A stretch of DNA of 64,000 bases, from the sequence record PQ451753.1; one strand, given 5' to 3'. Shown piece after piece: positions 1 to 64,000 of this stretch. The position numbers and the translations under genes are program-made. A model generated the notes under the pieces. That model made no database searches. It was not told the DNA's origin and saw nothing but the letters and a program-made list of their open reading frames with translations. The first letter of the stretch is position 1; each line of letters begins with the position of its first letter.

Positions 1-31
1 CGGCGCTCAATACAGTAACGGTGAAAGTGAT

Positions 32-604
32 ATGAGTAATCACATTGTCGGACTATCTAGAGAGTCTAGACGCGCCGCACAGGAGCTATGGAACAACATG
101 TATGACAACTACGGGTTCAAGTATTTACCGCGTGATCTCGTAAACCGTTATGATGAGATATACCGTTCTATATTGTCAGAGGTGGTGCACAATTTGGTAC
201 AGCATGACCTAGGTTACTTTCGAAGTTTCCTATCATGCTTAGATTACGCTACTTGGATTTATTGGTTAGAAAGTGCCAACCCTGCAACATTGCAAGAGTT
301 GGAATATGCTGCTAAGTTAGGTAGTGAGATTGCAGATACAGTACATAATGAAATACTTGATGCGATTGATAATTCAGACGGCGATTGTGATGTCGAACAA
401 GAACTAGATTATGCAGTTGGAAATACTGTGCTTCTAGTTATGCCTACTACAAACGAGTTTAATGAATTCGAACGTTGTGTTTGGCATGACATCTATGAGT
501 CGAATGTAATTGAACCTTACTTTAATGGTGACTTACTCGTGTCTATCCGACCGGGTTTGTCACGTTTACTTCTAACCACTAATTCAGGTATGTATGTTAC
601 ATGA
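32..604 (+). CDS. Hypothetical acidic protein, probable paralogue of 61841..62407
   Basis: 190-aa ORF; N-terminus aligns without gaps to the 61841 protein (G..RE......E.W......Y.....P). Confidence 0.75.
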   Translation: MSNHIVGLSRESRRAAQELWNNMYDNYGFKYLPRDLVNRYDEIYRSILSEVVHNLVQHDLGYFRSFLSCLDYATWIYWLESANPATLQELEYAAKLGSEIADTVHNEILDAIDNSDGDCDVEQELDYAVGNTVLLVMPTTNEFNEFERCVWHDIYESNVIEPYFNGDLLVSIRPGLSRLLLTTNSGMYVT

Positions 605-660
605 GTAAATTGAATGAGCAGACGCTTAGGCGACTGCGGCGTAAGTTCGCCAAGCCAAAT

Positions 661-702
661 AAAAAGTAGAGAAGTAGAGGGGTTGCCCTCTACTTCTTTT
701 TT
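661..702. terminator. Bidirectional intrinsic terminator
   Basis: 11-bp stem GAAGTAGAGGG/CCCTCTACTTC (671-696), A-tract before and T-tract after, between convergent genes. Confidence 0.85.
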
Positions 703-706
703 GTCT

Positions 707-1570
707 TTATTTAGACAGTTTCTTTAATTTTTTCTCTGTATCTGCCATCGCTTCTGACAGTACAGTGATTTGGTATTGGAACACTGAGAAGAACTCAACC
801 CATTTAGCAGCTTGGTAAAGCACTTCAGACAGTTGTTTAGTAACTCGCTTAGAAACATCGTTGTAACGCACTTCTTCAAATGCTTCATCGTTGTTCATTG
901 CATCCGATAGTGCTTTTGCGTTATCGAACAGTCCACGTACTCGACGTTCGATAGCGGCATTATCAATGCGATTGATGTTGTCTTGCAGTTGTAGTAGACG
1001 TTGACCAGCATCATTGATTTCACCGTTACGACGGAATGCCTGCTTATACTTAACCGTATCGCTCTTTTCCGTTGGATCAAAACATGCACTGATTGGCTTG
1101 ATGACGTCATCTACATCAGTAGCTGTCAGCTTACCGCTAATCTTAACGCCCGACTTAGACAGTAGAGTCATTGGGTTGTTAAGGTACGCACCTAACGTTT
1201 GTGAAGTTGGGATCAGTAGACCTTCTTCAATATCCAATAGGTAAGGTAGTGCTTTTTCTAACGCAGCGATGTATTCCATATAGGAAACCTTAAGTCCCAC
1301 TGGAGCATACACAGATACGTCACCAATCGAAAGGTAAGACTCACGGTCTGCCCATTCTGAGATACGACGGTCAAAGTTCGACGTCATCTTAAACGCATGG
1401 ACGTTTTTGTTGCTCTTAAATAGAACATCAAAGCGATTATTTAGTCGCGAGAACAGGTCTGCTGAAAACACACCTGCGAAAAGGTTCTTGATTGTAGACT
1501 CGCCTAAATTTTCAACAGCAACGTTACGTTGCGAGTTGCGAATCAGGTAGTCTAAGGTTTGTGTGGTCAT
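707..1570 (-). CDS. Probable virion (internal head-type) protein
   Basis: 287-aa ORF with upstream AGGA RBS; N-terminal AVE resembles the phiKZ-family prohead protease site (S/A/G-x-E); function inferred. Confidence 0.6.
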   Translation of the reverse strand: MTTQTLDYLIRNSQRNVAVENLGESTIKNLFAGVFSADLFSRLNNRFDVLFKSNKNVHAFKMTSNFDRRISEWADRESYLSIGDVSVYAPVGLKVSYMEYIAALEKALPYLLDIEEGLLIPTSQTLGAYLNNPMTLLSKSGVKISGKLTATDVDDVIKPISACFDPTEKSDTVKYKQAFRRNGEINDAGQRLLQLQDNINRIDNAAIERRVRGLFDNAKALSDAMNNDEAFEEVRYNDVSKRVTKQLSEVLYQAAKWVEFFSVFQYQITVLSEAMADTEKKLKKLSK

Positions 1571-1694
1571 GGTGATTCCTTTTAAACTATTTTTTTAAGT
1601 GGGTAGTCATACTTTGACCTTTTAAAGTGCGAATCTGTTAATCAATAAAAAGTCTCTCAAATGATTAACTGCGCTCCCTTTGTAAATTAACATA

Positions 1695-3173
1695 TTGTCA
1701 GGAGTTTTAACTGTGGCAGGACCATCTAATCGCGCACGTTCAAAGACAGTGCGCCCTAAATTCAATACCTTTAGCCTAGCCGATTTAATGATGGGTCGCT
1801 GTGTTAAAGGAAAACATGGTTTGTGGTATACCAATGGTGGTTATCCGCACATCATCGGTTTCGCAGGACGTGGTAACACCTTTAAGTCTGCATTGTCTGG
1901 CACTATGGCTGCTATTATCTCTTTACGTTACAACTTCGAATACACGGAGTTCTACGATACAGAGATGTCGATGCAACCGACACGTATCCAAGACTACATT
2001 AACTCTGTAGCAACTCAGCATCATTGGGATGTGGTTCCTCAAATCGAAGACTTGATGGAAAACGAAGAAACTACTTGGAACTTTACTGCTTCTGACATGC
2101 AGTCTGGTGACCAGTGGTGGAACGAACACTGTCGTGCTGAGAAAGACAACCGTCGCAAGATTAAAGACAAAGACTTGCGCTGTACTCCGTTTATGAACAT
2201 TGATGGTACTCCAGTTAAAGTACCTAATCCATGGTCGTTCACAATTGACTCACTGTCTGAACTACACACTGCTTCTGTTGAGAAGAAGTTTGAGAAAGGT
2301 ACAATCGGTGAATCTGATCTAAACACCAGTGCAATGGACGATGCTCGTTCTAAAGCACAGCTTATCGCTCAGATGCCTAACGTGGCAGCACAAGGCGGTT
2401 ACTACTTCGGTCTGATTGCTCACGCAGATGACGAGTTGAAGATGGACATGTACGCTCCGTCTACTAAGAAGCTTGACGGTCTTAAAGGTAACCTTAAACT
2501 GAAAGGTGTGCCGGGTCGTGGCTTTACGTTCCTAACTAACTCTTGTCTACTTGCTATTGCAATTGACAATGGCTTGAACAAATCAGACAAGATGCCTGAA
2601 TACCCGCATCCTGATGTTAAGCCTACTGTAGGTGATACTGACCTACGTATCGTTAAGTACATGGAGCTTCGTGGTAAGTCAGGTCCAACTGGTTCTGTGC
2701 TAGACCTTGCATTCTCTCAGCGTGAAGGCTTCCTAGTTGGTGTAACTGAGTTCCACTACTTGAATGCAATCTTGAAAGGTTGGGGCATGCAGTCCTCAGG
2801 TTCAGGTGGCGCATTCAAATCTCTGGATATCTATCCAGAAGTTTCATTCACTCGTAAGACATTACGTAAAACGCTACGTGAAGATCCAAAGTTTGCTCGT
2901 GCAATGAGCATCACGGCTTCACTAGCATACATGTACCACAACTACTTCGATATCGAGCCAGAGAAGAAGATTGATCTACCTGACCTTTATAAGGCAGTTT
3001 CAGATGCAGGCTTCGACTGGAACAAGATTCTTGAAGACACAGTTGAATACTGGTACTTCGAAGACCAAGCTGACGACGTTGGCAAACCTACTGTTACCGC
3101 ACGTACTATTCTAGGTATGGGCACAGGTGAGTTTGATAAAGACCACGTTATCCTGAAACAGCTTGCCGCTTAA
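1695..3173 (+). CDS. uvsX: UvsX/RecA-like recombinase (phiKZ gp152-like)
   Basis: Walker A GFAGRGNTFKS, YDTE motif, Walker B-like TIDSLS, terminal KxRG (ELRGKSG); TTG start as called in the track. Confidence 0.85.
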   Translation: MSGVLTVAGPSNRARSKTVRPKFNTFSLADLMMGRCVKGKHGLWYTNGGYPHIIGFAGRGNTFKSALSGTMAAIISLRYNFEYTEFYDTEMSMQPTRIQDYINSVATQHHWDVVPQIEDLMENEETTWNFTASDMQSGDQWWNEHCRAEKDNRRKIKDKDLRCTPFMNIDGTPVKVPNPWSFTIDSLSELHTASVEKKFEKGTIGESDLNTSAMDDARSKAQLIAQMPNVAAQGGYYFGLIAHADDELKMDMYAPSTKKLDGLKGNLKLKGVPGRGFTFLTNSCLLAIAIDNGLNKSDKMPEYPHPDVKPTVGDTDLRIVKYMELRGKSGPTGSVLDLAFSQREGFLVGVTEFHYLNAILKGWGMQSSGSGGAFKSLDIYPEVSFTRKTLRKTLREDPKFARAMSITASLAYMYHNYFDIEPEKKIDLPDLYKAVSDAGFDWNKILEDTVEYWYFEDQADDVGKPTVTARTILGMGTGEFDKDHVILKQLAA

Positions 3174-3223
3174 TTCATTAAGGAGGGGTAGCGCCCCTCC
3201 AATTATACAAGGGTAACTTTAAC

Positions 3224-3532
3224 ATGGGTGTAATCTCTAAAGTCATTGATACAATTGATGATGATGACATTCGTAACTATATTAACCAAGACATCGACCG
3301 TGACTACACATACTGCGATGACTGGGAAGTTGAAATGAATCATGTCAACTTGTATCTAAATAAGCTCCTGATTTCCATGATGGAGAAATCTAACGAACGT
3401 GTCACAAGACGTGCTTCATCTGACGCACGACGTGTACTCCAACCTGTTAAGCGCGAACGCTACATCAGTTCATGGCTTAATGACCTAAAACAGTATTATT
3501 TTCCGGTGCTTGAGGAAGTGTGGGTTAACTGA
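3224..3532 (+). CDS. Hypothetical protein
   Basis: 102-aa ORF co-oriented with neighbours. Confidence 0.65.
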   Translation: MGVISKVIDTIDDDDIRNYINQDIDRDYTYCDDWEVEMNHVNLYLNKLLISMMEKSNERVTRRASSDARRVLQPVKRERYISSWLNDLKQYYFPVLEEVWVN

Positions 3533-3533
3533 T

Positions 3534-4466
3534 ATGTCATATGTCGATTGCTATATACAAGAACTTGCGGATAAGTACAAGTACCGTCCGCTACCTAAAG
3601 CGGTAAAGGAAGAAGCTCATAAACTTTATCGTGAGAACCTTAATGGTTTTGAGAAGAAGCGCGATACCTTAATTGATGGTCGCCCTTTTTGTAAGGACTA
3701 TGAGCGTGTAGTGGTCGGCGACTATGGCGCTTATGTGGAAATCAAAGAAGGTGATATCATACAGCCGCTGACCGTTCCTGAGAAACAGAAATGGCGTTAC
3801 GACAAAGAGTACTTAGAGAAGAAGAACATTACTATCAAGTACTACTGGCTGGAATGGAATGGTCACAAAGTGTACCATCAGGTGGCAGGCGTTAAATATG
3901 CCGATTACAAACCTGGTTTCTACTATATCAGTGTAACCGCTTTCGACGCCCCATGTCGAGATACGAATATGAATCCGATGTTTGAGAAGTTGTCGGAGTC
4001 TCTGGTAACTAACAGCATCTTCACGCATACTGACACTGCTTCTGCTGAAGCGTTCTTGTCAGATATTGCAGATATGCATTTAGATAAAGTAAATGTGGCC
4101 ATCGTAGGTGATACGGATATCACTAACGGTCGTCAGGTTAGTCAATGTTTGAATATGCTACTGCGTATGTTTGAACATCCGTCTAACGTACGTGTATTGA
4201 CAGGTGAGCTTTCAGGGACAGAACAAATCGTTCGACGTTGGGCTAGACGTAACCAGTTCGAAATGGACGTGTATCCAGTTATTGAAAAACCTGAATGGGT
4301 TGATAATGGTTACAGTAACCGTCAAGACCGTGACCGTAGAATGCTTGCTGCGGCACATTGTGTTATCTTAATTAACAAACCTAACTCAAAGTCTACCGAT
4401 TTTATGTATAACGCTTCAATTGAAGCTGGCAGATTTGTATCACGTAGAATCGTTAGGAATGTTTAG
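3534..4466 (+). CDS. Two-domain protein: unknown N-terminal domain plus C-terminal SLOG/DUF2493 (YspA-like) domain
   Basis: C-terminal AIVG..., VLTG..SGTEQIVRRWA, RDRRML...CVIL, STDFM pattern typical of the SLOG Rossmann fold; start moved to ATG 3534. Confidence 0.6.
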   Translation: MSYVDCYIQELADKYKYRPLPKAVKEEAHKLYRENLNGFEKKRDTLIDGRPFCKDYERVVVGDYGAYVEIKEGDIIQPLTVPEKQKWRYDKEYLEKKNITIKYYWLEWNGHKVYHQVAGVKYADYKPGFYYISVTAFDAPCRDTNMNPMFEKLSESLVTNSIFTHTDTASAEAFLSDIADMHLDKVNVAIVGDTDITNGRQVSQCLNMLLRMFEHPSNVRVLTGELSGTEQIVRRWARRNQFEMDVYPVIEKPEWVDNGYSNRQDRDRRMLAAAHCVILINKPNSKSTDFMYNASIEAGRFVSRRIVRNV

Positions 4467-4468
4467 TT

Positions 4469-5122
4469 ATGAAACCACAAGCGAGAAAGAAGATAGAGGC
4501 GTTTATCTTGGAATACGTTCACAAGGTAGACCCCTCTGGCATTAACCGAGACATGTATAAGACTGTCTTTAAGAAAATGACGGATAAGGATTTAGAGCAT
4601 TTAATCTCTAAGCCAATCCCTATTTATGCACCCAATGGTAGCAAAGTCGATATCGACCACATGCGTAATGTTGACATCATGCGTGAGTTAGGCTACGACC
4701 CTGAGCAGTACTGTTGGTTAACCGATCCGAAAACAGGTGCGTGTTCACGTACTCGTTACAAACACTTAGTACTCAAGTTACCCGTACGTCGTCAAACTCA
4801 GATGATCGACAAAAAGATTTCATTTGCAGAACACAACCGTATTCTTGATAAAGCAACTGGTCAGACTGTCGGTAGCTCAAAGGGTTCATCTTTCTCTTTC
4901 CCACAGATTTATGTCATGTACTCTAAAGGTTACGATAAGACCATTCGTGAGTTCATCAACATCCGTGGTGGTAACGTAAAAGCTGGTAAAGCAATCGACC
5001 GTGCTATTCGACAAACAGGTAGTAGTGGTCAGTCTTTTGAAGGACTTGCTGGAACACGAGTGAAGTCTACCGTAACATTAGGTATTATTTTCCGTGCAAT
5101 GCACTTGGCGAATAACCTTTAG
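4469..5122 (+). CDS. Virion RNA polymerase beta subunit, C-terminal piece (phiKZ gp149-like)
   Basis: KKIS...R..D..TGQ..GSSKGSSFS parallels the RpoB C-terminal DKIHAR...QQPLGGK..GGQRF region; size fits. Confidence 0.8.
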   Translation: MKPQARKKIEAFILEYVHKVDPSGINRDMYKTVFKKMTDKDLEHLISKPIPIYAPNGSKVDIDHMRNVDIMRELGYDPEQYCWLTDPKTGACSRTRYKHLVLKLPVRRQTQMIDKKISFAEHNRILDKATGQTVGSSKGSSFSFPQIYVMYSKGYDKTIREFINIRGGNVKAGKAIDRAIRQTGSSGQSFEGLAGTRVKSTVTLGIIFRAMHLANNL

Positions 5123-5130
5123 GATTTAAA

Positions 5131-5646
5131 ATGAATAACAACACCGCCCCAATCAATTTATATCAAATGGTTCTTGACCGCGTTGAAGAACATTTGGCAG
5201 TTCAATTGGAATCTGAAATCTCTAACACTCACGGCGATCGTGTATCGAAGGAACTAAGTGCTTTATATAGCGTATTGTCTTATCCTCCGGTTGCGTATCT
5301 AACTAAGTCGCCGGATTACATTGCAGATATCGAAAGTTTAGATGACGGTGCACGTAACTGGATTATTAACTTTGCCAACTACGTGACGATGGACTGGTCG
5401 ATGATGATTCGTACAATCAATGGCGATGACGATTATGTCGATAGCTTCATTTCATCGTTCAAGAAATCAATCGCGTCGGTTGCGGAAACTGCAATCACCA
5501 TGGACGGTTATGCAGAGCGTCTTGATAATGCTAAAGTGGATGACCCTGTCGCACTTACGTATTACATGTTAGCTACTTGCTACCGTCGCATTGCATTGAA
5601 ACTAGGAATTGCTAATGGCCGAATTGCAACAAAACCTACTAATTGA
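5131..5646 (+). CDS. Hypothetical protein
   Basis: 171-aa ORF in operon. Confidence 0.7.
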   Translation: MNNNTAPINLYQMVLDRVEEHLAVQLESEISNTHGDRVSKELSALYSVLSYPPVAYLTKSPDYIADIESLDDGARNWIINFANYVTMDWSMMIRTINGDDDYVDSFISSFKKSIASVAETAITMDGYAERLDNAKVDDPVALTYYMLATCYRRIALKLGIANGRIATKPTN

Positions 5647-6328
5647 TTTAGACACACTTATTGATACACGCTTTGGGTTAATCTATCAACGATTTCCTAA
5701 GGCGTTTCGTAAGTTAGATGTCTACGAGTTCTGTACGCGTAACCATAACCGTTTGTGGGAACTTATTGGATGTGATGAGAAGACATGGAAGGCACAATGG
5801 GATAAACGTGATGTTGCTACTATTGAATCTTCTAAACCGACGTCGTTGTTACTCCATCTAAAAGAGATCATCGTAGCGCGCTATGCGCAAGGTAAAACGA
5901 GTCCAGTACATCATCCGCTAACTATTACAGTGAATACCTTTCCTTATCGTTTAAGCAAAGAAGCTTTGGATGAGGTTAAAGAATCTGTTAAAGCGTGGAC
6001 GTACAGTGACATAGAAGTGCATACGGTGTACCTGACGCCAGCAACGCTGACGCCAGATACGATTAAGACCAATTACCAGTCTTTATTTATTTATGATTGG
6101 GTTGAGTGGATGACCATTCATCGTGACGCACTTAAATCGTGCAAAATACCTACAGTTACTTTTCATGTTCCTTCCTATATCTACGACAATAGTCCAGAAT
6201 TGATGGAAGCTGCTATGAGAAGTGATGTTGACCCATTTGCACAAATGGCGAGATATTTATCGGAGTATTTAGCGGTAGAAGTGGTTAAGCCAGAGTTGTT
6301 CTGTTTACCTACTCCTCACCCTTCCTAA
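5615..6328 (+). CDS. HAD-like protein
   Basis: N-terminal LLIDLDTLIDTR (DxD motif I); start at ATG 5615 after AGGA. Confidence 0.55.
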   Translation: MAELQQNLLIDLDTLIDTRFGLIYQRFPKAFRKLDVYEFCTRNHNRLWELIGCDEKTWKAQWDKRDVATIESSKPTSLLLHLKEIIVARYAQGKTSPVHHPLTITVNTFPYRLSKEALDEVKESVKAWTYSDIEVHTVYLTPATLTPDTIKTNYQSLFIYDWVEWMTIHRDALKSCKIPTVTFHVPSYIYDNSPELMEAAMRSDVDPFAQMARYLSEYLAVEVVKPELFCLPTPHPS

Positions 6329-6749
6329 TACGACGACCATCACGTTGAACTTGGTCTAGGTCAACTGCATCACCTACCTGAGACATTGCCCCCTCAGTGA
6401 TGTCAAATTTAGGTAGTTGAGATTCATCAACAATAGGTCCGGTTGCACGGTTATCAACTTCACCGTCACGACCGTTGCGACTAAGTTGACCAAGTGCTGA
6501 TTCGATGATGTCGGCTGCACGCTTGTCGTTTTCGACACCCGCTTCCTCAACCATTACACGACGTTTGTTAAATACGGAACTGTCGCTGTCTTTTAGAAAA
6601 CCTTTCAAGACATTGAGAGATTCGTTATCGCCGGGAATACGTTTTTCACCCGCTTCACTCGTCGTCAGGTGGACAACGACGTCATGACGAAGTCTTTGGT
6701 TAAAGTCCAAATACTCTTCGTCTTTCATAGGCGTTTCTTGTTCTGCCAT
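6309..6749 (-). CDS. Hypothetical acidic protein
   Basis: 146-aa ORF with GGAG RBS; overlaps the end of the convergent gene. Confidence 0.7.
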   Translation of the reverse strand: MAEQETPMKDEEYLDFNQRLRHDVVVHLTTSEAGEKRIPGDNESLNVLKGFLKDSDSSVFNKRRVMVEEAGVENDKRAADIIESALGQLSRNGRDGEVDNRATGPIVDESQLPKFDITEGAMSQVGDAVDLDQVQRDGRRIRKGEE

Positions 6750-6765
6750 AATAGGACTCCTTAAG

Positions 6766-7275
6766 ATGCTAAAGTATATCAGATATATTTTATCTACACG
6801 AACAGCTGCTAAGAAATATCAGCAACACACTGAACGGTTACATAAGATGTCTAACGATGACGTCATAGGAATCGCTCTGTGGCATGTAGAGGACTGGTTG
6901 GAGTATCGCAATACGTTTACCCTAGACGATAGATTAAACGTTAAGATACGCCACTCTGCTCCAAATGCAGGTGCGTTATTATCGGCTGTTCAATCAGTGT
7001 ATGACGTAGTAGTTCATGACTCGGAACGTTATATAAAGATGTTGCCTCAATGGATTGAAAACCAACCTAGTGTTAAAGTGGCAGACACATGGCTGGTTGA
7101 CCAAGAAGGTTACTTTATTGAGCTCGAAGATGTAGTTAAACAATTACATGTTCAGTTAACAGCGATTCATTCCGCTGTGAACGACCCTAAGAATGAAGAC
7201 TATAAATATCATTACACTAAAAAACCAAAAGCAATATACGAAAGTGTTACTGCTTTATTAAATCATTTCCATTAA
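6766..7275 (+). CDS. Hypothetical protein
   Basis: 169-aa ORF divergent from 6309..6749 with only 16 bp between starts. Confidence 0.7.
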   Translation: MLKYIRYILSTRTAAKKYQQHTERLHKMSNDDVIGIALWHVEDWLEYRNTFTLDDRLNVKIRHSAPNAGALLSAVQSVYDVVVHDSERYIKMLPQWIENQPSVKVADTWLVDQEGYFIELEDVVKQLHVQLTAIHSAVNDPKNEDYKYHYTKKPKAIYESVTALLNHFH

Positions 7276-7305
7276 CCTACACACTGTTAAGTGCGAGGCC
7301 ATATC

Positions 7306-7725
7306 ATGTCAAAGAGACATCTACAACGTGCGGTTGAAGATCCAGATGAGCAGATCCGCAAATCGAGTAACAACCTACTCGGTCGAGTATACTGGTCACT
7401 AATTAATAAATTAGGGATTACAGCCGCATCATTCAACGCGTCTTTAAATAAGTACGTACGTGACCCGAAGAACGTTCCTGAACAGACGGCACACAAACGT
7501 AGTGAGAAAATGTCTAACCTTACAGCGGAGTTAACTAACTACCACCGTATGAGTTGGAACAAATTCTTCGAAGGATTGAAGGCTGCGGAGATTGTACGAA
7601 TTCGTATAACGTTTGAAGCTTGGCGTGGTAAGCGTCAGTTGTATGCGAAGACAGTTGTCGACACAGAACTATCTGAAGTTGATACTGTTATTCAACAAGA
7701 CCCTGACGATTCTACTAAGGAGTAA
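7306..7725 (+). CDS. Hypothetical basic protein
   Basis: ORF with GAGG RBS before ATG 7306 (MSKRH); K/R-rich. Confidence 0.65.
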   Translation: MSKRHLQRAVEDPDEQIRKSSNNLLGRVYWSLINKLGITAASFNASLNKYVRDPKNVPEQTAHKRSEKMSNLTAELTNYHRMSWNKFFEGLKAAEIVRIRITFEAWRGKRQLYAKTVVDTELSEVDTVIQQDPDDSTKE

Positions 7726-7728
7726 ATA

Positions 7729-8742
7729 ATGTCAACCCCACCCATTAAACCGACGGTGCATGGCGTCGACCCAAAACAATCGCCCGTAGTAAAGGACGTA
7801 TATCACGATGACGTCCTTGAAAGCGCAAACGAAATCACACAGGAGTCGCCCGTAAAACAGGCGGCTGCTGAATACCTCGATAACACCAATCTTGGTACTG
7901 GTGATATTGTCCCTACTATCAAAGACTCTATCGGAAGTGATTCTGATGGTGCAACGTTTGACTTTAGTGTTGCTAAGAAACGTATTGAACGCGCCTTTGG
8001 TGCTAACGGCTCTACAACAGGACTAAGTTCTAAACAGAAACGTGACATTGGCAATGCCCTTGAAACCGTTTCTAACAACCGTGATAGTAAGCTGCTATTT
8101 AATGATGTTGAGAAAATCATTAAAGGCGGTACTGACAATCTCAGTGCGGGTTCAATCGTTGATACCATTAACGCCATTAGTGGTCGTGGTGAGTTCTTTA
8201 AGATGCTCGACCTTGACGCACAAGCGGGTTTCATACGTGGTATCACCGATACTATTATTGATTGGGGTATCCCAGAACTACTTGATGAACTTCTCGACAG
8301 TTTAGATGATGCTAAGCTAAAGAATGAAATGTTGGAAGAGAACGCTATCCGAGCTGCGCGCAAGGGTGATGTTTATCAGACAAAATATTTCTGCGAGAAG
8401 ATGGGCCAACAGCGCTCTTTCAGTATCCATCGTGGTTTGATTACCTACCTGATGAAGAACTACAAAATCGCCGATGGTGAGAGTCGTTCATACACCACGC
8501 TAGGTAACGAATTGTTAAACTTCTATATGTGGCTTAGCCCAACGTGGGATAAAGATCCATACGATTCTGGACTCGATTGTTTAGAATTTTACACGTTCGC
8601 CAATACTAATGCGGAAGCTGTGCTTCGACATACTCGTGTATCGACAAACGCAGCTTTGGGATCGAAGGTAAAAATAGAAAAGCCGCTACAAACCGCTGGT
8701 CGCCTATTCCCTAAAATGGTGGAATGGCAACACGTCCAGTAA
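7729..8742 (+). CDS. Hypothetical protein, possibly virion structural
   Basis: 337-aa ORF with strong AAGGAG RBS; function from context only. Confidence 0.6.
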   Translation: MSTPPIKPTVHGVDPKQSPVVKDVYHDDVLESANEITQESPVKQAAAEYLDNTNLGTGDIVPTIKDSIGSDSDGATFDFSVAKKRIERAFGANGSTTGLSSKQKRDIGNALETVSNNRDSKLLFNDVEKIIKGGTDNLSAGSIVDTINAISGRGEFFKMLDLDAQAGFIRGITDTIIDWGIPELLDELLDSLDDAKLKNEMLEENAIRAARKGDVYQTKYFCEKMGQQRSFSIHRGLITYLMKNYKIADGESRSYTTLGNELLNFYMWLSPTWDKDPYDSGLDCLEFYTFANTNAEAVLRHTRVSTNAALGSKVKIEKPLQTAGRLFPKMVEWQHVQ

Positions 8743-8773
8743 TTAGTGAACAACGCATTATAGAGATAACAAC

Positions 8774-9463
8774 ATGGCACAAATGAATATCGAGAACATC
8801 GTAATTGAATACGATGCGGATACCCGACAAGTCATTAAAATGGAAGATGCAGCAGGAAGCATCGATTTCACTGACGAGTCAAAACTTCACCCGGTTAAGT
8901 TGTATGCACTTGAGGGTGGTCTTCAAATTGTAAATACTTACGCTGTAGACCAAAAGGTTCAGGTAGGTTGGCAAGAGAACCTATGTGGAATGCTTGTCCA
9001 ATACTTGGAATCTCCTGCGGTGGCTTACCGTCAAATCCACAACATGGCTTGTCAAGAATCGATCGCACGTATGCGTAAAATTCTGGCAACGTATGTTACC
9101 CACCTAAGTCGTACTGACTCTAAAGAAGCAGCAGCATGGGTTACTAAGTACCTGCGCGTGTTAATTGTAATTGGTAACAAAGAAATCACTGACAAGTTGG
9201 AAGAAGCTATTCATTCTGAAGACCAGTTAAATAACTTTGTGGCTGCATTATCTCCTTACATGGATAAGCCAGTCCTTGTTGCTAACTACATTAAACTGCT
9301 TGAGCTTTATTTCGGTTACGTAAACCGTGATAAAGTGACTTACGAAATGTTGATTCACATTCCTCTCAACGAAGCTAACTCTCGTGAAGCGCCGCCATCG
9401 ATTCGTCAATGGGCACTTGAAAACGAATTGATTGCCAAAGAACAGGCGGCAATCCAGGGTTAA
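8774..9463 (+). CDS. Hypothetical protein
   Basis: 229-aa ORF. Confidence 0.7.
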   Translation: MAQMNIENIVIEYDADTRQVIKMEDAAGSIDFTDESKLHPVKLYALEGGLQIVNTYAVDQKVQVGWQENLCGMLVQYLESPAVAYRQIHNMACQESIARMRKILATYVTHLSRTDSKEAAAWVTKYLRVLIVIGNKEITDKLEEAIHSEDQLNNFVAALSPYMDKPVLVANYIKLLELYFGYVNRDKVTYEMLIHIPLNEANSREAPPSIRQWALENELIAKEQAAIQG

Positions 9464-9485
9464 CTATCCGTGAGAGGGAACTTGC

Positions 9486-10415
9486 ATGGCGTTTATACAC
9501 ACCGCACACTTAAGTACAGGAAAGAAAATACCTCGCAATGGTAATGTTATCTTCTTAGATACCACTGCGAAATCCAGTAGCACCGATGTAGAGAAGGCGC
9601 TTGCCCCTACATGGGACTTAGTATCCGCTTACAAGGCAGGTACTATAGATGAAAAACAATACACGAAGGAATACCTGATTCATTTGAATAAGGCTCCTGA
9701 GTATGTCCAGAAGTGGCTCCGCGAGCTAGCTAAGGACACACGGTTCACAGACGTGATTGTTTCATGCTACGATGGTGTTGGTCGTTTCTGTCACCGACAC
9801 ATCTTACAAAGATGGCTTGTTAAAGTATTCGGCTTTTCCGAGGGTTGGGAAGTTACTGCTAAGGATGTAGAGATTATCACTAATCCTAACGGTTCTATTC
9901 TAAGCCTAAGTAAATCTGACCACATCACTCCAGAAATCGTTGCAAGTGAACTTGCGGAAGAAATCAAATCGGGTGAAGTGAAACTGATTACCGAAGACTA
10001 CGTCACTAAGCTTTGTGAGGAACGCGGTAAGAGTGTAGATATTAACACGGAATGTACCCTTGAGCGTGCAATGTTAAATTGGATTGTCGTCTCTGAGATT
10101 ACTAAACCTCGGAAAGGCGATGGGAAGACCGTCACTTATATCGACACAACGCGTCTGATTGACACGATGTTCGAACCTGACGGTTTACACCATAACCCAT
10201 CCAGTAACGTTGCTGAACTCGTGCAAGGGTATGTAAATAATCGTGCAGTATGGAAACCACTGGTAATTAAACCAGACCATTCGCTGCGCCAGCTAGTTCA
10301 ACGTTTCGGCTTCGAGTCGGTTGTTACTATCGGCAAGTCTTATGAAAATCTAGACCATGCCGCTAGTATGGATACACTCTACGAAGAGGTAGTTCATCTA
10401 GTATGCAATGCATAG
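9486..10415 (+). CDS. DUF488-family N-terminal domain plus unknown C-terminal domain
   Basis: LAPTWDLV..YK.G.I....Y...Y, VSCYD, FCHRHIL motifs. Confidence 0.65.
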   Translation: MAFIHTAHLSTGKKIPRNGNVIFLDTTAKSSSTDVEKALAPTWDLVSAYKAGTIDEKQYTKEYLIHLNKAPEYVQKWLRELAKDTRFTDVIVSCYDGVGRFCHRHILQRWLVKVFGFSEGWEVTAKDVEIITNPNGSILSLSKSDHITPEIVASELAEEIKSGEVKLITEDYVTKLCEERGKSVDINTECTLERAMLNWIVVSEITKPRKGDGKTVTYIDTTRLIDTMFEPDGLHHNPSSNVAELVQGYVNNRAVWKPLVIKPDHSLRQLVQRFGFESVVTIGKSYENLDHAASMDTLYEEVVHLVCNA

Positions 10416-10954
10416 TTAAAGATGGGGTAGACTACAACCCCAACGATGATGGCGTAACACATATTAACGTTTACAGTCAAGCTAACACTGAGTTAGGTCG
10501 TTGGTTGTCTAACTTCACTGCGGTTGAAGTTGAATCTGAAGTTGGTGGAACATTCGCTTCCTTAGAGGCTTTGTATCACTACCTGAAGATATTCCGCACG
10601 TATACATTGAATCGCATGAGTGCGCATCAAGATGTAATCCAGAAGCTGGAAGAGTTGAAGACCAAAACTGGTCGTGACGCTCAGGTGTTAGGTCGCGATA
10701 TCAAACAGATGGTTCGTAAGAAAGGCGTATATACATACGAGGTTCCCGACGAAGAGTTTGATCGCATCTTCACTAACGGTTTAGTAACCAAGTTAAAATC
10801 AAATGAAGCAATGCTTAGCGAGCTTAAGGACGAGATTAGTGATGGTAAGCCACTCCTTCACTACTACGTCGTTGGTAAGAATACATTGATTCACAAGAAA
10901 CACTTTGACTGGTTACCTGACCGCATCATGGATGCGCTAGAGCAATGTTACTAA
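10403..10954 (+). CDS. NADAR-family protein (T4 gp30.3-like)
   Basis: DGVTHINVYS...TELGRWLSNF and F.SLEALYHYLK match the NADAR LSNF / S.E..Y...K pattern. Confidence 0.65.
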   Translation: MQCIVKDGVDYNPNDDGVTHINVYSQANTELGRWLSNFTAVEVESEVGGTFASLEALYHYLKIFRTYTLNRMSAHQDVIQKLEELKTKTGRDAQVLGRDIKQMVRKKGVYTYEVPDEEFDRIFTNGLVTKLKSNEAMLSELKDEISDGKPLLHYYVVGKNTLIHKKHFDWLPDRIMDALEQCY

Positions 10955-10963
10955 GAAAATAAC

Positions 10964-10996
10964 GAGAGGTGGTTCGCCACCTCTCCTTTTTTATTT
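10964..10996 (+). terminator. Intrinsic terminator
   Basis: GAGAGGTGG-TTCG-CCACCTCTC followed by a T-run. Confidence 0.85.
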
Positions 10997-11010
10997 GTTA
11001 GGAGATAATA

Positions 11011-11325
11011 ATGGACGTACGTACAATGCCTGAAGCTCTAGCCTTAATCTCATTACTGAATGGTACTAAGAAGCAAAAGGCTACGTGGAAGAAAACCTTA
11101 ACTGAACATGAAAAGAAACAAAAACGTAAAGCACTGACTATGGGATTGGTTAGACATTTCTCTAACACTGGTGTTGGACGTAACAGTCCTTGTCCTTGCG
11201 GGTCAGGTATTAAGTATAAGAAGTGTCACTTGCCGCGTATTGAAGATCATTCACTGGATGGCGAAGTTATACTGGAAGAACTTGGACTTAGGATAAAGGA
11301 GAAGGACGATGAAATTCAGGACTAA
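11011..11325 (+). CDS. SEC-C motif (SecA-type zinc-binding) protein
   Basis: VGRNSPCPCGSGIKYKKCH is a canonical SEC-C signature; AGGAG RBS. Confidence 0.8.
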   Translation: MDVRTMPEALALISLLNGTKKQKATWKKTLTEHEKKQKRKALTMGLVRHFSNTGVGRNSPCPCGSGIKYKKCHLPRIEDHSLDGEVILEELGLRIKEKDDEIQD

Positions 11326-11800
11326 AACATTTAACGACTGTAATATTAACTTTCTTGCCATGTATATCTTGAACATTATGATATTCGGACTTACTGTTGG
11401 GATTGTTTGGCATACGGACTATGAATATAAAGACAAGACCATCTTAGCTTTACCGTTGGCATGGTTTGCACTCTTTACATTCTTATTCTGGGCTAAATAT
11501 GTAGCGGAAAGTCAAGCAAGAAGAATAGCGGTATTCGGTAAACACTTTGCTATTATGACGCCAGAGATAGCACGCGATCATAAGTTTACTTATTTCGTAG
11601 AAGACGAACGGGGACGTCAACTGATAATGACTGAATGTGTTAACATGAAAGAGATACACATCGTACGGTCTGAGTTTGCACCATTACTCCCTAAGCTCTT
11701 TTACACTCACTTGATACGGGATTTACGCAGCCACGGCAGTCGCTGTAAAATCAATATCGATAACATTAACCACGTCACTCTAGACTTTATTAACCCTTAG
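11309..11800 (+). CDS. Membrane protein with two N-terminal TM segments
   Basis: Hydrophobic runs FLAMYILNIMIFGLTVGIVW and ILALPLAWFALFTFLFWA. Confidence 0.65.
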   Translation: MKFRTKTFNDCNINFLAMYILNIMIFGLTVGIVWHTDYEYKDKTILALPLAWFALFTFLFWAKYVAESQARRIAVFGKHFAIMTPEIARDHKFTYFVEDERGRQLIMTECVNMKEIHIVRSEFAPLLPKLFYTHLIRDLRSHGSRCKINIDNINHVTLDFINP

Positions 11801-11810
11801 GAAACTTACC

Positions 11811-12335
11811 ATGTGTAGTCGCATTGTAGAAATGGTTTACCTAGATGCAGTAAATGCATTAAAGGCTCCTGTTAAATCAGAAAAGCTAATTCGTTTAGCA
11901 CAAGAAACTAAAGGTGTTGCGTACCGCGCATTAAACACTCCGGGCTCTCATGATACTCGCTCATTACAAATGCATCGACGTCTCTTAAATGAGATTCGTC
12001 TAAACAATGTGGTTACAGACATTTGTAACCGTGTAGCTGCAATGTTGGATGATGTAGAAGAAGCACAAAAACTTGACGGAGCTAAAATCATCTGTCGTGA
12101 TAAACGCTCTGCCTTAATGATTGACAACCTGCCGGGGCATGGCGCGTTGATTTCATTTGAAGTGGACTCAGAGATTATCGCTGACTTGCCTTACCACATT
12201 CAAAATGAACGTGCAATGGCTAAGACTATTTCGTCTGGCTTTAGTTTGGCTAGTTGGAATCGTCGTGAGTTCCCAGATACTGTTCGTGATGTAGCACATG
12301 CCGTGCTTTGTCGCGGCGGTATCAACAATCTTTAA
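11811..12335 (+). CDS. Hypothetical protein
   Basis: 174-aa ORF with RBS. Confidence 0.7.
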   Translation: MCSRIVEMVYLDAVNALKAPVKSEKLIRLAQETKGVAYRALNTPGSHDTRSLQMHRRLLNEIRLNNVVTDICNRVAAMLDDVEEAQKLDGAKIICRDKRSALMIDNLPGHGALISFEVDSEIIADLPYHIQNERAMAKTISSGFSLASWNRREFPDTVRDVAHAVLCRGGINNL

Positions 12336-12342
12336 CAAAGCA

Positions 12343-12379
12343 AATAAAAGAGAGGGCAAACGCCCTCTTCTTTTTTTTT
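12343..12379. terminator. Bidirectional intrinsic terminator
   Basis: AGAGGGC-AAAC-GCCCTCT with flanking A and T tracts between convergent genes. Confidence 0.8.
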
Positions 12380-12381
12380 GT

Positions 12382-14475
12382 CTAACGTGCGGTTCCCGAA
12401 GTTAAAGCCGATAACGCCCTCGCAGGCATAGTGTTCGCAATCGAGTTTGCAATCCGACCTGACATGAATGCAGACTTCCAAGACTGCTTCCATTTGTTCA
12501 AGTTAAACACCATCTTCTCTAAAGAGTAGGTCATCTGGTGTAGAGATGCGCCACCGATTGTCGCCATGTAGTCAGTGTACATGTTATCGTCATCGAAGAT
12601 ACCCGGATCTCGAACGATAGGCATGTGCATAACTTTAGATAAGTCTTTTACAGTGATTGTTACATCACATGCAAGCATCTTACCATCAGCACGCCAACCC
12701 ATGTTACCCACACCACGGTTAATCTGCACAGACTCAATCATACCCAAACGGATGTTCTGACGACCACGTGAATACATCTCACAAAGGAACGGTTGACCAT
12801 ACGTTTGTTTACCATTCGATAGCGGTAGACAACCTGCTAAGATGAACAGTAGTGGTAGAGTGATGTCTTGGAAGATAGACAAGTCATTACCATAAGGTGT
12901 ACGCAATTGTAACGTAAACGACTGTGAAGCCACTTCCGCAGTTGATGCATCCCATACCTCAGGGATATCAGTGTAAGAGCTGCCGTAAATAGCTGCTAAA
13001 CCCGTGATATGTAAGGAATCGAGCATCCCACCCATGAAGTCTTTAACGCCTTTTACAGCGGTGTCTACAAAGTCGAAACCCGTATTACCGCCAGAGGTTG
13101 ATACTTCAAGAGAACGTGCTTTAGAAGACAGACTGTTCAATGTAGATGCAATTTCAGGCTCTTTGAAAGAGTTACTGAATGAGTCAGACATCTCTGACTT
13201 GTTATCCACACGGAATGTAATCCACTGACCACCATCTTTCAATTCTGATGCAAGTTGTTCAGAGACGTTGCCGCCAAAGTCGAACAAACTACCCCAGAAC
13301 GTTTTGTTGGTTTGGTTAGGGTCTACTTTACCATCCATTGACTTCTGTGCTTCTGTGAACTTGGCTTGAAGCTGTTCATCAACAATGGCATCTGCTGACT
13401 GACCTTGCCCATCTGCATAACGCTGCTTGATAGCAGACCATGCTTCTGAGCGTGCCTTTTCATCCTTCTCATTGATTTGATACGCAGGGTTATCTGCATA
13501 CATCATCGCTAAGTTTTGCAGTGAGAGTGCCTCGTCATTAATCTGCTCTTTCATAATAGCAGTTCGTCGAGCATCATTCAGATAGGTTTCCATCATCTTC
13601 TGAAGCTCTTCTTCATCTTTAGCGTTAGCGTATAACTCCTCAATCGTTTTCGCTTGATAGTTCGCTAGAGTTTGATAACGGTTCACTGCTTTATAGATGT
13701 CAAACTTACCACTTGACTTCCAGATGTCCGGTAACTGACTATACACTTCTTCAATAGGGATCTTATTCCCTTCTTCACCGACTTCTTGGTAGCGGTCTGC
13801 GTTAAACGGTTCCCACATTGGTACCAATTGGTGGTGTAGTAGCTGTGTATCAGCCATTGCCTGAACTGCCTGAAGATACAAGTTCATCGTAGGCTTCATG
13901 TAGTAATAACGTGAAGGTTTCTTGTTCAATGCGAACTTAAGAACTTGCGCCGTCAGAATCAACGGGACGATTACCCCAAACGGGATTGCAATAAACATTG
14001 CAGCAAGACCTGTTGCCGTACCCAAGTCACGCATGACTGATGAATACTCACCAGTCTTGGCTAATCGGGCTGCATCACGGTCGTACATGTTTGCAAAGAA
14101 TGCAATTGCACCTGTGTATTTAGGGACACCGAATCGAAAGTGTACGTATTGTGAGTTATCATCAATCACTTCTGAATAATGACGACCCATGCGATAACTA
14201 CCAGCGTTGTTTTCATTTTCAAACATACTGGACTTGTCTTCGCTACTTGCACCTTCACGAAAATCAATGTTAGCCAATAAGCCCGTAGCTTTAATATCGG
14301 CAAAGCGAGTAAATTGCGGCGGCGGGTTAAGTGCTTGGTTACCACCGAAGGTCGTATCTCCGAACTTGAAGTTCGCAGAGGTTTTAGGAACTGACAAGTT
14401 CCGGCGGTCGCGTGCCATCGGCGCTAGACCAAAGGCACCGCGAATCCACTTGGCGTCATTGAGACGTTCCGCCAT
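12382..14475 (-). CDS. Virion tail/baseplate structural protein (phiKZ gp182-like)
   Basis: 697 aa; directly downstream of the giant lytic tail protein as in phiKZ-like phages; AAGGAG RBS. Confidence 0.65.
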   Translation of the reverse strand: MAERLNDAKWIRGAFGLAPMARDRRNLSVPKTSANFKFGDTTFGGNQALNPPPQFTRFADIKATGLLANIDFREGASSEDKSSMFENENNAGSYRMGRHYSEVIDDNSQYVHFRFGVPKYTGAIAFFANMYDRDAARLAKTGEYSSVMRDLGTATGLAAMFIAIPFGVIVPLILTAQVLKFALNKKPSRYYYMKPTMNLYLQAVQAMADTQLLHHQLVPMWEPFNADRYQEVGEEGNKIPIEEVYSQLPDIWKSSGKFDIYKAVNRYQTLANYQAKTIEELYANAKDEEELQKMMETYLNDARRTAIMKEQINDEALSLQNLAMMYADNPAYQINEKDEKARSEAWSAIKQRYADGQGQSADAIVDEQLQAKFTEAQKSMDGKVDPNQTNKTFWGSLFDFGGNVSEQLASELKDGGQWITFRVDNKSEMSDSFSNSFKEPEIASTLNSLSSKARSLEVSTSGGNTGFDFVDTAVKGVKDFMGGMLDSLHITGLAAIYGSSYTDIPEVWDASTAEVASQSFTLQLRTPYGNDLSIFQDITLPLLFILAGCLPLSNGKQTYGQPFLCEMYSRGRQNIRLGMIESVQINRGVGNMGWRADGKMLACDVTITVKDLSKVMHMPIVRDPGIFDDDNMYTDYMATIGGASLHQMTYSLEKMVFNLNKWKQSWKSAFMSGRIANSIANTMPARALSALTSGTAR

Positions 14476-14498
14476 GATAGCTCCTTATTTTTTTGTTG

Positions 14499-14521
14499 AA
14501 GAAAAGGGGTGTTACCACCCC
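14499..14521 (-). terminator. Terminator-like hairpin after the giant tail gene
   Basis: Minus strand GGGGTG-GTAA-CACCCC then TTTTCTT. Confidence 0.55.
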
Positions 14522-17500
14522 TATGTGCGCTGACGTGCCATACTGATTGGCCCACGGTCATGCGTGATGGTTTGCGCCATACGCTGACGCTCCTGTTGGT
14601 GTGCACGTGATCGTTGTTCAGCTTCTCTACTTGAACCATTGAAACCAACTTTCTCGTTCAACTGACGTAGTGACATCGCCATCTCTTCTAGGAAGGATAG
14701 TTGTTTCTCCATCAGTGTACGCGATTTCTCATTCTCTTCGACGCTGTGTTTCGCCATTGACTCTTTCAAGTCTGACAGTTCACGTTCTTTGCTAGAGATA
14801 CGCGCATCGAGTTCTTGACGAACCTGATCAACGTACTTGTTAGCATCGAAATCTGGAGTCTGAGTCTCCATCTCTTTCACGCTTGTCTTAACCACTTCCG
14901 ATATAGCTGGAGTAGGGACAGCACTTGAACCAATGGAGGTTGGTGCAGCTTCTACAGCAGTGCGCTGCGTTACTGCCTTTTCAATGTCCTTAGTCGCTTT
15001 CACCTTAGCAATTTGAGTACGACCTTCATCAGTACCCACTACGTTTGGTGTTGCTTCTTTCACACTCTTGGCATCATCGTTAGCTGCTGCCATCGGTGCT
15101 TGTTTAAGGACAGGGTTTGAAGCATACTTAGATACGTATGAGAATCGGTTCTCAGCACGACGTTGTAGCTTCTCGTGGATTGCACGATAACTTAACAAAC
15201 GTCCCTTATCAGTAAATACTCCAGGGTTAGATGCCGCAGGTTGCATAAAGTCTTCTGCTGCAATGCGGTCAGGTGTTTTATATAAGTTACGTAAGAACTT
15301 AGATGCACCACCCGGACCTAAGAAGTGTGCTAAGTACAAATCAGCAGGACCAGCTTTAACGCCGTCAGGCATCGCTTTCTCCACTGTCTTAGCGCCAGAA
15401 CGTAAATACTCCGCACCCAAGAGTGCGTTCGCTACCGGATCGAATGGTCCCGCTGTTGCTGGAATACCATACTTGTTAGCGTGTTTCTTCAGCTCTGCTT
15501 TCCATGTACCGTTGATGAACTGGAACAGACCTTTCGCAGATGAAGTAGACGCACCCGCTTGCGGGTTCATTGACGACTCCATCATAGCTACAGTCAATAA
15601 CAAGTTCTCATCAACACCACTGGCTTTTGACACTTCCTTAATCATGTTGGCGACTGACTCTTTATCATTACCACGCAGACGAATCTTAGCGTAAGCACTG
15701 TTAGGGTCAACACCCTCACCCATTTCACCGATTGGAATACCGCCTGCGTCAGGTCGGTATGTGCCTCCCGCACTGGTAGTTACTGTACCGCTACCGCTAT
15801 CCATTGTCATGGTTGATCCATTACGAACCCTGTCAATAATACTTCTTGACATCTCCGTACCGCTGGATTTTGGTTTTGGCTTAGTAACCTGCTTAACTTC
15901 AGTAGTATCCATACGAATTTCTTCGTCTTGTCCTGCGGTTTGCTCCATCGCTTTAGCACGACGTTGGTTATCGCGGAGATACTGAATGTTACCATCTACG
16001 GACGTCGGGTCACCGTTAAGTGACGAGATATCTTTAAATGGTGACACGTTCACTGACCAGATTGAGACTTCATTGTTCTCAAACATCGTACGTAACCCAA
16101 CAATAGCTAATGCTACGTCAAGCATATATGGTGTAGATGTAGATACCATTGCTTGTAATGGGTCGGCATTTGCTGCGTATTGTTTTAGCGAGATTACATA
16201 ACGCATCAATACTGGGATGAAACGTGATTCAAACCAAGACTTCCACTTAGCACGATGTGCACTATCTTCATAGTTCAACCCAAACTTCGCCATAAAGCGT
16301 TCAGCTATAATGGTTGAGTCTAGATTAATCGTAGCCGACTTGCCTGTTGCACTAATGTGCTTAATCACCGTTTCTTCTAATCCCCACAGCAACTTGACTT
16401 TATCAACTGACAAGTCATGTAAACCGTACGCACGTAAACGGACTGACTCCACCGCATTGAGGTTACTTGGGTCGCGTAGCGAAGTAAAGTCGCCATCAGC
16501 ATTCTGCTTCAAGGCTATTGTACCTGCATTGCCACCTGTTGACTCATCACGACGTCGATATGCATCACGCACCTTACGATACGTTTTCATATCTCTGAAG
16601 TTCTTACCGCCTACAGTTACCGAGCCATCATCGTTCTTCACGACGTTGTCTTTAGATAACTTGTACCACTCAGGGTCAATACCGTCTGCACTATTAGCGT
16701 CAGCACCCTCTACAGTAGCCACCTTACCGGAATTAGACTTCTTGTCTTTCTTAGCGTCTTTCACAAGTTCAGCAATTTCCTCAGCGGATTCTGCCTCTAC
16801 TTCTTTGACAGCCTCACCAGACATCATGTCATCGCCACCGAACCAACCACCAATCGTATCGAACATACCGCGATCACCAAACGGTGAATGCATTACTCGG
16901 AAGATTGGATGGTCAACTGGCAACTTAACACCATCTAGGATTTTAGCCATCGCTTCTGGTTCTACTTTAGAAGTATCATCCAGATTGTTCAACGCTACAC
17001 CCGGTGCCTGCTGTCTTGCACGCGTTGTCCAGAGTAAGAATACAGGAATGAAACGACCATGTACCCAACGTTCAAACATTTCTACAGCTTTTGGTTCATC
17101 AGTGGCTACGCCGAACTGTTTAGCCATTTCCATAGTTGTTTGTTCATCTACCCCTTTCACTGTTGAGATACCCTCATTGTTATATGAGGTATGTTTCAAC
17201 AATGCGTCTTCAAGATAAAGCAGTTTAGCTACTTCGTCAGACTTACCGTCACTGTAGTCCTCTGTACCGTACTGTGCCATGCGTAACTTCATTAGTGGAC
17301 CGTTTACTACACGAGTCGCTAACTTGTACGCACCGTAACCTACAGCCGCAACGGCTGCTGCGGTTAACACTACTGGCGCAGAGATAGTACCAATAGCACC
17401 TAGTGCTGCGGCACCTGCCATTCGAGCACCTTGCCACAATACTTGACGACCGATAAAACTACCTGCTGTAAGTGCACCACGTCCCAATGCTTTAGCACCT

Positions 17501-20500
17501 TTCCATAATCCACCCGCTGCACGTTTTAACAGTCCAGGCTTCTTACCCTTTCCAGGTCCGTCTGGAACATCTGGTGAGCCGCCAAATGGATTAATCTTGT
17601 TAAAGATAGATCCCAGGCCGTCACCTAACATCCCTAGAGCCTTAGTGGCAAAAGAGCCTGCAAGTACACCACCCAGTGAACCCATTACGCCTTTCAGCGC
17701 ACCGCCTAATCCGCCTGCTAGCCAGCTAAAGAATCCTTGACTAGGTTTCTTCTCGCCTTTCGCATCTTTCTTGTTGCGTCTAGCTTCAGCGCGTTCGGCT
17801 TTCTTCTTCTCCCTTGCTTCGCGTCGTTTCTCAAAGATGTCTTTAAAGCTACCATCGCGATCACCATCACCATCAACATCCCCAAAGATTTCTTCAGACT
17901 TGTCTGAGTCAATCGGGTCAAGCACATCCTCCATCTTAGAGTCTTGCTTAGTTAGACGATCATCCAGTAACTGGTAAATCTCATCTAACTTGTCAATGAT
18001 TTTATTGGTTGAACGACGACCAACCTTTTCAGCACCGTCTCCACGAATTTTTCCTAATGCCCAATCTTTAGCAGCACCTAATCGGTCTATTGCACCGCCT
18101 GCTAGGTCTTTAACAAAGTCCTTAGCGGCAACCGCTTTATCCATACCAAAGTTAACCGCAGATTTAATACGCGACCCTACTTTGGACATAAGCGATTCGA
18201 ATGGGTTCCCATCCACATCGACAAATTTAACATCAGGATTATCAAAGTCCTCTTGCGAGATGATAACCTCTTTATGCTTATTGTAAACCGGACCTGTGAT
18301 ATCCGCAGCACTGCGAATCACCTTACCTGTATTACGGTCGATGTAGAAACCACGCAGCATTAACTGATGCTGTAAACGTGGCACACTTTCCCCTTGGACA
18401 TAAATGTCTTTTGAGGTACGTACTTTGTTAATTACTTTCTTACCGAGGTCGGATACTTGACTAAGGATAGCCTGCGGAACACCGAAGGCATTACGTAAGC
18501 CACCACCTGCTAGTCGACCAATACCCTCCGAGAGTTTCTTCCAACCTTTTTGCGTGTAATACGTAAATTGGTCTTTCTTCTCTCGGACTTCTTCTTCAGT
18601 AAGAACCACACCGTTTTTGTCATAAACAGCCCCAGTGATGTCCTTAATCGACTTGATGACTTTTCCGTTTTCATCAAAATACATGCCCGCCTTGAGTTTA
18701 CGACCAAGAAGAACGATGTTGCCATCTTCATCTCGAATGTCTGTAACTCCTTGGAATGAATCAACCATGCTGTTCAGTCCGGCAGCAACCCCTTTGCGTG
18801 CACCGTTTAACTTATCCCATACTGAGAAGTTTGGAAACTTCTCACGCACTTTGGTTAGACGATCACTTATAGCGTCTTTAACGCGACCTGCGCCGCGACG
18901 CACTTTACCTGCACCTGATTTAACGTGTTGACCAAAGCGACCAAAGTAGCCCGGCTTATCAGCAGTTGTTGCTTCTGCATCGCCAGACACATCTACAACA
19001 GGCACACCACGTTCTGACATATCTTGCAGAACTTGTAAGATAGAACCGACTTCTTCACTGAGGTTGTTTGCGACTAACTGGTCGCGAACTTGTTCCACTA
19101 ACCCATCGAGTGTTGAACTAGAATCACCAGACTCTTTGTCTTTAGCGATTTTACGCAACGCCGTCATTAGGTTAGGTTCTTCCTCACCAAAGAGCGCTTC
19201 ACGAACACCACCTGTGATGCCTGTAGCTAGACTGGACATATCGAATCCGCTAGTGCGGTCTAATGCATCAGTTAACTTAGAGTACATCTCAAACTGGATC
19301 TCGTTAGAGAACCATGAGCTATCGCGCAAGTCACTTAAGTCTTCACTACGGATACTTTCAGCAACCGGACGTGCAGAGTTAGAACGAACCGCTTTCTTCA
19401 ACTCCTCCATATCAACATTAGTTGTAGGACGCTGAGCTTCTTGACGGTTCAGTGTATCTGCCAGACCCTTAATGACTTCTTCAATGTTAGAGCCACTGCG
19501 GAGTTCTGGCTTAGGTTGATGTTCAAACTTTGGTGTGTAGTTACTGTACGTACTGGTTAAGTCTCTATTAAGCGTTGAACGACCATTCTCATGTTCGAAG
19601 ATGCCTGACTTAGCCACCATCGTCCCACCGTATAGGTTAGACATTTCATCAACCACATCTTGTATCGGAGCAATCGCGTCACGAAGACGTCTGATTTCAT
19701 CTGATACTTCGACGTTAACACTTTGTTCTGTCTTCTTACCCTCATCACGGATATCTGAGAAGAACTGTTGTAGGTCAAGTAAGTGTTCACTATTACCTAC
19801 CGAACCGTAAGTGTCCATGTTATCTGCAAGGTCAGCTACATTAAAGCGACCTACAGTACGGATCTTCTCATCGATGACTCGACCTAGGTCTTCCTTAGCA
19901 CCATCCGATAGGTCAGCATCTTTAGTCAATTTCTCAACTAACTCGTCAATTCCTTTACGTACATACTCACGCGTTTCCACATCGGCAGCACGTGTTGCAA
20001 TACGTTCTTGAATTTCACTTTCATTAACCAATGACTTAGTTGTCCAGTCATAGGTCTGCTTACCTGTATCTACACCACCTAAGCGGTTAATAGATTGGTC
20101 GATGGTCGCTAACCATTCTGGAATAACTTCATTCAGGGTAATGTCGTTACGTTTTGACCATGGCGATGCTTTAGCTAATGCCTCCGCAGTTACGTTTTCC
20201 ATACGGGCAGTATCGCCCGTATACGACGGTAAAATACTTGACAGCATGTTTGCTGCAATACTTTCAAAACCGCTATTACGTTCTGCATACGCATCTCTTG
20301 CTAAATCATTCAGATACTCTGGCATAGTTGTGCCGTAGTATCTAAGTTTAGAGCCTAGACTTGCAACAGTTTCATTCGCTTCACCTTTCTCACGAAGATA
20401 CTTTTGAATCTTCTGAACTTGAGGGGTGATGTATCGATTGGCAAAAGCAGAGCCTGCCAATTCTGCGCCCGTCTGAGCCATCTGAGCACGCTGTTGTGCA

Positions 20501-21507
20501 GGAGACAACTCTACGCCCTGACCACCGTCATCTTGCATGGCAGCGACTTGAGAACCCATGGAAATGACTTCGCGGGCAGAACTACCAAATTCCTTGATAG
20601 CCTGAACACTGTTGTCACCCAGTTTCGACAGATACTCTCTTGCGAACTTAGCGGGAGTTGAGTTCTCAATAATGGTGCGTTTCATCATTGCTGCTGAGAT
20701 TTCACTAAACTCTTCTTTAGCGTAATCAGGCAATGCCGTGTTCTTAACGATGGCGTCACTGTTTGGGATCAGTTTCTCCATCGCAGTTTGGGTGGTTTGC
20801 AACAAGTCACTCAATACGTAGTACTGACGCCAGTTAACTTCTAACATCTTACGACGGTATTTGTCACTGACTTGGTTGTACGCAACCATATTTGCCGTGT
20901 CACTACGGATACCAGAAATGATTTTATTCAAATCGTCCTGACGAATCGTGTCGGCTTGGTCTTTAATGTCTTGTTGGACTTTATCTTCAGCACGCTCCTG
21001 TTGTGCTAATTCTTGTTGTGCACCAAACGTATCAGTAAGCATCGCTGCGAGAGCATTCTCACGCGGGTCTTCATTACCGTACCCACCAGTGTACTCTTCT
21101 TCACCTTTAGCCCAGTTACCAATTTTCTTGGTCATTGATTCAGGCAGATAACGTTGAAGCATTGGCATAGCTTCACGTGTCGTACGTTGGAGGTCACGCT
21201 TAGTTTGGGTTAATTGTGTTTTGGCTTCCTGATAGACCTTACGACCCTCGGATGCCACGGTATCATATGCTTCCGCTGCAACGGTATAATCGCTAGGTAG
21301 ACTATCGAGTATTAGCTTGCGGCGCTTGGACTTACCGACGATGGTTTCAGCTGCTTTCTTAGCAGCGGTCTTTGGCGCTTGGAGAACCGCTTCGCGACCC
21401 TCAGGCAGAGGAGTCGTACCGGGTTCAAAATCCATGTCCAAATCAAGGTCATCGTCAAGACCCCAATCATCATCTAGATCGATATCTAGATCTTTACTAC
21501 TGCTCAT
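14521..21507 (-). CDS. Giant tail (tape-measure-like) protein with lytic transglycosylase domain (phiKZ gp181-like)
   Basis: About 2330 aa; SLT motifs LLTVAMMESSMNP..A...SSAKGLFQF...TW and YLAHFLGPGGA; start reassigned to ATG 21507 (GGAG RBS) because the track start runs into the opposite gene. Confidence 0.85.
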   Translation of the reverse strand: MSSSKDLDIDLDDDWGLDDDLDLDMDFEPGTTPLPEGREAVLQAPKTAAKKAAETIVGKSKRRKLILDSLPSDYTVAAEAYDTVASEGRKVYQEAKTQLTQTKRDLQRTTREAMPMLQRYLPESMTKKIGNWAKGEEEYTGGYGNEDPRENALAAMLTDTFGAQQELAQQERAEDKVQQDIKDQADTIRQDDLNKIISGIRSDTANMVAYNQVSDKYRRKMLEVNWRQYYVLSDLLQTTQTAMEKLIPNSDAIVKNTALPDYAKEEFSEISAAMMKRTIIENSTPAKFAREYLSKLGDNSVQAIKEFGSSAREVISMGSQVAAMQDDGGQGVELSPAQQRAQMAQTGAELAGSAFANRYITPQVQKIQKYLREKGEANETVASLGSKLRYYGTTMPEYLNDLARDAYAERNSGFESIAANMLSSILPSYTGDTARMENVTAEALAKASPWSKRNDITLNEVIPEWLATIDQSINRLGGVDTGKQTYDWTTKSLVNESEIQERIATRAADVETREYVRKGIDELVEKLTKDADLSDGAKEDLGRVIDEKIRTVGRFNVADLADNMDTYGSVGNSEHLLDLQQFFSDIRDEGKKTEQSVNVEVSDEIRRLRDAIAPIQDVVDEMSNLYGGTMVAKSGIFEHENGRSTLNRDLTSTYSNYTPKFEHQPKPELRSGSNIEEVIKGLADTLNRQEAQRPTTNVDMEELKKAVRSNSARPVAESIRSEDLSDLRDSSWFSNEIQFEMYSKLTDALDRTSGFDMSSLATGITGGVREALFGEEEPNLMTALRKIAKDKESGDSSSTLDGLVEQVRDQLVANNLSEEVGSILQVLQDMSERGVPVVDVSGDAEATTADKPGYFGRFGQHVKSGAGKVRRGAGRVKDAISDRLTKVREKFPNFSVWDKLNGARKGVAAGLNSMVDSFQGVTDIRDEDGNIVLLGRKLKAGMYFDENGKVIKSIKDITGAVYDKNGVVLTEEEVREKKDQFTYYTQKGWKKLSEGIGRLAGGGLRNAFGVPQAILSQVSDLGKKVINKVRTSKDIYVQGESVPRLQHQLMLRGFYIDRNTGKVIRSAADITGPVYNKHKEVIISQEDFDNPDVKFVDVDGNPFESLMSKVGSRIKSAVNFGMDKAVAAKDFVKDLAGGAIDRLGAAKDWALGKIRGDGAEKVGRRSTNKIIDKLDEIYQLLDDRLTKQDSKMEDVLDPIDSDKSEEIFGDVDGDGDRDGSFKDIFEKRREAREKKKAERAEARRNKKDAKGEKKPSQGFFSWLAGGLGGALKGVMGSLGGVLAGSFATKALGMLGDGLGSIFNKINPFGGSPDVPDGPGKGKKPGLLKRAAGGLWKGAKALGRGALTAGSFIGRQVLWQGARMAGAAALGAIGTISAPVVLTAAAVAAVGYGAYKLATRVVNGPLMKLRMAQYGTEDYSDGKSDEVAKLLYLEDALLKHTSYNNEGISTVKGVDEQTTMEMAKQFGVATDEPKAVEMFERWVHGRFIPVFLLWTTRARQQAPGVALNNLDDTSKVEPEAMAKILDGVKLPVDHPIFRVMHSPFGDRGMFDTIGGWFGGDDMMSGEAVKEVEAESAEEIAELVKDAKKDKKSNSGKVATVEGADANSADGIDPEWYKLSKDNVVKNDDGSVTVGGKNFRDMKTYRKVRDAYRRRDESTGGNAGTIALKQNADGDFTSLRDPSNLNAVESVRLRAYGLHDLSVDKVKLLWGLEETVIKHISATGKSATINLDSTIIAERFMAKFGLNYEDSAHRAKWKSWFESRFIPVLMRYVISLKQYAANADPLQAMVSTSTPYMLDVALAIVGLRTMFENNEVSIWSVNVSPFKDISSLNGDPTSVDGNIQYLRDNQRRAKAMEQTAGQDEEIRMDTTEVKQVTKPKPKSSGTEMSRSIIDRVRNGSTMTMDSGSGTVTTSAGGTYRPDAGGIPIGEMGEGVDPNSAYAKIRLRGNDKESVANMIKEVSKASGVDENLLLTVAMMESSMNPQAGASTSSAKGLFQFINGTWKAELKKHANKYGIPATAGPFDPVANALLGAEYLRSGAKTVEKAMPDGVKAGPADLYLAHFLGPGGASKFLRNLYKTPDRIAAEDFMQPAASNPGVFTDKGRLLSYRAIHEKLQRRAENRFSYVSKYASNPVLKQAPMAAANDDAKSVKEATPNVVGTDEGRTQIAKVKATKDIEKAVTQRTAVEAAPTSIGSSAVPTPAISEVVKTSVKEMETQTPDFDANKYVDQVRQELDARISSKERELSDLKESMAKHSVEENEKSRTLMEKQLSFLEEMAMSLRQLNEKVGFNGSSREAEQRSRAHQQERQRMAQTITHDRGPISMARQRT

Positions 21508-21526
21508 AACAGACTCCGGATTTATT

Positions 21527-23140
21527 ATGGATTGGATAACCTTCTCTTTGCTAAACGTAAACAAGCAGAGTCTGGCTAGAATTAAGCCAGTAACTGTCTT
21601 AGATACGTATGAAGGGGCCACGAAGAACTTTCATGACGAGGGTTTATTCTCAACTACCATCTTTGGCCCCATTGGTAGTGAGCAACGCGATACGATGTTT
21701 GGTTACATCGACGTCAACGTTGAAATCATTTCACCCTCAGTTGCACTCACACTGTTTGAACTAAAACGCCTATACAAAGACGTAATGTCAGGCAAACGTC
21801 ATGCAGTATGGAATGACAAAACAAAAGACTTTGAACCTGCTGCACCTGGTGACGAAGGTGCCAATACTGGCTACAGCTTCTTCATCAAACACTTCGCTGA
21901 ACTGAAACCGAAAGAAACAGAAAGTTTAATTCGACAACAGTCTATTGATGTAGTGAACAAATTCCGCGACATTGCATTAAGTCGCTATGTCCTCGTGATG
22001 CCTGCTGGTCTCCGTGATTTAGAAGTCAAAGAGACAGGACAGGAAAAAGAAGACGACATCAACCCGATGTACCGTAAGCTTATCAGTACTGCGAAGAACG
22101 TTCCTAACCTTGGGAATAAAAACAACCCAATGGTTGATGCTGCACGTTGGAAGCTTCAAGAAACATTCTGCGAAATATACAAATACCTATTCAACTACCT
22201 TGATGGTAAGAAAGGTTATATTCGTGGTAAGTGGACGAAGCGTAACTTGTCCAACGGTACTCGTAACGTTATCTCTTCTATGGATGCCTCAAGTCCAGTT
22301 ATGGATCGTGAGGATGAAATCAGACCAACAGACACCGTCATGGGACTGTTCCAAGGTTTGAAGTCATTACTCCCTGTGGCTATCCATGCAATACGTACTA
22401 CGTACCTGCCGCCTGTTGACGCAGGTAACGGTTCAATGTATTTGATTGATAAGAAATCCCTTAAGAAGGAAATGGTTACCGTTAGTCCAGAAGACTACGA
22501 TAAATTCACGACCGATGAAGGGATTGAGAAACTTATCAACCTGTTTAGAACGCCAGAATACCGACATAAACCAATTACGGTTAATGGTAAATACTTGGCG
22601 CTCATTTATAACGACGGGAAGCAATTCAAAATCTTCTACGATATTGATGAACTTCCAGAGGACAAACTACGCAAACACGTAAGTCCTATCACTTACACTG
22701 AGCTGTTATACCTCAGCGGGTATGACCGTTGGAACGACTACTTTACGGTAGTCACACGTTACCCTGTCGCTGGCGATGGTAGTACGTACTCGTCAACTAT
22801 AAGATTGACGACCACAACACGCACTTCTATGGTCTATGAATTAGAAGAAGACTGGGAAACGAGAAAAACCAAACCTGCAATTGACTTCCCTGACCGCAAC
22901 GTAGATGAGTTTGTTACATCTATGGCACTGCACCCAACTCGACTAAAAGGTCTAACTGCCGACTTCGATGGCGATACGTCGTCCGGTGACTCAGTATACA
23001 CTGATGACGCTTTGGAAGAGAACCGAAGAATGAAACGTAAAGTCTCGTTCTGGGTAGCCAATGATGGGAGTCTAACAGTAGACATTAACGTGGATACTGT
23101 GGAACGTACAGTATTCAATCTACTAGCAGATCCAGATTAA
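21527..23140 (+). CDS. Virion RNA polymerase beta' subunit, N-terminal piece with catalytic loop (phiKZ gp180-like)
   Basis: GLFSTTIFG, VLVMPAGLRD, TRYP and catalytic LTADFDGD (NADFDGD-like); start reassigned to ATG 21527. Confidence 0.9.
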   Translation: MDWITFSLLNVNKQSLARIKPVTVLDTYEGATKNFHDEGLFSTTIFGPIGSEQRDTMFGYIDVNVEIISPSVALTLFELKRLYKDVMSGKRHAVWNDKTKDFEPAAPGDEGANTGYSFFIKHFAELKPKETESLIRQQSIDVVNKFRDIALSRYVLVMPAGLRDLEVKETGQEKEDDINPMYRKLISTAKNVPNLGNKNNPMVDAARWKLQETFCEIYKYLFNYLDGKKGYIRGKWTKRNLSNGTRNVISSMDASSPVMDREDEIRPTDTVMGLFQGLKSLLPVAIHAIRTTYLPPVDAGNGSMYLIDKKSLKKEMVTVSPEDYDKFTTDEGIEKLINLFRTPEYRHKPITVNGKYLALIYNDGKQFKIFYDIDELPEDKLRKHVSPITYTELLYLSGYDRWNDYFTVVTRYPVAGDGSTYSSTIRLTTTTRTSMVYELEEDWETRKTKPAIDFPDRNVDEFVTSMALHPTRLKGLTADFDGDTSSGDSVYTDDALEENRRMKRKVSFWVANDGSLTVDINVDTVERTVFNLLADPD

Positions 23141-23198
23141 TCAAAGGTGTCCCTGTTAAGGGACGCCTTCCGTATACTTTTATTAGGGTAATTTCATC

Positions 23199-26100
23199 AT
23201 GATGCTATTACGTAATTTCAATCGCCAAGCAACGGTTATCCGTTTAGAACAGTTTGGCATGCCTAAGGTCGCTCCTTACAGTAAGTTAGAGCTACCCCGT
23301 GGCAGTATTCTGCACTATGTACCTACCTCAGGTGTTTCTGAGATGGGTCCTCCGCAGACACTACCGATGCTTGAGAATAGTGAGAAGCTAGTTCAAGTTA
23401 ATCACATCACTCAGTTGACTGACGAACAACTGCTCCTAGGACGCCCTAAGCGCATTGAGAAGCCTGTCAACCGCGAGATAATGCATTACCACCGCATTAA
23501 CAAGAAGTTACGTCGTATGCACACTGAGACGATGATTGAGCGCGACGACAAAACTCTCTTGGTTGAGAACTATGCGCCAATCCGTAACTTGTATCGTTAC
23601 CCACAGACATTGATGTCTTGGTACGAGCGTTTCCATAACCTACTGACTACAATGGTGGCACAGTTAGGTCGTGACGCTGACAAGTACGAACGTCAGAATT
23701 ACCTTTTACTAACAATCCCAGACACGCTACCTGCAAAAGCTAAGTTGCGTCGTGCTGAGAAACGTCGTGATAACATTACGTTAGACGACATGCGTGATGA
23801 AAACGCATTGTTCTTCTTAGAGCTATGGACATGGTTGGGTGATAACCGTTCAAGTTCTCTATTTGCATCGTTGACTGAATCACAACTGCGTCGTATCAAC
23901 GTCATTCTTCAATTCAACGGTAAGTTCGTTAACTTGAACTTAGGTGAGTTGAACTTCTGGCGTCGTGGTGACAGCATGGGTGGTAAGGTTAATCCTGACC
24001 AAATGCAAAAGCGTCTTTACAAAACCGTTATCAGTCTTGCACAGTCAGCTCTAGATACTCCAGTAGAAGCAACAGTTGAAGTGGAGGAAGAATCTGAAAC
24101 TGATATGACCGGTGCTGAAGTAATGGCCATCGTTGACCGTAGTGATGCTGAGGAAGAAGCGGGCGATTTAGATATCGACGATGAGATCGCTAAGTTTGAG
24201 AAAGAAGAAGACATCGATGAAGATGAAGACTTCGAAATCATCAAACAAGAAAACACCTCTGGTAATGAAACTACGTTAGAGGAAGCGATTACAGTTGATT
24301 CTGGTATCGAGAAAGCGTGTGAACGTTTCATTGATGCAGGAACGTTGTCATCTAAAGAGTACCAACGTATTCTTGATAAGGCGGGAACGTATAAAGAAAT
24401 CGACAACCCATTCGGTGAGGGTAAGCTGTCAGATATGCTTGAAGTGAAACCTGAAGAGGTAGCGCTTGAAGAAGAAGTGATGATGGATGACCCAACTATC
24501 CTTGATAAAGGGATGGCTAAGAACACCACTCGCCAATTTACGCGTAAGTACATCGAGAATGTATTGCCGAAAGACATTGTGAGTAATGTTGTTTCTGTTC
24601 AGCGTGCGGGTATTGTGGTTGATGACTACAAAGTTGAAAAGGTCATCGATGCCGCTAACCGTTTGCAGATACATACGTTGAAACTGTCTCCAGTGAAGGG
24701 ACGTTCTACAACTATCCGTTTCACCACTCCATTGCTTGATGAAGATGGTTACTGGACAGCTAACGATATCCGCTACACAATGCGTAAGCAGCGTGTTGAT
24801 ATGCCGATTCGTAAAACAGCGCCAGACACGGTAGCGTTAACGACGTTCTATGGTAAGAACTTTGTACAGCGTAGTCAGAATCAGTCTGCTAACTGGTCTG
24901 GTTGGTTAAACGATCAGATTGTTGCTAAGGGCTTGAGTTCCGACAATGCTAAACTACGTGACTTGAAGTTCTCTAACGTATTTGATCCATCGGTTAAACT
25001 ACCGCGTGACTATACGGTTATCTCACAGCGCCTCGCAGGTTTTACCGCAGGTAGTGTTGTGTATAACTTCGACGCTTCTAAGATTGATGAGTTCTTTGAT
25101 AAGGACGACGTTAAAGAATTGAAGAAGCAGTCACTGACTCCAGTTGGTAAGTCTAAGGGTGCCACTTATGGCATGGACCCATACTCGGTTGTCTACAAGA
25201 AGACCGCAACAGGTATTGAGGAAGTTGGTCGCATAACTGAAGTCCTTGATATTGATACAGAGAAAGCACCGAAAGAGTTTACTGAACTCTCGATGATGGG
25301 TAAGAGTATTCCTCTGGCTATTATCTTCGCGTACTACCTCGGTATTGAGAATATGTTGCGTGAGTTTAAGGTGTCGTACCGTACGGCTGATTCCAGTGAA
25401 CGTGTGCCTAAAGATGAAGGCGACATGGTTCTAACGATGAAGGATAGTAAGTTAATCCTAACCTTTGACAATAACGAGCAAGAGCTCATCTTCCAAGGCT
25501 TTAAGTCTTACCTCAAGTTGATGCGAGATTACACTTTGCATGACTTCAACCAGAAAGACGTTTACCTTAACCTAATTCAGAAAGACGGTTTAACGATTCG
25601 TTATCTGAATGAACTCGATCTTATGGAAGCAATGTTTGTTGACCCAACATCCGAACGCTTACTTAAGAAAATGGGAGAACCAACACACTTTAAAGGTTTG
25701 CTTAAACGTGCAAACGAACTGGTCACTCTGGATAACCATAAACCAGAGACTGATATGGATGAGATGCACATTTACGGACATCAACGTATTGCAGGTGCTA
25801 TTTACACTGGCTTGGTTCGCGGCATCCGTGATTACAACAACAAGCCGGGAAGTAATAAGCGAATTGATATTCCATCATCAGAGATTTGGTCAAGCATTGC
25901 ACAAGACCCGGCAGTTATGCCAGCGTCAGATGCTAACCCAATTCAGTCAGTGAAAGAAGCGGACGTTGTTACCTTTGGTGGTAACGGTGGACGTAGTCGT
26001 CGTTCGATGGTTAAACGTACTCGTCAGTTCCTTGAATCTGACCTAGGCGTTATCTCAGGCGATACCGTGGATAGTGGCGATGTAGGTATCACATCTTACA

Positions 26101-27356
26101 TGTCTGCAAACCCTATCTTAGATACATTAGATGGGACAGCGAAAGATGTTCCACGTAATGGTCTTGAGACTGCTCAATATATCAGTTCAACGGTTGCTCT
26201 TGCACCAGGTGCAATGTTTGATGATGATAAACGTGCTAACTTTATCGGTATTCAACATGGTTCTGGTATGGCCGCTGACGGTTATGAAGCGCCAAGTTTC
26301 CGTACTGGTTACGAGAAGCTAGTAGCTCACCGTACAGGCTCCACGCAAGCAGTTGTTGCTGACAATGACGGTAAAGTCGTATCGGTAGATGAGTTTGGTA
26401 TTACAGTTGAATATGACGGTAAGCCAAAGGTTGTTAAATCCTACCCGATTGGTAAAACATTCGGTAAGCACGAGGGTGCTGTATTCCCTCATGAATTAGT
26501 GGCTAATGTTAAGAAAGGACAGAAGTTCCCGAAAGGTGCGGTTCTGACTTACAACAAGAAGTTCTTTGAACCTGATGTTTTCAACCCTGAACAGGTGAAC
26601 TGGAAACTCGGTGTTTATGCAAACGTGGTTCTATTGGAGGGCGTAGATACATTGGAAGACTCCAGTGCCATCTCCCCATGGTTATCTGAAAAGCTTCGTG
26701 CTCAGACAACCAAAGTTAAGAACATTGCAATACGTTTTGACCAAGGCGTGCACAACTTGGTTAATGTAGGTGATGAACTTAATCCTGATGATCATCTCTG
26801 TCTCATCGAGGATGGTCTAACCGCAGGTAACCAAGGTTTCAGTTCCGACTCAATCGAAACACTGAAGCGTTTGGCATCGCAAGCACCACAGGCGAAAGTG
26901 CAAGGTCGTGTAGACCGCATTGAAGTTTTCTACAACGGTGACTTTGAAGACATGTCAGAATCTGTTCTAGACATTGTTAAGAAAGCTGACCGTCGACGTA
27001 AGAAAGAAGCGAAAGCATCCCCAATCGAGCTAGCGGAAACGGGACGCGTGGACTCAACCTTGCGTATCGATGGTAATCCTGTAGAACTTGACACTATGGT
27101 CATTCGAGTTTATATGACTCAAGATGTTGCAGCGGTAGGTGGTGACAAAGCAGTATTCGCTAACCAGATGAAGACGACTTTCCGTCGTGTGATGGTTGGA
27201 CGTAACGAAACCGCTTCAGGTCTACCTATTCATGCCATCTTTGGTAAGAAGTCAATCGATGACCGTATCGTACTGTCAGCTTATCAAATCGGTACAACCA
27301 CAATGATTTGTGAACTGATGTCTCAGAAGTGTCAGGAACTCTTAAAAGCCGCATAA
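23199..27356 (+). CDS. Virion RNA polymerase beta subunit, large N-terminal piece (phiKZ gp178-like)
   Basis: 1385 aa; DSGDVG, RANFIGIQ, terminal GDKAVFANQMKT (RpoB GDK...GNK equivalent); follows beta'-N. Confidence 0.9.
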   Translation: MMLLRNFNRQATVIRLEQFGMPKVAPYSKLELPRGSILHYVPTSGVSEMGPPQTLPMLENSEKLVQVNHITQLTDEQLLLGRPKRIEKPVNREIMHYHRINKKLRRMHTETMIERDDKTLLVENYAPIRNLYRYPQTLMSWYERFHNLLTTMVAQLGRDADKYERQNYLLLTIPDTLPAKAKLRRAEKRRDNITLDDMRDENALFFLELWTWLGDNRSSSLFASLTESQLRRINVILQFNGKFVNLNLGELNFWRRGDSMGGKVNPDQMQKRLYKTVISLAQSALDTPVEATVEVEEESETDMTGAEVMAIVDRSDAEEEAGDLDIDDEIAKFEKEEDIDEDEDFEIIKQENTSGNETTLEEAITVDSGIEKACERFIDAGTLSSKEYQRILDKAGTYKEIDNPFGEGKLSDMLEVKPEEVALEEEVMMDDPTILDKGMAKNTTRQFTRKYIENVLPKDIVSNVVSVQRAGIVVDDYKVEKVIDAANRLQIHTLKLSPVKGRSTTIRFTTPLLDEDGYWTANDIRYTMRKQRVDMPIRKTAPDTVALTTFYGKNFVQRSQNQSANWSGWLNDQIVAKGLSSDNAKLRDLKFSNVFDPSVKLPRDYTVISQRLAGFTAGSVVYNFDASKIDEFFDKDDVKELKKQSLTPVGKSKGATYGMDPYSVVYKKTATGIEEVGRITEVLDIDTEKAPKEFTELSMMGKSIPLAIIFAYYLGIENMLREFKVSYRTADSSERVPKDEGDMVLTMKDSKLILTFDNNEQELIFQGFKSYLKLMRDYTLHDFNQKDVYLNLIQKDGLTIRYLNELDLMEAMFVDPTSERLLKKMGEPTHFKGLLKRANELVTLDNHKPETDMDEMHIYGHQRIAGAIYTGLVRGIRDYNNKPGSNKRIDIPSSEIWSSIAQDPAVMPASDANPIQSVKEADVVTFGGNGGRSRRSMVKRTRQFLESDLGVISGDTVDSGDVGITSYMSANPILDTLDGTAKDVPRNGLETAQYISSTVALAPGAMFDDDKRANFIGIQHGSGMAADGYEAPSFRTGYEKLVAHRTGSTQAVVADNDGKVVSVDEFGITVEYDGKPKVVKSYPIGKTFGKHEGAVFPHELVANVKKGQKFPKGAVLTYNKKFFEPDVFNPEQVNWKLGVYANVVLLEGVDTLEDSSAISPWLSEKLRAQTTKVKNIAIRFDQGVHNLVNVGDELNPDDHLCLIEDGLTAGNQGFSSDSIETLKRLASQAPQAKVQGRVDRIEVFYNGDFEDMSESVLDIVKKADRRRKKEAKASPIELAETGRVDSTLRIDGNPVELDTMVIRVYMTQDVAAVGGDKAVFANQMKTTFRRVMVGRNETASGLPIHAIFGKKSIDDRIVLSAYQIGTTTMICELMSQKCQELLKAA

Positions 27357-27402
27357 CTCTGGTGAGGGTCGCTCCCTCACCTAACTAACTCCGGAGTTTA
27401 CA

Positions 27403-27597
27403 ATGGAAAAATCACAAACACGCCGTAATTTGGTTACGGCTGCTAACGCAACTGAGTTAGCAACACGTACTATCATGAAAGTCATGGGTCACGATTGTGC
27501 CAAGACAATGGGTGGTCAGAAAATCACACGTCAGCTTGTTGCAGACAGCGTTGCTGCTAAGCTTGGTTCTCACGTTAACGACAGCGTTCGAGGTTAA
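27403..27597 (+). CDS. Small hypothetical protein
   Basis: 64 aa with GGAG RBS, inside the vRNAP/head operon. Confidence 0.6.
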   Translation: MEKSQTRRNLVTAANATELATRTIMKVMGHDCAKTMGGQKITRQLVADSVAAKLGSHVNDSVRG

Positions 27598-27599
27598 TC

Positions 27600-29057
27600 A
27601 TGATCAACAGAGAAACCCTTAATGCGATTTACCCAATCGTAGAAAAGCTAGATGCAACTTCAAACTTGCTTATCCCAAGCGAAGTATCGCCAGTGTTCGC
27701 ACTAAACGAAGTGGCGATGACGCCAATCGTTGACATGCATGAAGGTGAAACCGGTTTTGAAGAAGCGTGGCTTGAATCATTACAGCGTTCTCCAGTTCTT
27801 GGTGCTATCGGCGCTAACGAAACTGAAACTGACGCGGGTACTCAGGTAACGATCAACCTTTCAATGTATTCACGTACACTTGAAGAAGGCGCTGAGATGT
27901 TGGCAATGTCAGTACGTAATGCCATGAAGCACGCACGTACCGTTGCATCACCAACAGTAAGCAACATGATCGACATGATGAACGAGTACATGGAAGACGT
28001 TACTGTTATTCCTGAGCCGTACGAGATTGTTGATGTCGCACTAGCGCCAGTATGGGACAACCCCGTTGTAATGTCTGCGTTAGAGAAACACCAAACGAAA
28101 ATCCGTTCACTTGACCGTTCAAGCATCCGCCGTGTTGCGGCTCCAGAAGACTTGGACGAACATCTGGTAACTGGCGCGGTTGCGTTTGACCAAGCGTTCC
28201 AACAGTCACTGCGTGACGCTGGTATGACTGCACAAGAAGTGTTCGACTACTTATTCAATGGCAGCAAAGCACTGTCTGGTGTTGAATACCCGTTCTACAA
28301 AACGCGTAACAAAACCATCATTGCATACTTGATGGCAAGCATCCTGTTAGATAAGCCAGTGGCTAACTCTGGCATGGACAGCATTGAGTGGGAAACTACT
28401 CTACAATCAATGTTGAACGTATTAGGTGAAGGCTGTAACTTCATTTACCAAACACACCAGTCTGATATCGATGCTAATGTTCTGCATTACGATACAGATA
28501 TGGTTAACGGTAAGGTTTACCTAAACTCAGTCATTTACGATAAATGGTTGAACGAAGGCGGTACTCCTGAAGTTATCTTTGGTGCGGTGATGAATCAACA
28601 ACACAACCCATCAGAGATTATCTCATACACGCAAACATTGGATCGTAAAGAAATCCTGATGAACGTGTGGAGTAACTACCACGCATCTAAACGTATCTTA
28701 GAAGACAACAAACGTCTTGATAAGATTAAGAACGGCTTGTACGCATGTCTAGTTAAAACTATCGATGAGATGGATAGCGCCGACTTGCCAGAACTTGCTG
28801 TTAAGGATAACTTGGTAACTCGTGCGAAAGAGCACGTTGCTCAAGTTAACAACCACCACATTAATGACATGGGTAAACTGTGTTTGGACATTGCGTGTGA
28901 CGTATTGTTCTACCACACGCCTGCTAAGTACCTTCTAAACCGTATCACCGATCGTTGTGAAGAAGGCATGTCTGCCGATGAAGCTGCAACTGCGGTTATG
29001 ATGGAATACGTCACTGACTGGATTGCGCTAGGACTTGGCGTTGTAAAACAAGGGTAA
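27600..29057 (+). CDS. Probable head/ejection protein (SPN3US gp243-like by position)
   Basis: 485 aa between vRNAP beta and the protease; assigned by recalled synteny. Confidence 0.55.
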   Translation: MINRETLNAIYPIVEKLDATSNLLIPSEVSPVFALNEVAMTPIVDMHEGETGFEEAWLESLQRSPVLGAIGANETETDAGTQVTINLSMYSRTLEEGAEMLAMSVRNAMKHARTVASPTVSNMIDMMNEYMEDVTVIPEPYEIVDVALAPVWDNPVVMSALEKHQTKIRSLDRSSIRRVAAPEDLDEHLVTGAVAFDQAFQQSLRDAGMTAQEVFDYLFNGSKALSGVEYPFYKTRNKTIIAYLMASILLDKPVANSGMDSIEWETTLQSMLNVLGEGCNFIYQTHQSDIDANVLHYDTDMVNGKVYLNSVIYDKWLNEGGTPEVIFGAVMNQQHNPSEIISYTQTLDRKEILMNVWSNYHASKRILEDNKRLDKIKNGLYACLVKTIDEMDSADLPELAVKDNLVTRAKEHVAQVNNHHINDMGKLCLDIACDVLFYHTPAKYLLNRITDRCEEGMSADEAATAVMMEYVTDWIALGLGVVKQG

Positions 29058-29063
29058 TAACTA

Positions 29064-29786
29064 ATGGACATCTCTAAACTAAAACGAAACCCGACCAAGG
29101 TTCAAGATACGCTGTTCGAAAATAAAGAACATCAGCTTATCACTAAAACTGGCTGTAAGATTGTTATCCCGGCATCTTACACAAGTAAAGGACTGGCCGT
29201 CATTTCTAGTGAGGTGTCCATTCTTGGGATATTTGCAATGGTCATAGACGGAAACTTTTATTCCGTCTCCCGTTCAACATCAATGATGACTATCACACCA
29301 ACGTCAATCGACAGTGAGATGATTAACGATGCTGAACACCTTGTCTTCACATTCGCGCCGGGTAGCGTTGTGATTAAAAATACCATGTTAGTGAAAAACA
29401 AGAAACTGGTGAACAACATCATGGACTACTTTGTCGACTACGGTCACAGTCCATGGTTTATCAGCTACGTTGACCACTCGGAGCTGTTTGCAAACTCGAA
29501 GTATTTCAACGACATCAAACTGGGCCAATCTCAGGCTGTCTTGGATATCATCACTGCACACGTTTCTCGTAATCCCAAGAAATTCGAGCAGTATTACCGC
29601 CACAGCATTAAAGAGTCTTCGGAACTATGGCTACAGCCTACCTTTATTGCTACGCGAGATATCGCAAACAACACCACATCTAACTTAGCACGTATCAATG
29701 GTTCAGAGCTACAGCGTGCCTTGAAAGCATCGCTACTGGCTAAACCAGAACGTGCAGAGCCATTAGAACAACACTTCTTTGAATAG
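29064..29786 (+). CDS. Probable virion RNAP beta' middle piece (SPN3US gp244-like by position)
   Basis: 240 aa directly upstream of the prohead protease; mainly synteny and size, no diagnostic motif verified. Confidence 0.5.
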   Translation: MDISKLKRNPTKVQDTLFENKEHQLITKTGCKIVIPASYTSKGLAVISSEVSILGIFAMVIDGNFYSVSRSTSMMTITPTSIDSEMINDAEHLVFTFAPGSVVIKNTMLVKNKKLVNNIMDYFVDYGHSPWFISYVDHSELFANSKYFNDIKLGQSQAVLDIITAHVSRNPKKFEQYYRHSIKESSELWLQPTFIATRDIANNTTSNLARINGSELQRALKASLLAKPERAEPLEQHFFE

Positions 29787-29796
29787 CAGGTAACTC

Positions 29797-30582
29797 ATGA
29801 GCAGTTTAAAATACGCCTGTACAGCTCTTGTCGGTACCAACAAGGGTGGCGTACTAAAACCGGATGCGAACGGCTACTACCGAATGATTCTCGGAGCCTT
29901 CAACATCTACAACAGTGCTGGACTGTGGTACAACTACGAAACCAGTAAACACATCTTTGATTCTTCTTCTTCATTCATGCGTCGTATGTCTGCGGGTAAC
30001 CTTTACTCTGAAGAAGATCACCCACAATGGGTTGATGGCACTCCTCTTGATATGTACGTTGCACGTATCAAGCGTATCGAACCTAAGAACATCTGTGCTC
30101 ACATTCGTGACATTGAAGTTGTTCCGGGCGAGATGAACAAAGACGGCTCTCAAGTAATGCTGATTTACGGATCAGTGAAACCAGACCGTGAACGTGGTAA
30201 ATACCTGAAAGAAGCACTGGACAATCCTGACCAGAACGTATGCTTCTCTCTTCGTGCACTGTGTGATGATAAATACATCAACGGTCGTATCGAACGTACC
30301 ATCACTGAATTCATTACCTTTGACTGGGTTGTTGAACCGGGTCTAAACGTTGCACACAAGTACAACGCGCCGGGTCTTGAATCGTTTGCATGTGAATCTC
30401 ACGAAGAGATGCCTATACCTATTGAGGCGATTGAATCTCTTATTGCTAAGAAGGCACAAATGCAGGCTCAGGGTATCGGTCTAGAATCTGATGAAGACTA
30501 CACGCGTCTTCAAGAGATCGTTGACCGTCACAAAGCTCCTAAGAACTCAATGATTGCTAAACCAGCAGCCATGAAGTGGTAA
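29797..30582 (+). CDS. Prohead (capsid maturation) protease (phiKZ gp175 / T4 gp21-like)
   Basis: GAFN..NSAG..Y, YSEEDHP (His), CFSLRA (Ser), TFDWVVEPG (Asp); C-terminal GLE motifs resemble autocleavage sites. Confidence 0.85.
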   Translation: MSSLKYACTALVGTNKGGVLKPDANGYYRMILGAFNIYNSAGLWYNYETSKHIFDSSSSFMRRMSAGNLYSEEDHPQWVDGTPLDMYVARIKRIEPKNICAHIRDIEVVPGEMNKDGSQVMLIYGSVKPDRERGKYLKEALDNPDQNVCFSLRALCDDKYINGRIERTITEFITFDWVVEPGLNVAHKYNAPGLESFACESHEEMPIPIEAIESLIAKKAQMQAQGIGLESDEDYTRLQEIVDRHKAPKNSMIAKPAAMKW

Positions 30583-30591
30583 GGAGTACCT

Positions 30592-31284
30592 GTGTCTAGA
30601 TTAACGACTTGGATTAGAAGTCAGAATCCTAAGGTGGCTAAGTCAATGACGCCAATTAAGGATGTTGATTTCTTACATATCTCAACGAACGGTAATCTAC
30701 GAAGCATGGTTCCTCGAATTGGTCAGCGCCAATTAAAAGACGAAGACCGTACTATCCCAAGAATCTGTGGGTGTGAAAGCATCAAAGGTTGTATCTTGGG
30801 TCATAGTGCGGTTTACCACATGGTCACCAATGGTGAGTCTTTTGATGGTAATGCATGGCATGAAGGCGAAGTCCCCGTGTTCCATATTTACCGTGCTAAT
30901 GTCGAAGAGTTAGTACGTCCAACGAAAAAGCTTGTACCTGACGTAACTGTCACTAGGGAACTGTGGGTCGTTCCCTATTCTCCAGAATCGTGTAACCTCA
31001 AACCTGAAAAGGTTGGGATGTTATTACCGATACGTACTGAAGAAGTGACAGAGATGGGAACGAAGCGAATCGTCAATTCGTTCTATCTGTATTGTCGTGT
31101 CGCTATTCAATTAGATGATAGTTACTTAGAGCCAGGTTACTATTCGTTTAATATGGACGGTGATTTGACACCTTATCCAGTACCGGGAAAACCGTACGGC
31201 TTAACTGTGATATCGGTTGGGGAATGGAAAGGTAAGTATTCTGAACTGCAACGCGTTATTAAGGAACGCAAACAAGGATCATAG
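30592..31284 (+). CDS. Hypothetical protein downstream of protease
   Basis: 230 aa, GTG start with AAGGAG RBS; FLHIS...L..MVPR and EDRTIPRIC motifs. Confidence 0.65.
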   Translation: MSRLTTWIRSQNPKVAKSMTPIKDVDFLHISTNGNLRSMVPRIGQRQLKDEDRTIPRICGCESIKGCILGHSAVYHMVTNGESFDGNAWHEGEVPVFHIYRANVEELVRPTKKLVPDVTVTRELWVVPYSPESCNLKPEKVGMLLPIRTEEVTEMGTKRIVNSFYLYCRVAIQLDDSYLEPGYYSFNMDGDLTPYPVPGKPYGLTVISVGEWKGKYSELQRVIKERKQGS

Positions 31285-31346
31285 CAGTCCATCTGTGTGA
31301 AATGTCACGATGCGCAAGTTGGCGGATTAACACAAGAGGTGCGGCT

Positions 31347-31661
31347 ATGACCGAAACACATAATTTTAAAATCCCCCCAACTTTACTTAGACTGGGTACT
31401 GATGATGTCGAGGAATTGATCATGATTGGATTTGATCGCGATATTTCTCGTGATGATATCCAGCATCTAATGGACCTTAGATACCCAACGCGAAAGCGTG
31501 CGGCCAATTCAATGGTACGCTTGGTAATCCCGCATGACCTGCGGTCATTTAATCGAGAAATGGAAATCTTAAGGGACAAAGGTATTAAGAGTCATTACAA
31601 GATGTCTATTCAGTCGGAGTATAGTAGAGGGATCGTAACTATCCGAGTATTTGAGGGTTAA
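31347..31661 (+). CDS. Hypothetical protein
   Basis: GAGGTG RBS before ATG 31347 (MTETH). Confidence 0.55.
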   Translation: MTETHNFKIPPTLLRLGTDDVEELIMIGFDRDISRDDIQHLMDLRYPTRKRAANSMVRLVIPHDLRSFNREMEILRDKGIKSHYKMSIQSEYSRGIVTIRVFEG

Positions 31662-32193
31662 GCTAGTGGAACTGTTGGAATTTTATATTGACTTCGATGG
31701 ATTGGGGACTAATTGGCAGGACTATGTACTCAAAACACATTTTCCTGAGTTTAAAAACATTGAGGAGTTGAATCAACATCCTCACCGTACTGAACTTATT
31801 CGCAGTATGTATGAGCGAGAACCAAATCTGTTCCGTAATCTACCGCCGTTAATGAAGTACCAACAGTTGTTAAGTCTTTTGACTGAACATAATGTACGTT
31901 GGAATATCTTAACCGCTGTCGGTTCAGACCATCCGTGCTACCAAACTGCACGTGAGGATAAACTACATTACATTCAACATCACTTTGGTGTTGAGAGTAA
32001 TAAAGTGATCGTCTCACAAACTTCTGAAGACAAGTACCTTTACGCAAGGAAGGGAGCTGTGCTTGTCGACGACTTCAGAAGAAACTGTCGTGAATGGGAA
32101 GAGGCTGGAGGTACTGCTATCTTCGTAGAAGCGAATGTCTATTCAATTGACGATTTAATCAAACGTGTAACTAACTTAATTCACAATGCGTAA
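31651..32193 (+). CDS. HAD-family 5'(3')-deoxyribonucleotidase-like (NT5C) phosphatase
   Basis: FYIDFDG motif I; VLVDDFRRNCREWEEAGGTAI motif; start uncertain. Confidence 0.75.
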   Translation: MRVKLVELLEFYIDFDGLGTNWQDYVLKTHFPEFKNIEELNQHPHRTELIRSMYEREPNLFRNLPPLMKYQQLLSLLTEHNVRWNILTAVGSDHPCYQTAREDKLHYIQHHFGVESNKVIVSQTSEDKYLYARKGAVLVDDFRRNCREWEEAGGTAIFVEANVYSIDDLIKRVTNLIHNA

Positions 32194-32208
32194 CGATATG
32201 TATCAAAG

Positions 32209-32247
32209 GAGCTAGCGCATCAGCGCTAGTTCTTTTATTTGTTTTTT
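32209..32247 (+). terminator. Intrinsic terminator
   Basis: GAGCTAGCGC-ATCA-GCGCTAGTTC followed by a long T-rich tail. Confidence 0.8.
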
Positions 32248-32295
32248 TAAACACTTAAGGAATGCTGTGTACAAATCAAATTAAAAGGAGCAGGT

Positions 32296-32682
32296 ATGTT
32301 CAAGCCGAAAATAGATAAGGCTTCTGTCATTCACCTGAAAGATAGTCAGCTGACATTTGGTAAGGAAAACCGAACATCACGTTGGTGGGTTCGTTATGAG
32401 GGTCTAGAACAGCCTGTATGGTGTTCTGTTGAACAGAAACAGTTAATTGGACTCATTGTACAGCTAACGACTTTAAATGGCTTACGCGCGCTTAGACGCA
32501 ATGTTAGTCCGCATGAAAGATATCGTAAAGAAATCGTCGAAGGGTTGAATCATGAAATCAATGCATGTACTCGACACATTAACCGTTTGGTATCTATCAC
32601 GGACAATCGAATGGATCATAAAGTGAAGTTCATATTCGACTCCACTGAGAACATCACCACATTAGACGGATGGGCAGCCTAG
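32296..32682 (+). CDS. Hypothetical protein
   Basis: 128 aa with AAGGAG RBS. Confidence 0.65.
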   Translation: MFKPKIDKASVIHLKDSQLTFGKENRTSRWWVRYEGLEQPVWCSVEQKQLIGLIVQLTTLNGLRALRRNVSPHERYRKEIVEGLNHEINACTRHINRLVSITDNRMDHKVKFIFDSTENITTLDGWAA

Positions 32683-32698
32683 CCCCATCCCAAGATTC

Positions 32699-32721
32699 TT
32701 CAGGTATATTTCATTGAAGTG
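32699..32721 (+). promoter_or_regulatory. Putative phage (early) promoter motif, copy 1
   Basis: TTCAGGTATATTTCATTGAAGTG; near-identical motif at 45945, 50238 and 58064. Confidence 0.6.
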
Positions 32722-32817
32722 AAGAACTGCTATAAAAATACATGGCAGTATATTGTTTGCTGAGAAGAATCAGTAGAACTCACGTTAACGTTAAAACATC
32801 ATAAAGGAAAAACTACA

Positions 32818-33255
32818 ATGGCTAAACTAAATGAACAAGCACAAGCAATCTTTGACCGTCTTGGTGAAGTTTCTTTCGACAGCAATCACGTACCATCAGT
32901 AGGTACTCCAAACGCTGTAACTGAAACTATGAAAGAGAAGGCGAAGGTTACTGACGAACAGCTTGACATTCTAGCTAGCGTAATCACTGACGGCTCTGCT
33001 GCGGTTACTGCTAAACTTGGTGACCCAATGATTCGTCGCATTCAAGAAAACGAAGATTTGGCAAATCTAGATTTCGACCTTGACACTCCTATCGTTCAAC
33101 TTGGCCTAAGCGTATCACGCCCAAGCAAAGAAGACGGTAAAGAAATCACACGTGAACAATATCGTGCAAACATTGGTGCGCGTGTTACTGTACGCGGCCT
33201 TGACTCAACTAACGAAGTTGCGGACGAACTCGCTAGCATGTGGGAAGGCTTGTAA
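32818..33255 (+). CDS. Hypothetical protein, probably highly expressed
   Basis: 145 aa; AAAGGAA RBS; strongly biased codon use; follows the promoter motif. Confidence 0.75.
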   Translation: MAKLNEQAQAIFDRLGEVSFDSNHVPSVGTPNAVTETMKEKAKVTDEQLDILASVITDGSAAVTAKLGDPMIRRIQENEDLANLDFDLDTPIVQLGLSVSRPSKEDGKEITREQYRANIGARVTVRGLDSTNEVADELASMWEGL

Positions 33256-33321
33256 GTAGCACAACCTGACGGTAGGTAACCCCTACCGTCAACCTATTCC
33301 TTTTTATTTGGAGATACTAAA

Positions 33322-33600
33322 ATGGCAGAAACAAACGTAGGCGTTTCAGTAGACGTGGCATTCCTAGTCCTAACGCTGGTAATGACTGAGAAGTCAATGG
33401 GTGAACGTGACGACACCATGCGCTCGGATATCGTTGATGATATTCAAGAAGAACTTCAATGCGATGAAGAGACTGCAAAAGAAAAATTCAATGAAGTACA
33501 CGAACGTGCAGTAAGTTCACTAAATGAGTTTAGCGACATCTTTGAAGGTGACGTTGACTTTAACGAAATCGGTGAAGAGGACGAAGACGATGCCGAGTAA
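33322..33600 (+). CDS. Small very acidic protein
   Basis: 92 aa, D/E-rich, GGAG RBS. Confidence 0.7.
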   Translation: MAETNVGVSVDVAFLVLTLVMTEKSMGERDDTMRSDIVDDIQEELQCDEETAKEKFNEVHERAVSSLNEFSDIFEGDVDFNEIGEEDEDDAE

Positions 33601-33880
33601 AGATATTGCATTTCTACGCACTACTCAGATTGCGAAAGAAGATGTCTATCGTAAAATTCCTGCTGAGAAAAAAGGTGAGAAGGCGACTGAAGAACTGGTC
33701 TGCTACAAAGGTGAGCCTAATCCTGAAACTTCGGTTTACACAGGTCCTTGGATTCGTAAAGATTTGAAGAAGTGGATTGACCACGCTTACGATACGAATG
33801 GTGACTACAACACCGAATGGTTATTGGTTGAAGAAGACGATCTCCCTGAAGATTTTGTCGACACCAATATCCTTCAGTAA
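33590..33880 (+). CDS. Hypothetical protein
   Basis: ATG 33590 (MPSKD) overlaps the previous stop; GAGG RBS. Confidence 0.65.
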   Translation: MPSKDIAFLRTTQIAKEDVYRKIPAEKKGEKATEELVCYKGEPNPETSVYTGPWIRKDLKKWIDHAYDTNGDYNTEWLLVEEDDLPEDFVDTNILQ

Positions 33881-33894
33881 TCAATTCTAAAATC

Positions 33895-33921
33895 GAGGTG
33901 GCTTAGGCTACCTCTTTTTTT
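33895..33921 (+). terminator. Intrinsic terminator
   Basis: GAGGTGGC-TTAG-GCTACCTC followed by T7. Confidence 0.8.
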
Positions 33922-33934
33922 GTGGGAGTTCAGT

Positions 33935-34153
33935 ATGTCTGAATACAAAAAGGTTTCAACAACAAACACACGTTACATCAATGGTCAATACGGTGCGGCT
34001 GTTGTAGGTGAACAACGTAGTCCTGAAATGATGGAGCTTCTAAGAAAGGTCGGTAAGTCGAAGCCAAACCTTAAATCAAACGAGTCGCTATTCAGCGATG
34101 GGTTTATTATTATCAAACGGGAGAAGATCGATGGAAACGAAAATGATTGCTAA
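33935..34153 (+). CDS. Small GQYG-motif protein 1
   Basis: RYINGQYGAAVV; GGGAG RBS before ATG 33935. Confidence 0.7.
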   Translation: MSEYKKVSTTNTRYINGQYGAAVVGEQRSPEMMELLRKVGKSKPNLKSNESLFSDGFIIIKREKIDGNENDC

Positions 34154-34334
34154 TGCCGTAATTACTAAATACAGCGGTGGGCAGTATGGCGCAAGTGTTA
34201 TTTCAGACCAACCCCTCACCAATGAAGAACTTGAAGAGTATCGTAAGTCTGCACAGTACGGTAATGGTCGAAAGGTAACTAGCGCATACTACGAATCTAA
34301 CGAGGTGGTTATCGAAGGTAAGTCCTATGAGTAA
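34131..34334 (+). CDS. Small GQYG-motif protein 2
   Basis: KYSGGQYGASVI; GGGAG RBS before ATG 34131. Confidence 0.7.
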   Translation: METKMIANAVITKYSGGQYGASVISDQPLTNEELEEYRKSAQYGNGRKVTSAYYESNEVVIEGKSYE

Positions 34335-34351
34335 ATTAGTAGGAGTGAGGT

Positions 34352-34564
34352 ATGGATGTAAAAAACTTCGGGGCGCGTAGAACGGCCACTAGGTTTATGG
34401 GTGGTCAGTACGGGGCGGCGATTTCTTCTAAGAAGCCATATACTGAAAGTCAAATGAACGACTTGCGTAACTCTGTCACACGTCGTGACGGAAAGCTTTT
34501 ACTATCGTCGATTTATCTGATGTCTGAAAAATCTGTAACTTTGATGGCGGTATCAAATGGGTAA
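34352..34564 (+). CDS. Small GQYG-motif protein 3
   Basis: RFMGGQYGAAIS; GAGG/AGGAG RBS. Confidence 0.7.
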   Translation: MDVKNFGARRTATRFMGGQYGAAISSKKPYTESQMNDLRNSVTRRDGKLLLSSIYLMSEKSVTLMAVSNG

Positions 34565-34757
34565 TGAAAAAGCACCAATCGAGAAGTCCTTGGATGAAGG
34601 CTACAAATATGCAGGTAAGGTAATCAAGGGCAACGGACAGTATGGTCTTGCAGTAGTAACGCGTGATAAACCACTGTCGAAAGAGTTCATAGATGAGACA
34701 CGTGAAGAAGTGATCTCCAAAACTCAGCCCATTAACTATGAGTTTGGACGTTTCTAA
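34557..34757 (+). CDS. Small GQYG-motif protein 4
   Basis: IKGNGQYGLAVV; start overlaps the previous stop. Confidence 0.7.
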   Translation: MGNEKAPIEKSLDEGYKYAGKVIKGNGQYGLAVVTRDKPLSKEFIDETREEVISKTQPINYEFGRF

Positions 34758-34769
34758 AAGTGGTATCTC

Positions 34770-34979
34770 ATGAATCTACTCGGAAGTACAAAGGTGATGG
34801 CAATATACGTCAAACACCGCAGTGGTCAGACTGGCATAGCCATCTGTTCCAAAGTTCCTACTGGTGACGCTGGTAAGGATGAAATCAAAAAAGCAAGAGC
34901 TATTCTCGGTCGCGAGTTGAAAGGTAAGCGTGGTGACAAACACGTTGAATTCAACTACGGGACTTGGAATGGCAGTTGA
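34770..34979 (+). CDS. Small GQYG-like protein 5
   Basis: KHRSGQTGIAIC variant motif. Confidence 0.65.
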   Translation: MNLLGSTKVMAIYVKHRSGQTGIAICSKVPTGDAGKDEIKKARAILGRELKGKRGDKHVEFNYGTWNGS

Positions 34980-34982
34980 CAC

Positions 34983-35029
34983 AAAAAAGACGAGAGTGGC
35001 TTACGCCACCCTCGCTCTTTATTTTTTTT
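34983..35029. terminator. Bidirectional intrinsic terminator
   Basis: CGAG.GTGGC-TTAC-GCCAC.CTCG with A-tract and T-tract, between convergent genes. Confidence 0.8.
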
Positions 35030-35031
35030 GT

Positions 35032-35880
35032 TTAGACTTGCTCAGACGCAGCTGCATCAGCGTAGTCGTGGTAACCAACCTTAGTTGCTTCCACGTCAGC
35101 ATCGATTTCAGATGCGAACGACTTACGAGTCATTGGGTTCAGACCAGAACGGTTTAGACGGTCAAGGTCTTCTTGTGCAAACAGCTTAACGCCGTAAGAA
35201 CATTGTTGTAGAGAAGTGAAGCCGATGCCCATCTCTACAGTTTCACCCGGAGCTTCAAGGTCTTTACGACCATCGTCAGGACCATTCAAACGTGGAGCCA
35301 TGTTGGTACATAGCCATGCGTTTTGAACGTAACGGTGAAGCGGGTCTGGCTCGTAGTACAGTACCGTAGCACAGTACAAGTCAGGAAGAGCATCACCAAC
35401 TTCTTCACTTAGTAGTGAAACAAGTGGTACCTGAGCAGCAGGGTCTTGCATACCGTAACGTAGCCAGAAATCTAGCAGCGTCTTGTACACTTGGCCGTAC
35501 TTATCAGTCACAGTGTGAGTGATTTCAGATTGCTCTTCAGAAACCTTAGTCAGGTCGAACTGGCGGTGGCCAGCTGCACCGATTGCAGTTTCTGCGAATT
35601 CAGCAGTAAGCGCTTTGTTCAAGCCATCCACTTTAGAGTGAACTTCGAAGAACGTTTTGATAGCGCGACGGAAGACATCTGGAGCTTCCATGTACTGAAC
35701 CCAACGAGGAAATTCAATAACGCGTACGATAACATTACGTTTAACGTAGTGAGCGTTCTGAATGTATTTCCCTTGGTTAACAAGCGGACCCATTTGTCCG
35801 CCTTCCAGTGCATTAACCATCGGGGCTGTTGAGTGGACGGCAAAGTTGCCATCCATCATGCGGTCTTTCAAATCAGCCAT
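35032..35880 (-). CDS. Tail tube protein (phiKZ gp30-like)
   Basis: 282 aa directly downstream of the sheath gene; size and synteny. Confidence 0.75.
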   Translation of the reverse strand: MADLKDRMMDGNFAVHSTAPMVNALEGGQMGPLVNQGKYIQNAHYVKRNVIVRVIEFPRWVQYMEAPDVFRRAIKTFFEVHSKVDGLNKALTAEFAETAIGAAGHRQFDLTKVSEEQSEITHTVTDKYGQVYKTLLDFWLRYGMQDPAAQVPLVSLLSEEVGDALPDLYCATVLYYEPDPLHRYVQNAWLCTNMAPRLNGPDDGRKDLEAPGETVEMGIGFTSLQQCSYGVKLFAQEDLDRLNRSGLNPMTRKSFASEIDADVEATKVGYHDYADAAASEQV

Positions 35881-35884
35881 TTAA

Positions 35885-37927
35885 TTAGCCCTCTTGGAAA
35901 CGGTGTGCCACGATAGTAGTCTTGAAGACAGTCTTCATTACTGCACCGTAGACGTGGATCTTGATCGAGATAGAGTTGCCGTTTGCCTTATCTTCCGCAG
36001 AGAAGTACGGTTCAAAGTCTAGGTTAACAACACCATCGTAACGACCTTCGGTCTTGATGATAAGCTTGTCACGAACCATCTTAGCGATTTGGCTATCGGT
36101 CATGTCGGACACGCCAGACATTTCCGCCCATACCTGCTCAGATAGGTACTCAAGGTTACCAATGATTGGTGCGATCAACCAGTTGTTCAAGATAGAACGG
36201 TCTTCGTCGTACACTGTGTACAGTGCCGGGAAGTGGTAACGCCATTGGTCAAATGAACGCAAGCTGATCAAACCTGCTTCCCAATCAGATACGTAAACTG
36301 GGAATGGCTTGTAATCCAAGTTGAAGTCGAAGCCTTCAGTGATTACAGTTAGTTCACCGCGAGAGAACTTGTTACGTGACAAGAACTTGCCTTGAGACGA
36401 ACCAGCGTACTTAGAGAACTTAGATGCAAGTGAGTAAGACACAGGCACACGCTCTTTGTATTGGCTGTTGTTCAAGTACATGCTGTGACCAACCAAGTGA
36501 CCACGCATACACGCAGTACCGTACTTGGTAGACTCAGGAAGCGCACGCAACATCGCTGATAGAGCAATCTTCATTGCTTCTTCAGTTTGCATTGTGTTAA
36601 TGCCTTGGTCATATACGTGAGTACATAGAACCAAGTTGGTGTTCTTCATGCGACCGATGTAGTTGGTCAGTGCTTCTTTGGTATCGGTTGAGAAACCAGA
36701 ATCCCATAGGAAGCTTGATGGGTACTTCAGTAGGTTTAGGTAGTTAACCGTACCTTCACCGAAGTTGATCATCTCTTTACGGACTAGAGCATCGAATGTA
36801 TCGTTGGTCATAGTACCGTCAGAACCGCCGAGTAGGTAATGAGTGTGTGAGTCAGTTAAGATCTCGCCACCTTCAGTGCCGTCATCAACGTGCAGACCAT
36901 TATATGGATTACCATACAGGTCTAGACCGGAGAAGATATCCACCATGTAAGGGTTTGTTAGCGTATCGTCATCCTTGATGAAGCTTTGTGCCTTAGTAAG
37001 CACTAGCTCAAGGTTGCTACGGTACACGTACATATCCTGAACTGGACCAAGTTGTGGGATGTAACCCGGATCAGGGTTCATATCGCGGTAAGCCGCAAGT
37101 GCCACATCTTCGAAATCTAACTCAGTACGCATTGGACGGTAGTACGCTTCTGGTTTGAACGAGAAGAATACTGAAGTCTGGCCATTCACTGTACGAGTGA
37201 TTGACGGCGACATACCCGGAACTGTTTGGTCTACAAATTGTAGAGTCAGTAGACGACCGCCTACTTCCATAGCGTAGTCAGCTGGAACTGGAGTCATAGA
37301 CTTCTCGTTACCACAAGACAGACGCAGACCGAAGTCATTTGGTTTCGCACCAGGGTATGGCGCAGGCATATCCAAGATTGGGTAAATCTTAGACTTAGTG
37401 CCAGCAGCGTTAGTCAATGTACCATCAAAGATGTTACCTTGCTTGAACTGTCCAGCTTCGTCAGAGAACTTACCGAAGTGCCATGCGATTAGCAGGCCAT
37501 CGATTTGTCCTTTAACTTTTGGTGCACCGTTTTCGTACAACACAGAACCGTCTGCGTTACGCTCATAGTCAGGAACCTTAGTTTCTAACACTTCAGCGTA
37601 CAGACGTAGAGATGCTGTTGCAGCATCATCTGGAACCAGACGTTGAACCATGATTTCATTCGCATTGCGGTTGAATAGTTCAAGGTAAGGTGTGTTGAAA
37701 GTTGTGTACTTGTTCTTAAGTCCAACGACTTCGTCACCGTACATAGCTTTCAGATTGTCCCCAGAAACAACATAAGCGTTGTTAGGGTCACCCTTCGGGC
37801 TGAATGTAAACATCAGCGGAAGGTGAATAGGAACCCCTGCTTGTGTAAGTACTTTTTCTGGTACTGACTGATCGTCCGTACCGTACTTCACGTTCTGAGG
37901 AGTACCATTCTTGATGATTTCAGACAT
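35885..37927 (-). CDS. Contractile tail sheath protein (phiKZ gp29-like)
   Basis: 680 aa; PIHLPL...F..KG N-terminus, YP.SFLWDSGFS..TK motif; divergent from the terminase block as in phiKZ-like phages. Confidence 0.85.
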   Translation of the reverse strand: MSEIIKNGTPQNVKYGTDDQSVPEKVLTQAGVPIHLPLMFTFSPKGDPNNAYVVSGDNLKAMYGDEVVGLKNKYTTFNTPYLELFNRNANEIMVQRLVPDDAATASLRLYAEVLETKVPDYERNADGSVLYENGAPKVKGQIDGLLIAWHFGKFSDEAGQFKQGNIFDGTLTNAAGTKSKIYPILDMPAPYPGAKPNDFGLRLSCGNEKSMTPVPADYAMEVGGRLLTLQFVDQTVPGMSPSITRTVNGQTSVFFSFKPEAYYRPMRTELDFEDVALAAYRDMNPDPGYIPQLGPVQDMYVYRSNLELVLTKAQSFIKDDDTLTNPYMVDIFSGLDLYGNPYNGLHVDDGTEGGEILTDSHTHYLLGGSDGTMTNDTFDALVRKEMINFGEGTVNYLNLLKYPSSFLWDSGFSTDTKEALTNYIGRMKNTNLVLCTHVYDQGINTMQTEEAMKIALSAMLRALPESTKYGTACMRGHLVGHSMYLNNSQYKERVPVSYSLASKFSKYAGSSQGKFLSRNKFSRGELTVITEGFDFNLDYKPFPVYVSDWEAGLISLRSFDQWRYHFPALYTVYDEDRSILNNWLIAPIIGNLEYLSEQVWAEMSGVSDMTDSQIAKMVRDKLIIKTEGRYDGVVNLDFEPYFSAEDKANGNSISIKIHVYGAVMKTVFKTTIVAHRFQEG

Positions 37928-38018
37928 GGGTAGTCTCCTGTCTACTGATAAAAAATTACGACATCACGTCATATGTATTTACTTAAACTTCAATACTTAT
38001 ACTCAGAGGATAACCACA

Positions 38019-38915
38019 ATGAGTCTACAAACTGCTTATGATGCAAAAATCATTAAGGGATTTCCGGTGTCTGAGATTAAACTCAACATCGAAAAAGCGT
38101 CCCTAAGTGACAAATGCCATGAAGCCACAAACTCGGTTTCATACGTCACTGAAGCTCAGGACGTTCCTCCTTTCCCGTATCCGATTTACGACATAGAGTC
38201 CAATAAAGCATTTGTTGACTCTCGTCCATATAGTTCACTAGAACGTGACGGAAGTATTAAAATCCGAAACATGCTAGATGAAAAATTAAATCTACTACTG
38301 GCGAAGTTGGAAATTTCATGGGTGCAAAACGATCGTCCAGACAGCGCACAACGCGCTTTCGCGATGTCGTCTGAAGTCATGGTTCGTTGGTTGACCAACA
38401 TCATCTCCCACAAATATGGGCTTGCACCTTACCAAAAGTCCCGACTAACCGCCTTAGCAGCAATGTTTTCGGTCGGACAATTTTATAACAACATTGAAGA
38501 TTTGCTCACGGTAGAACGTCATCTTCAAAGTATTTCCCGTAACTTCCCAGTTCACCACGATACTGTAAAAGAAGTGGCAGAGCGAGTAGAAAATCATTTC
38601 CCTCGTGATGTGGAAGAATTCATTGAAGCGATGAACAAAATGGATCTAGGTCCACGTCTTCGTAACTTTAATACCAAAGAACTGTACAACGCACTTAATG
38701 GTTCTTGGTGGGCAAATGCTAACGCACCAACCTTTGTTGCTATCGCTTTGGAATACCCACCTGCGATGGCAGTGCTTGTGCAAATGGCAATTGAAAACAC
38801 GATGTACAAACGTACGCAAATCGGTTCAGTCGTTTATGACATGAATCGTGGCAGTAACTTTGCTAACCACACTCGTGCAATCAGCCTGTTTATTGATCAA
38901 TTCAATCAGGAGTAA
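38019..38915 (+). CDS. Virion structural protein (phiKZ gp28-like)
   Basis: GAGGA RBS before ATG 38019; synteny between sheath and terminase. Confidence 0.65.
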   Translation: MSLQTAYDAKIIKGFPVSEIKLNIEKASLSDKCHEATNSVSYVTEAQDVPPFPYPIYDIESNKAFVDSRPYSSLERDGSIKIRNMLDEKLNLLLAKLEISWVQNDRPDSAQRAFAMSSEVMVRWLTNIISHKYGLAPYQKSRLTALAAMFSVGQFYNNIEDLLTVERHLQSISRNFPVHHDTVKEVAERVENHFPRDVEEFIEAMNKMDLGPRLRNFNTKELYNALNGSWWANANAPTFVAIALEYPPAMAVLVQMAIENTMYKRTQIGSVVYDMNRGSNFANHTRAISLFIDQFNQE

Positions 38916-38918
38916 ATA

Positions 38919-41450
38919 ATGGAAAACTGGCTTGTTAAACACGCCCACGATAACATCTGGTGTCAACCTGCCAACGACAGGCGTTGGATTGTCAAGCCAG
39001 AACGTTTATCGATGCCTGAGGGTGAGTCGTTTGGCATGCAAGTTCAAGGTTACTCAATCCGTTTCCCTGAGAAACTAAAATGGTTCCACGTATTCCAACT
39101 AGGTGGTATGAATCACCGTGAGTTGGGTATCACTGAACTGTTTGATTCTTGGGTGAGACTGGATCGCATTGTATCGCATTACGGTACAATGATTACCTTG
39201 TACAACGAACTTGGACGTACGCTACCTTTAGAGTACTCTTGGATTCGTAAGCAACCAAATGGCAACATCATTGTTGCAGTAGAAATGGTAGAGAGCCAAG
39301 TCGACTTTTCAACCGACCCACTTTATATTCGTTTCTACAATGGCGCATTCCGCTACACTGGGGATTACACTGAGCAACATCATAGCAAAATCATTGGTCG
39401 CGTTATTCGCGATAATGCCGAACGCTTTGATGCCGTACGTAAGTTTGAAGAACTACGTACAATGCCGGGTGAACCTATCGCTTATGTCAATGGTTACGAA
39501 GTTGACATCCTCACAGTCGATGATATCAAACTGTGGGACTACGTGGAAATTGTCTACGACGGGTTGATTGAATCTATTCATTACTTCCCAATGTCGGAGT
39601 TGCAGTCGTTCCATAGTACGGTTGATAACAAACGTAAGTTCTTGTTACATCCGCCGCGTCAGATGGATACAATCCATTTCATTAACGATATTGATTTATC
39701 GGTATTGAAAGATAACAAAGGTTTGTACTTCCATCAGAACCAGTCAGAAGCGTTCCGTCAAGTTACGCATAATGACTACAGCGTGTTAGTCAATCGTTTC
39801 AGTCAGTACATTGTTCAGATGGATGATTGGTACGACTTGAATGAGTTGAAAGTTAAAATGGTTGTTCGCCGTTCTGGCATGGATAGACCATTGACCTTTA
39901 ACCATAACCGCATTCATGAACTGTACAAAATGACAGACGATCAGATCGTTGATGCAATGGCAGGCATGAACTCTAACGTGGACGAGTGGCGCGCTGCTAA
40001 CCTTGAGGGTGCAGCATACAACCGAATCATGGCGGCTAAATACGCAACAGTTACCAATGAGCTTTGTACTGAAGCTTACGGTTACAATGCAGTTGCACGT
40101 TACGCGGCAGATACACCGACTAAGACGCATCTGGCAGGCGGTGAGGTAGTGGCAACACTTCCACCACTTCTAGCTCGTAACTGTACGGTCTATGAATACG
40201 ATTCAGATGGCGTACTGTTGGGTTACTACAACTGGACAAGTAACGTTGATGAGGACTACACCTGTAAGAACTCAGAGACTGCACTTGTAGAAGCAATCGA
40301 GGGTCAAGCGACTAAACAGCCAGACATCACTTTTGATGCCAAAGACTACACATGTCGTCCGGGATTCAATTACCGTTTCTACACCAATCAATTGAAGAGT
40401 GGTACACCTACTGATATCTTCGAAGATGTCACAGGAACTGACGCATACTCAATTGATACGGACGGTAAGGTCATTTGGAACATTGACCAGACTCGACGAA
40501 TGCCTGTCATCTGGTGTGATAGCAACTTCCTAAGCTACGGCTTTGAAGAAGACATGTTCGACGGACATGCTAAGTTTACTATCGATTACTGGTTGGATGA
40601 CGATGACTACAAACCTCTACTGCTCGAACCTGAGACGTTAGAGATTTGGATGAATGGTCACATTCTAGTTCCGGGGATTGACTACTTTGTTAAATGGCCT
40701 CAAGTGGTAGTTTGTAATAAGACGTATCTTGAAGATGGGACGAATCGACATAAACCATGGTTTGACATTCGTTGCCGTGGATTGTCCGATAAGCTCCGTA
40801 TGCCAAAGACTGGTTTTGTGGTGAATAACCTCATCAGTAATAATGCGTACTTTGATGTTCGCGATGACAAAGTCGTGCAAATCTCAATTGGTGGCGGCGT
40901 AAGACACCGTAGTGATGTGGTCTTCCGTGAAGATACCGCACTGGGTGTTCCTGAGATGGTCAACGGTATGCCATTTATGGTAAACGACCCGACCGTACCG
41001 CTACGCGAATTGGTAAGCAAGAACACGTATGAAATGCGTGATAGCTCACGTGACTTGGACGGACGTATTGAAGATTACTTGACTAACTTCATTCCGACGC
41101 CGGAGAACATCGAGCATAACCCAATCCCTCAAGTGTATGAACTGTTTAGTCCAATCCTGAATAAAGTTATCCATGACATGATCAATGGTGACTTGATGCC
41201 AGAAGCGGATGACCAACTGTATTACATCAGTACACGACAGTTCGACGAGTTGATGAAAGAGTACATGTATCTGCTTGACTATGAGCCAGTGCTGCAAGGC
41301 GTTGACTTACGTTACGTATCGGTACATCCGCATGACGGGAACGATTACATCGAACTTGAGCCTATCCAGATGACTATGGTTGAACGAATCAACGACCGTT
41401 ATTTGAACAACAAAGTCATTATCAACAAACTGCTTCGTATTAAGGTTTAA
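38919..41450 (+). CDS. Virion structural protein (phiKZ gp27-like)
   Basis: 843 aa; N-terminal A..NIWCQP..D motif; synteny. Confidence 0.7.
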   Translation: MENWLVKHAHDNIWCQPANDRRWIVKPERLSMPEGESFGMQVQGYSIRFPEKLKWFHVFQLGGMNHRELGITELFDSWVRLDRIVSHYGTMITLYNELGRTLPLEYSWIRKQPNGNIIVAVEMVESQVDFSTDPLYIRFYNGAFRYTGDYTEQHHSKIIGRVIRDNAERFDAVRKFEELRTMPGEPIAYVNGYEVDILTVDDIKLWDYVEIVYDGLIESIHYFPMSELQSFHSTVDNKRKFLLHPPRQMDTIHFINDIDLSVLKDNKGLYFHQNQSEAFRQVTHNDYSVLVNRFSQYIVQMDDWYDLNELKVKMVVRRSGMDRPLTFNHNRIHELYKMTDDQIVDAMAGMNSNVDEWRAANLEGAAYNRIMAAKYATVTNELCTEAYGYNAVARYAADTPTKTHLAGGEVVATLPPLLARNCTVYEYDSDGVLLGYYNWTSNVDEDYTCKNSETALVEAIEGQATKQPDITFDAKDYTCRPGFNYRFYTNQLKSGTPTDIFEDVTGTDAYSIDTDGKVIWNIDQTRRMPVIWCDSNFLSYGFEEDMFDGHAKFTIDYWLDDDDYKPLLLEPETLEIWMNGHILVPGIDYFVKWPQVVVCNKTYLEDGTNRHKPWFDIRCRGLSDKLRMPKTGFVVNNLISNNAYFDVRDDKVVQISIGGGVRHRSDVVFREDTALGVPEMVNGMPFMVNDPTVPLRELVSKNTYEMRDSSRDLDGRIEDYLTNFIPTPENIEHNPIPQVYELFSPILNKVIHDMINGDLMPEADDQLYYISTRQFDELMKEYMYLLDYEPVLQGVDLRYVSVHPHDGNDYIELEPIQMTMVERINDRYLNNKVIINKLLRIKV

Positions 41451-41452
41451 TT

Positions 41453-43126
41453 ATGTCGAATGATAACCATCTCGATGCAGGTAGTCAATACGGTGTTCCT
41501 AACCCGCAACCCAATCGCCGTTTTACGGTGTTTGACAAAGAGGAACTTTATACGGGGCCTACGGGCTCCGGACGTGAAGTGGCTAACCCGCGCGACCTTA
41601 TTGTCGATTATGACAATAATTCATTCTGGCGTGTTAAGGCGACCGATTACACCAACTACACTTATGAGCTAGAACCATTCCATCCAGTTCCTAAGTACAA
41701 CGTTGAAATTGAAATCGGCGGCTGTGCGCCACACTTGTCAGATACATTCCGTGTGTATGTTGACGACACCAAACATCCTGCATCTCTACGTATCGATGGA
41801 AGACTGACTGTAGCTGGTTCTGATTTAGACAGCGTACGTATCTTCCGTGGTAAGCGTATTGATAGTAGCGGTGAAGTTATCTCTGGTAACTACAGCAATG
41901 GTCAGATTGTTTCCGATCGCATTCCGCTAGCGTTAGCAGCAGTGCAGGGTAACAAGACTATCAAGTCGGCTATCCCAGGCGTCTGTACGCGTTCTGTTGA
42001 AGATGGTGAACTGATTACATTGGTTTACTACAGCGAGAACTCAGAAGTCGCGGCTATCGCATACTGCTACGTTGTTAAGACTAGCCTTGTGATGGCAATG
42101 GAAGCACCTGTTAAACAAGTGCTAGACGTGAAGTTGAAATCGCCATTCATGTCTAAGTCGGATGAGAAACTGCTTGAGTTGCCAATCAACATCCCACTGG
42201 ATGACATTCCACTACAAGCGGAAATTAAGTACACTGATGGTTCACGTACTGTGACTATCGACGGTACTCGTGCTAACTTGGATGGTCTGCGTAACAGTGG
42301 TTCGCATGACACGTTCTACATCAGTAGTAACGTTGGTCAAACACTACCGTTGGTACTCTCTTACCGTTTGGGTAAGAACGAGACTTACGTTGGTGATGAT
42401 GTTGTTGACGGTGTTATTAACAAACACTACAAAGCGACAACATTGGAAATTGATGGCTCGTACAGTGTGAAACTCTTCGTAGTGCCACGTTGGCTAGATG
42501 TCGACCGTGGTTACCGCTTAGATTACTACTTGTATGATCTTGAACGTGGTAACGTGTTCTACGCAACACCTCACGTATCGGCTGGTGAAAACAGCGAAGT
42601 CTTTGACCCTAAACTATACAACTACAAACAGCGTCTTATCGTTCGTGTAGACTTGTCTCAGGTCAGTCAGACATACAACGCACATATCCACCCTCAATCG
42701 TTCCACATCTCGCTACAAGCGCCGGGGAATGAGAACCGCACTAACTTCTTGATTGATTACATTCATGATGGTGAAACGTACGGTGAGGACATCTCTGCAC
42801 AATTCCACTACAGTAACGCCAACTTCTGGTTGCTGAACGTCTCCTGTGGTGCGAAGAGTAAAGCGGAATGGTTAACGCGTTTGTACTATAATTCGTACCC
42901 GCTGTTTGACCGTCGCTCTGAAAGTGAGGCTCCTGAACCAACGCACTTTGAAGTGCATGTTGGTGAAGAAGTTTACACACTGCCAGTGGATGGTTGGATG
43001 AATGACTTTAACATTGACTTCCAAGTTGATGAGGGTCAGTTAATCATGATCCGTTGGATTCGCCGCACGCCTCAAGACGAGTTGCATCTTGCACTATCTC
43101 CAATGTTAGCGCACCAGAAGCAATAA
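41453..43126 (+). CDS. Virion structural protein (phiKZ gp26-like)
   Basis: 557 aa, beta-rich; directly upstream of terminase. Confidence 0.7.
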   Translation: MSNDNHLDAGSQYGVPNPQPNRRFTVFDKEELYTGPTGSGREVANPRDLIVDYDNNSFWRVKATDYTNYTYELEPFHPVPKYNVEIEIGGCAPHLSDTFRVYVDDTKHPASLRIDGRLTVAGSDLDSVRIFRGKRIDSSGEVISGNYSNGQIVSDRIPLALAAVQGNKTIKSAIPGVCTRSVEDGELITLVYYSENSEVAAIAYCYVVKTSLVMAMEAPVKQVLDVKLKSPFMSKSDEKLLELPINIPLDDIPLQAEIKYTDGSRTVTIDGTRANLDGLRNSGSHDTFYISSNVGQTLPLVLSYRLGKNETYVGDDVVDGVINKHYKATTLEIDGSYSVKLFVVPRWLDVDRGYRLDYYLYDLERGNVFYATPHVSAGENSEVFDPKLYNYKQRLIVRVDLSQVSQTYNAHIHPQSFHISLQAPGNENRTNFLIDYIHDGETYGEDISAQFHYSNANFWLLNVSCGAKSKAEWLTRLYYNSYPLFDRRSESEAPEPTHFEVHVGEEVYTLPVDGWMNDFNIDFQVDEGQLIMIRWIRRTPQDELHLALSPMLAHQKQ

Positions 43127-43185
43127 TGTGAATAGATCTGTGGGTGTGAAAGCACCCACTTCTACCTTTGCATTGGAGAACAATC

Positions 43186-45306
43186 ATGATTTTAAGAGAG
43201 AGTGATTGGAAAAGACCTGAGTATCGAAATGCCATTGTGCACTTTAAAACTAAGAATAAATCTTTTCTAAAACTTGCCTACATACAGAAACAAATGGGTG
43301 TTAAGCATTGGTACTGCTGTTTAGCATTAACCCAACCTGACTTAGAAGATATTGATCCACACGATCCAAATCACGACATCGAAACCAAAACAAAAATCGC
43401 GTATGAGATGTTTATCAACCCATGGTATTACTTCCGCGAGATATCAAGAGTACCTCAAGAAGGTGCTGACCCAGTCGCATTTAAAATACACCGTGGTTCA
43501 TTCGCACTGATTTGGACTTTCTTTAACAACATTGATATTGCTTTGCTACTGATTCGTCAGCAAGGTAAAACGGTGGTACTTGCAGCTCTGCTTGTTTATC
43601 TTAAACGCATTCTGAAAAACTCACGTACTATCTTGATTACGAAAGATACTGGCCTGCGCTCAGAAACCATCGATAAGATGAAGAAGATGCGGGACGCACT
43701 CCCCAAGTACTTGTGGTTACATGCAAGGAACGATGCGGATAACAGTGAAATCTTTACGTACATGAACCGCAACAATAAACTCATCACAGCTATCGCTCAG
43801 TCTAACATGGCGTCTGCACAGAACGCAGGTCGTGGTTTGACATCGGCTCGACTGTTCAGCGATGAGTGCGCGTTTACACGTTACATCCGTGCTATGCTTC
43901 CGGCTGCTCTAGCATCTGGTACAACAGCACGTCGAATTGCAGAAGAAGAAGGTGTTCCTTACGGCAACGTGTTCACTACAACACCGGGTAAGCGTGATGA
44001 ACCAGATGGTAAGTACATCTATGACTTATTCCATGATGGCTATTACTGGGATGATAAATTAATCGACATCCCGACACGCGAAGGTTTGATTGAACTGATT
44101 CGTGCTAACTCAAAAGGTGACCGTGTGTTACTACACGCACCATTTAACCACCGTCAGTTAGGTATGACTGACCTGGAGTTGTACGATGCAATGGCGAACG
44201 CCTCAGGTACGCGTGAAGAGAAACTGCGTGACTTCGGTCTACAGTGGACAGCGGGTTCCCTATCTTCACCATTAACCGTAGATGAATCTAAGATGGTTCG
44301 TGAAAGTGTAGTTGACCCAATTCCACATCATGAAATCTTCCCGAACAACTACTGTCTGAAATGGTACTATCCGGAAGACCACATCAAAGAGAAGTTACAG
44401 AAAAAACACATCATCGGTCTAGATACCTCCGATGCCGTTGGTCGAGATAACATCTCGTTGGTTATGACCAACAGTGAGACATTGGAAACTGCATGTACTG
44501 CGGTTATCAATGAAAGTAACTTAATCGTCTTCGCAAACTGGGTAGCTGAAATCTTAGTTAAGTATCCAAACACTATCTTGGTTATTGAGCGTAAGTCTTC
44601 TGCCCCAACTATCATCGACTCATTATTAATCACACTGCCTGCGAAAGGGATCGAACCCACTCGACGTATCTTCAATCAGGTCGTCCAGAATCGAGACAGT
44701 GATGATCCGGATTTAAAAGAGTTCAAAAAGAGTACCCGTCCACGAGACGAACGTTTTTACGAGATTTATCGTAAGTACTTCGGATTCGTGACAACTGGTG
44801 CATCCCGTAAGCTCCTCTACGGGGAAGTTCTCCAAACTGCTGTTCGTATGGCTGGTGACAAAGTCAAGGACAAGGAGTTGGCGAACGAGCTGCTCGCTTT
44901 GGTTGTTAAAGATGGTCGTATTGACCACAAAGCAAGTGGCAATGACGATACTGTAATTGCATGGCTATTAAGCTGTTGGTTTATGCTGTTCGGTAAGCGT
45001 CTAGATTACTATGGTGTATCTAACCGCATTCTGATGAAACGTCATCACGTGACTGAAGATGGTGAGATATTCGATAGTGAGGAGTACGAGCAAGAACAGG
45101 TTGCTCAAGAACTTCTATCGGAAGAGATTGACAATTTATGTTCTCGCATCGCATCGAACCGCAACCCATTCACGAAAACCGTACTAGAGCGTGAACTACG
45201 AGTTAAACTGGCCAAACTACAACTCGACACGTCTCAAGCTACGACTGTGGGTGAGCTGCAAGAACTTATCCGTAACGAAAAACTACAGTCGAGGTATCTG
45301 CGATGA
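43186..45306 (+). CDS. terL: Terminase large subunit
   Basis: Walker A LIRQQGKT, Walker B FSDECAF, coupling motif TTT(P), nuclease IGLDTS and NDDTVIAW; ATG 43186 after GGAG. Confidence 0.9.
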   Translation: MILRESDWKRPEYRNAIVHFKTKNKSFLKLAYIQKQMGVKHWYCCLALTQPDLEDIDPHDPNHDIETKTKIAYEMFINPWYYFREISRVPQEGADPVAFKIHRGSFALIWTFFNNIDIALLLIRQQGKTVVLAALLVYLKRILKNSRTILITKDTGLRSETIDKMKKMRDALPKYLWLHARNDADNSEIFTYMNRNNKLITAIAQSNMASAQNAGRGLTSARLFSDECAFTRYIRAMLPAALASGTTARRIAEEEGVPYGNVFTTTPGKRDEPDGKYIYDLFHDGYYWDDKLIDIPTREGLIELIRANSKGDRVLLHAPFNHRQLGMTDLELYDAMANASGTREEKLRDFGLQWTAGSLSSPLTVDESKMVRESVVDPIPHHEIFPNNYCLKWYYPEDHIKEKLQKKHIIGLDTSDAVGRDNISLVMTNSETLETACTAVINESNLIVFANWVAEILVKYPNTILVIERKSSAPTIIDSLLITLPAKGIEPTRRIFNQVVQNRDSDDPDLKEFKKSTRPRDERFYEIYRKYFGFVTTGASRKLLYGEVLQTAVRMAGDKVKDKELANELLALVVKDGRIDHKASGNDDTVIAWLLSCWFMLFGKRLDYYGVSNRILMKRHHVTEDGEIFDSEEYEQEQVAQELLSEEIDNLCSRIASNRNPFTKTVLERELRVKLAKLQLDTSQATTVGELQELIRNEKLQSRYLR

Positions 45307-45512
45307 CACAAGCGTTCATCCTTATCATTAACCTACTTGTCCTCTGCATTGGAGGACATATCTGGAAAGGCTTAAAAGCCATTTATAAAAGTAAGGGGTT
45401 ACGTGCTTGCATGCCCTATAGCTTTGGTTCACTACTACTGTTAGGCAGTGGTTCAGTGATGGCAAATACGTTCTTACTACAAGTGGCTGAGCTATCACAG
45501 GCGGCACCATAA
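45303..45512 (+). CDS. Small membrane protein
   Basis: 69 aa, two hydrophobic segments, ATGA overlap with the terminase stop. Confidence 0.55.
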   Translation: MTQAFILIINLLVLCIGGHIWKGLKAIYKSKGLRACMPYSFGSLLLLGSGSVMANTFLLQVAELSQAAP

Positions 45513-45608
45513 GTTCAAAGGGGGAATACGGCAGCGTTGGATCTTTTATTCTTCGCTGCCGTACTGTAAAAAATTATTGTAGATCAATTGTTTATGCAGG
45601 AGGTATTC

Positions 45609-45761
45609 ATGCATGAACTACTACTTGCGTTTATCGTTCTTCTCTTAATAGGGTGGGAAGTTCGTGTTTTAGGAATTGCCGAGCGCAACGGCACATTGCG
45701 TATTCCTAAGAAGAGCCCATTAGGTTCTTCATGGTCGACCCACAGCTTTGGACTGTGTTAG
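45609..45761 (+). CDS. Small hydrophobic-N-terminus peptide, not in the ORF track
   Basis: AGGAGG RBS; translated by hand as MHELLLAFIVLLLIGWEVRVLGIAERNGTLRIPKKSPLGSSWSTHSFGLC. Confidence 0.5.
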   Translation: MHELLLAFIVLLLIGWEVRVLGIAERNGTLRIPKKSPLGSSWSTHSFGLC

Positions 45762-45895
45762 TTGATTATAACCCTATTACTACAATTTGGAAAAAGCTAA
45801 ACGCTTTAAGTAGCGCTTCAATCGAAGTCGGCAATGACGCCCACTGGTACCCGGACTGATGCTTCATTAACACTATGCTATAGATGTTAACAAGC

Positions 45896-45924
45896 GGATG
45901 TCCGGTACATCCTTTCTTTTTTTT
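45896..45924 (+). terminator. Intrinsic terminator
   Basis: GGATGT-CCGGT-ACATCC followed by TTTCTTTTTTTT. Confidence 0.75.
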
Positions 45925-45944
45925 GTTTCCAGAATAAAAATTTA

Positions 45945-45967
45945 TTCAGATATATATCATCTAAGTG
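45945..45967 (+). promoter_or_regulatory. Putative phage (early) promoter motif, copy 2
   Basis: TTCAGATATATATCATCTAAGTG at the head of an accessory operon, right after a terminator. Confidence 0.6.
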
Positions 45968-46002
45968 GACAATCAATCAAAAACCTTTAATGGGAGATAA
46001 TC

Positions 46003-46755
46003 ATGAAAACTTTATTTGATAAAATATCTGCAATCGTAGCCGAGCATTCTGAATACAAAGTACTTGATAAAAATGATGTAGCGAAAACTATATCGGATGA
46101 CTTTGGTATGCTGCCGTTGTATGTTGAAAAGGACGGTGAGGTTTACTACAGTGTCATTTGCTACAGTGAGAGTTATCAGAGGTTTAACATTCCTGGAAGT
46201 GTTATGTCGAACTTACTTGGAGATATGGGTAAGCCTGTTAACTACTGTGGTTCTATTTATGTCAATGACATTTATAGTCATATGGACGACGATAGCGTTC
46301 AGCAAATACTTGGGAGTGCTGAGTGCGTTTTAATACAAACCTTTGATGCTGATAAAGAGTTTAGTGAACGTACTATTCTAAATAAGCGCGCTTGGGGTGT
46401 TCGATTCGGGCACGAAATGTTCCAATTTGAATTGACTACAGATCCAACTTCACTTCTAGTTAGTAAGAGAAAATTACTAACGGGCATGTTCGAGATAAAT
46501 AAAGATCTGGGTTCTATTGTTATTACCGAGATGGAAGAATTTGGCGAAATATGTCCTACATTAACGATTGACTTAATTAAGAGATTAAGCGACGCGTGGA
46601 GTGGTGGGAAAGTATCAATTGAATATACTAGCATTGGCATCATGCAGGTTTATGCCTCTAGCGTAATTAAATGGCAAGAGCAACACAAAGAGTTCAGTGC
46701 GGTTGAAGTTATCATTGCTGATGATTACACTAAATATCTAACAATTACACTTTAA
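46003..46755 (+). CDS. Hypothetical protein
   Basis: 250 aa, GGGAGATAA RBS. Confidence 0.7.
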   Translation: MKTLFDKISAIVAEHSEYKVLDKNDVAKTISDDFGMLPLYVEKDGEVYYSVICYSESYQRFNIPGSVMSNLLGDMGKPVNYCGSIYVNDIYSHMDDDSVQQILGSAECVLIQTFDADKEFSERTILNKRAWGVRFGHEMFQFELTTDPTSLLVSKRKLLTGMFEINKDLGSIVITEMEEFGEICPTLTIDLIKRLSDAWSGGKVSIEYTSIGIMQVYASSVIKWQEQHKEFSAVEVIIADDYTKYLTITL

Positions 46756-46770
46756 TGGGAGATAAAAAAA

Positions 46771-47331
46771 ATGAACAAAGTAACTTTAGAAATTCGCGAA
46801 GGTAAACTACGTCCAATCTACAACGGTGAAATCGTTGACCAACGTCACAACCTACTATTCGAATTGGATATCGCGTTAGGTAACCTTCCACCATCACCAT
46901 GTCGCGGTGACGATGGTACAATCAATATTGAAGATGCAGTAGGCTACGTATTCATCAACATTGAAGATCGCCGTCAACGTTGTATGGCACACCAAGCAGA
47001 GTACCGTGAGGTATTGCAGCAACTTAAAGCTGAAGTACTTAAGTTCTACCACGAGTACAAAACTGACCCAACTGAATACCACTTGGATTACATGTTGGAG
47101 GCAGCTAAACGTAATGGCGTTAAATCAGTCTACCTTGACATGTTCTACGAAGGTAAGATATCACGTAACGATTTGAAAACTTGTTTCCTACGTGGTTCTT
47201 GTTCAACAATCGATCCGTCAATCTTCAGCGACCCATCACCTAAAGGCTTTGCAGTACCACCTGCACCGGAAGCGCCAGCTGAGCCTGAATGTCAAACCTC
47301 TCACGAAAACTACGGCAAGGAGTCTAAGTAA
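46771..47331 (+). CDS. Hypothetical protein
   Basis: 186 aa, GGGAGATAA RBS. Confidence 0.7.
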   Translation: MNKVTLEIREGKLRPIYNGEIVDQRHNLLFELDIALGNLPPSPCRGDDGTINIEDAVGYVFINIEDRRQRCMAHQAEYREVLQQLKAEVLKFYHEYKTDPTEYHLDYMLEAAKRNGVKSVYLDMFYEGKISRNDLKTCFLRGSCSTIDPSIFSDPSPKGFAVPPAPEAPAEPECQTSHENYGKESK

Positions 47332-47591
47332 TGGATAATCTAACACTGAACCAAGAAGAGCATAACGTTATTGACTTAAAACGCATGGGTGAGCTAGAAG
47401 GCATTTTACTAGACAATGGCGAAGATAGCGATGAGTGGTTCGCCGCTAAAGAAGAACTGCTTGATATGTTAGATTCAATTGAAGATGCTACAGCACCGAT
47501 TACGGATAAATCACTTAACTATGAAGAGCAGCAAGCGATTCTAAGTCTTGCTAAAACTGGTTTACTATTCACAGCTAAACCTGAAGAATAA
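47331..47591 (+). CDS. Small acidic hypothetical protein
   Basis: 86 aa, TAATG overlap, AAGGAG RBS. Confidence 0.7.
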   Translation: MDNLTLNQEEHNVIDLKRMGELEGILLDNGEDSDEWFAAKEELLDMLDSIEDATAPITDKSLNYEEQQAILSLAKTGLLFTAKPEE

Positions 47592-47616
47592 ACAATCATT
47601 AATTGGGAGATAAGAA

Positions 47617-47994
47617 ATGAACTGGTTCGTACATGGTACAAATAAAACAATCACTGAAGAATGGGATCACTGTGAGCATTTGAAAGTGGGTCAGGTTGCA
47701 CCTTACATGGTCGGTGAGCAAGACTCGTTCGGCCCTGTGTCGCGCATGGGTATGTGTCAGGAGTGTTACGATAAGCATAAGGCTGAGCAGGACGAAGAGC
47801 TAGAGTACTGTCATGACTGTGGGCAGGAAAAGCCTATGAAGGAAATGCGGGAGTGGCGTTGGTACGATTTTTATGCACCCCAGGGCGATGAACCACTGAT
47901 GATTTGCGATGACTGTGCCGTCAAAGACAAACACAAAGAACGAGTGCGTAGAGACAATGAAGCGTACGAACGTGAAATGGGCGATGAGTATTAA
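47617..47994 (+). CDS. Zinc-finger-like protein
   Basis: CEH, CQEC, CHDC and CDDC motifs. Confidence 0.65.
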   Translation: MNWFVHGTNKTITEEWDHCEHLKVGQVAPYMVGEQDSFGPVSRMGMCQECYDKHKAEQDEELEYCHDCGQEKPMKEMREWRWYDFYAPQGDEPLMICDDCAVKDKHKERVRRDNEAYEREMGDEY

Positions 47995-47996
47995 TT

Positions 47997-48290
47997 ATGT
48001 TACGCACATGGGATTTAGGTGGCAAGCGGGCTGGATGGAAGCGTCACGAGTACAAACACTTATCTAGCCTATCAATTTCAATTCGTTTCGATTATGATAA
48101 TCTTGAAGACAGTTCGGTACGTACATCTCATACCGACGACGGTTACGAGTCGTTCAAAATTGACTACGCGGAAATACAATGGATTGAAAAACAAATTGAT
48201 GCAGCGTTAGAAATGAAAGCACGTACTATTAGATTAACAATAACTGTTAGTGATGGTCGTGTAGAGAAACGTTGTAATATTAGAGCTTAA
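47997..48290 (+). CDS. Hypothetical protein
   Basis: 97 aa in operon. Confidence 0.6.
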   Translation: MLRTWDLGGKRAGWKRHEYKHLSSLSISIRFDYDNLEDSSVRTSHTDDGYESFKIDYAEIQWIEKQIDAALEMKARTIRLTITVSDGRVEKRCNIRA

Positions 48291-48302
48291 TTGGGAGTTA
48301 AC

Positions 48303-48836
48303 ATGAAAGACAAAGTAGAAACAATCATTCAGGGCAAACGCTTTGTAGTGCGTGCAGTAAAACTACATGACGATAATGTCGGGTTCCATATCTACGATTA
48401 CCCGGACATCAATGGTCTGCCTGAATCACGTGTAACTAAGTTGGCGCAAGAGTTTGGTTTGGAGAACAGTAAGAACTTTATCTGGTATGGTAAAGACCAC
48501 TTCGAGCGCCTTCAAGCCGAGGCTAATCAGAAACGCACTGGTATGTCTGGACGTTCAGTCATCTCTGAGCTAACTAAGAGTACATCACCGTATGAACACC
48601 ACATTCCGTTTGCGCGTATCTCGCACATACTGGGTGATCACTTCCGTGGGGTTAATCCATTGGAAGACGATGTACTGAGACAAATCATCGAGCACACACA
48701 ACAACACGTAGAACGACGCGGTAAAGAAGTTGCACATCAAGGGCATTCAATGTCTATCAATGAGCAGCGTTACGTATTGGGCATTCTACGCAGTGTGTTG
48801 CCTGCACTGATTCCAGTTACGGCTGAAGAGAAATAA
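48303..48836 (+). CDS. Hypothetical protein
   Basis: GGGAG RBS before ATG 48303 (MKDKV). Confidence 0.65.
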   Translation: MKDKVETIIQGKRFVVRAVKLHDDNVGFHIYDYPDINGLPESRVTKLAQEFGLENSKNFIWYGKDHFERLQAEANQKRTGMSGRSVISELTKSTSPYEHHIPFARISHILGDHFRGVNPLEDDVLRQIIEHTQQHVERRGKEVAHQGHSMSINEQRYVLGILRSVLPALIPVTAEEK

Positions 48837-48870
48837 AAGAGGAGGGCTTAGCCCTCCTTTTCTTTTTTTT
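48834..48870. terminator. Bidirectional intrinsic terminator
   Basis: AGGAGGGC-TTA-GCCCTCCT with A and T tracts. Confidence 0.85.
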
Positions 48871-48873
48871 GTT

Positions 48874-50181
48874 TTACGTGTAAACGTTAGCTGATAACGC
48901 ACGTAGTAAGAAGTACAACATTAATGCAGTACGTACTGATGCAAGTGCAGAACTTGCACGCAGTGCGCTATGACGCTTTGCATACTTCTCAATACGGCTA
49001 CGTAGACTTAGTAGTCGAGGGTCAGTCGATTTAGATGACATGTACAGGGCACGCATCTTGTTTAAGATAAAACCAACATCGTGGAAACGGATACGTTCGC
49101 GAGCGATATAATCAAACGCATGCATCAGTGTGTCTTCCATGATGGCTTCCACTTCATCACGCTTCTTACCTGTTGGTGTACGCGCAATAGAACGGAGGAT
49201 ATCTAACAGTGACTGTCGTGAGGTGGTTGACATTACATCGAGTACCACATCCACTAACTCTAATTTGATAAAGCTAGCGTCGTTACCTGCAACATCGAGA
49301 AGATACGTCTTCGCATTGTTATAGGCACTGACTTGGTCACGAATGATCTTGTCTCCATCCAACACTACTGTATTAGACGTGGTTTCAATACGCAAGTTCC
49401 CTGAACGAACACGGTCAAGGATTTTGTATTGGTCTTTAATCGACTTACGGACACGAGTTGACATATCCGTTACGACGTACATGATACGTTCATCATCATC
49501 GAACTTAACTAAGTCACGATAGTGCTTACCGTCTTTCGAAAGGAATGACTCTGCACGCCACTTTAACACTTCACCCCAACTACCTAGTCGCTTAATAGCA
49601 AACTTCATTGTCAGAGCGCTATAGACGGCTTCTGCTGCCTCATTGTCCACAGGTTTATCAAAGTAGTGCGTGTAGATTGATGATAGGAAACGGAACTGAA
49701 GCATAACTAACGCTTCGACCATTGCTTCCTTTACAATCTTGTCACGTGGGTTGAGTTCATCGATACATTTATGAATGAACCAAACGACAGACAGGTTGAA
49801 AGCATCCCCTGCAACTTTCCAGTCTTTGTTCACTGCCTTAACTGAGTGGATACACTCTTGTAAGTAAGCTTCATCAATCTGGAGTACTTCATCGAACCAT
49901 CTGTCACGGTCATTATCGTACCAACGAATACGATCAACACCCATTAAGTTACCACCAAAAAACGACAAGTGCTCACCGCGTGACGCAATAGACTTGCTAT
50001 AATTTATCACACGCTTGCACATACTAATGGTGGGACTTGTTCCTTCCACGGCTTTTATGAACGCATCACGAATTGACGGAATACGTCCGTCATCTGAGTT
50101 AGCTTCTAAACCAACAATCGGCATCGTACCCACTTCTTGGGCGAGCGCAATCATGGCTAGAGTCGCTTTATTGAATTCCAT
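48874..50181 (-). CDS. Conserved jumbo-phage protein, possibly a processed virion protein
   Basis: About 435 aa; FFGGNLMGV motif; N-terminal VGLE resembles a head-protease site; GGAG RBS before ATG 50181. Confidence 0.6.
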   Translation of the reverse strand: MEFNKATLAMIALAQEVGTMPIVGLEANSDDGRIPSIRDAFIKAVEGTSPTISMCKRVINYSKSIASRGEHLSFFGGNLMGVDRIRWYDNDRDRWFDEVLQIDEAYLQECIHSVKAVNKDWKVAGDAFNLSVVWFIHKCIDELNPRDKIVKEAMVEALVMLQFRFLSSIYTHYFDKPVDNEAAEAVYSALTMKFAIKRLGSWGEVLKWRAESFLSKDGKHYRDLVKFDDDERIMYVVTDMSTRVRKSIKDQYKILDRVRSGNLRIETTSNTVVLDGDKIIRDQVSAYNNAKTYLLDVAGNDASFIKLELVDVVLDVMSTTSRQSLLDILRSIARTPTGKKRDEVEAIMEDTLMHAFDYIARERIRFHDVGFILNKMRALYMSSKSTDPRLLSLRSRIEKYAKRHSALRASSALASVRTALMLYFLLRALSANVYT

Positions 50182-50237
50182 AAGGACTCCCATAGTTGTG
50201 ATACAGAGGATTTACAGCCACACCTATCCTAAATAGG

Positions 50238-50260
50238 TTCAGTTATATTTCATTAATGTG
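50238..50260 (+). promoter_or_regulatory. Putative phage (early) promoter motif, copy 3
   Basis: TTCAGTTATATTTCATTAATGTG in a divergent intergenic region. Confidence 0.6.
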
Positions 50261-50298
50261 ATATATCAACCACCCGTTCAATTATTAAGGAGATTACC

Positions 50299-51063
50299 AT
50301 GCAACTAGAAAGACGGGCAACACTAAACAGGCACATCGAAACTAACCAGATTATTCTCGATGGTGGCAAGATTAAAGCATTTGCAATGAAGACCGGAGCA
50401 CTATGCCGTATACATAAAACTGGTAACATCATTAACATGAAGAACGGCAAGACTCGTTTCTGTAATGATGACTTAAGCAAGTACTTATACGAACAAGGTG
50501 TTCGTGGCGATTTTCTTATCCACCACAAGACCCAAACATTCGGTGTACCGAAGTGGCTAACATTCAGTCAGTACAATCGTCCATTCGAAGAATGGTCGCA
50601 ACACATTGAGATATACACGCTCGATGGATTGGAAAAGGAAGATTCTAATATTCCAATCAAACCATTAAAGACCTTCCATGTAAGTCTCGACGATATTAAA
50701 GAAACCGTCGATGAGTTATCAGAAGACGCTACCTTTGATGGTTTGATACTGACCGCAGCCACATTCGACAACCAAAACAAATGGTACCAAGTATTGCCCA
50801 CTCGATATTGCAATGGCCGCATCGTTGATTACAATTTCAACGACGGTGATGAGGACTATGTCATTGTAGAGATTCACCACGAAGGTGAAATGTATCGCAC
50901 TAAAATCTGTAAGTTCACAAAGACCATGTCAAGTGACTTGCAGGAATATGGCGACGCTGTACTTAACCGCAATCTTAAAATTCAATACAGTGCCTTTATC
51001 CCAGGCGACCGCTTAGAGAACTTCTCAAGCCCATACGCACTGTATCTAATTAACCGCCCATAA
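50299..51063 (+). CDS. Degenerate ATP-dependent DNA ligase-like protein
   Basis: MKTGALCRIHK vs motif I KxDGxRxQIHK; FDGLIL vs EGxxxK; WYQVLP vs WxKxKP; terminal KIQY...F.SP vs OB-fold V.Y...LRFP. Confidence 0.4.
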   Translation: MQLERRATLNRHIETNQIILDGGKIKAFAMKTGALCRIHKTGNIINMKNGKTRFCNDDLSKYLYEQGVRGDFLIHHKTQTFGVPKWLTFSQYNRPFEEWSQHIEIYTLDGLEKEDSNIPIKPLKTFHVSLDDIKETVDELSEDATFDGLILTAATFDNQNKWYQVLPTRYCNGRIVDYNFNDGDEDYVIVEIHHEGEMYRTKICKFTKTMSSDLQEYGDAVLNRNLKIQYSAFIPGDRLENFSSPYALYLINRP

Positions 51064-51072
51064 GGAGACATT

Positions 51073-51477
51073 ATGGATCTTTCATTAACACGTCTAAACC
51101 GTGGTCAAGTCCAAGTTCAGGGTGAGTTTCTCAACTTCACAATCTCAGACGAAGGTTTCAACCAACGTCTGATGGACTTAAAAGGACATCCTAAATCAGG
51201 TGACTATGTCATCCATCTACGCATCACTGATGACGTGGGTAATGTAAGCGAACGTCTGTACGCTATTGAGTCTAAGTTCACCTACAAGTTCCTAAACCGC
51301 ATCACGCTTCGTAAAGCATTACAAAATGTATTCAAGCTATACGATGTCGAAGTCATCAACGCAGGTCTATACTTCAGTACGCTGAACGCAGCTTATGTGC
51401 ATAAGTCAGTAGTACGTATCGACAACCAAGCATCTAATGATAAAGAGCTGTATGTAAAGGAGCTTAGAGCAGCATGA
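51073..51477 (+). CDS. Hypothetical protein
   Basis: 134 aa, AAGGAG RBS. Confidence 0.7.
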   Translation: MDLSLTRLNRGQVQVQGEFLNFTISDEGFNQRLMDLKGHPKSGDYVIHLRITDDVGNVSERLYAIESKFTYKFLNRITLRKALQNVFKLYDVEVINAGLYFSTLNAAYVHKSVVRIDNQASNDKELYVKELRAA

Positions 51478-51737
51478 TCATGCACTATATTGAACTGGCA
51501 TTAATCTTTGTACTCGCCTTAGTTATCTACTGGGAACTACTTGAACTTAAAGGTCAAGAATACGGCCCAGTCTTGACAGCATTACGTGTGCTGCCAGTTC
51601 TATTTATGCCTGTACTCGCGATGGCGTATCTTGGATGGTACGCCAATTCCAAAACTGAACGTAAGAAGTTTAAGATGCCAATTAACGTTGGCTTCTTCAT
51701 TGTTATTGCAGCGTACTTCCTGTACTACTTTTATTAG
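51474..51737 (+). CDS. Small multi-TM membrane protein
   Basis: 87 aa, three hydrophobic segments. Confidence 0.65.
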   Translation: MIMHYIELALIFVLALVIYWELLELKGQEYGPVLTALRVLPVLFMPVLAMAYLGWYANSKTERKKFKMPINVGFFIVIAAYFLYYFY

Positions 51738-51746
51738 GAGCTCATC

Positions 51747-52034
51747 ATGAAATATTTCAACCTCACCAGCGTCCCTGTAAGCGGCTATGAGATGGTTGCA
51801 GGTTTACCTAATGAACTAGGTGACCGATTAACCGAATACCTCTCACGTGGCTTTGAGAAGGATGCTGTGAGCCTTTCAGTATTGATGGACAACGCAGGTA
51901 TCAAAGGTTTTATCATTGACCCTATTCATACGCCAGATACAACCAAACATATCTTACGTAAAGTAAGCCAACTACGCGGCAGCTGCGCAGCATTCTCAGT
52001 GAGTGCTGGTCAGTTGGTTCCCGCAACCCAGTAA
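51747..52034 (+). CDS. Hypothetical protein
   Basis: 95 aa, AGGAG RBS. Confidence 0.65.
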   Translation: MKYFNLTSVPVSGYEMVAGLPNELGDRLTEYLSRGFEKDAVSLSVLMDNAGIKGFIIDPIHTPDTTKHILRKVSQLRGSCAAFSVSAGQLVPATQ

Positions 52035-52050
52035 CGTGAGTGGTACTTTT

Positions 52051-52075
52051 GGGGGTCTTCGGACCCTCTTTTTTT
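52051..52075 (+). terminator. Intrinsic terminator
   Basis: GGGGGTC-TTCG-GACCCTC followed by T7. Confidence 0.85.
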
Positions 52076-52093
52076 GTGTCGGCAAATAAAACT

Positions 52094-52460
52094 ACAGGCG
52101 ATGCTAGGAATTAACCTAGCAACCTGTCGGACATATAATACCCTACTAAGGCAAATAAAAAAGGGGTTGTCGGTGAGTTTCCCCACCGACGATGCCAGAC
52201 AACGAGTTACAAAATCAACCATATGGAGAGCATGGCGTGCGGAGTGGGCTGCTGTTCGGTCAACCCACTCCACGGGACAAACGCCTCGTCTACATCACGT
52301 TAGGACCCACGTTTGAAACATAACCGATAATCATAGGAGGTGCAGCGTTAACAGTTGGCTAAGTCACTGTACTGCAATATCGGATAGGCGATTGTCGTAA
52401 GGAATCTTTGGCTGGTTCGAACAGTCCCTTACAGAAGATATGACATTCAGTAAAAAATTA
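52094..52460. ncRNA. Candidate structured non-coding RNA (strand unresolved)
   Basis: At least six helices found by eye in an otherwise non-coding ~370-nt gap; no family recognised. Confidence 0.45.
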
Positions 52461-52462
52461 CT

Positions 52463-53605
52463 TTATGTGGCTTGCTTCAATGATTGACGTGCTAGCATAT
52501 TGACCGCAATAAGTGTGCGTACTAGTGATGCGCTGATGGCTGACTCAACCGAAACTGCGTTCTTAATGTCTTGCTTCAATTGTTTCACATTACCACGACC
52601 TTCCGCTTCAAACTTCGCTAGCTTATCTTGAGCTTTCTTAACTGAGGCTTGTTCTTTGTTGAACTTGTACGAGATATCGCTGGTTACCTCAACTAGCGAT
52701 CGTAATGCAGGCATCAGTTTATTAGTATCGCTTGGAGTTAGCGTGATCGTATCAGATGTCTTCTCAACTAAAGGTGCTGCCCAACCCGTCTTGCGTGTAC
52801 CCGTTGGAGTAATCGCAGTTGCTATGTAAATGTTACCCGGCAATGCTTTAACCTGAGCGCGACTGTCTTTCTTAATAATGAGCGGCATGGCTTGTTGGAT
52901 AGCTTGGTCAGCGACTCCACTAATTGCAATACGTTCAAGCTTTGCAGTTGCCTCATCCCAGTTGTAAGTATCAAGCATGTAACCTTTAGCTGGATTGATT
53001 ACAGCATAAAAGGCATCGGCTGCGTTAGTGATGTCACGACCGTTCTTACCAAGATCGAGGTGACGGGCAATATCAAACTTACTTGCAATATACAAGTAGC
53101 TGTATTCCATCTTACGCTTCAGTTCAAACGGGTGACCTGCGGCGTACTCCAGGTAATCTGCTTCGTTCTTCTCTAGCCACTTACGAGATTGTTCTGATAT
53201 GTTGAACATCTTCTTAAATGACTTCCACATACCGCTGAGTTTCTCAGAGAACCAATTACCGATGTTACTCATCAGTCCTTCCATTGCAATATCAACTTCT
53301 TTGATAAAAGCAGTACGGGGACAAGAGGCGGATTCAAGACCTACAGATTCGGATAGGAACCAACGTGCTTTAATGTCATTAACGGCATAAAGCATACCAG
53401 TGTAATCTAGGTGTGATTCAGACACTTGTTCCATGGCGATCTTTTTCAGGTTGTCAAGTGTTTCTAAATCGTTAAACAGTTGTTCACCGTCGGCGTCTAA
53501 GGTTTGTTGTTGTTCGAATAAACACAATGCTTCCATTGCGACAGTTGTCATCTCATCGTGATCGTAGCCCCCGCCATCTGCATCGATCCATTTTTTAGTT
53601 TGCAT
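52463..53605 (-). CDS. Internal head protein (phiKZ-family processed head protein type)
   Basis: Acidic propeptide-like N-terminus with repeated AME and GLE sites, then IAMEGLMSNIGNWFSEKL, typical of these head proteins. Confidence 0.75.
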   Translation of the reverse strand: MQTKKWIDADGGGYDHDEMTTVAMEALCLFEQQQTLDADGEQLFNDLETLDNLKKIAMEQVSESHLDYTGMLYAVNDIKARWFLSESVGLESASCPRTAFIKEVDIAMEGLMSNIGNWFSEKLSGMWKSFKKMFNISEQSRKWLEKNEADYLEYAAGHPFELKRKMEYSYLYIASKFDIARHLDLGKNGRDITNAADAFYAVINPAKGYMLDTYNWDEATAKLERIAISGVADQAIQQAMPLIIKKDSRAQVKALPGNIYIATAITPTGTRKTGWAAPLVEKTSDTITLTPSDTNKLMPALRSLVEVTSDISYKFNKEQASVKKAQDKLAKFEAEGRGNVKQLKQDIKNAVSVESAISASLVRTLIAVNMLARQSLKQAT

Positions 53606-53639
53606 ACGAAATCCTCCCTAGGGTTTATGCATACTATTC

Positions 53640-54510
53640 GATATTTCCCCCTTTAAGGTCCCCTCTTTCCTTTCCTTTTCTCTTTCCTTTTTCCCCTCTT
53701 TGGAAACACCCCTTTTACCTATCTCTTATCCTATCCTAACTCCCCCCTAAATCCCCCTTTTAGCGTCACTCCAGTCGCTTCGCTCCCAAGGAGTTCCTTG
53801 AATGCTGACATTAGATTAATGTCTCTATATTTTTTTACTGTACAAAAAGTGAACAGTTTTAAATTGAGTATAAAGTTTAAGAAAAATTTTAAGGTTTAAT
53901 TAATCTAAATATAAAAGTATGTTTAATAGAAATAGAACTATTGATCCAAGAGATTGACTTGTTTCTCCGAGAGATTGTATGGGCGTGCGCCGCCCGACTC
54001 GTATAAGGAGATAAGTGATGATACTGAAGTTTATAGCGATAGATGAAATCAATGCATTAAGGATGGCTAAGCAGCTGTTGCAGCGCGGCAGGAAAGTTGC
54101 TGTCTATAAGAGAATGGTGGTGTCTGAAATACAAGACAGTGAGAACGCATTCTTGCAATGCAAATACCGTGCGTATACGGAAACGATAACACCATGGGAT
54201 TGGCGTTACTTTGAATCGAACAATTTAATTTTTTGATCTAAATTAAGTGTTTTTCTAAGGTTAATGTTTTTTTCTACGGTTATACTCCTATTATATGTCT
54301 TACACAGCTTTTAGCTAGTGTGAGATCTAGAGGACAGGGCGAAGCCCTGCGTCGAAGGAAGACGGACGGAGACCGACCGGGGGCGGGAGACGACCGGAGG
54401 TAGAGATTCGAGGGAGCCCGGAGAGGCTCCCAGAGAAGTAGATAGATAAAGATAGATAAAAGAGAATAGAATAGGGAGAGAATCCAGGATGGATGGAAAG
54501 AAATGTGGAG
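53640..54510. other. Compositionally symmetric intergenic region, candidate replication origin or packaging/regulatory locus
   Basis: Pyrimidine tract 53644-53760, AT-rich core, purine tract about 54330-54510, divergent GCGAAGC mini-hairpins at 53777 and 54339. Confidence 0.4.
54018..54236 (+). CDS. Small hypothetical protein
   Basis: AAGGAG RBS; 72 aa. Confidence 0.55.
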   Translation: MILKFIAIDEINALRMAKQLLQRGRKVAVYKRMVVSEIQDSENAFLQCKYRAYTETITPWDWRYFESNNLIF

Positions 54511-54713
54511 CTTTAAAAAGTTTAGGATAAACTAGACTTTAAATAATCCTTTTTTTATTTGTTAAGGTTAAGTTATGAAATTAAATCTAATTTTAAAAAG
54601 TTTATTGATCGGCATTCCCGGATTGAGTCCTTTGCCGCCCGCGCCACTGGTTACTTTTTATACAGAGGTGCATAGTGTACATAACTCGTAAATTTTTCTT
54701 TAAAGGCTTTTAG

Positions 54714-55307
54714 ATGACTAAGACACTAATCGCGCTGGATATAGATGAAACACTCAATTCGATGTTAGACCATAAACTATTATGCGATGCTGATGACGAA
54801 GGTGGTGATGAACAACTATACCCTGCTCAGTTTGAAGGCATACTTAAGTTTTGTAATATAACGAATGGTGGAAATCGTTCTGAGTATGACTTAGGGATGT
54901 ATGTAAATGTTGAACAGTTAAAAGCGTTCAATGAAATACGAGAAGAGTTTGATGCGGATGTCTTAGGGACGTCTTCATGGTTCTGCGGTGGAAGGGATGA
55001 CAGAAAGGTAGCTGGCTTTCTTGATATACCAGATGAGAAGTTTATTGGTTCGGGCGATACTGGTGGTTCAGTAGGGCGTTGTAAGTCAGTTGCTGAAGCG
55101 GTATTGAAGGGTGGTTATAATCGCTTGATTGTGTTAGATGACCAGTACTTTGGTTGGGAGTTGTTTGGATTAGATGTTCATCGTCCTAACATCACTGGAG
55201 CAGAAGCGTTTAATAGTGAGTGTCAACAACAAGCGCGAGAGATTCAATCAATTGAAATAGACCATGTGGAGTTAGCGCGACTACTGGAAGCTTACAGGCG
55301 TAAGTAA
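54714..55307 (+). CDS. HAD-family phosphatase (RNA-repair-associated HAD_SAK_2-like)
   Basis: IALDIDETLN motif I, VLGTSSW motif II, LIVLDD motif IV. Confidence 0.65.
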   Translation: MTKTLIALDIDETLNSMLDHKLLCDADDEGGDEQLYPAQFEGILKFCNITNGGNRSEYDLGMYVNVEQLKAFNEIREEFDADVLGTSSWFCGGRDDRKVAGFLDIPDEKFIGSGDTGGSVGRCKSVAEAVLKGGYNRLIVLDDQYFGWELFGLDVHRPNITGAEAFNSECQQQAREIQSIEIDHVELARLLEAYRRK

Positions 55308-55360
55308 AAGGCTATTCTTTGTAGAGTATACGTCTAGACAATTATAACAGTGAGGTGTGA

Positions 55361-55786
55361 ATGGCACAGATAGTAACTCTCACACCGAGTGAATTCATGT
55401 TAGCGGTGCATCAACAAAGCATCAGTCCTGCGCAATTAAGTAAGCGTGCTGGATTGGCGACTACGAAGATGCGTTCGTTTTATCAGGTTTCAGACGGTGA
55501 TGAGAACGATACCAATTTTGAAGTGGTAATAGGCGGCGTACGTCAGGCTAAAATGACGATTACAGCAGAAGCTCGTGTCTGGCATGAGTTGCTTAATATT
55601 TCTATTGCGGGATTGCGTAATGGAAAGACGTTTGAACAGACGCTGAAGTTAATGTTAGATAATCACTACGGTCGTTTCATTGATGTGGATGACGAATCGA
55701 CGGTGGGAATCAAAGCATTGTTTGATCAAGTTTATTACCTTCTACTGCATTATGAATACTGCGGACAAGTACTAAGTCTGCAATAG
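55361..55786 (+). CDS. Possible helix-turn-helix protein
   Basis: ISPAQLSKRAGLATTKMRSF resembles a Cro/XRE HTH; GAGGTG RBS. Confidence 0.45.
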   Translation: MAQIVTLTPSEFMLAVHQQSISPAQLSKRAGLATTKMRSFYQVSDGDENDTNFEVVIGGVRQAKMTITAEARVWHELLNISIAGLRNGKTFEQTLKLMLDNHYGRFIDVDDESTVGIKALFDQVYYLLLHYEYCGQVLSLQ

Positions 55787-55799
55787 TGAGGGAAGAAGA

Positions 55800-56261
55800 A
55801 TGTCAGTTAGTTTAATTGCTATACTCTCGGCAGAACAGCCAGGGTACTATAGCCAGATTATCAGTGACCTCGACACGAATGATCCGCGCACGCAAGCAGT
55901 TAAGCGTGCACTGGCGCATTATCATGAAGGCGTGGTTGCTAAATACGAAGATACCAACTTTAGTCGATTCGGTTACATTACTGGAAGTCTTACGATTGAT
56001 TGGGATAAACGTTTTGGTGAAATACCTGCTTGCATGTTGTCGTTCTACTATGAAGCAGTTCGTCGATGTGTAGCCAATCGTGATAACTTTCCACACGCAG
56101 TGATGTTCTTATTCGACCGACTGGGACATCGGATTAAACTGTATCGTGAGCATTGTACCGAAGAAGAAGTCAATGAATGGATACGTCAGGTTGTTCACGA
56201 TTTATACCTTGAATACGAAGAGCGTCCAGAACCCATTAATTTAATACATATAGATCTATGA
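55800..56261 (+). CDS. Hypothetical protein
   Basis: 153 aa. Confidence 0.65.
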   Translation: MSVSLIAILSAEQPGYYSQIISDLDTNDPRTQAVKRALAHYHEGVVAKYEDTNFSRFGYITGSLTIDWDKRFGEIPACMLSFYYEAVRRCVANRDNFPHAVMFLFDRLGHRIKLYREHCTEEEVNEWIRQVVHDLYLEYEERPEPINLIHIDL

Positions 56262-56329
56262 TGTGTAGGAATCGGGCTTGCACGCGGTTTCTGGGAATGA
56301 TTTTAAATGGGGTTGCGCATTTGCAGTCC

Positions 56330-56380
56330 GGTAGGGTTGATAGGTTCTTGCTTATCCTCCCTACCAACCTTTTTTTATTT
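56330..56380 (+). terminator. Intrinsic terminator
   Basis: GGTAGGG..GATAGG/CTTATC..CCCTACC followed by a T-run. Confidence 0.65.
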
Positions 56381-56395
56381 GTCTGAGGAAATATC

Positions 56396-57097
56396 ATGAA
56401 ACATCTTTTAGCCGCCTTGGCGTTACTGTTTGCAATGCAGTCACAAGCCATGGTGAAACTATCAACAAGTGGCGGCATCTGTCATTCAGAAACGTCACCT
56501 TACTATGAACGTATTGTTAACTATACATCATACCTGAATATGGACACCTGTTCTTCTGAACTGGGATTTATGTTTGTAAAGAGCTGCATTGATGCGGGTG
56601 CGTGCTATGACCCCGAACCTGCTCCAGAGGGATATGACCGTATTAAGATGTTTGGTAATTGGGATGACCCTGATGGGAACTGTTTAAATACAAGACATCA
56701 ATTACTGGCTATCACATCGTACGATACGGTAGAGATAGAAGATTGTCGAGTTGTATCAGGTAATTGGATTTCACACTTCACTAACCTGACGATTACTGAC
56801 CCATCCAAGATGGACATCGACCATATTGTGCCATTGTATCATGCATGGGCTCATGGTGCCGATAAATGGACGCAGGAACAACGTGAAGCCTTTGCAACGG
56901 ATACAGATAACCTATGGCCAGTAGAACTATCATTGAACCGTACAAAGTCTGACAGAGGTCTGGACTGGCTACCGCCTAAGAACCAGTGTCAGTACATCTT
57001 GAAGTTTTTAAACGTGGTTGAGAAGTACGATCTCCTTTACAGTGGGGAAGAACTTCAGTTCCATAAGAAGCAACGATTTGATTACTGTGGATTTTAA
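56396..57097 (+). CDS. Secreted HNH endonuclease (DUF1524 family)
   Basis: Signal peptide MKHLLAALALLFAMQSQA; DIDHIVPL..AW..GA..WT..QR..FA.D..NL..V....NR.KSD signature. Confidence 0.8.
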   Translation: MKHLLAALALLFAMQSQAMVKLSTSGGICHSETSPYYERIVNYTSYLNMDTCSSELGFMFVKSCIDAGACYDPEPAPEGYDRIKMFGNWDDPDGNCLNTRHQLLAITSYDTVEIEDCRVVSGNWISHFTNLTITDPSKMDIDHIVPLYHAWAHGADKWTQEQREAFATDTDNLWPVELSLNRTKSDRGLDWLPPKNQCQYILKFLNVVEKYDLLYSGEELQFHKKQRFDYCGF

Positions 57098-57104
57098 GAC
57101 ACAT

Positions 57105-57138
57105 AAAGAGAGGAGGCGTAAGCCCCCTCTCTGATTTA
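57105..57138. terminator. Hairpin between convergent genes, probable terminator
   Basis: AGAGAGG...GGC-GTAA-GCC...CCTCTCT. Confidence 0.55.
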
Positions 57139-57147
57139 TGTCGGTTG

Positions 57148-57963
57148 TTAAATCTTAACCTTGCCTGAACGGAAGATATGCTTCTGTTTTCTGGCTTGGT
57201 CGTTGAGTAGTAAGATTTTGTGCCATTTCTGGTCGAGCAGGTCTTGGTACATCTGATGATGATCACTCCATTGGTCTACAAACTCTTTGTATCGACCAAA
57301 GTCACGACCACCCTCTAGACGCGTTCTATCCAATCCTAACGACAGTTCACGGTACAGGTAAGCCTTACATGCCACATTCACCAATTCCGCAAAGTCTTGG
57401 TAGTATGGGCGTTTGATTTCAAGTAAGTCATCCGTGTAACCAATTCGACACTCTAACGTGATATCAACTGAGAAGTTTTGATAGTCATTGATCTTGACTA
57501 CGTTATCCCCTAACAGTTCAACTTCCGCATTCGTAATATTTGGAATAGGACGATGGGATGCATTAACTGACTGAATGCTACGTTCGAACGGAGACACAGT
57601 GAAAGCCTGTGTAGATTGTCCGGGTACACGTTCAGAGTAGTTTGACGTAACGTTAAGTGACACGCGGTTAACTTGGACGATTTCTCGACCCAAAGTCATA
57701 TGACGTGGAATTACATAGATACGGCTGTAGTCTTCCAGCTTATCGTACGCAAGTCCTGACAACGGGATTTCAAGAGCAACGCCACCAATCGAGTCTAAGT
57801 CTGGTTTAATGAGATTTGCAATTAATTCGTCACGAATTTCACTATCTACAGACTTACGACGTCGACCCCAACGCTGTTCTTTTTTTCTGAATCCATCTTC
57901 TAATATCTCTTTCGGAATGTCCGAGAATTTGAGACGGTTCAGAGCATGCTCTATAGCGTTCAT
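57148..57963 (-). CDS. Conserved jumbo-phage protein, possibly virion
   Basis: AAGGAGG RBS before ATG 57963 (MNAIEHALNRLK); 271 aa. Confidence 0.65.
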   Translation of the reverse strand: MNAIEHALNRLKFSDIPKEILEDGFRKKEQRWGRRRKSVDSEIRDELIANLIKPDLDSIGGVALEIPLSGLAYDKLEDYSRIYVIPRHMTLGREIVQVNRVSLNVTSNYSERVPGQSTQAFTVSPFERSIQSVNASHRPIPNITNAEVELLGDNVVKINDYQNFSVDITLECRIGYTDDLLEIKRPYYQDFAELVNVACKAYLYRELSLGLDRTRLEGGRDFGRYKEFVDQWSDHHQMYQDLLDQKWHKILLLNDQARKQKHIFRSGKVKI

Positions 57964-58063
57964 AGAACCCTCCTTCATCGCAGTCATAGCATGACTTGAG
58001 CTTACGTAAATAATAACATAACAGCGATTCCTATAGGGGAGTTTGGCTATGAATAAAAGTATT

Positions 58064-58086
58064 GTCAAATATATTTTATCTTAGTG
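58064..58086 (+). promoter_or_regulatory. Putative phage promoter motif, copy 4 (more degenerate)
   Basis: GTCAAATATATTTTATCTTAGTG upstream of the paralogue array. Confidence 0.45.
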
Positions 58087-58107
58087 ATAAATCCTTGGAG
58101 ATAATAA

Positions 58108-58461
58108 ATGCGACTTATAATTTTACAATTTGAAGTTGCACCTTTCTTAGATGAATATGAAAACAAATTTGGTGAACTGCCAGAGGGATGCGAGATAAAT
58201 GATTTCGCAATTATGGTAATGCTTTCGATAATGCATCGACACTGCATACTGATGTTAACGGACAGCGCTTTTCGTAAATACGAAGAACGTGGTGTTTGTT
58301 TTCGTAATAAGGTTGATGACATTGTTGAGAACTTAGTGTTCAATCCAGATGATTCAGCTGTCTACCATATTGCCGAATACTATCGTACCTTCAGAGGCGT
58401 GCTCTCCATATCTAAAGTTCGTCTAAGAAGAAAACGAACGTTTGAGGTGTACTGTGAATAA
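58108..58461 (+). CDS. Hypothetical protein (array member)
   Basis: 117 aa, GGAGATAA RBS. Confidence 0.6.
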   Translation: MRLIILQFEVAPFLDEYENKFGELPEGCEINDFAIMVMLSIMHRHCILMLTDSAFRKYEERGVCFRNKVDDIVENLVFNPDDSAVYHIAEYYRTFRGVLSISKVRLRRKRTFEVYCE

Positions 58462-59128
58462 ATATACATATAACATTGAACCATTCTATCAGCAAGTTCG
58501 TGACTTCATTTCGAAGCGTGCTGACTTGTTTACTGGATTGGAAGAAGTGTTTGATGATCCGGCCAACTTTGACCATGATCCGTCTAAACCACTCTCGCTG
58601 TTTGAAGCGACAGAAAACCGCCGTGATGTCACGCGGGAATACTTAGATAAGTTAGAAGCGTTCCAGCGCGACCTTACTCAGGAACTTATCAATGCCGTAC
58701 TGTGTGAGTACTTCTACTCAATCCCAGAAGGTTATGATAACCGTTTCTACTTGCTAGGTAAGCAGTCTATCAACCAGTGTCAGTATGCCGACCCTGAAAC
58801 TTGGTATAAAGTGTGTCGTATGGCTAAGCGAAGCGATGCACATGTACTACTGCTTGATGAAAGAGAAAACGTTGAAGATAGTGTTCCAATTGGGATACGC
58901 AATGAAGACGTTCGCCGAATCTTCCACGAATTGTTTGTAGCATTCTACTGTGAGCTACGTTATTCGTTGCCTGAAAATACATGGGCTACCGTAGATTTTA
59001 AGGTTAGTGGAAATACAATGACGTTAACCTTCGGCGAGGACTTAAGGCATGTTATCTTTGAACGTGAACACGGTGCCAATAAATGGACGGGCCCGTACTG
59101 CCTTCCGACAGGAGAGATTATCGAATAG
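58442..59128 (+). CDS. Hypothetical protein (array member)
   Basis: 228 aa; start uncertain. Confidence 0.65.
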   Translation: MRCTVNKYTYNIEPFYQQVRDFISKRADLFTGLEEVFDDPANFDHDPSKPLSLFEATENRRDVTREYLDKLEAFQRDLTQELINAVLCEYFYSIPEGYDNRFYLLGKQSINQCQYADPETWYKVCRMAKRSDAHVLLLDERENVEDSVPIGIRNEDVRRIFHELFVAFYCELRYSLPENTWATVDFKVSGNTMTLTFGEDLRHVIFEREHGANKWTGPYCLPTGEIIE

Positions 59129-59510
59129 TCGTGTAAGGTTAGTTATTAAGGACATCTATTATGGCGTAGAGGGCAAACTCGACGATTACGATTATCGTTA
59201 CGATAGCAGGGATATTGAAGAGTTTGTCGCATCTGTGTTAGATATGTACCTAGACAGTGCAGACCGTGGCTTCGGTCGAGCAGCTGTTGATATGCGAGCA
59301 GCATTTGAAATCTTTCAAGCTCTCGTGGGTGGTGAAGAAGCTAAGCAATTATCGCGTATTCGTGTACAACAATTAGTCTTGTTTATATTGGCTGAACTAG
59401 GCGACTACTTGCGAACGTTTGAAATCGTTCGTGTGTACGATTACACAATCTTCGGGTCACAATTGGCTATAGACTGTTTAAGAAGAGTTGAGATAAAGGC
59501 GGTAGCATAA
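59049..59510 (+). CDS. Hypothetical protein (array member)
   Basis: 153 aa; GAGGA RBS; 80-nt overlap with the previous gene. Confidence 0.55.
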   Translation: MLSLNVNTVPINGRARTAFRQERLSNSRVRLVIKDIYYGVEGKLDDYDYRYDSRDIEEFVASVLDMYLDSADRGFGRAAVDMRAAFEIFQALVGGEEAKQLSRIRVQQLVLFILAELGDYLRTFEIVRVYDYTIFGSQLAIDCLRRVEIKAVA

Positions 59511-59523
59511 ATAGGAGATAATA

Positions 59524-59895
59524 ATGCACAAACGTAAACGCAACGCGTATGTGTTTAACTTGAGTGTCTTACAGGACCTTAGCGAAGATCTCATGGAGTA
59601 TGACATCTATGAGATATTTGATGAACAAATCGATAACTTCGACTTCATCAGAACGCTAATTAAGGCATCTCTATCAACACGTAATGAGCAAGAAGCACAT
59701 CTTAAAGCGATAATGATTCTAACTCAATATGTGGACGCATCTCAGAAAGACCATTTGTCTGAAATGGTTAATGAGATAATGCAGCTAGGTGACTTTGAGT
59801 ATCTGATTGATGTTATCAGGAACTCAGTTGGTCGTCAGGCTTATCGTTATCCTGGTGTGGATATTAAGGGTGAACGTCTGGTGGTGAAAGTGTAA
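59524..59895 (+). CDS. Hypothetical protein (array member)
   Basis: 123 aa, AGGAG RBS. Confidence 0.65.
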   Translation: MHKRKRNAYVFNLSVLQDLSEDLMEYDIYEIFDEQIDNFDFIRTLIKASLSTRNEQEAHLKAIMILTQYVDASQKDHLSEMVNEIMQLGDFEYLIDVIRNSVGRQAYRYPGVDIKGERLVVKV

Positions 59896-60335
59896 TGGAG
59901 ATTGTGGTTGGTATAGTGCCGTATCACAGACGTCTAGCTAACGCCATCAACGAACACTATGACGATGTGGTTCAGGGTGTGAATGTGAGTAACGTAATGA
60001 GGCGTACTGACATTTACACGATTATGACGATCATTATGAAAGTGTCGGTGGTTGACTACATGTCGGATATTGCATCTATGGCATCCGAGTCAATCTACCG
60101 TCACCTTAATCTTAAGTATAGCGTGTCTATGCTTATGATTTCACATATGGTCAATGAGATAATAGAATCTGATGAGTATATCGAAATACGCCATCGGATT
60201 AATCAGTGTGTTGCAAGAACGTCTGACAGACACTTGGGTGTCAATGACGTCATCCTTACTTGGAATTTGAGTAAGGTTGTAATACACGTTGCCGGACGAC
60301 GAGGTGAGTATGAGAGTAACAGTTCGCATTCATGA
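59895..60335 (+). CDS. Hypothetical protein (array member)
   Basis: 146 aa, TAATG overlap. Confidence 0.65.
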   Translation: MEIVVGIVPYHRRLANAINEHYDDVVQGVNVSNVMRRTDIYTIMTIIMKVSVVDYMSDIASMASESIYRHLNLKYSVSMLMISHMVNEIIESDEYIEIRHRINQCVARTSDRHLGVNDVILTWNLSKVVIHVAGRRGEYESNSSHS

Positions 60336-60789
60336 TTTTAATAACTACTTTATGGAACTCATTCCATTTAGTCAAGCATTGGATAACGTTCGAATTGTCC
60401 AGTGTTTAATCGATGACCTTAACGGTCTACTTAATTTAAGTCAATCGGTTGCCAGAGAGGAACCTGTTGATTATCGCAAGATATCCAATACGTTGGAGTA
60501 CCTAACAAAAGACGCTGAGAGTTTCATTAGTGAGGCAGGAATGGTTCACATGAAGAATGCAGTCGGTGATTTGATGAAGGTGTTCTTTGAAGAACTTCGA
60601 GGGTATCCGCGTTGGACTAACATGCGTTTCCGCTACATTCGTCATCAAGAAGCTTCATCAGGCTCTTGGACAATACGTATGGAAGCATTTGATGAGTATG
60701 ACCATAATGATCGTATCTGCGACCTTATGATGGAAATGGCGGAACGATTACTGGAGCAATTCTGTGTTAAAGATGACCGTAGGTATTAG
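60310..60789 (+). CDS. Hypothetical protein (array member)
   Basis: GAGGTG RBS before ATG 60310. Confidence 0.65.
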   Translation: MRVTVRIHDFNNYFMELIPFSQALDNVRIVQCLIDDLNGLLNLSQSVAREEPVDYRKISNTLEYLTKDAESFISEAGMVHMKNAVGDLMKVFFEELRGYPRWTNMRFRYIRHQEASSGSWTIRMEAFDEYDHNDRICDLMMEMAERLLEQFCVKDDRRY

Positions 60790-61177
60790 TCAATTAATAC
60801 GATTCATAGAACGCAAGCTAGTAAAGTTTAGACTACCTAACGGCGGCATTAGTAGAAAAGAGGAGCAGCAGGTTATAGAGCTGCTCATCTTGCGCTTTAT
60901 TTGCCGTGACGAATCACGCATACGTCGACTATCTTCACCAACTGTTTTACATGTCTTTAACCGACTAACCAAAGGTGATAGACATACATCTGGTGATATC
61001 GAATTACTCGACGAACTCTACTACTATGGTGAGTTAGTGGGTGATGTGGTTATGAGATATTTTGACTACGAAGGTGATGGTATAGGTTACAACTGTCGAA
61101 TTCATTACAACTTGCGTAGACGACGAATTAGTATAGAGGGAACATCCGAATGTCTAAGAGAAAGATTAGGCAGGTAA
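60773..61177 (+). CDS. Hypothetical protein (array member)
   Basis: ATG 60773 overlapping the previous gene. Confidence 0.6.
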   Translation: MTVGISQLIRFIERKLVKFRLPNGGISRKEEQQVIELLILRFICRDESRIRRLSSPTVLHVFNRLTKGDRHTSGDIELLDELYYYGELVGDVVMRYFDYEGDGIGYNCRIHYNLRRRRISIEGTSECLRERLGR

Positions 61178-61887
61178 GAGTTTGTCTGAAAGAGTACATC
61201 CGCGATATTGAAGATATCGTGGCTAATATGTGTGATAAACTTAGCGACCTGCCTGATAGCTTTAGACGTCCTATTGAAGAGGGCGTGGTATATATGGCCC
61301 TGTTTGATTCAGGGTATAACGATGAAGATTTCTGGGAGAAGGTCTCTGAGTACTTAACCGAAGTATTCACACTGTATTTTGAAAGTCAAACTGAATTTAC
61401 GGACACGTTACCGAGAAGTAGGAAGGTGCGTTTAAAGCCATTAATGATGGATGTCCTTAAAGGTACTGACACTGATGATGACCTATTGATTTCAGATGTT
61501 GACCATCTCGATAGTGAACGGATTGAATATGTCATTGGTGTGAGTGATGAGATTCCACGTCATTACCACTGGAGTAGTCGTGAGGATATGGAATATACTG
61601 CTGAAATTGTTTCAGACCAAGTTGCTGAAATGTTTGCAGAGTACGACCTAGCCTCCGATGAGGACTTCGCTGAACTTGCATGCATGGTTAGAGATGCGGT
61701 TCTGGGTGATAGAAGTAATGTGAGTGATATTGATAGATTCACTATTGACTTACCTCGTAAACGACTGATGGTCGGTGTTAATGTGGGTAGGCGTTTAGTT
61801 GATATTGACATGTCGCTATTTAATAGATTTGAGGTAGACGATGCGTTATCTATTCGGGATAGATCGCGAAGTCATCGACCACATTAA
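61150..61887 (+). CDS. Hypothetical acidic protein (array member)
   Basis: 245 aa, GAGGG RBS. Confidence 0.7.
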   Translation: MSKRKIRQVRVCLKEYIRDIEDIVANMCDKLSDLPDSFRRPIEEGVVYMALFDSGYNDEDFWEKVSEYLTEVFTLYFESQTEFTDTLPRSRKVRLKPLMMDVLKGTDTDDDLLISDVDHLDSERIEYVIGVSDEIPRHYHWSSREDMEYTAEIVSDQVAEMFAEYDLASDEDFAELACMVRDAVLGDRSNVSDIDRFTIDLPRKRLMVGVNVGRRLVDIDMSLFNRFEVDDALSIRDRSRSHRPH

Positions 61888-62407
61888 CGAAGCGTGGCAT
61901 TACCTTGATAGTGAGTACAACCTCGACTTATGGCCGTTAATTAAGCCTGTAGTTGAGCTCTGTACTCATACCACTATACATGAGCTAATAACTTTACATT
62001 ACATGTTAGGTTACGATGTGGAAGAATATATCCATAATTGTAACTGGCATCATGTTGAAGATTACGTCCATGCAACAGTTGGTTCTGACGATGAAGTCTT
62101 AGACGACTTACTTGAGTTATTAGAATCAAATGCGTATATGGGTAACAAGCTGGCTACATCTATCTGTCGTAAAAGCAGATACATGAGAACAGCTGATATC
62201 ATAGGTGAGTCAAACGATCGTGTGCGAGATGACTTACAGCGTTCATTATCAAATGCGTTGATAGATGCAATCATTGATACCTTAAGGTCAGTAGAAATTA
62301 TTGAATACTTGCCTAAGGTTGAAAACGAACTAGCTCCAAGATATCGTATGCCGATTCAGGACGTTGATATCAACATTCCAAAATTAAAGCTGACGATATA
62401 CCATTAG
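61841..62407 (+). CDS. Hypothetical acidic protein (array member), paralogue of 32..604
   Basis: 188 aa, GAGGT RBS. Confidence 0.7.
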   Translation: MRYLFGIDREVIDHINEAWHYLDSEYNLDLWPLIKPVVELCTHTTIHELITLHYMLGYDVEEYIHNCNWHHVEDYVHATVGSDDEVLDDLLELLESNAYMGNKLATSICRKSRYMRTADIIGESNDRVRDDLQRSLSNALIDAIIDTLRSVEIIEYLPKVENELAPRYRMPIQDVDINIPKLKLTIYH

Positions 62408-62416
62408 GAGATAGTG

Positions 62417-62836
62417 ATGGCTGACATTAACACGCTTAAATCGGGACAGGTTGTCTCGTTTAAGTTACATACCAAACTGATCTCCGACATCTTTACCAAC
62501 GTAAAGGTGCTCGGTGCAGTGGGGTTCGATTTAGCAAACAATATTGAGGATGTTGCCGCAATTCATGCCAACATCTACTCAACACTTCCAGAGGGTACGC
62601 CTGAAAGTCCAGAAGACTATGATTACCTAATCGTAGAAACTATTGACGGTCAGCGTAAAGCTGTAGGTGGGCCATGGATTAAAGATCCTATCACGGTAGT
62701 TGACTCTGCAACCATCCGTGTTACTTTGAACAACGCAACCACTTCAGATGTTGAGAAGGTTCGTAATGCATTAAATGCTTACGGATTCATCGACCTATCA
62801 ATTGAAGTATTGAGTGGTTCTAGTATACAATCCTAG
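62417..62836 (+). CDS. Conserved protein upstream of DNA polymerase
   Basis: AGGAG RBS; 139 aa; function unknown. Confidence 0.65.
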   Translation: MADINTLKSGQVVSFKLHTKLISDIFTNVKVLGAVGFDLANNIEDVAAIHANIYSTLPEGTPESPEDYDYLIVETIDGQRKAVGGPWIKDPITVVDSATIRVTLNNATTSDVEKVRNALNAYGFIDLSIEVLSGSSIQS

Positions 62837-62979
62837 TAATAAATTAAATGGTTGGCTATATTGTGAACGAATCAATCTCCCAATTAGTTTGTTCATTAGT
62901 GAGTCACATTTCAGTCCCTGCAAATGTGATTTGCTTGCCCACTACTTTTTTCTTGGATTATTTAGTCCACCTTATGAAG

Positions 62980-63012
62980 CCAGCACCCGTTTGGGTGTTG
63001 GTATTTTTTTTT
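62980..63012 (+). terminator. Intrinsic terminator
   Basis: CCAGCACCC-GTTT-GGGTGTTGG followed by TATTTTTTTTT. Confidence 0.8.
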
Positions 63013-63085
63013 GTCTTAATGTAAAAAGTAATGCAGTCGCTTTTGATTTGTAGAACTAACTAAAACAAAATTCCCAGAGGCAAAA

Positions 63086-64000
63086 ATGTCATTATTCTTA
63101 CGTCCGGACGAAGAATACGTTCGTGAAATAAATGTCATGGAAGGCTACATGAAACAGTTGGCTGAATACCTGCATATCCAAACAGGTAAGCCGATGGAAG
63201 TAGTTAAGACATGGTTAAAGAAAGAATTCGAAACTGAAGAGGGTCGATTTAAGTTTAAATCCCCTATTGCAGATATTAACGTACGTGATCCAGAAACAGG
63301 TGACCGTAAAGCAGCACGTATCTCAGTCGCTAAGCTACTGGCTATGACTGACAAAAACGATATCATTACTTCACCATCATTGACCTTTTATACACCTGCT
63401 AAGAAGAAGCGTTCACTACTATCAGTCTTCATCGATGAGAACATCGCAAAACGTGCAAAAGTAAAGAAAGAGATGTTCGTAGCTCAGGCAGAGGGTGATG
63501 AAGTAAAGGCTCAGAACAAAAAGAATGAACAGAACTCATTCAAGACTTTGAATAACGCAACATCTGGCGCACACTCGTCACCATACACGCTACTATTCAA
63601 TAAGTCTACTCACTCATCGCTAACATCAACTTGTCGTTCAGCTACCTCTTATGGTAACGCAAACAACGAGAAGTTACTGGCAGGTTCGCGTCACTACTGG
63701 ATGCCGGGTATTGTAATCAACAATATCTTGTCGACTATTACGTTGACAGACTTCGAAGCATTCCAAGGTTGTATGGATGAGTACAACTTACATTACCCAA
63801 CAGCAGCTGAGACAATGGAGTGTATTGAATACTCAACTCACCTGTTCTGGAATAATGTTACAGCGATGGAGCACATTGAAGACTTCGTTAATAAGCTAAC
63901 ACCAATTCAACGCGCTGCGTTTGTCTACATTGGTGACCTTTACCATCTACGTAAGCACAACCCTGATGTTGTTCGTGGTTGGATTGGTTCAATGATTGAA
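63086..64000 (+). CDS. Family-B DNA polymerase, palm-containing subunit (phiKZ gp50-like), 3' truncated by the window edge
   Basis: Not in the track; translated by hand from ATG 63086 (MSLFLRPDEEYVR...QNSFKTLNNATSGAHSSPYTLLFNKSTHSSLTSTCRSATSYGNANNE); K...N..SG is PolB region III-like. Confidence 0.85.
   Translation, partial: MSLFLRPDEEYVREINVMEGYMKQLAEYLHIQTGKPMEVVKTWLKKEFETEEGRFKFKSPIADINVRDPETGDRKAARISVAKLLAMTDKNDIITSPSLTFYTPAKKKRSLLSVFIDENIAKRAKVKKEMFVAQAEGDEVKAQNKKNEQNSFKTLNNATSGAHSSPYTLLFNKSTHSSLTSTCRSATSYGNANNEKLLAGSRHYWMPGIVINNILSTITLTDFEAFQGCMDEYNLHYPTAAETMECIEYSTHLFWNNVTAMEHIEDFVNKLTPIQRAAFVYIGDLYHLRKHNPDVVRGWIGSMIE

Follow-up and report, generated by a model that had tools for sequence, protein, structure and literature searches.

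A lineage-restricted array of five small GQxG-motif genes beside the tail tube gene of the giant Vibrio phage pVp-JHP1101

What are the five very small reading frames, each encoding a GQ(Y/T)G motif, that lie one behind the other next to the tail tube gene of the Vibrio phage pVp-JHP1101, do they make up a single family, and what might such a set be for? The phage (PQ451753.1; 230,423 bp, host V. parahaemolyticus) is a phiKZ-like, giant, nucleus-forming Vibrio phage, its phiKZ-like status following from the presence of multisubunit RNA polymerase genes, a phiKZ-type sheath and a gp28-like vertex-binding protein; a nuclear shell protein is also among its annotated genes. The window, as the term is used here, is the whole 64,000-nucleotide stretch of this record that was analysed, and record coordinates are obtained by adding 124,000 to window coordinates. 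A search of the literature found no paper on the motif, on the family or on pVp-JHP1101.

The five frames were found where the original prediction had placed them, as consecutive, overlapping or abutting ORFs on the + strand, and they match GenBank CDS that are all named ‘hypothetical protein’ (Table 1). Packing is tight, with overlaps of 23 nt between c1 and c2 and 8 nt between c3 and c4 and gaps of 17 nt (c2–c3) and 12 nt (c4–c5). A GGGAG sequence lies 9 nt upstream of the c2 ATG, and every copy has either a Shine–Dalgarno-like sequence or an overlap with the preceding gene. All family members are hydrophilic and have no membrane segment. Together the five genes, closely packed for translation, form a single operon-like unit that encodes soluble proteins of 66–72 residues. 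In every orthologue pair (window, pVa-21 and metagenomic relatives) dN/dS lies between 0.08 and 0.42 (c1 0.08–0.42, c2 0.21, c3 0.11, c4 0.13–0.22 and c5 0.13–0.17), and the frames are intact in orthologues from more than 20 sequencing samples. The five ORFs are real genes held by purifying selection.

Table 1. Genes of the array and its flanking hairpins (window coordinates)
Feature	Subfamily	Position	Strand	Locus tag	Description
Copy 1 (c1)	A	33935-34153	+	pVpJHP1101_184	72 aa
Copy 2 (c2)	B1	34131-34334	+	pVpJHP1101_185	67 aa
Copy 3 (c3)	B2	34352-34564	+	pVpJHP1101_186	70 aa
Copy 4 (c4)	C	34557-34757	+	pVpJHP1101_187	66 aa
Copy 5 (c5)	D	34770-34979	+	pVpJHP1101_188	69 aa from ATG 34770
Upstream terminator-like hairpin		33895-33914	+		8 pairs, then T7; directly before the c1 Shine-Dalgarno sequence and start codon
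Downstream terminator-like hairpin		34990-35015	both		scored on -; T-run on + too

The motif lies approximately 13–27 residues after the start of each copy, with T or S in the c5 type at the position where the others have Y. When all six-frame ORFs of at least 25 aa from the whole 230-kb genome (256,222 residues) were searched for GQ[YFTS]G there were five matches, all five of them in the array, and an HMM of the family run against the whole genome picked up no ORF outside it (next best E = 0.23), which bears out the description of the family as self-contained in the sense that it is restricted to one block. A repeat search in the array found no DNA-level similarity between copies beyond one 12-mer pair, and the similarity is therefore at the protein level; the same had been argued from synonymous differences under the motif, and the peptides and five codon strings quoted in that argument are exact. 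Kinship was assessed with HMMs built from the orthologues of one copy alone and run against the 988 six-frame ORFs of the window. Among c1–c4, 10 of the 12 ordered pairs detected each other with E values of 2e-8 to 6e-3 in these leave-out comparisons; the c3-group model recognized c4 weakly (E 0.22), and the c4 model recognized c3 at E 0.003. Detection of c5 was weaker (E 0.04–0.6 with the c2, c3 and c4 models), the c1 model did not match it among the 988 ORFs, and hhalign of the c5-type profile against the profile of the rest gave P = 0.004 across 24 hairpin columns. By this profile evidence c1–c4 are statistically supported paralogues, while the similarity of c5 to the family appears to be only borderline and to run through the hairpin alone, so that the idea of five paralogues stands for four copies and is borderline for the last, which is included on account of its motif, its length and its position within the block.

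The genome-wide motif count and the significant mutual detection by HMMs also dispose, together with the dN/dS values, of the notion that these are chance reading frames with a coincidental motif; small size alone speaks for it, and its probability is practically nil. Among 41 distinct members of the family the first G, the Q and the second G of the motif are invariant (41/41 in each case), as is an A or S two residues further on (41/41), and the third motif position is Y or F in 32 and S or T in nine, all nine being of the D type. An arginine in the helix is invariant in 17/17 aligned non-D members. The GQxG family is accordingly defined by a length of 60–80 aa, an invariant G-Q-x-G and an A/S two residues later, features that all five copies have.

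How widely is the family spread? Profile searches recovered approximately 30 clusters among 5.8 billion clustered proteins and 12 true representatives among 1.84 billion, the retrieved family proteins being all 60–80 aa long and none having a Pfam domain or an informative name. The family HMM that the original prediction had proposed as a check thus matched no random small proteins in the 1.84 billion representatives. One further match, P0020, a repeat protein of 493 aa, was judged spurious as it matches the helix segment alone, in six repeats. A search with the D type only gave nothing beyond orthologues, and a scan of IMG/VR with the D-type alignment found no relatives. More than 20 sequencing samples contributed related contigs, a TARA Oceans scaffold and a 225.7-kb NCBI assembly being among them. 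Among cultured phages, homologues were found in pVa-21, reported as a distant phiKZ-like phage (PMC6472347), which is 82.6% identical to window positions 33500–35100 across 61% of their length. Its homologues are pVa21_177, 178 and 179, annotated as ‘hypothetical protein’, and one unannotated ORF; c4 is 84–85% identical to pVa21_178, and c5 86% identical to its pVa-21 counterpart. After pVa-21 the closest cultured phages are Erwinia phage Phobos and Cronobacter phage CR5, whose tail tube proteins are approximately 45% identical, and in these Derbicusvirus relatives the family is absent though the synteny from protease to tube is kept, two unrelated larger genes being found instead.

In pVa-21 and all the metagenomic loci examined the site is constant: a Peptidase_S80 protease, small genes, a gene of 95–97 aa, the array, and then the convergent tube and sheath genes. 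The slot itself is bounded on one side by the 96-aa gene and on the other by the tail tube gene, at its 3′ end. In these searches the family is restricted to pVa-21-like Vibrio jumbo phages and always occupies the same slot. The earlier placing of the block between core head and tail modules is roughly borne out, with a head-maturation protease homologue approximately 3.4 kb upstream (in the window and at matching positions in related loci) and tube and sheath genes converging on the array from downstream. Neighbouring structural genes have clear Pfam matches (tube PF23806, E 3.5e-86; sheath PF20961; vertex-binding protein PF25614), and the array closes a run of nine small genes, none of which has a Pfam or PHROG family. 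No HTH or other Pfam domain was found in the array or its four upstream neighbours, and the downstream neighbour is the tail tube gene. Searches of Pfam, PHROGs and PADLOC with the five proteins and 22 members gave scattered, single-member, sub-threshold matches only, and a profile search of the PDB gave only two designed proteins (E > 0.2). The family had not been recognized from the letters alone, and it carries no annotation and no match in Pfam, PHROGs, PADLOC, PDB or BFVD.

Comparison of copy number across related phages, as had been suggested, was carried out on approximately 10 related arrays from pVa-21 and marine metagenomes, and clustering of the 41 distinct full-length members gave the subfamilies X, A (c1), B1 (c2), B2 (c3), B3, C (c4) and D (c5). 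The order of subfamilies is fixed everywhere as X-A-B-C-D, while content varies. The window has A-B1-B2-C-D; L004, otherwise near-identical to it, has A-B1-C-D, with B2 (copy 3) missing, and in L003/L005 one deletion has truncated B1, leaving A-(truncated B1)-B2-C-D. The arrangement X-A-C-D is found in pVa-21, which has four copies and no B, and in L017-19; A-B3-C-D in L006, L014-16 and L028-30; A-B-C-C′-D in L012/13, where one C type has a TTG start; X-A-(B/C chimera)-D in L007/L009; and X-A-B3, followed by the end of the contig, in L020/21. Every complete array has A, D and a C-type module, X and B types are variable, and copy number differs among phages with 93–98% identical tail tube proteins. 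The B/C chimera is an intact gene, the N part of which is 71% identical to B as against 33% to C′ and the C part 88% identical to C′ as against 20% to B, and the switch in similarity is located at the conserved motif. Just ahead of the array, unrelated genes (129 and 145 aa) are inserted in L020/21 and L028, and the inserted genes of L020 and L028 belong to no Pfam or PHROG family. The array is a cassette region behind a constant leader, because the leader before the first gene is identical whereas the type of the first gene differs (A in the window, X in pVa-21). X and B types have been gained and lost, and a duplicate, a truncated remnant and a chimera were found; the array is subject to birth-and-death and recombinational turnover, and its slot also takes unrelated insertions.

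Identity is 53–97% inside subfamilies and 22–36% between them (41 distinct full-length members), and with DNA similarity between them absent the subfamilies are old. Relative to the adjacent tail tube gene, dN of the array is approximately five- to sixfold higher (0.09–0.11 versus 0.018, window compared with pVa-21) and dS is also raised (0.48–0.70 versus 0.18). Raised dN and dS together fit an exchange of array segments among diverged phages and not positive selection. The family had been called diversifying, which does not hold in the dN/dS sense, since selection is purifying throughout; what varies is gene content, by gain, loss, duplication and chimera formation.

Terminators had been claimed on both sides of the block, and terminator-like hairpins were found on both (Table 1). 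The downstream hairpin is common to the array (+ strand) and the convergent tail tube gene (− strand), and its equivalent in pVa-21 scores on both strands. The upstream hairpin and the leader are identical in pVa-21, and a variant stem is found in L012. This hairpin ends approximately 20 nt from the first start codon, so that there is no room for a sigma-70-type promoter before c1, and in a sigma-70 promoter scan sites were no commoner than in shuffled sequences. A conserved, promoter-like AT-rich motif of approximately 35 nt, which may resemble the early promoters of phiKZ, occurs in about a dozen copies genome-wide upstream of + strand genes; one copy lies inside the window near 45930–45990, and the genome scan found none close to the array. 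Transcription could possibly reach the array by read-through from the upstream small genes or start at a short promoter for a phage polymerase. With the hairpin so close to the start and the AT-rich motif absent upstream, early expression of the array is not indicated. Rfam and tRNA scans of the window found nothing.

Structure was predicted with AlphaFold2 for two copies. The model of c2 (23 sequences; pLDDT 71, pTM 0.55) consists of a β-hairpin, a helix and a second β-hairpin (strands 9–15 and 18–24, helix 31–42, strands 47–56 and 62–66), and that of c1 (16 sequences; pLDDT 56) has the same ββαββ order. In both models the first G of the motif and the residue preceding it form the turn, and strand 2 begins with Q-Y-G, in agreement with the earlier expectation of a β-hairpin bearing the motif and followed by a helix. 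A common fold is thus predicted for c1 and c2, and we infer it for c3–c5. Of the outcomes named beforehand as refuting the idea (differing folds, equally good HMM matches to random small proteins, an ordinary annotated function), none was encountered, as regards folds in the two modelled copies. Alignments indicate that the common core is the hairpin plus helix and that the C-terminal parts are specific to subfamilies: the X type matches the profile at positions 1–52 only and several D types only as far as approximately position 44–52, and c4 is extended at its N terminus and conserved at its C-terminal end. Net charge differs too, with a spread between subfamilies from approximately −4 to +8. 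D, X and B2 are basic (+5 to +8; c3 is basic at approximately +5.5 and c5 strongly so at approximately +7), B1 and C mildly acidic and A near neutral, which suggests different partners for different subfamilies.

Foldseek searches with the c1 and c2 models gave no match at E ≤ 0.001 in the PDB (best E 0.48, TM ≤0.44) or in BFVD (best E 0.29), and the best TM of 0.44 was to a synapsin subdomain and to EsaG. Several described folds were nevertheless compared. Swapped-hairpin domains of the AbrB/MazE/SpoVT kind have the element order ββαββ and form a dimeric, interleaved eight-stranded barrel, and the modelled array proteins appear to share with them the size, the element order and a glycine-containing first hairpin; membership is not supported, there being no match in Pfam, among PDB sequences or by Foldseek, where monomer models only (pLDDT 56 and 71) were used. 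Dmd of T4 and RB69, an antitoxin-like inhibitor of the RnlA/LsoA toxins, is likewise a small sheet plus helix (57–64 residues in solved chains) and was among the Foldseek hits for c1 as well as for c2 (E 2.0–2.8, TM 0.26–0.30, probability of approximately 0.1 or lower); these matches are not significant and sequence similarity is absent. The ββαββ order is shared also with the B1 domains of proteins G and L, with the β-grasp and with Top7-type designs, and designed Top7/Foldit proteins are among the weak Foldseek matches (TM ≤0.44). The protein L B1 domain was matched in Pfam by one of 22 members (E 0.077, far below the curated cut-off), and common descent with protein L B1 or Top7-type sandwiches is unsupported, given a single sub-threshold member and TM ≤0.44.

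In organization the closest likeness is to pVa-21 and the uncultured marine relatives, which have the same family in the same slot with the same subfamily order; pVa-21 differs from the window in having no B types and in having an X type, which the window is without. Clusters of anti-CRISPR and other anti-defence genes usually combine unrelated families and are accompanied by a linked HTH (aca-type) regulator. By analogy the array may be likened to them, in that it too is a run of tiny genes at a variable site whose content is not the same even in close relatives, but it differs in being built from one family, in having no linked HTH gene, in three subfamily modules that are never lost, and in the lack of a match of any array protein to a solved inhibitor by sequence (PDB) or fold (Foldseek against PDB and BFVD). 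Membership in any described family is not established, and the nearest analogies, with anti-defence gene clusters and with small inhibitors such as Dmd, would be functional or organizational and do not amount to demonstrated homology.

The reading of function that we favour, tentatively and with somewhat less than even confidence, is that the array encodes small, non-structural binder proteins serving as a panel for host takeover or counter-defence. Each subfamily would employ the shared hairpin–helix scaffold to bind a macromolecule of its own, either in the host or at the phage–host interface, and the whole array would act as a panel of small binders or inhibitors, with duplication and recombination at the conserved motif as the sources of new specificities. 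Points in favour of a binder panel are that the family is lineage-restricted and non-core, missing from relatives that keep the protease-to-tube synteny; that its turnover among phages with near-identical tail tubes is of the accessory type; that the B/C chimera exists and the genes evolve faster than their neighbours; and that the setting is one of small genes without known families and the subfamilies differ in charge. Against it, the constant presence of A, D and a C-type module in fixed order suggests a set that is needed rather than genes that can be dispensed with, the array has no linked regulator gene, the upstream hairpin lies only approximately 20 nt from the start codon and the AT-rich promoter-like motif is absent upstream (counter-defence genes are usually expressed early), the GC content is that of the genome, and sequence and fold comparisons (Pfam, PADLOC, PDB, BFVD) gave no similarity to a known anti-defence or inhibitor protein. 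A more specific form of the proposal, in which the array would represent a new fold family of modular inhibitors in nucleus-forming Vibrio jumbo phages, with C-terminal modules neutralizing different cytoplasmic immune or RNA-targeting factors of the host and specificities generated by recombination at the motif, we regard as unlikely.

That same constancy of A, D and the C-type module is what would be expected if the proteins formed a hetero-oligomeric complex in which A, C and D were obligate, X and B were exchangeable or extra subunits, and the hairpin face provided the interfaces. Co-expression of such subunits would be favoured by overlapping or abutting genes within one terminator-bounded unit, the charges of the subfamilies complement one another, being basic in D, X and B2 and mildly acidic in B1 and C, and on strand 2 the invariant small G and A/S alternate as in tight sheet–sheet or sheet–helix contact, although this contact would have to be deduced from the pattern. 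X and B types nevertheless come and go among near-identical phages, in one lineage the B/C chimera stands in for separate B-type and C-type genes, and the C-terminal halves are very different between subfamilies; we consider a complex, the chief alternative to the binder panel, possible, if rather unlikely. The basic charge of D, X and B2, the arginine invariant in the helix of the aligned non-D members, and a ββαββ order within approximately 65 residues, as in swapped-hairpin domains, would also suit small nucleic-acid-binding regulators, dimeric for example in the AbrB/MazE/SpoVT manner, that tune transcription or translation in the phage or the host. This appears improbable as A, B1 and C types are neutral to acidic, as 22 members gave no AbrB/MazE-type or other DNA-binding family in Pfam with E values up to 10, and as no such protein was matched by sequence in the PDB or appeared in the top 50 Foldseek hits of either model. 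The position beside the tube and sheath genes and the absence of an early-type promoter motif upstream raise the further thought of minor virion or tail-assembly proteins. Yet the array reads toward the tube and sheath genes and not with them, with a terminator in between; relatives with homologous tube and sheath proteins do not have the family; copy number varies among phages in which the tube is almost unchanged; and no PHROG or Pfam virion family is matched, unlike the neighbours. A virion role is thus very improbable; no virion proteome for this phage group was found in the pVa-21 or pVa-22 papers.

The protein family is undescribed and yet its kind is familiar, namely a lineage-specific array of small paralogues in an accessory slot of a large phage. 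Large phages are rich in small genes without known relatives, most of which have never been examined, and this array is a tractable case, being one compact family with a sharp invariant motif and a fixed subfamily order. Its naturally occurring variants (presence or absence of copies, a duplicated and a truncated copy, and a chimera that is intact) together provide a domain-swap series made by nature. Should the proteins turn out to bind host factors, they would add a new scaffold to the takeover and counter-defence proteins of nucleus-forming phages, about whose cytoplasmic interactions with the host little is known; a hetero-oligomer would constitute a new small complex peculiar to one phage lineage. 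As it stands, the array is a well-documented orphan family rather than a demonstrated new mechanism.

Two smaller observations concern origin and annotation. The array shows no sign of recent foreign origin, its GC content (43.3%) matching that of the genome (43.0%). For the last gene, GenBank places the start at 34794, as against the upstream ATG used here (Table 1), and the N-terminal residues ahead of the annotated start are conserved in relatives.

The array of small GQxG-family genes varies between relatives both in its gene content and at its upstream edge. In some related metagenomic loci unrelated genes encoding proteins of 129 aa and 145 aa, neither of which (in L020, L021 and L028) belongs to any known family, lie at the junction between the array and the 97-aa gene (the counterpart of the 96-aa gene just upstream of the array), and the junction is therefore an insertion hotspot. 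Within the array, a single deletion in two further loci (L003 and L005) has truncated one B1-type copy, lying between the A-type and B2-type genes, to a short N-terminal remnant ORF, the other array genes being intact. In phage pVa-21 an intact X-type ORF encoding 65 aa sits in the gap without annotation between pVa21_176 and pVa21_177, so this phage has four copies as against the three annotated. Copy 5 (the D-type gene that ends the array) is probably the longer of two possible forms, because the eight N-terminal residues that this form adds are conserved in all D-type relatives.

A metagenomic protein of 493 aa (P0020), in which a unit of roughly 60 residues recurs in tandem about six times, matched the family profile in the helix segment alone (E 1.6e-7 summed over six stretches) and was rejected as a relative, the match being put down to composition or a helix-cap coincidence. 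The best non-family score with the family HMM came from the very large annotated lytic transglycosylase gene (2,328 aa) and was not significant (E 0.23).

Positions of the features discussed (window coordinates unless a locus is named)
Feature	Position	Strand	Remarks
Lytic transglycosylase	14521-21507	-	annotated
'Putative DNA repair exonuclease'	31666-32193		phrog_2643 match
Hairpins among pVpJHP1101_180-188	32205-32236; 32726-32749; about 33268-33290; 33895-33914
pVpJHP1101_180-188	32296-34979		nine small genes
Copy 5	34770-34979		ORF from ATG 34770; GenBank start 34794 (61 aa)
Tail tube protein	35032-35880	-	PF23806, E 3.5e-86; annotated 'putative virion structural protein'
phiKZ gp28-like vertex-binding protein	37914-38915	+	PF25614, E 1.3e-77; annotated 'hypothetical protein'
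AT-rich motif	about 45930-45990; about eleven other PQ451753.1 sites		5' of + strand genes
Inserted genes before array	L020 2801-3190; L021 1340-1729; L028 3539-3976
X-type ORF of pVa-21	L002 5436-5633		KY499642.1 about 161741-161938

The array closes a consecutive run of nine small genes (pVpJHP1101_180-188), for which no family was found in Pfam or PHROG; hairpins divide several of them, each immediately 5' of the next ribosome-binding site. An AT-rich, conserved sequence motif about 35 nt long (core ATATATATCAT) probably represents one promoter class of the phage, and none of its dozen or so copies in PQ451753.1 is close to the array. Judging by profile matches, the exonuclease label is probably wrong; the product matches phrog_2643, described as a 5'-3' deoxyribonucleotidase, with E 4e-22, and its relatives show a weak Pfam match to NT5C. 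Two structural genes can be named more precisely than in the record (see table), and that of the gp28-like vertex-binding protein comes after the sheath gene.
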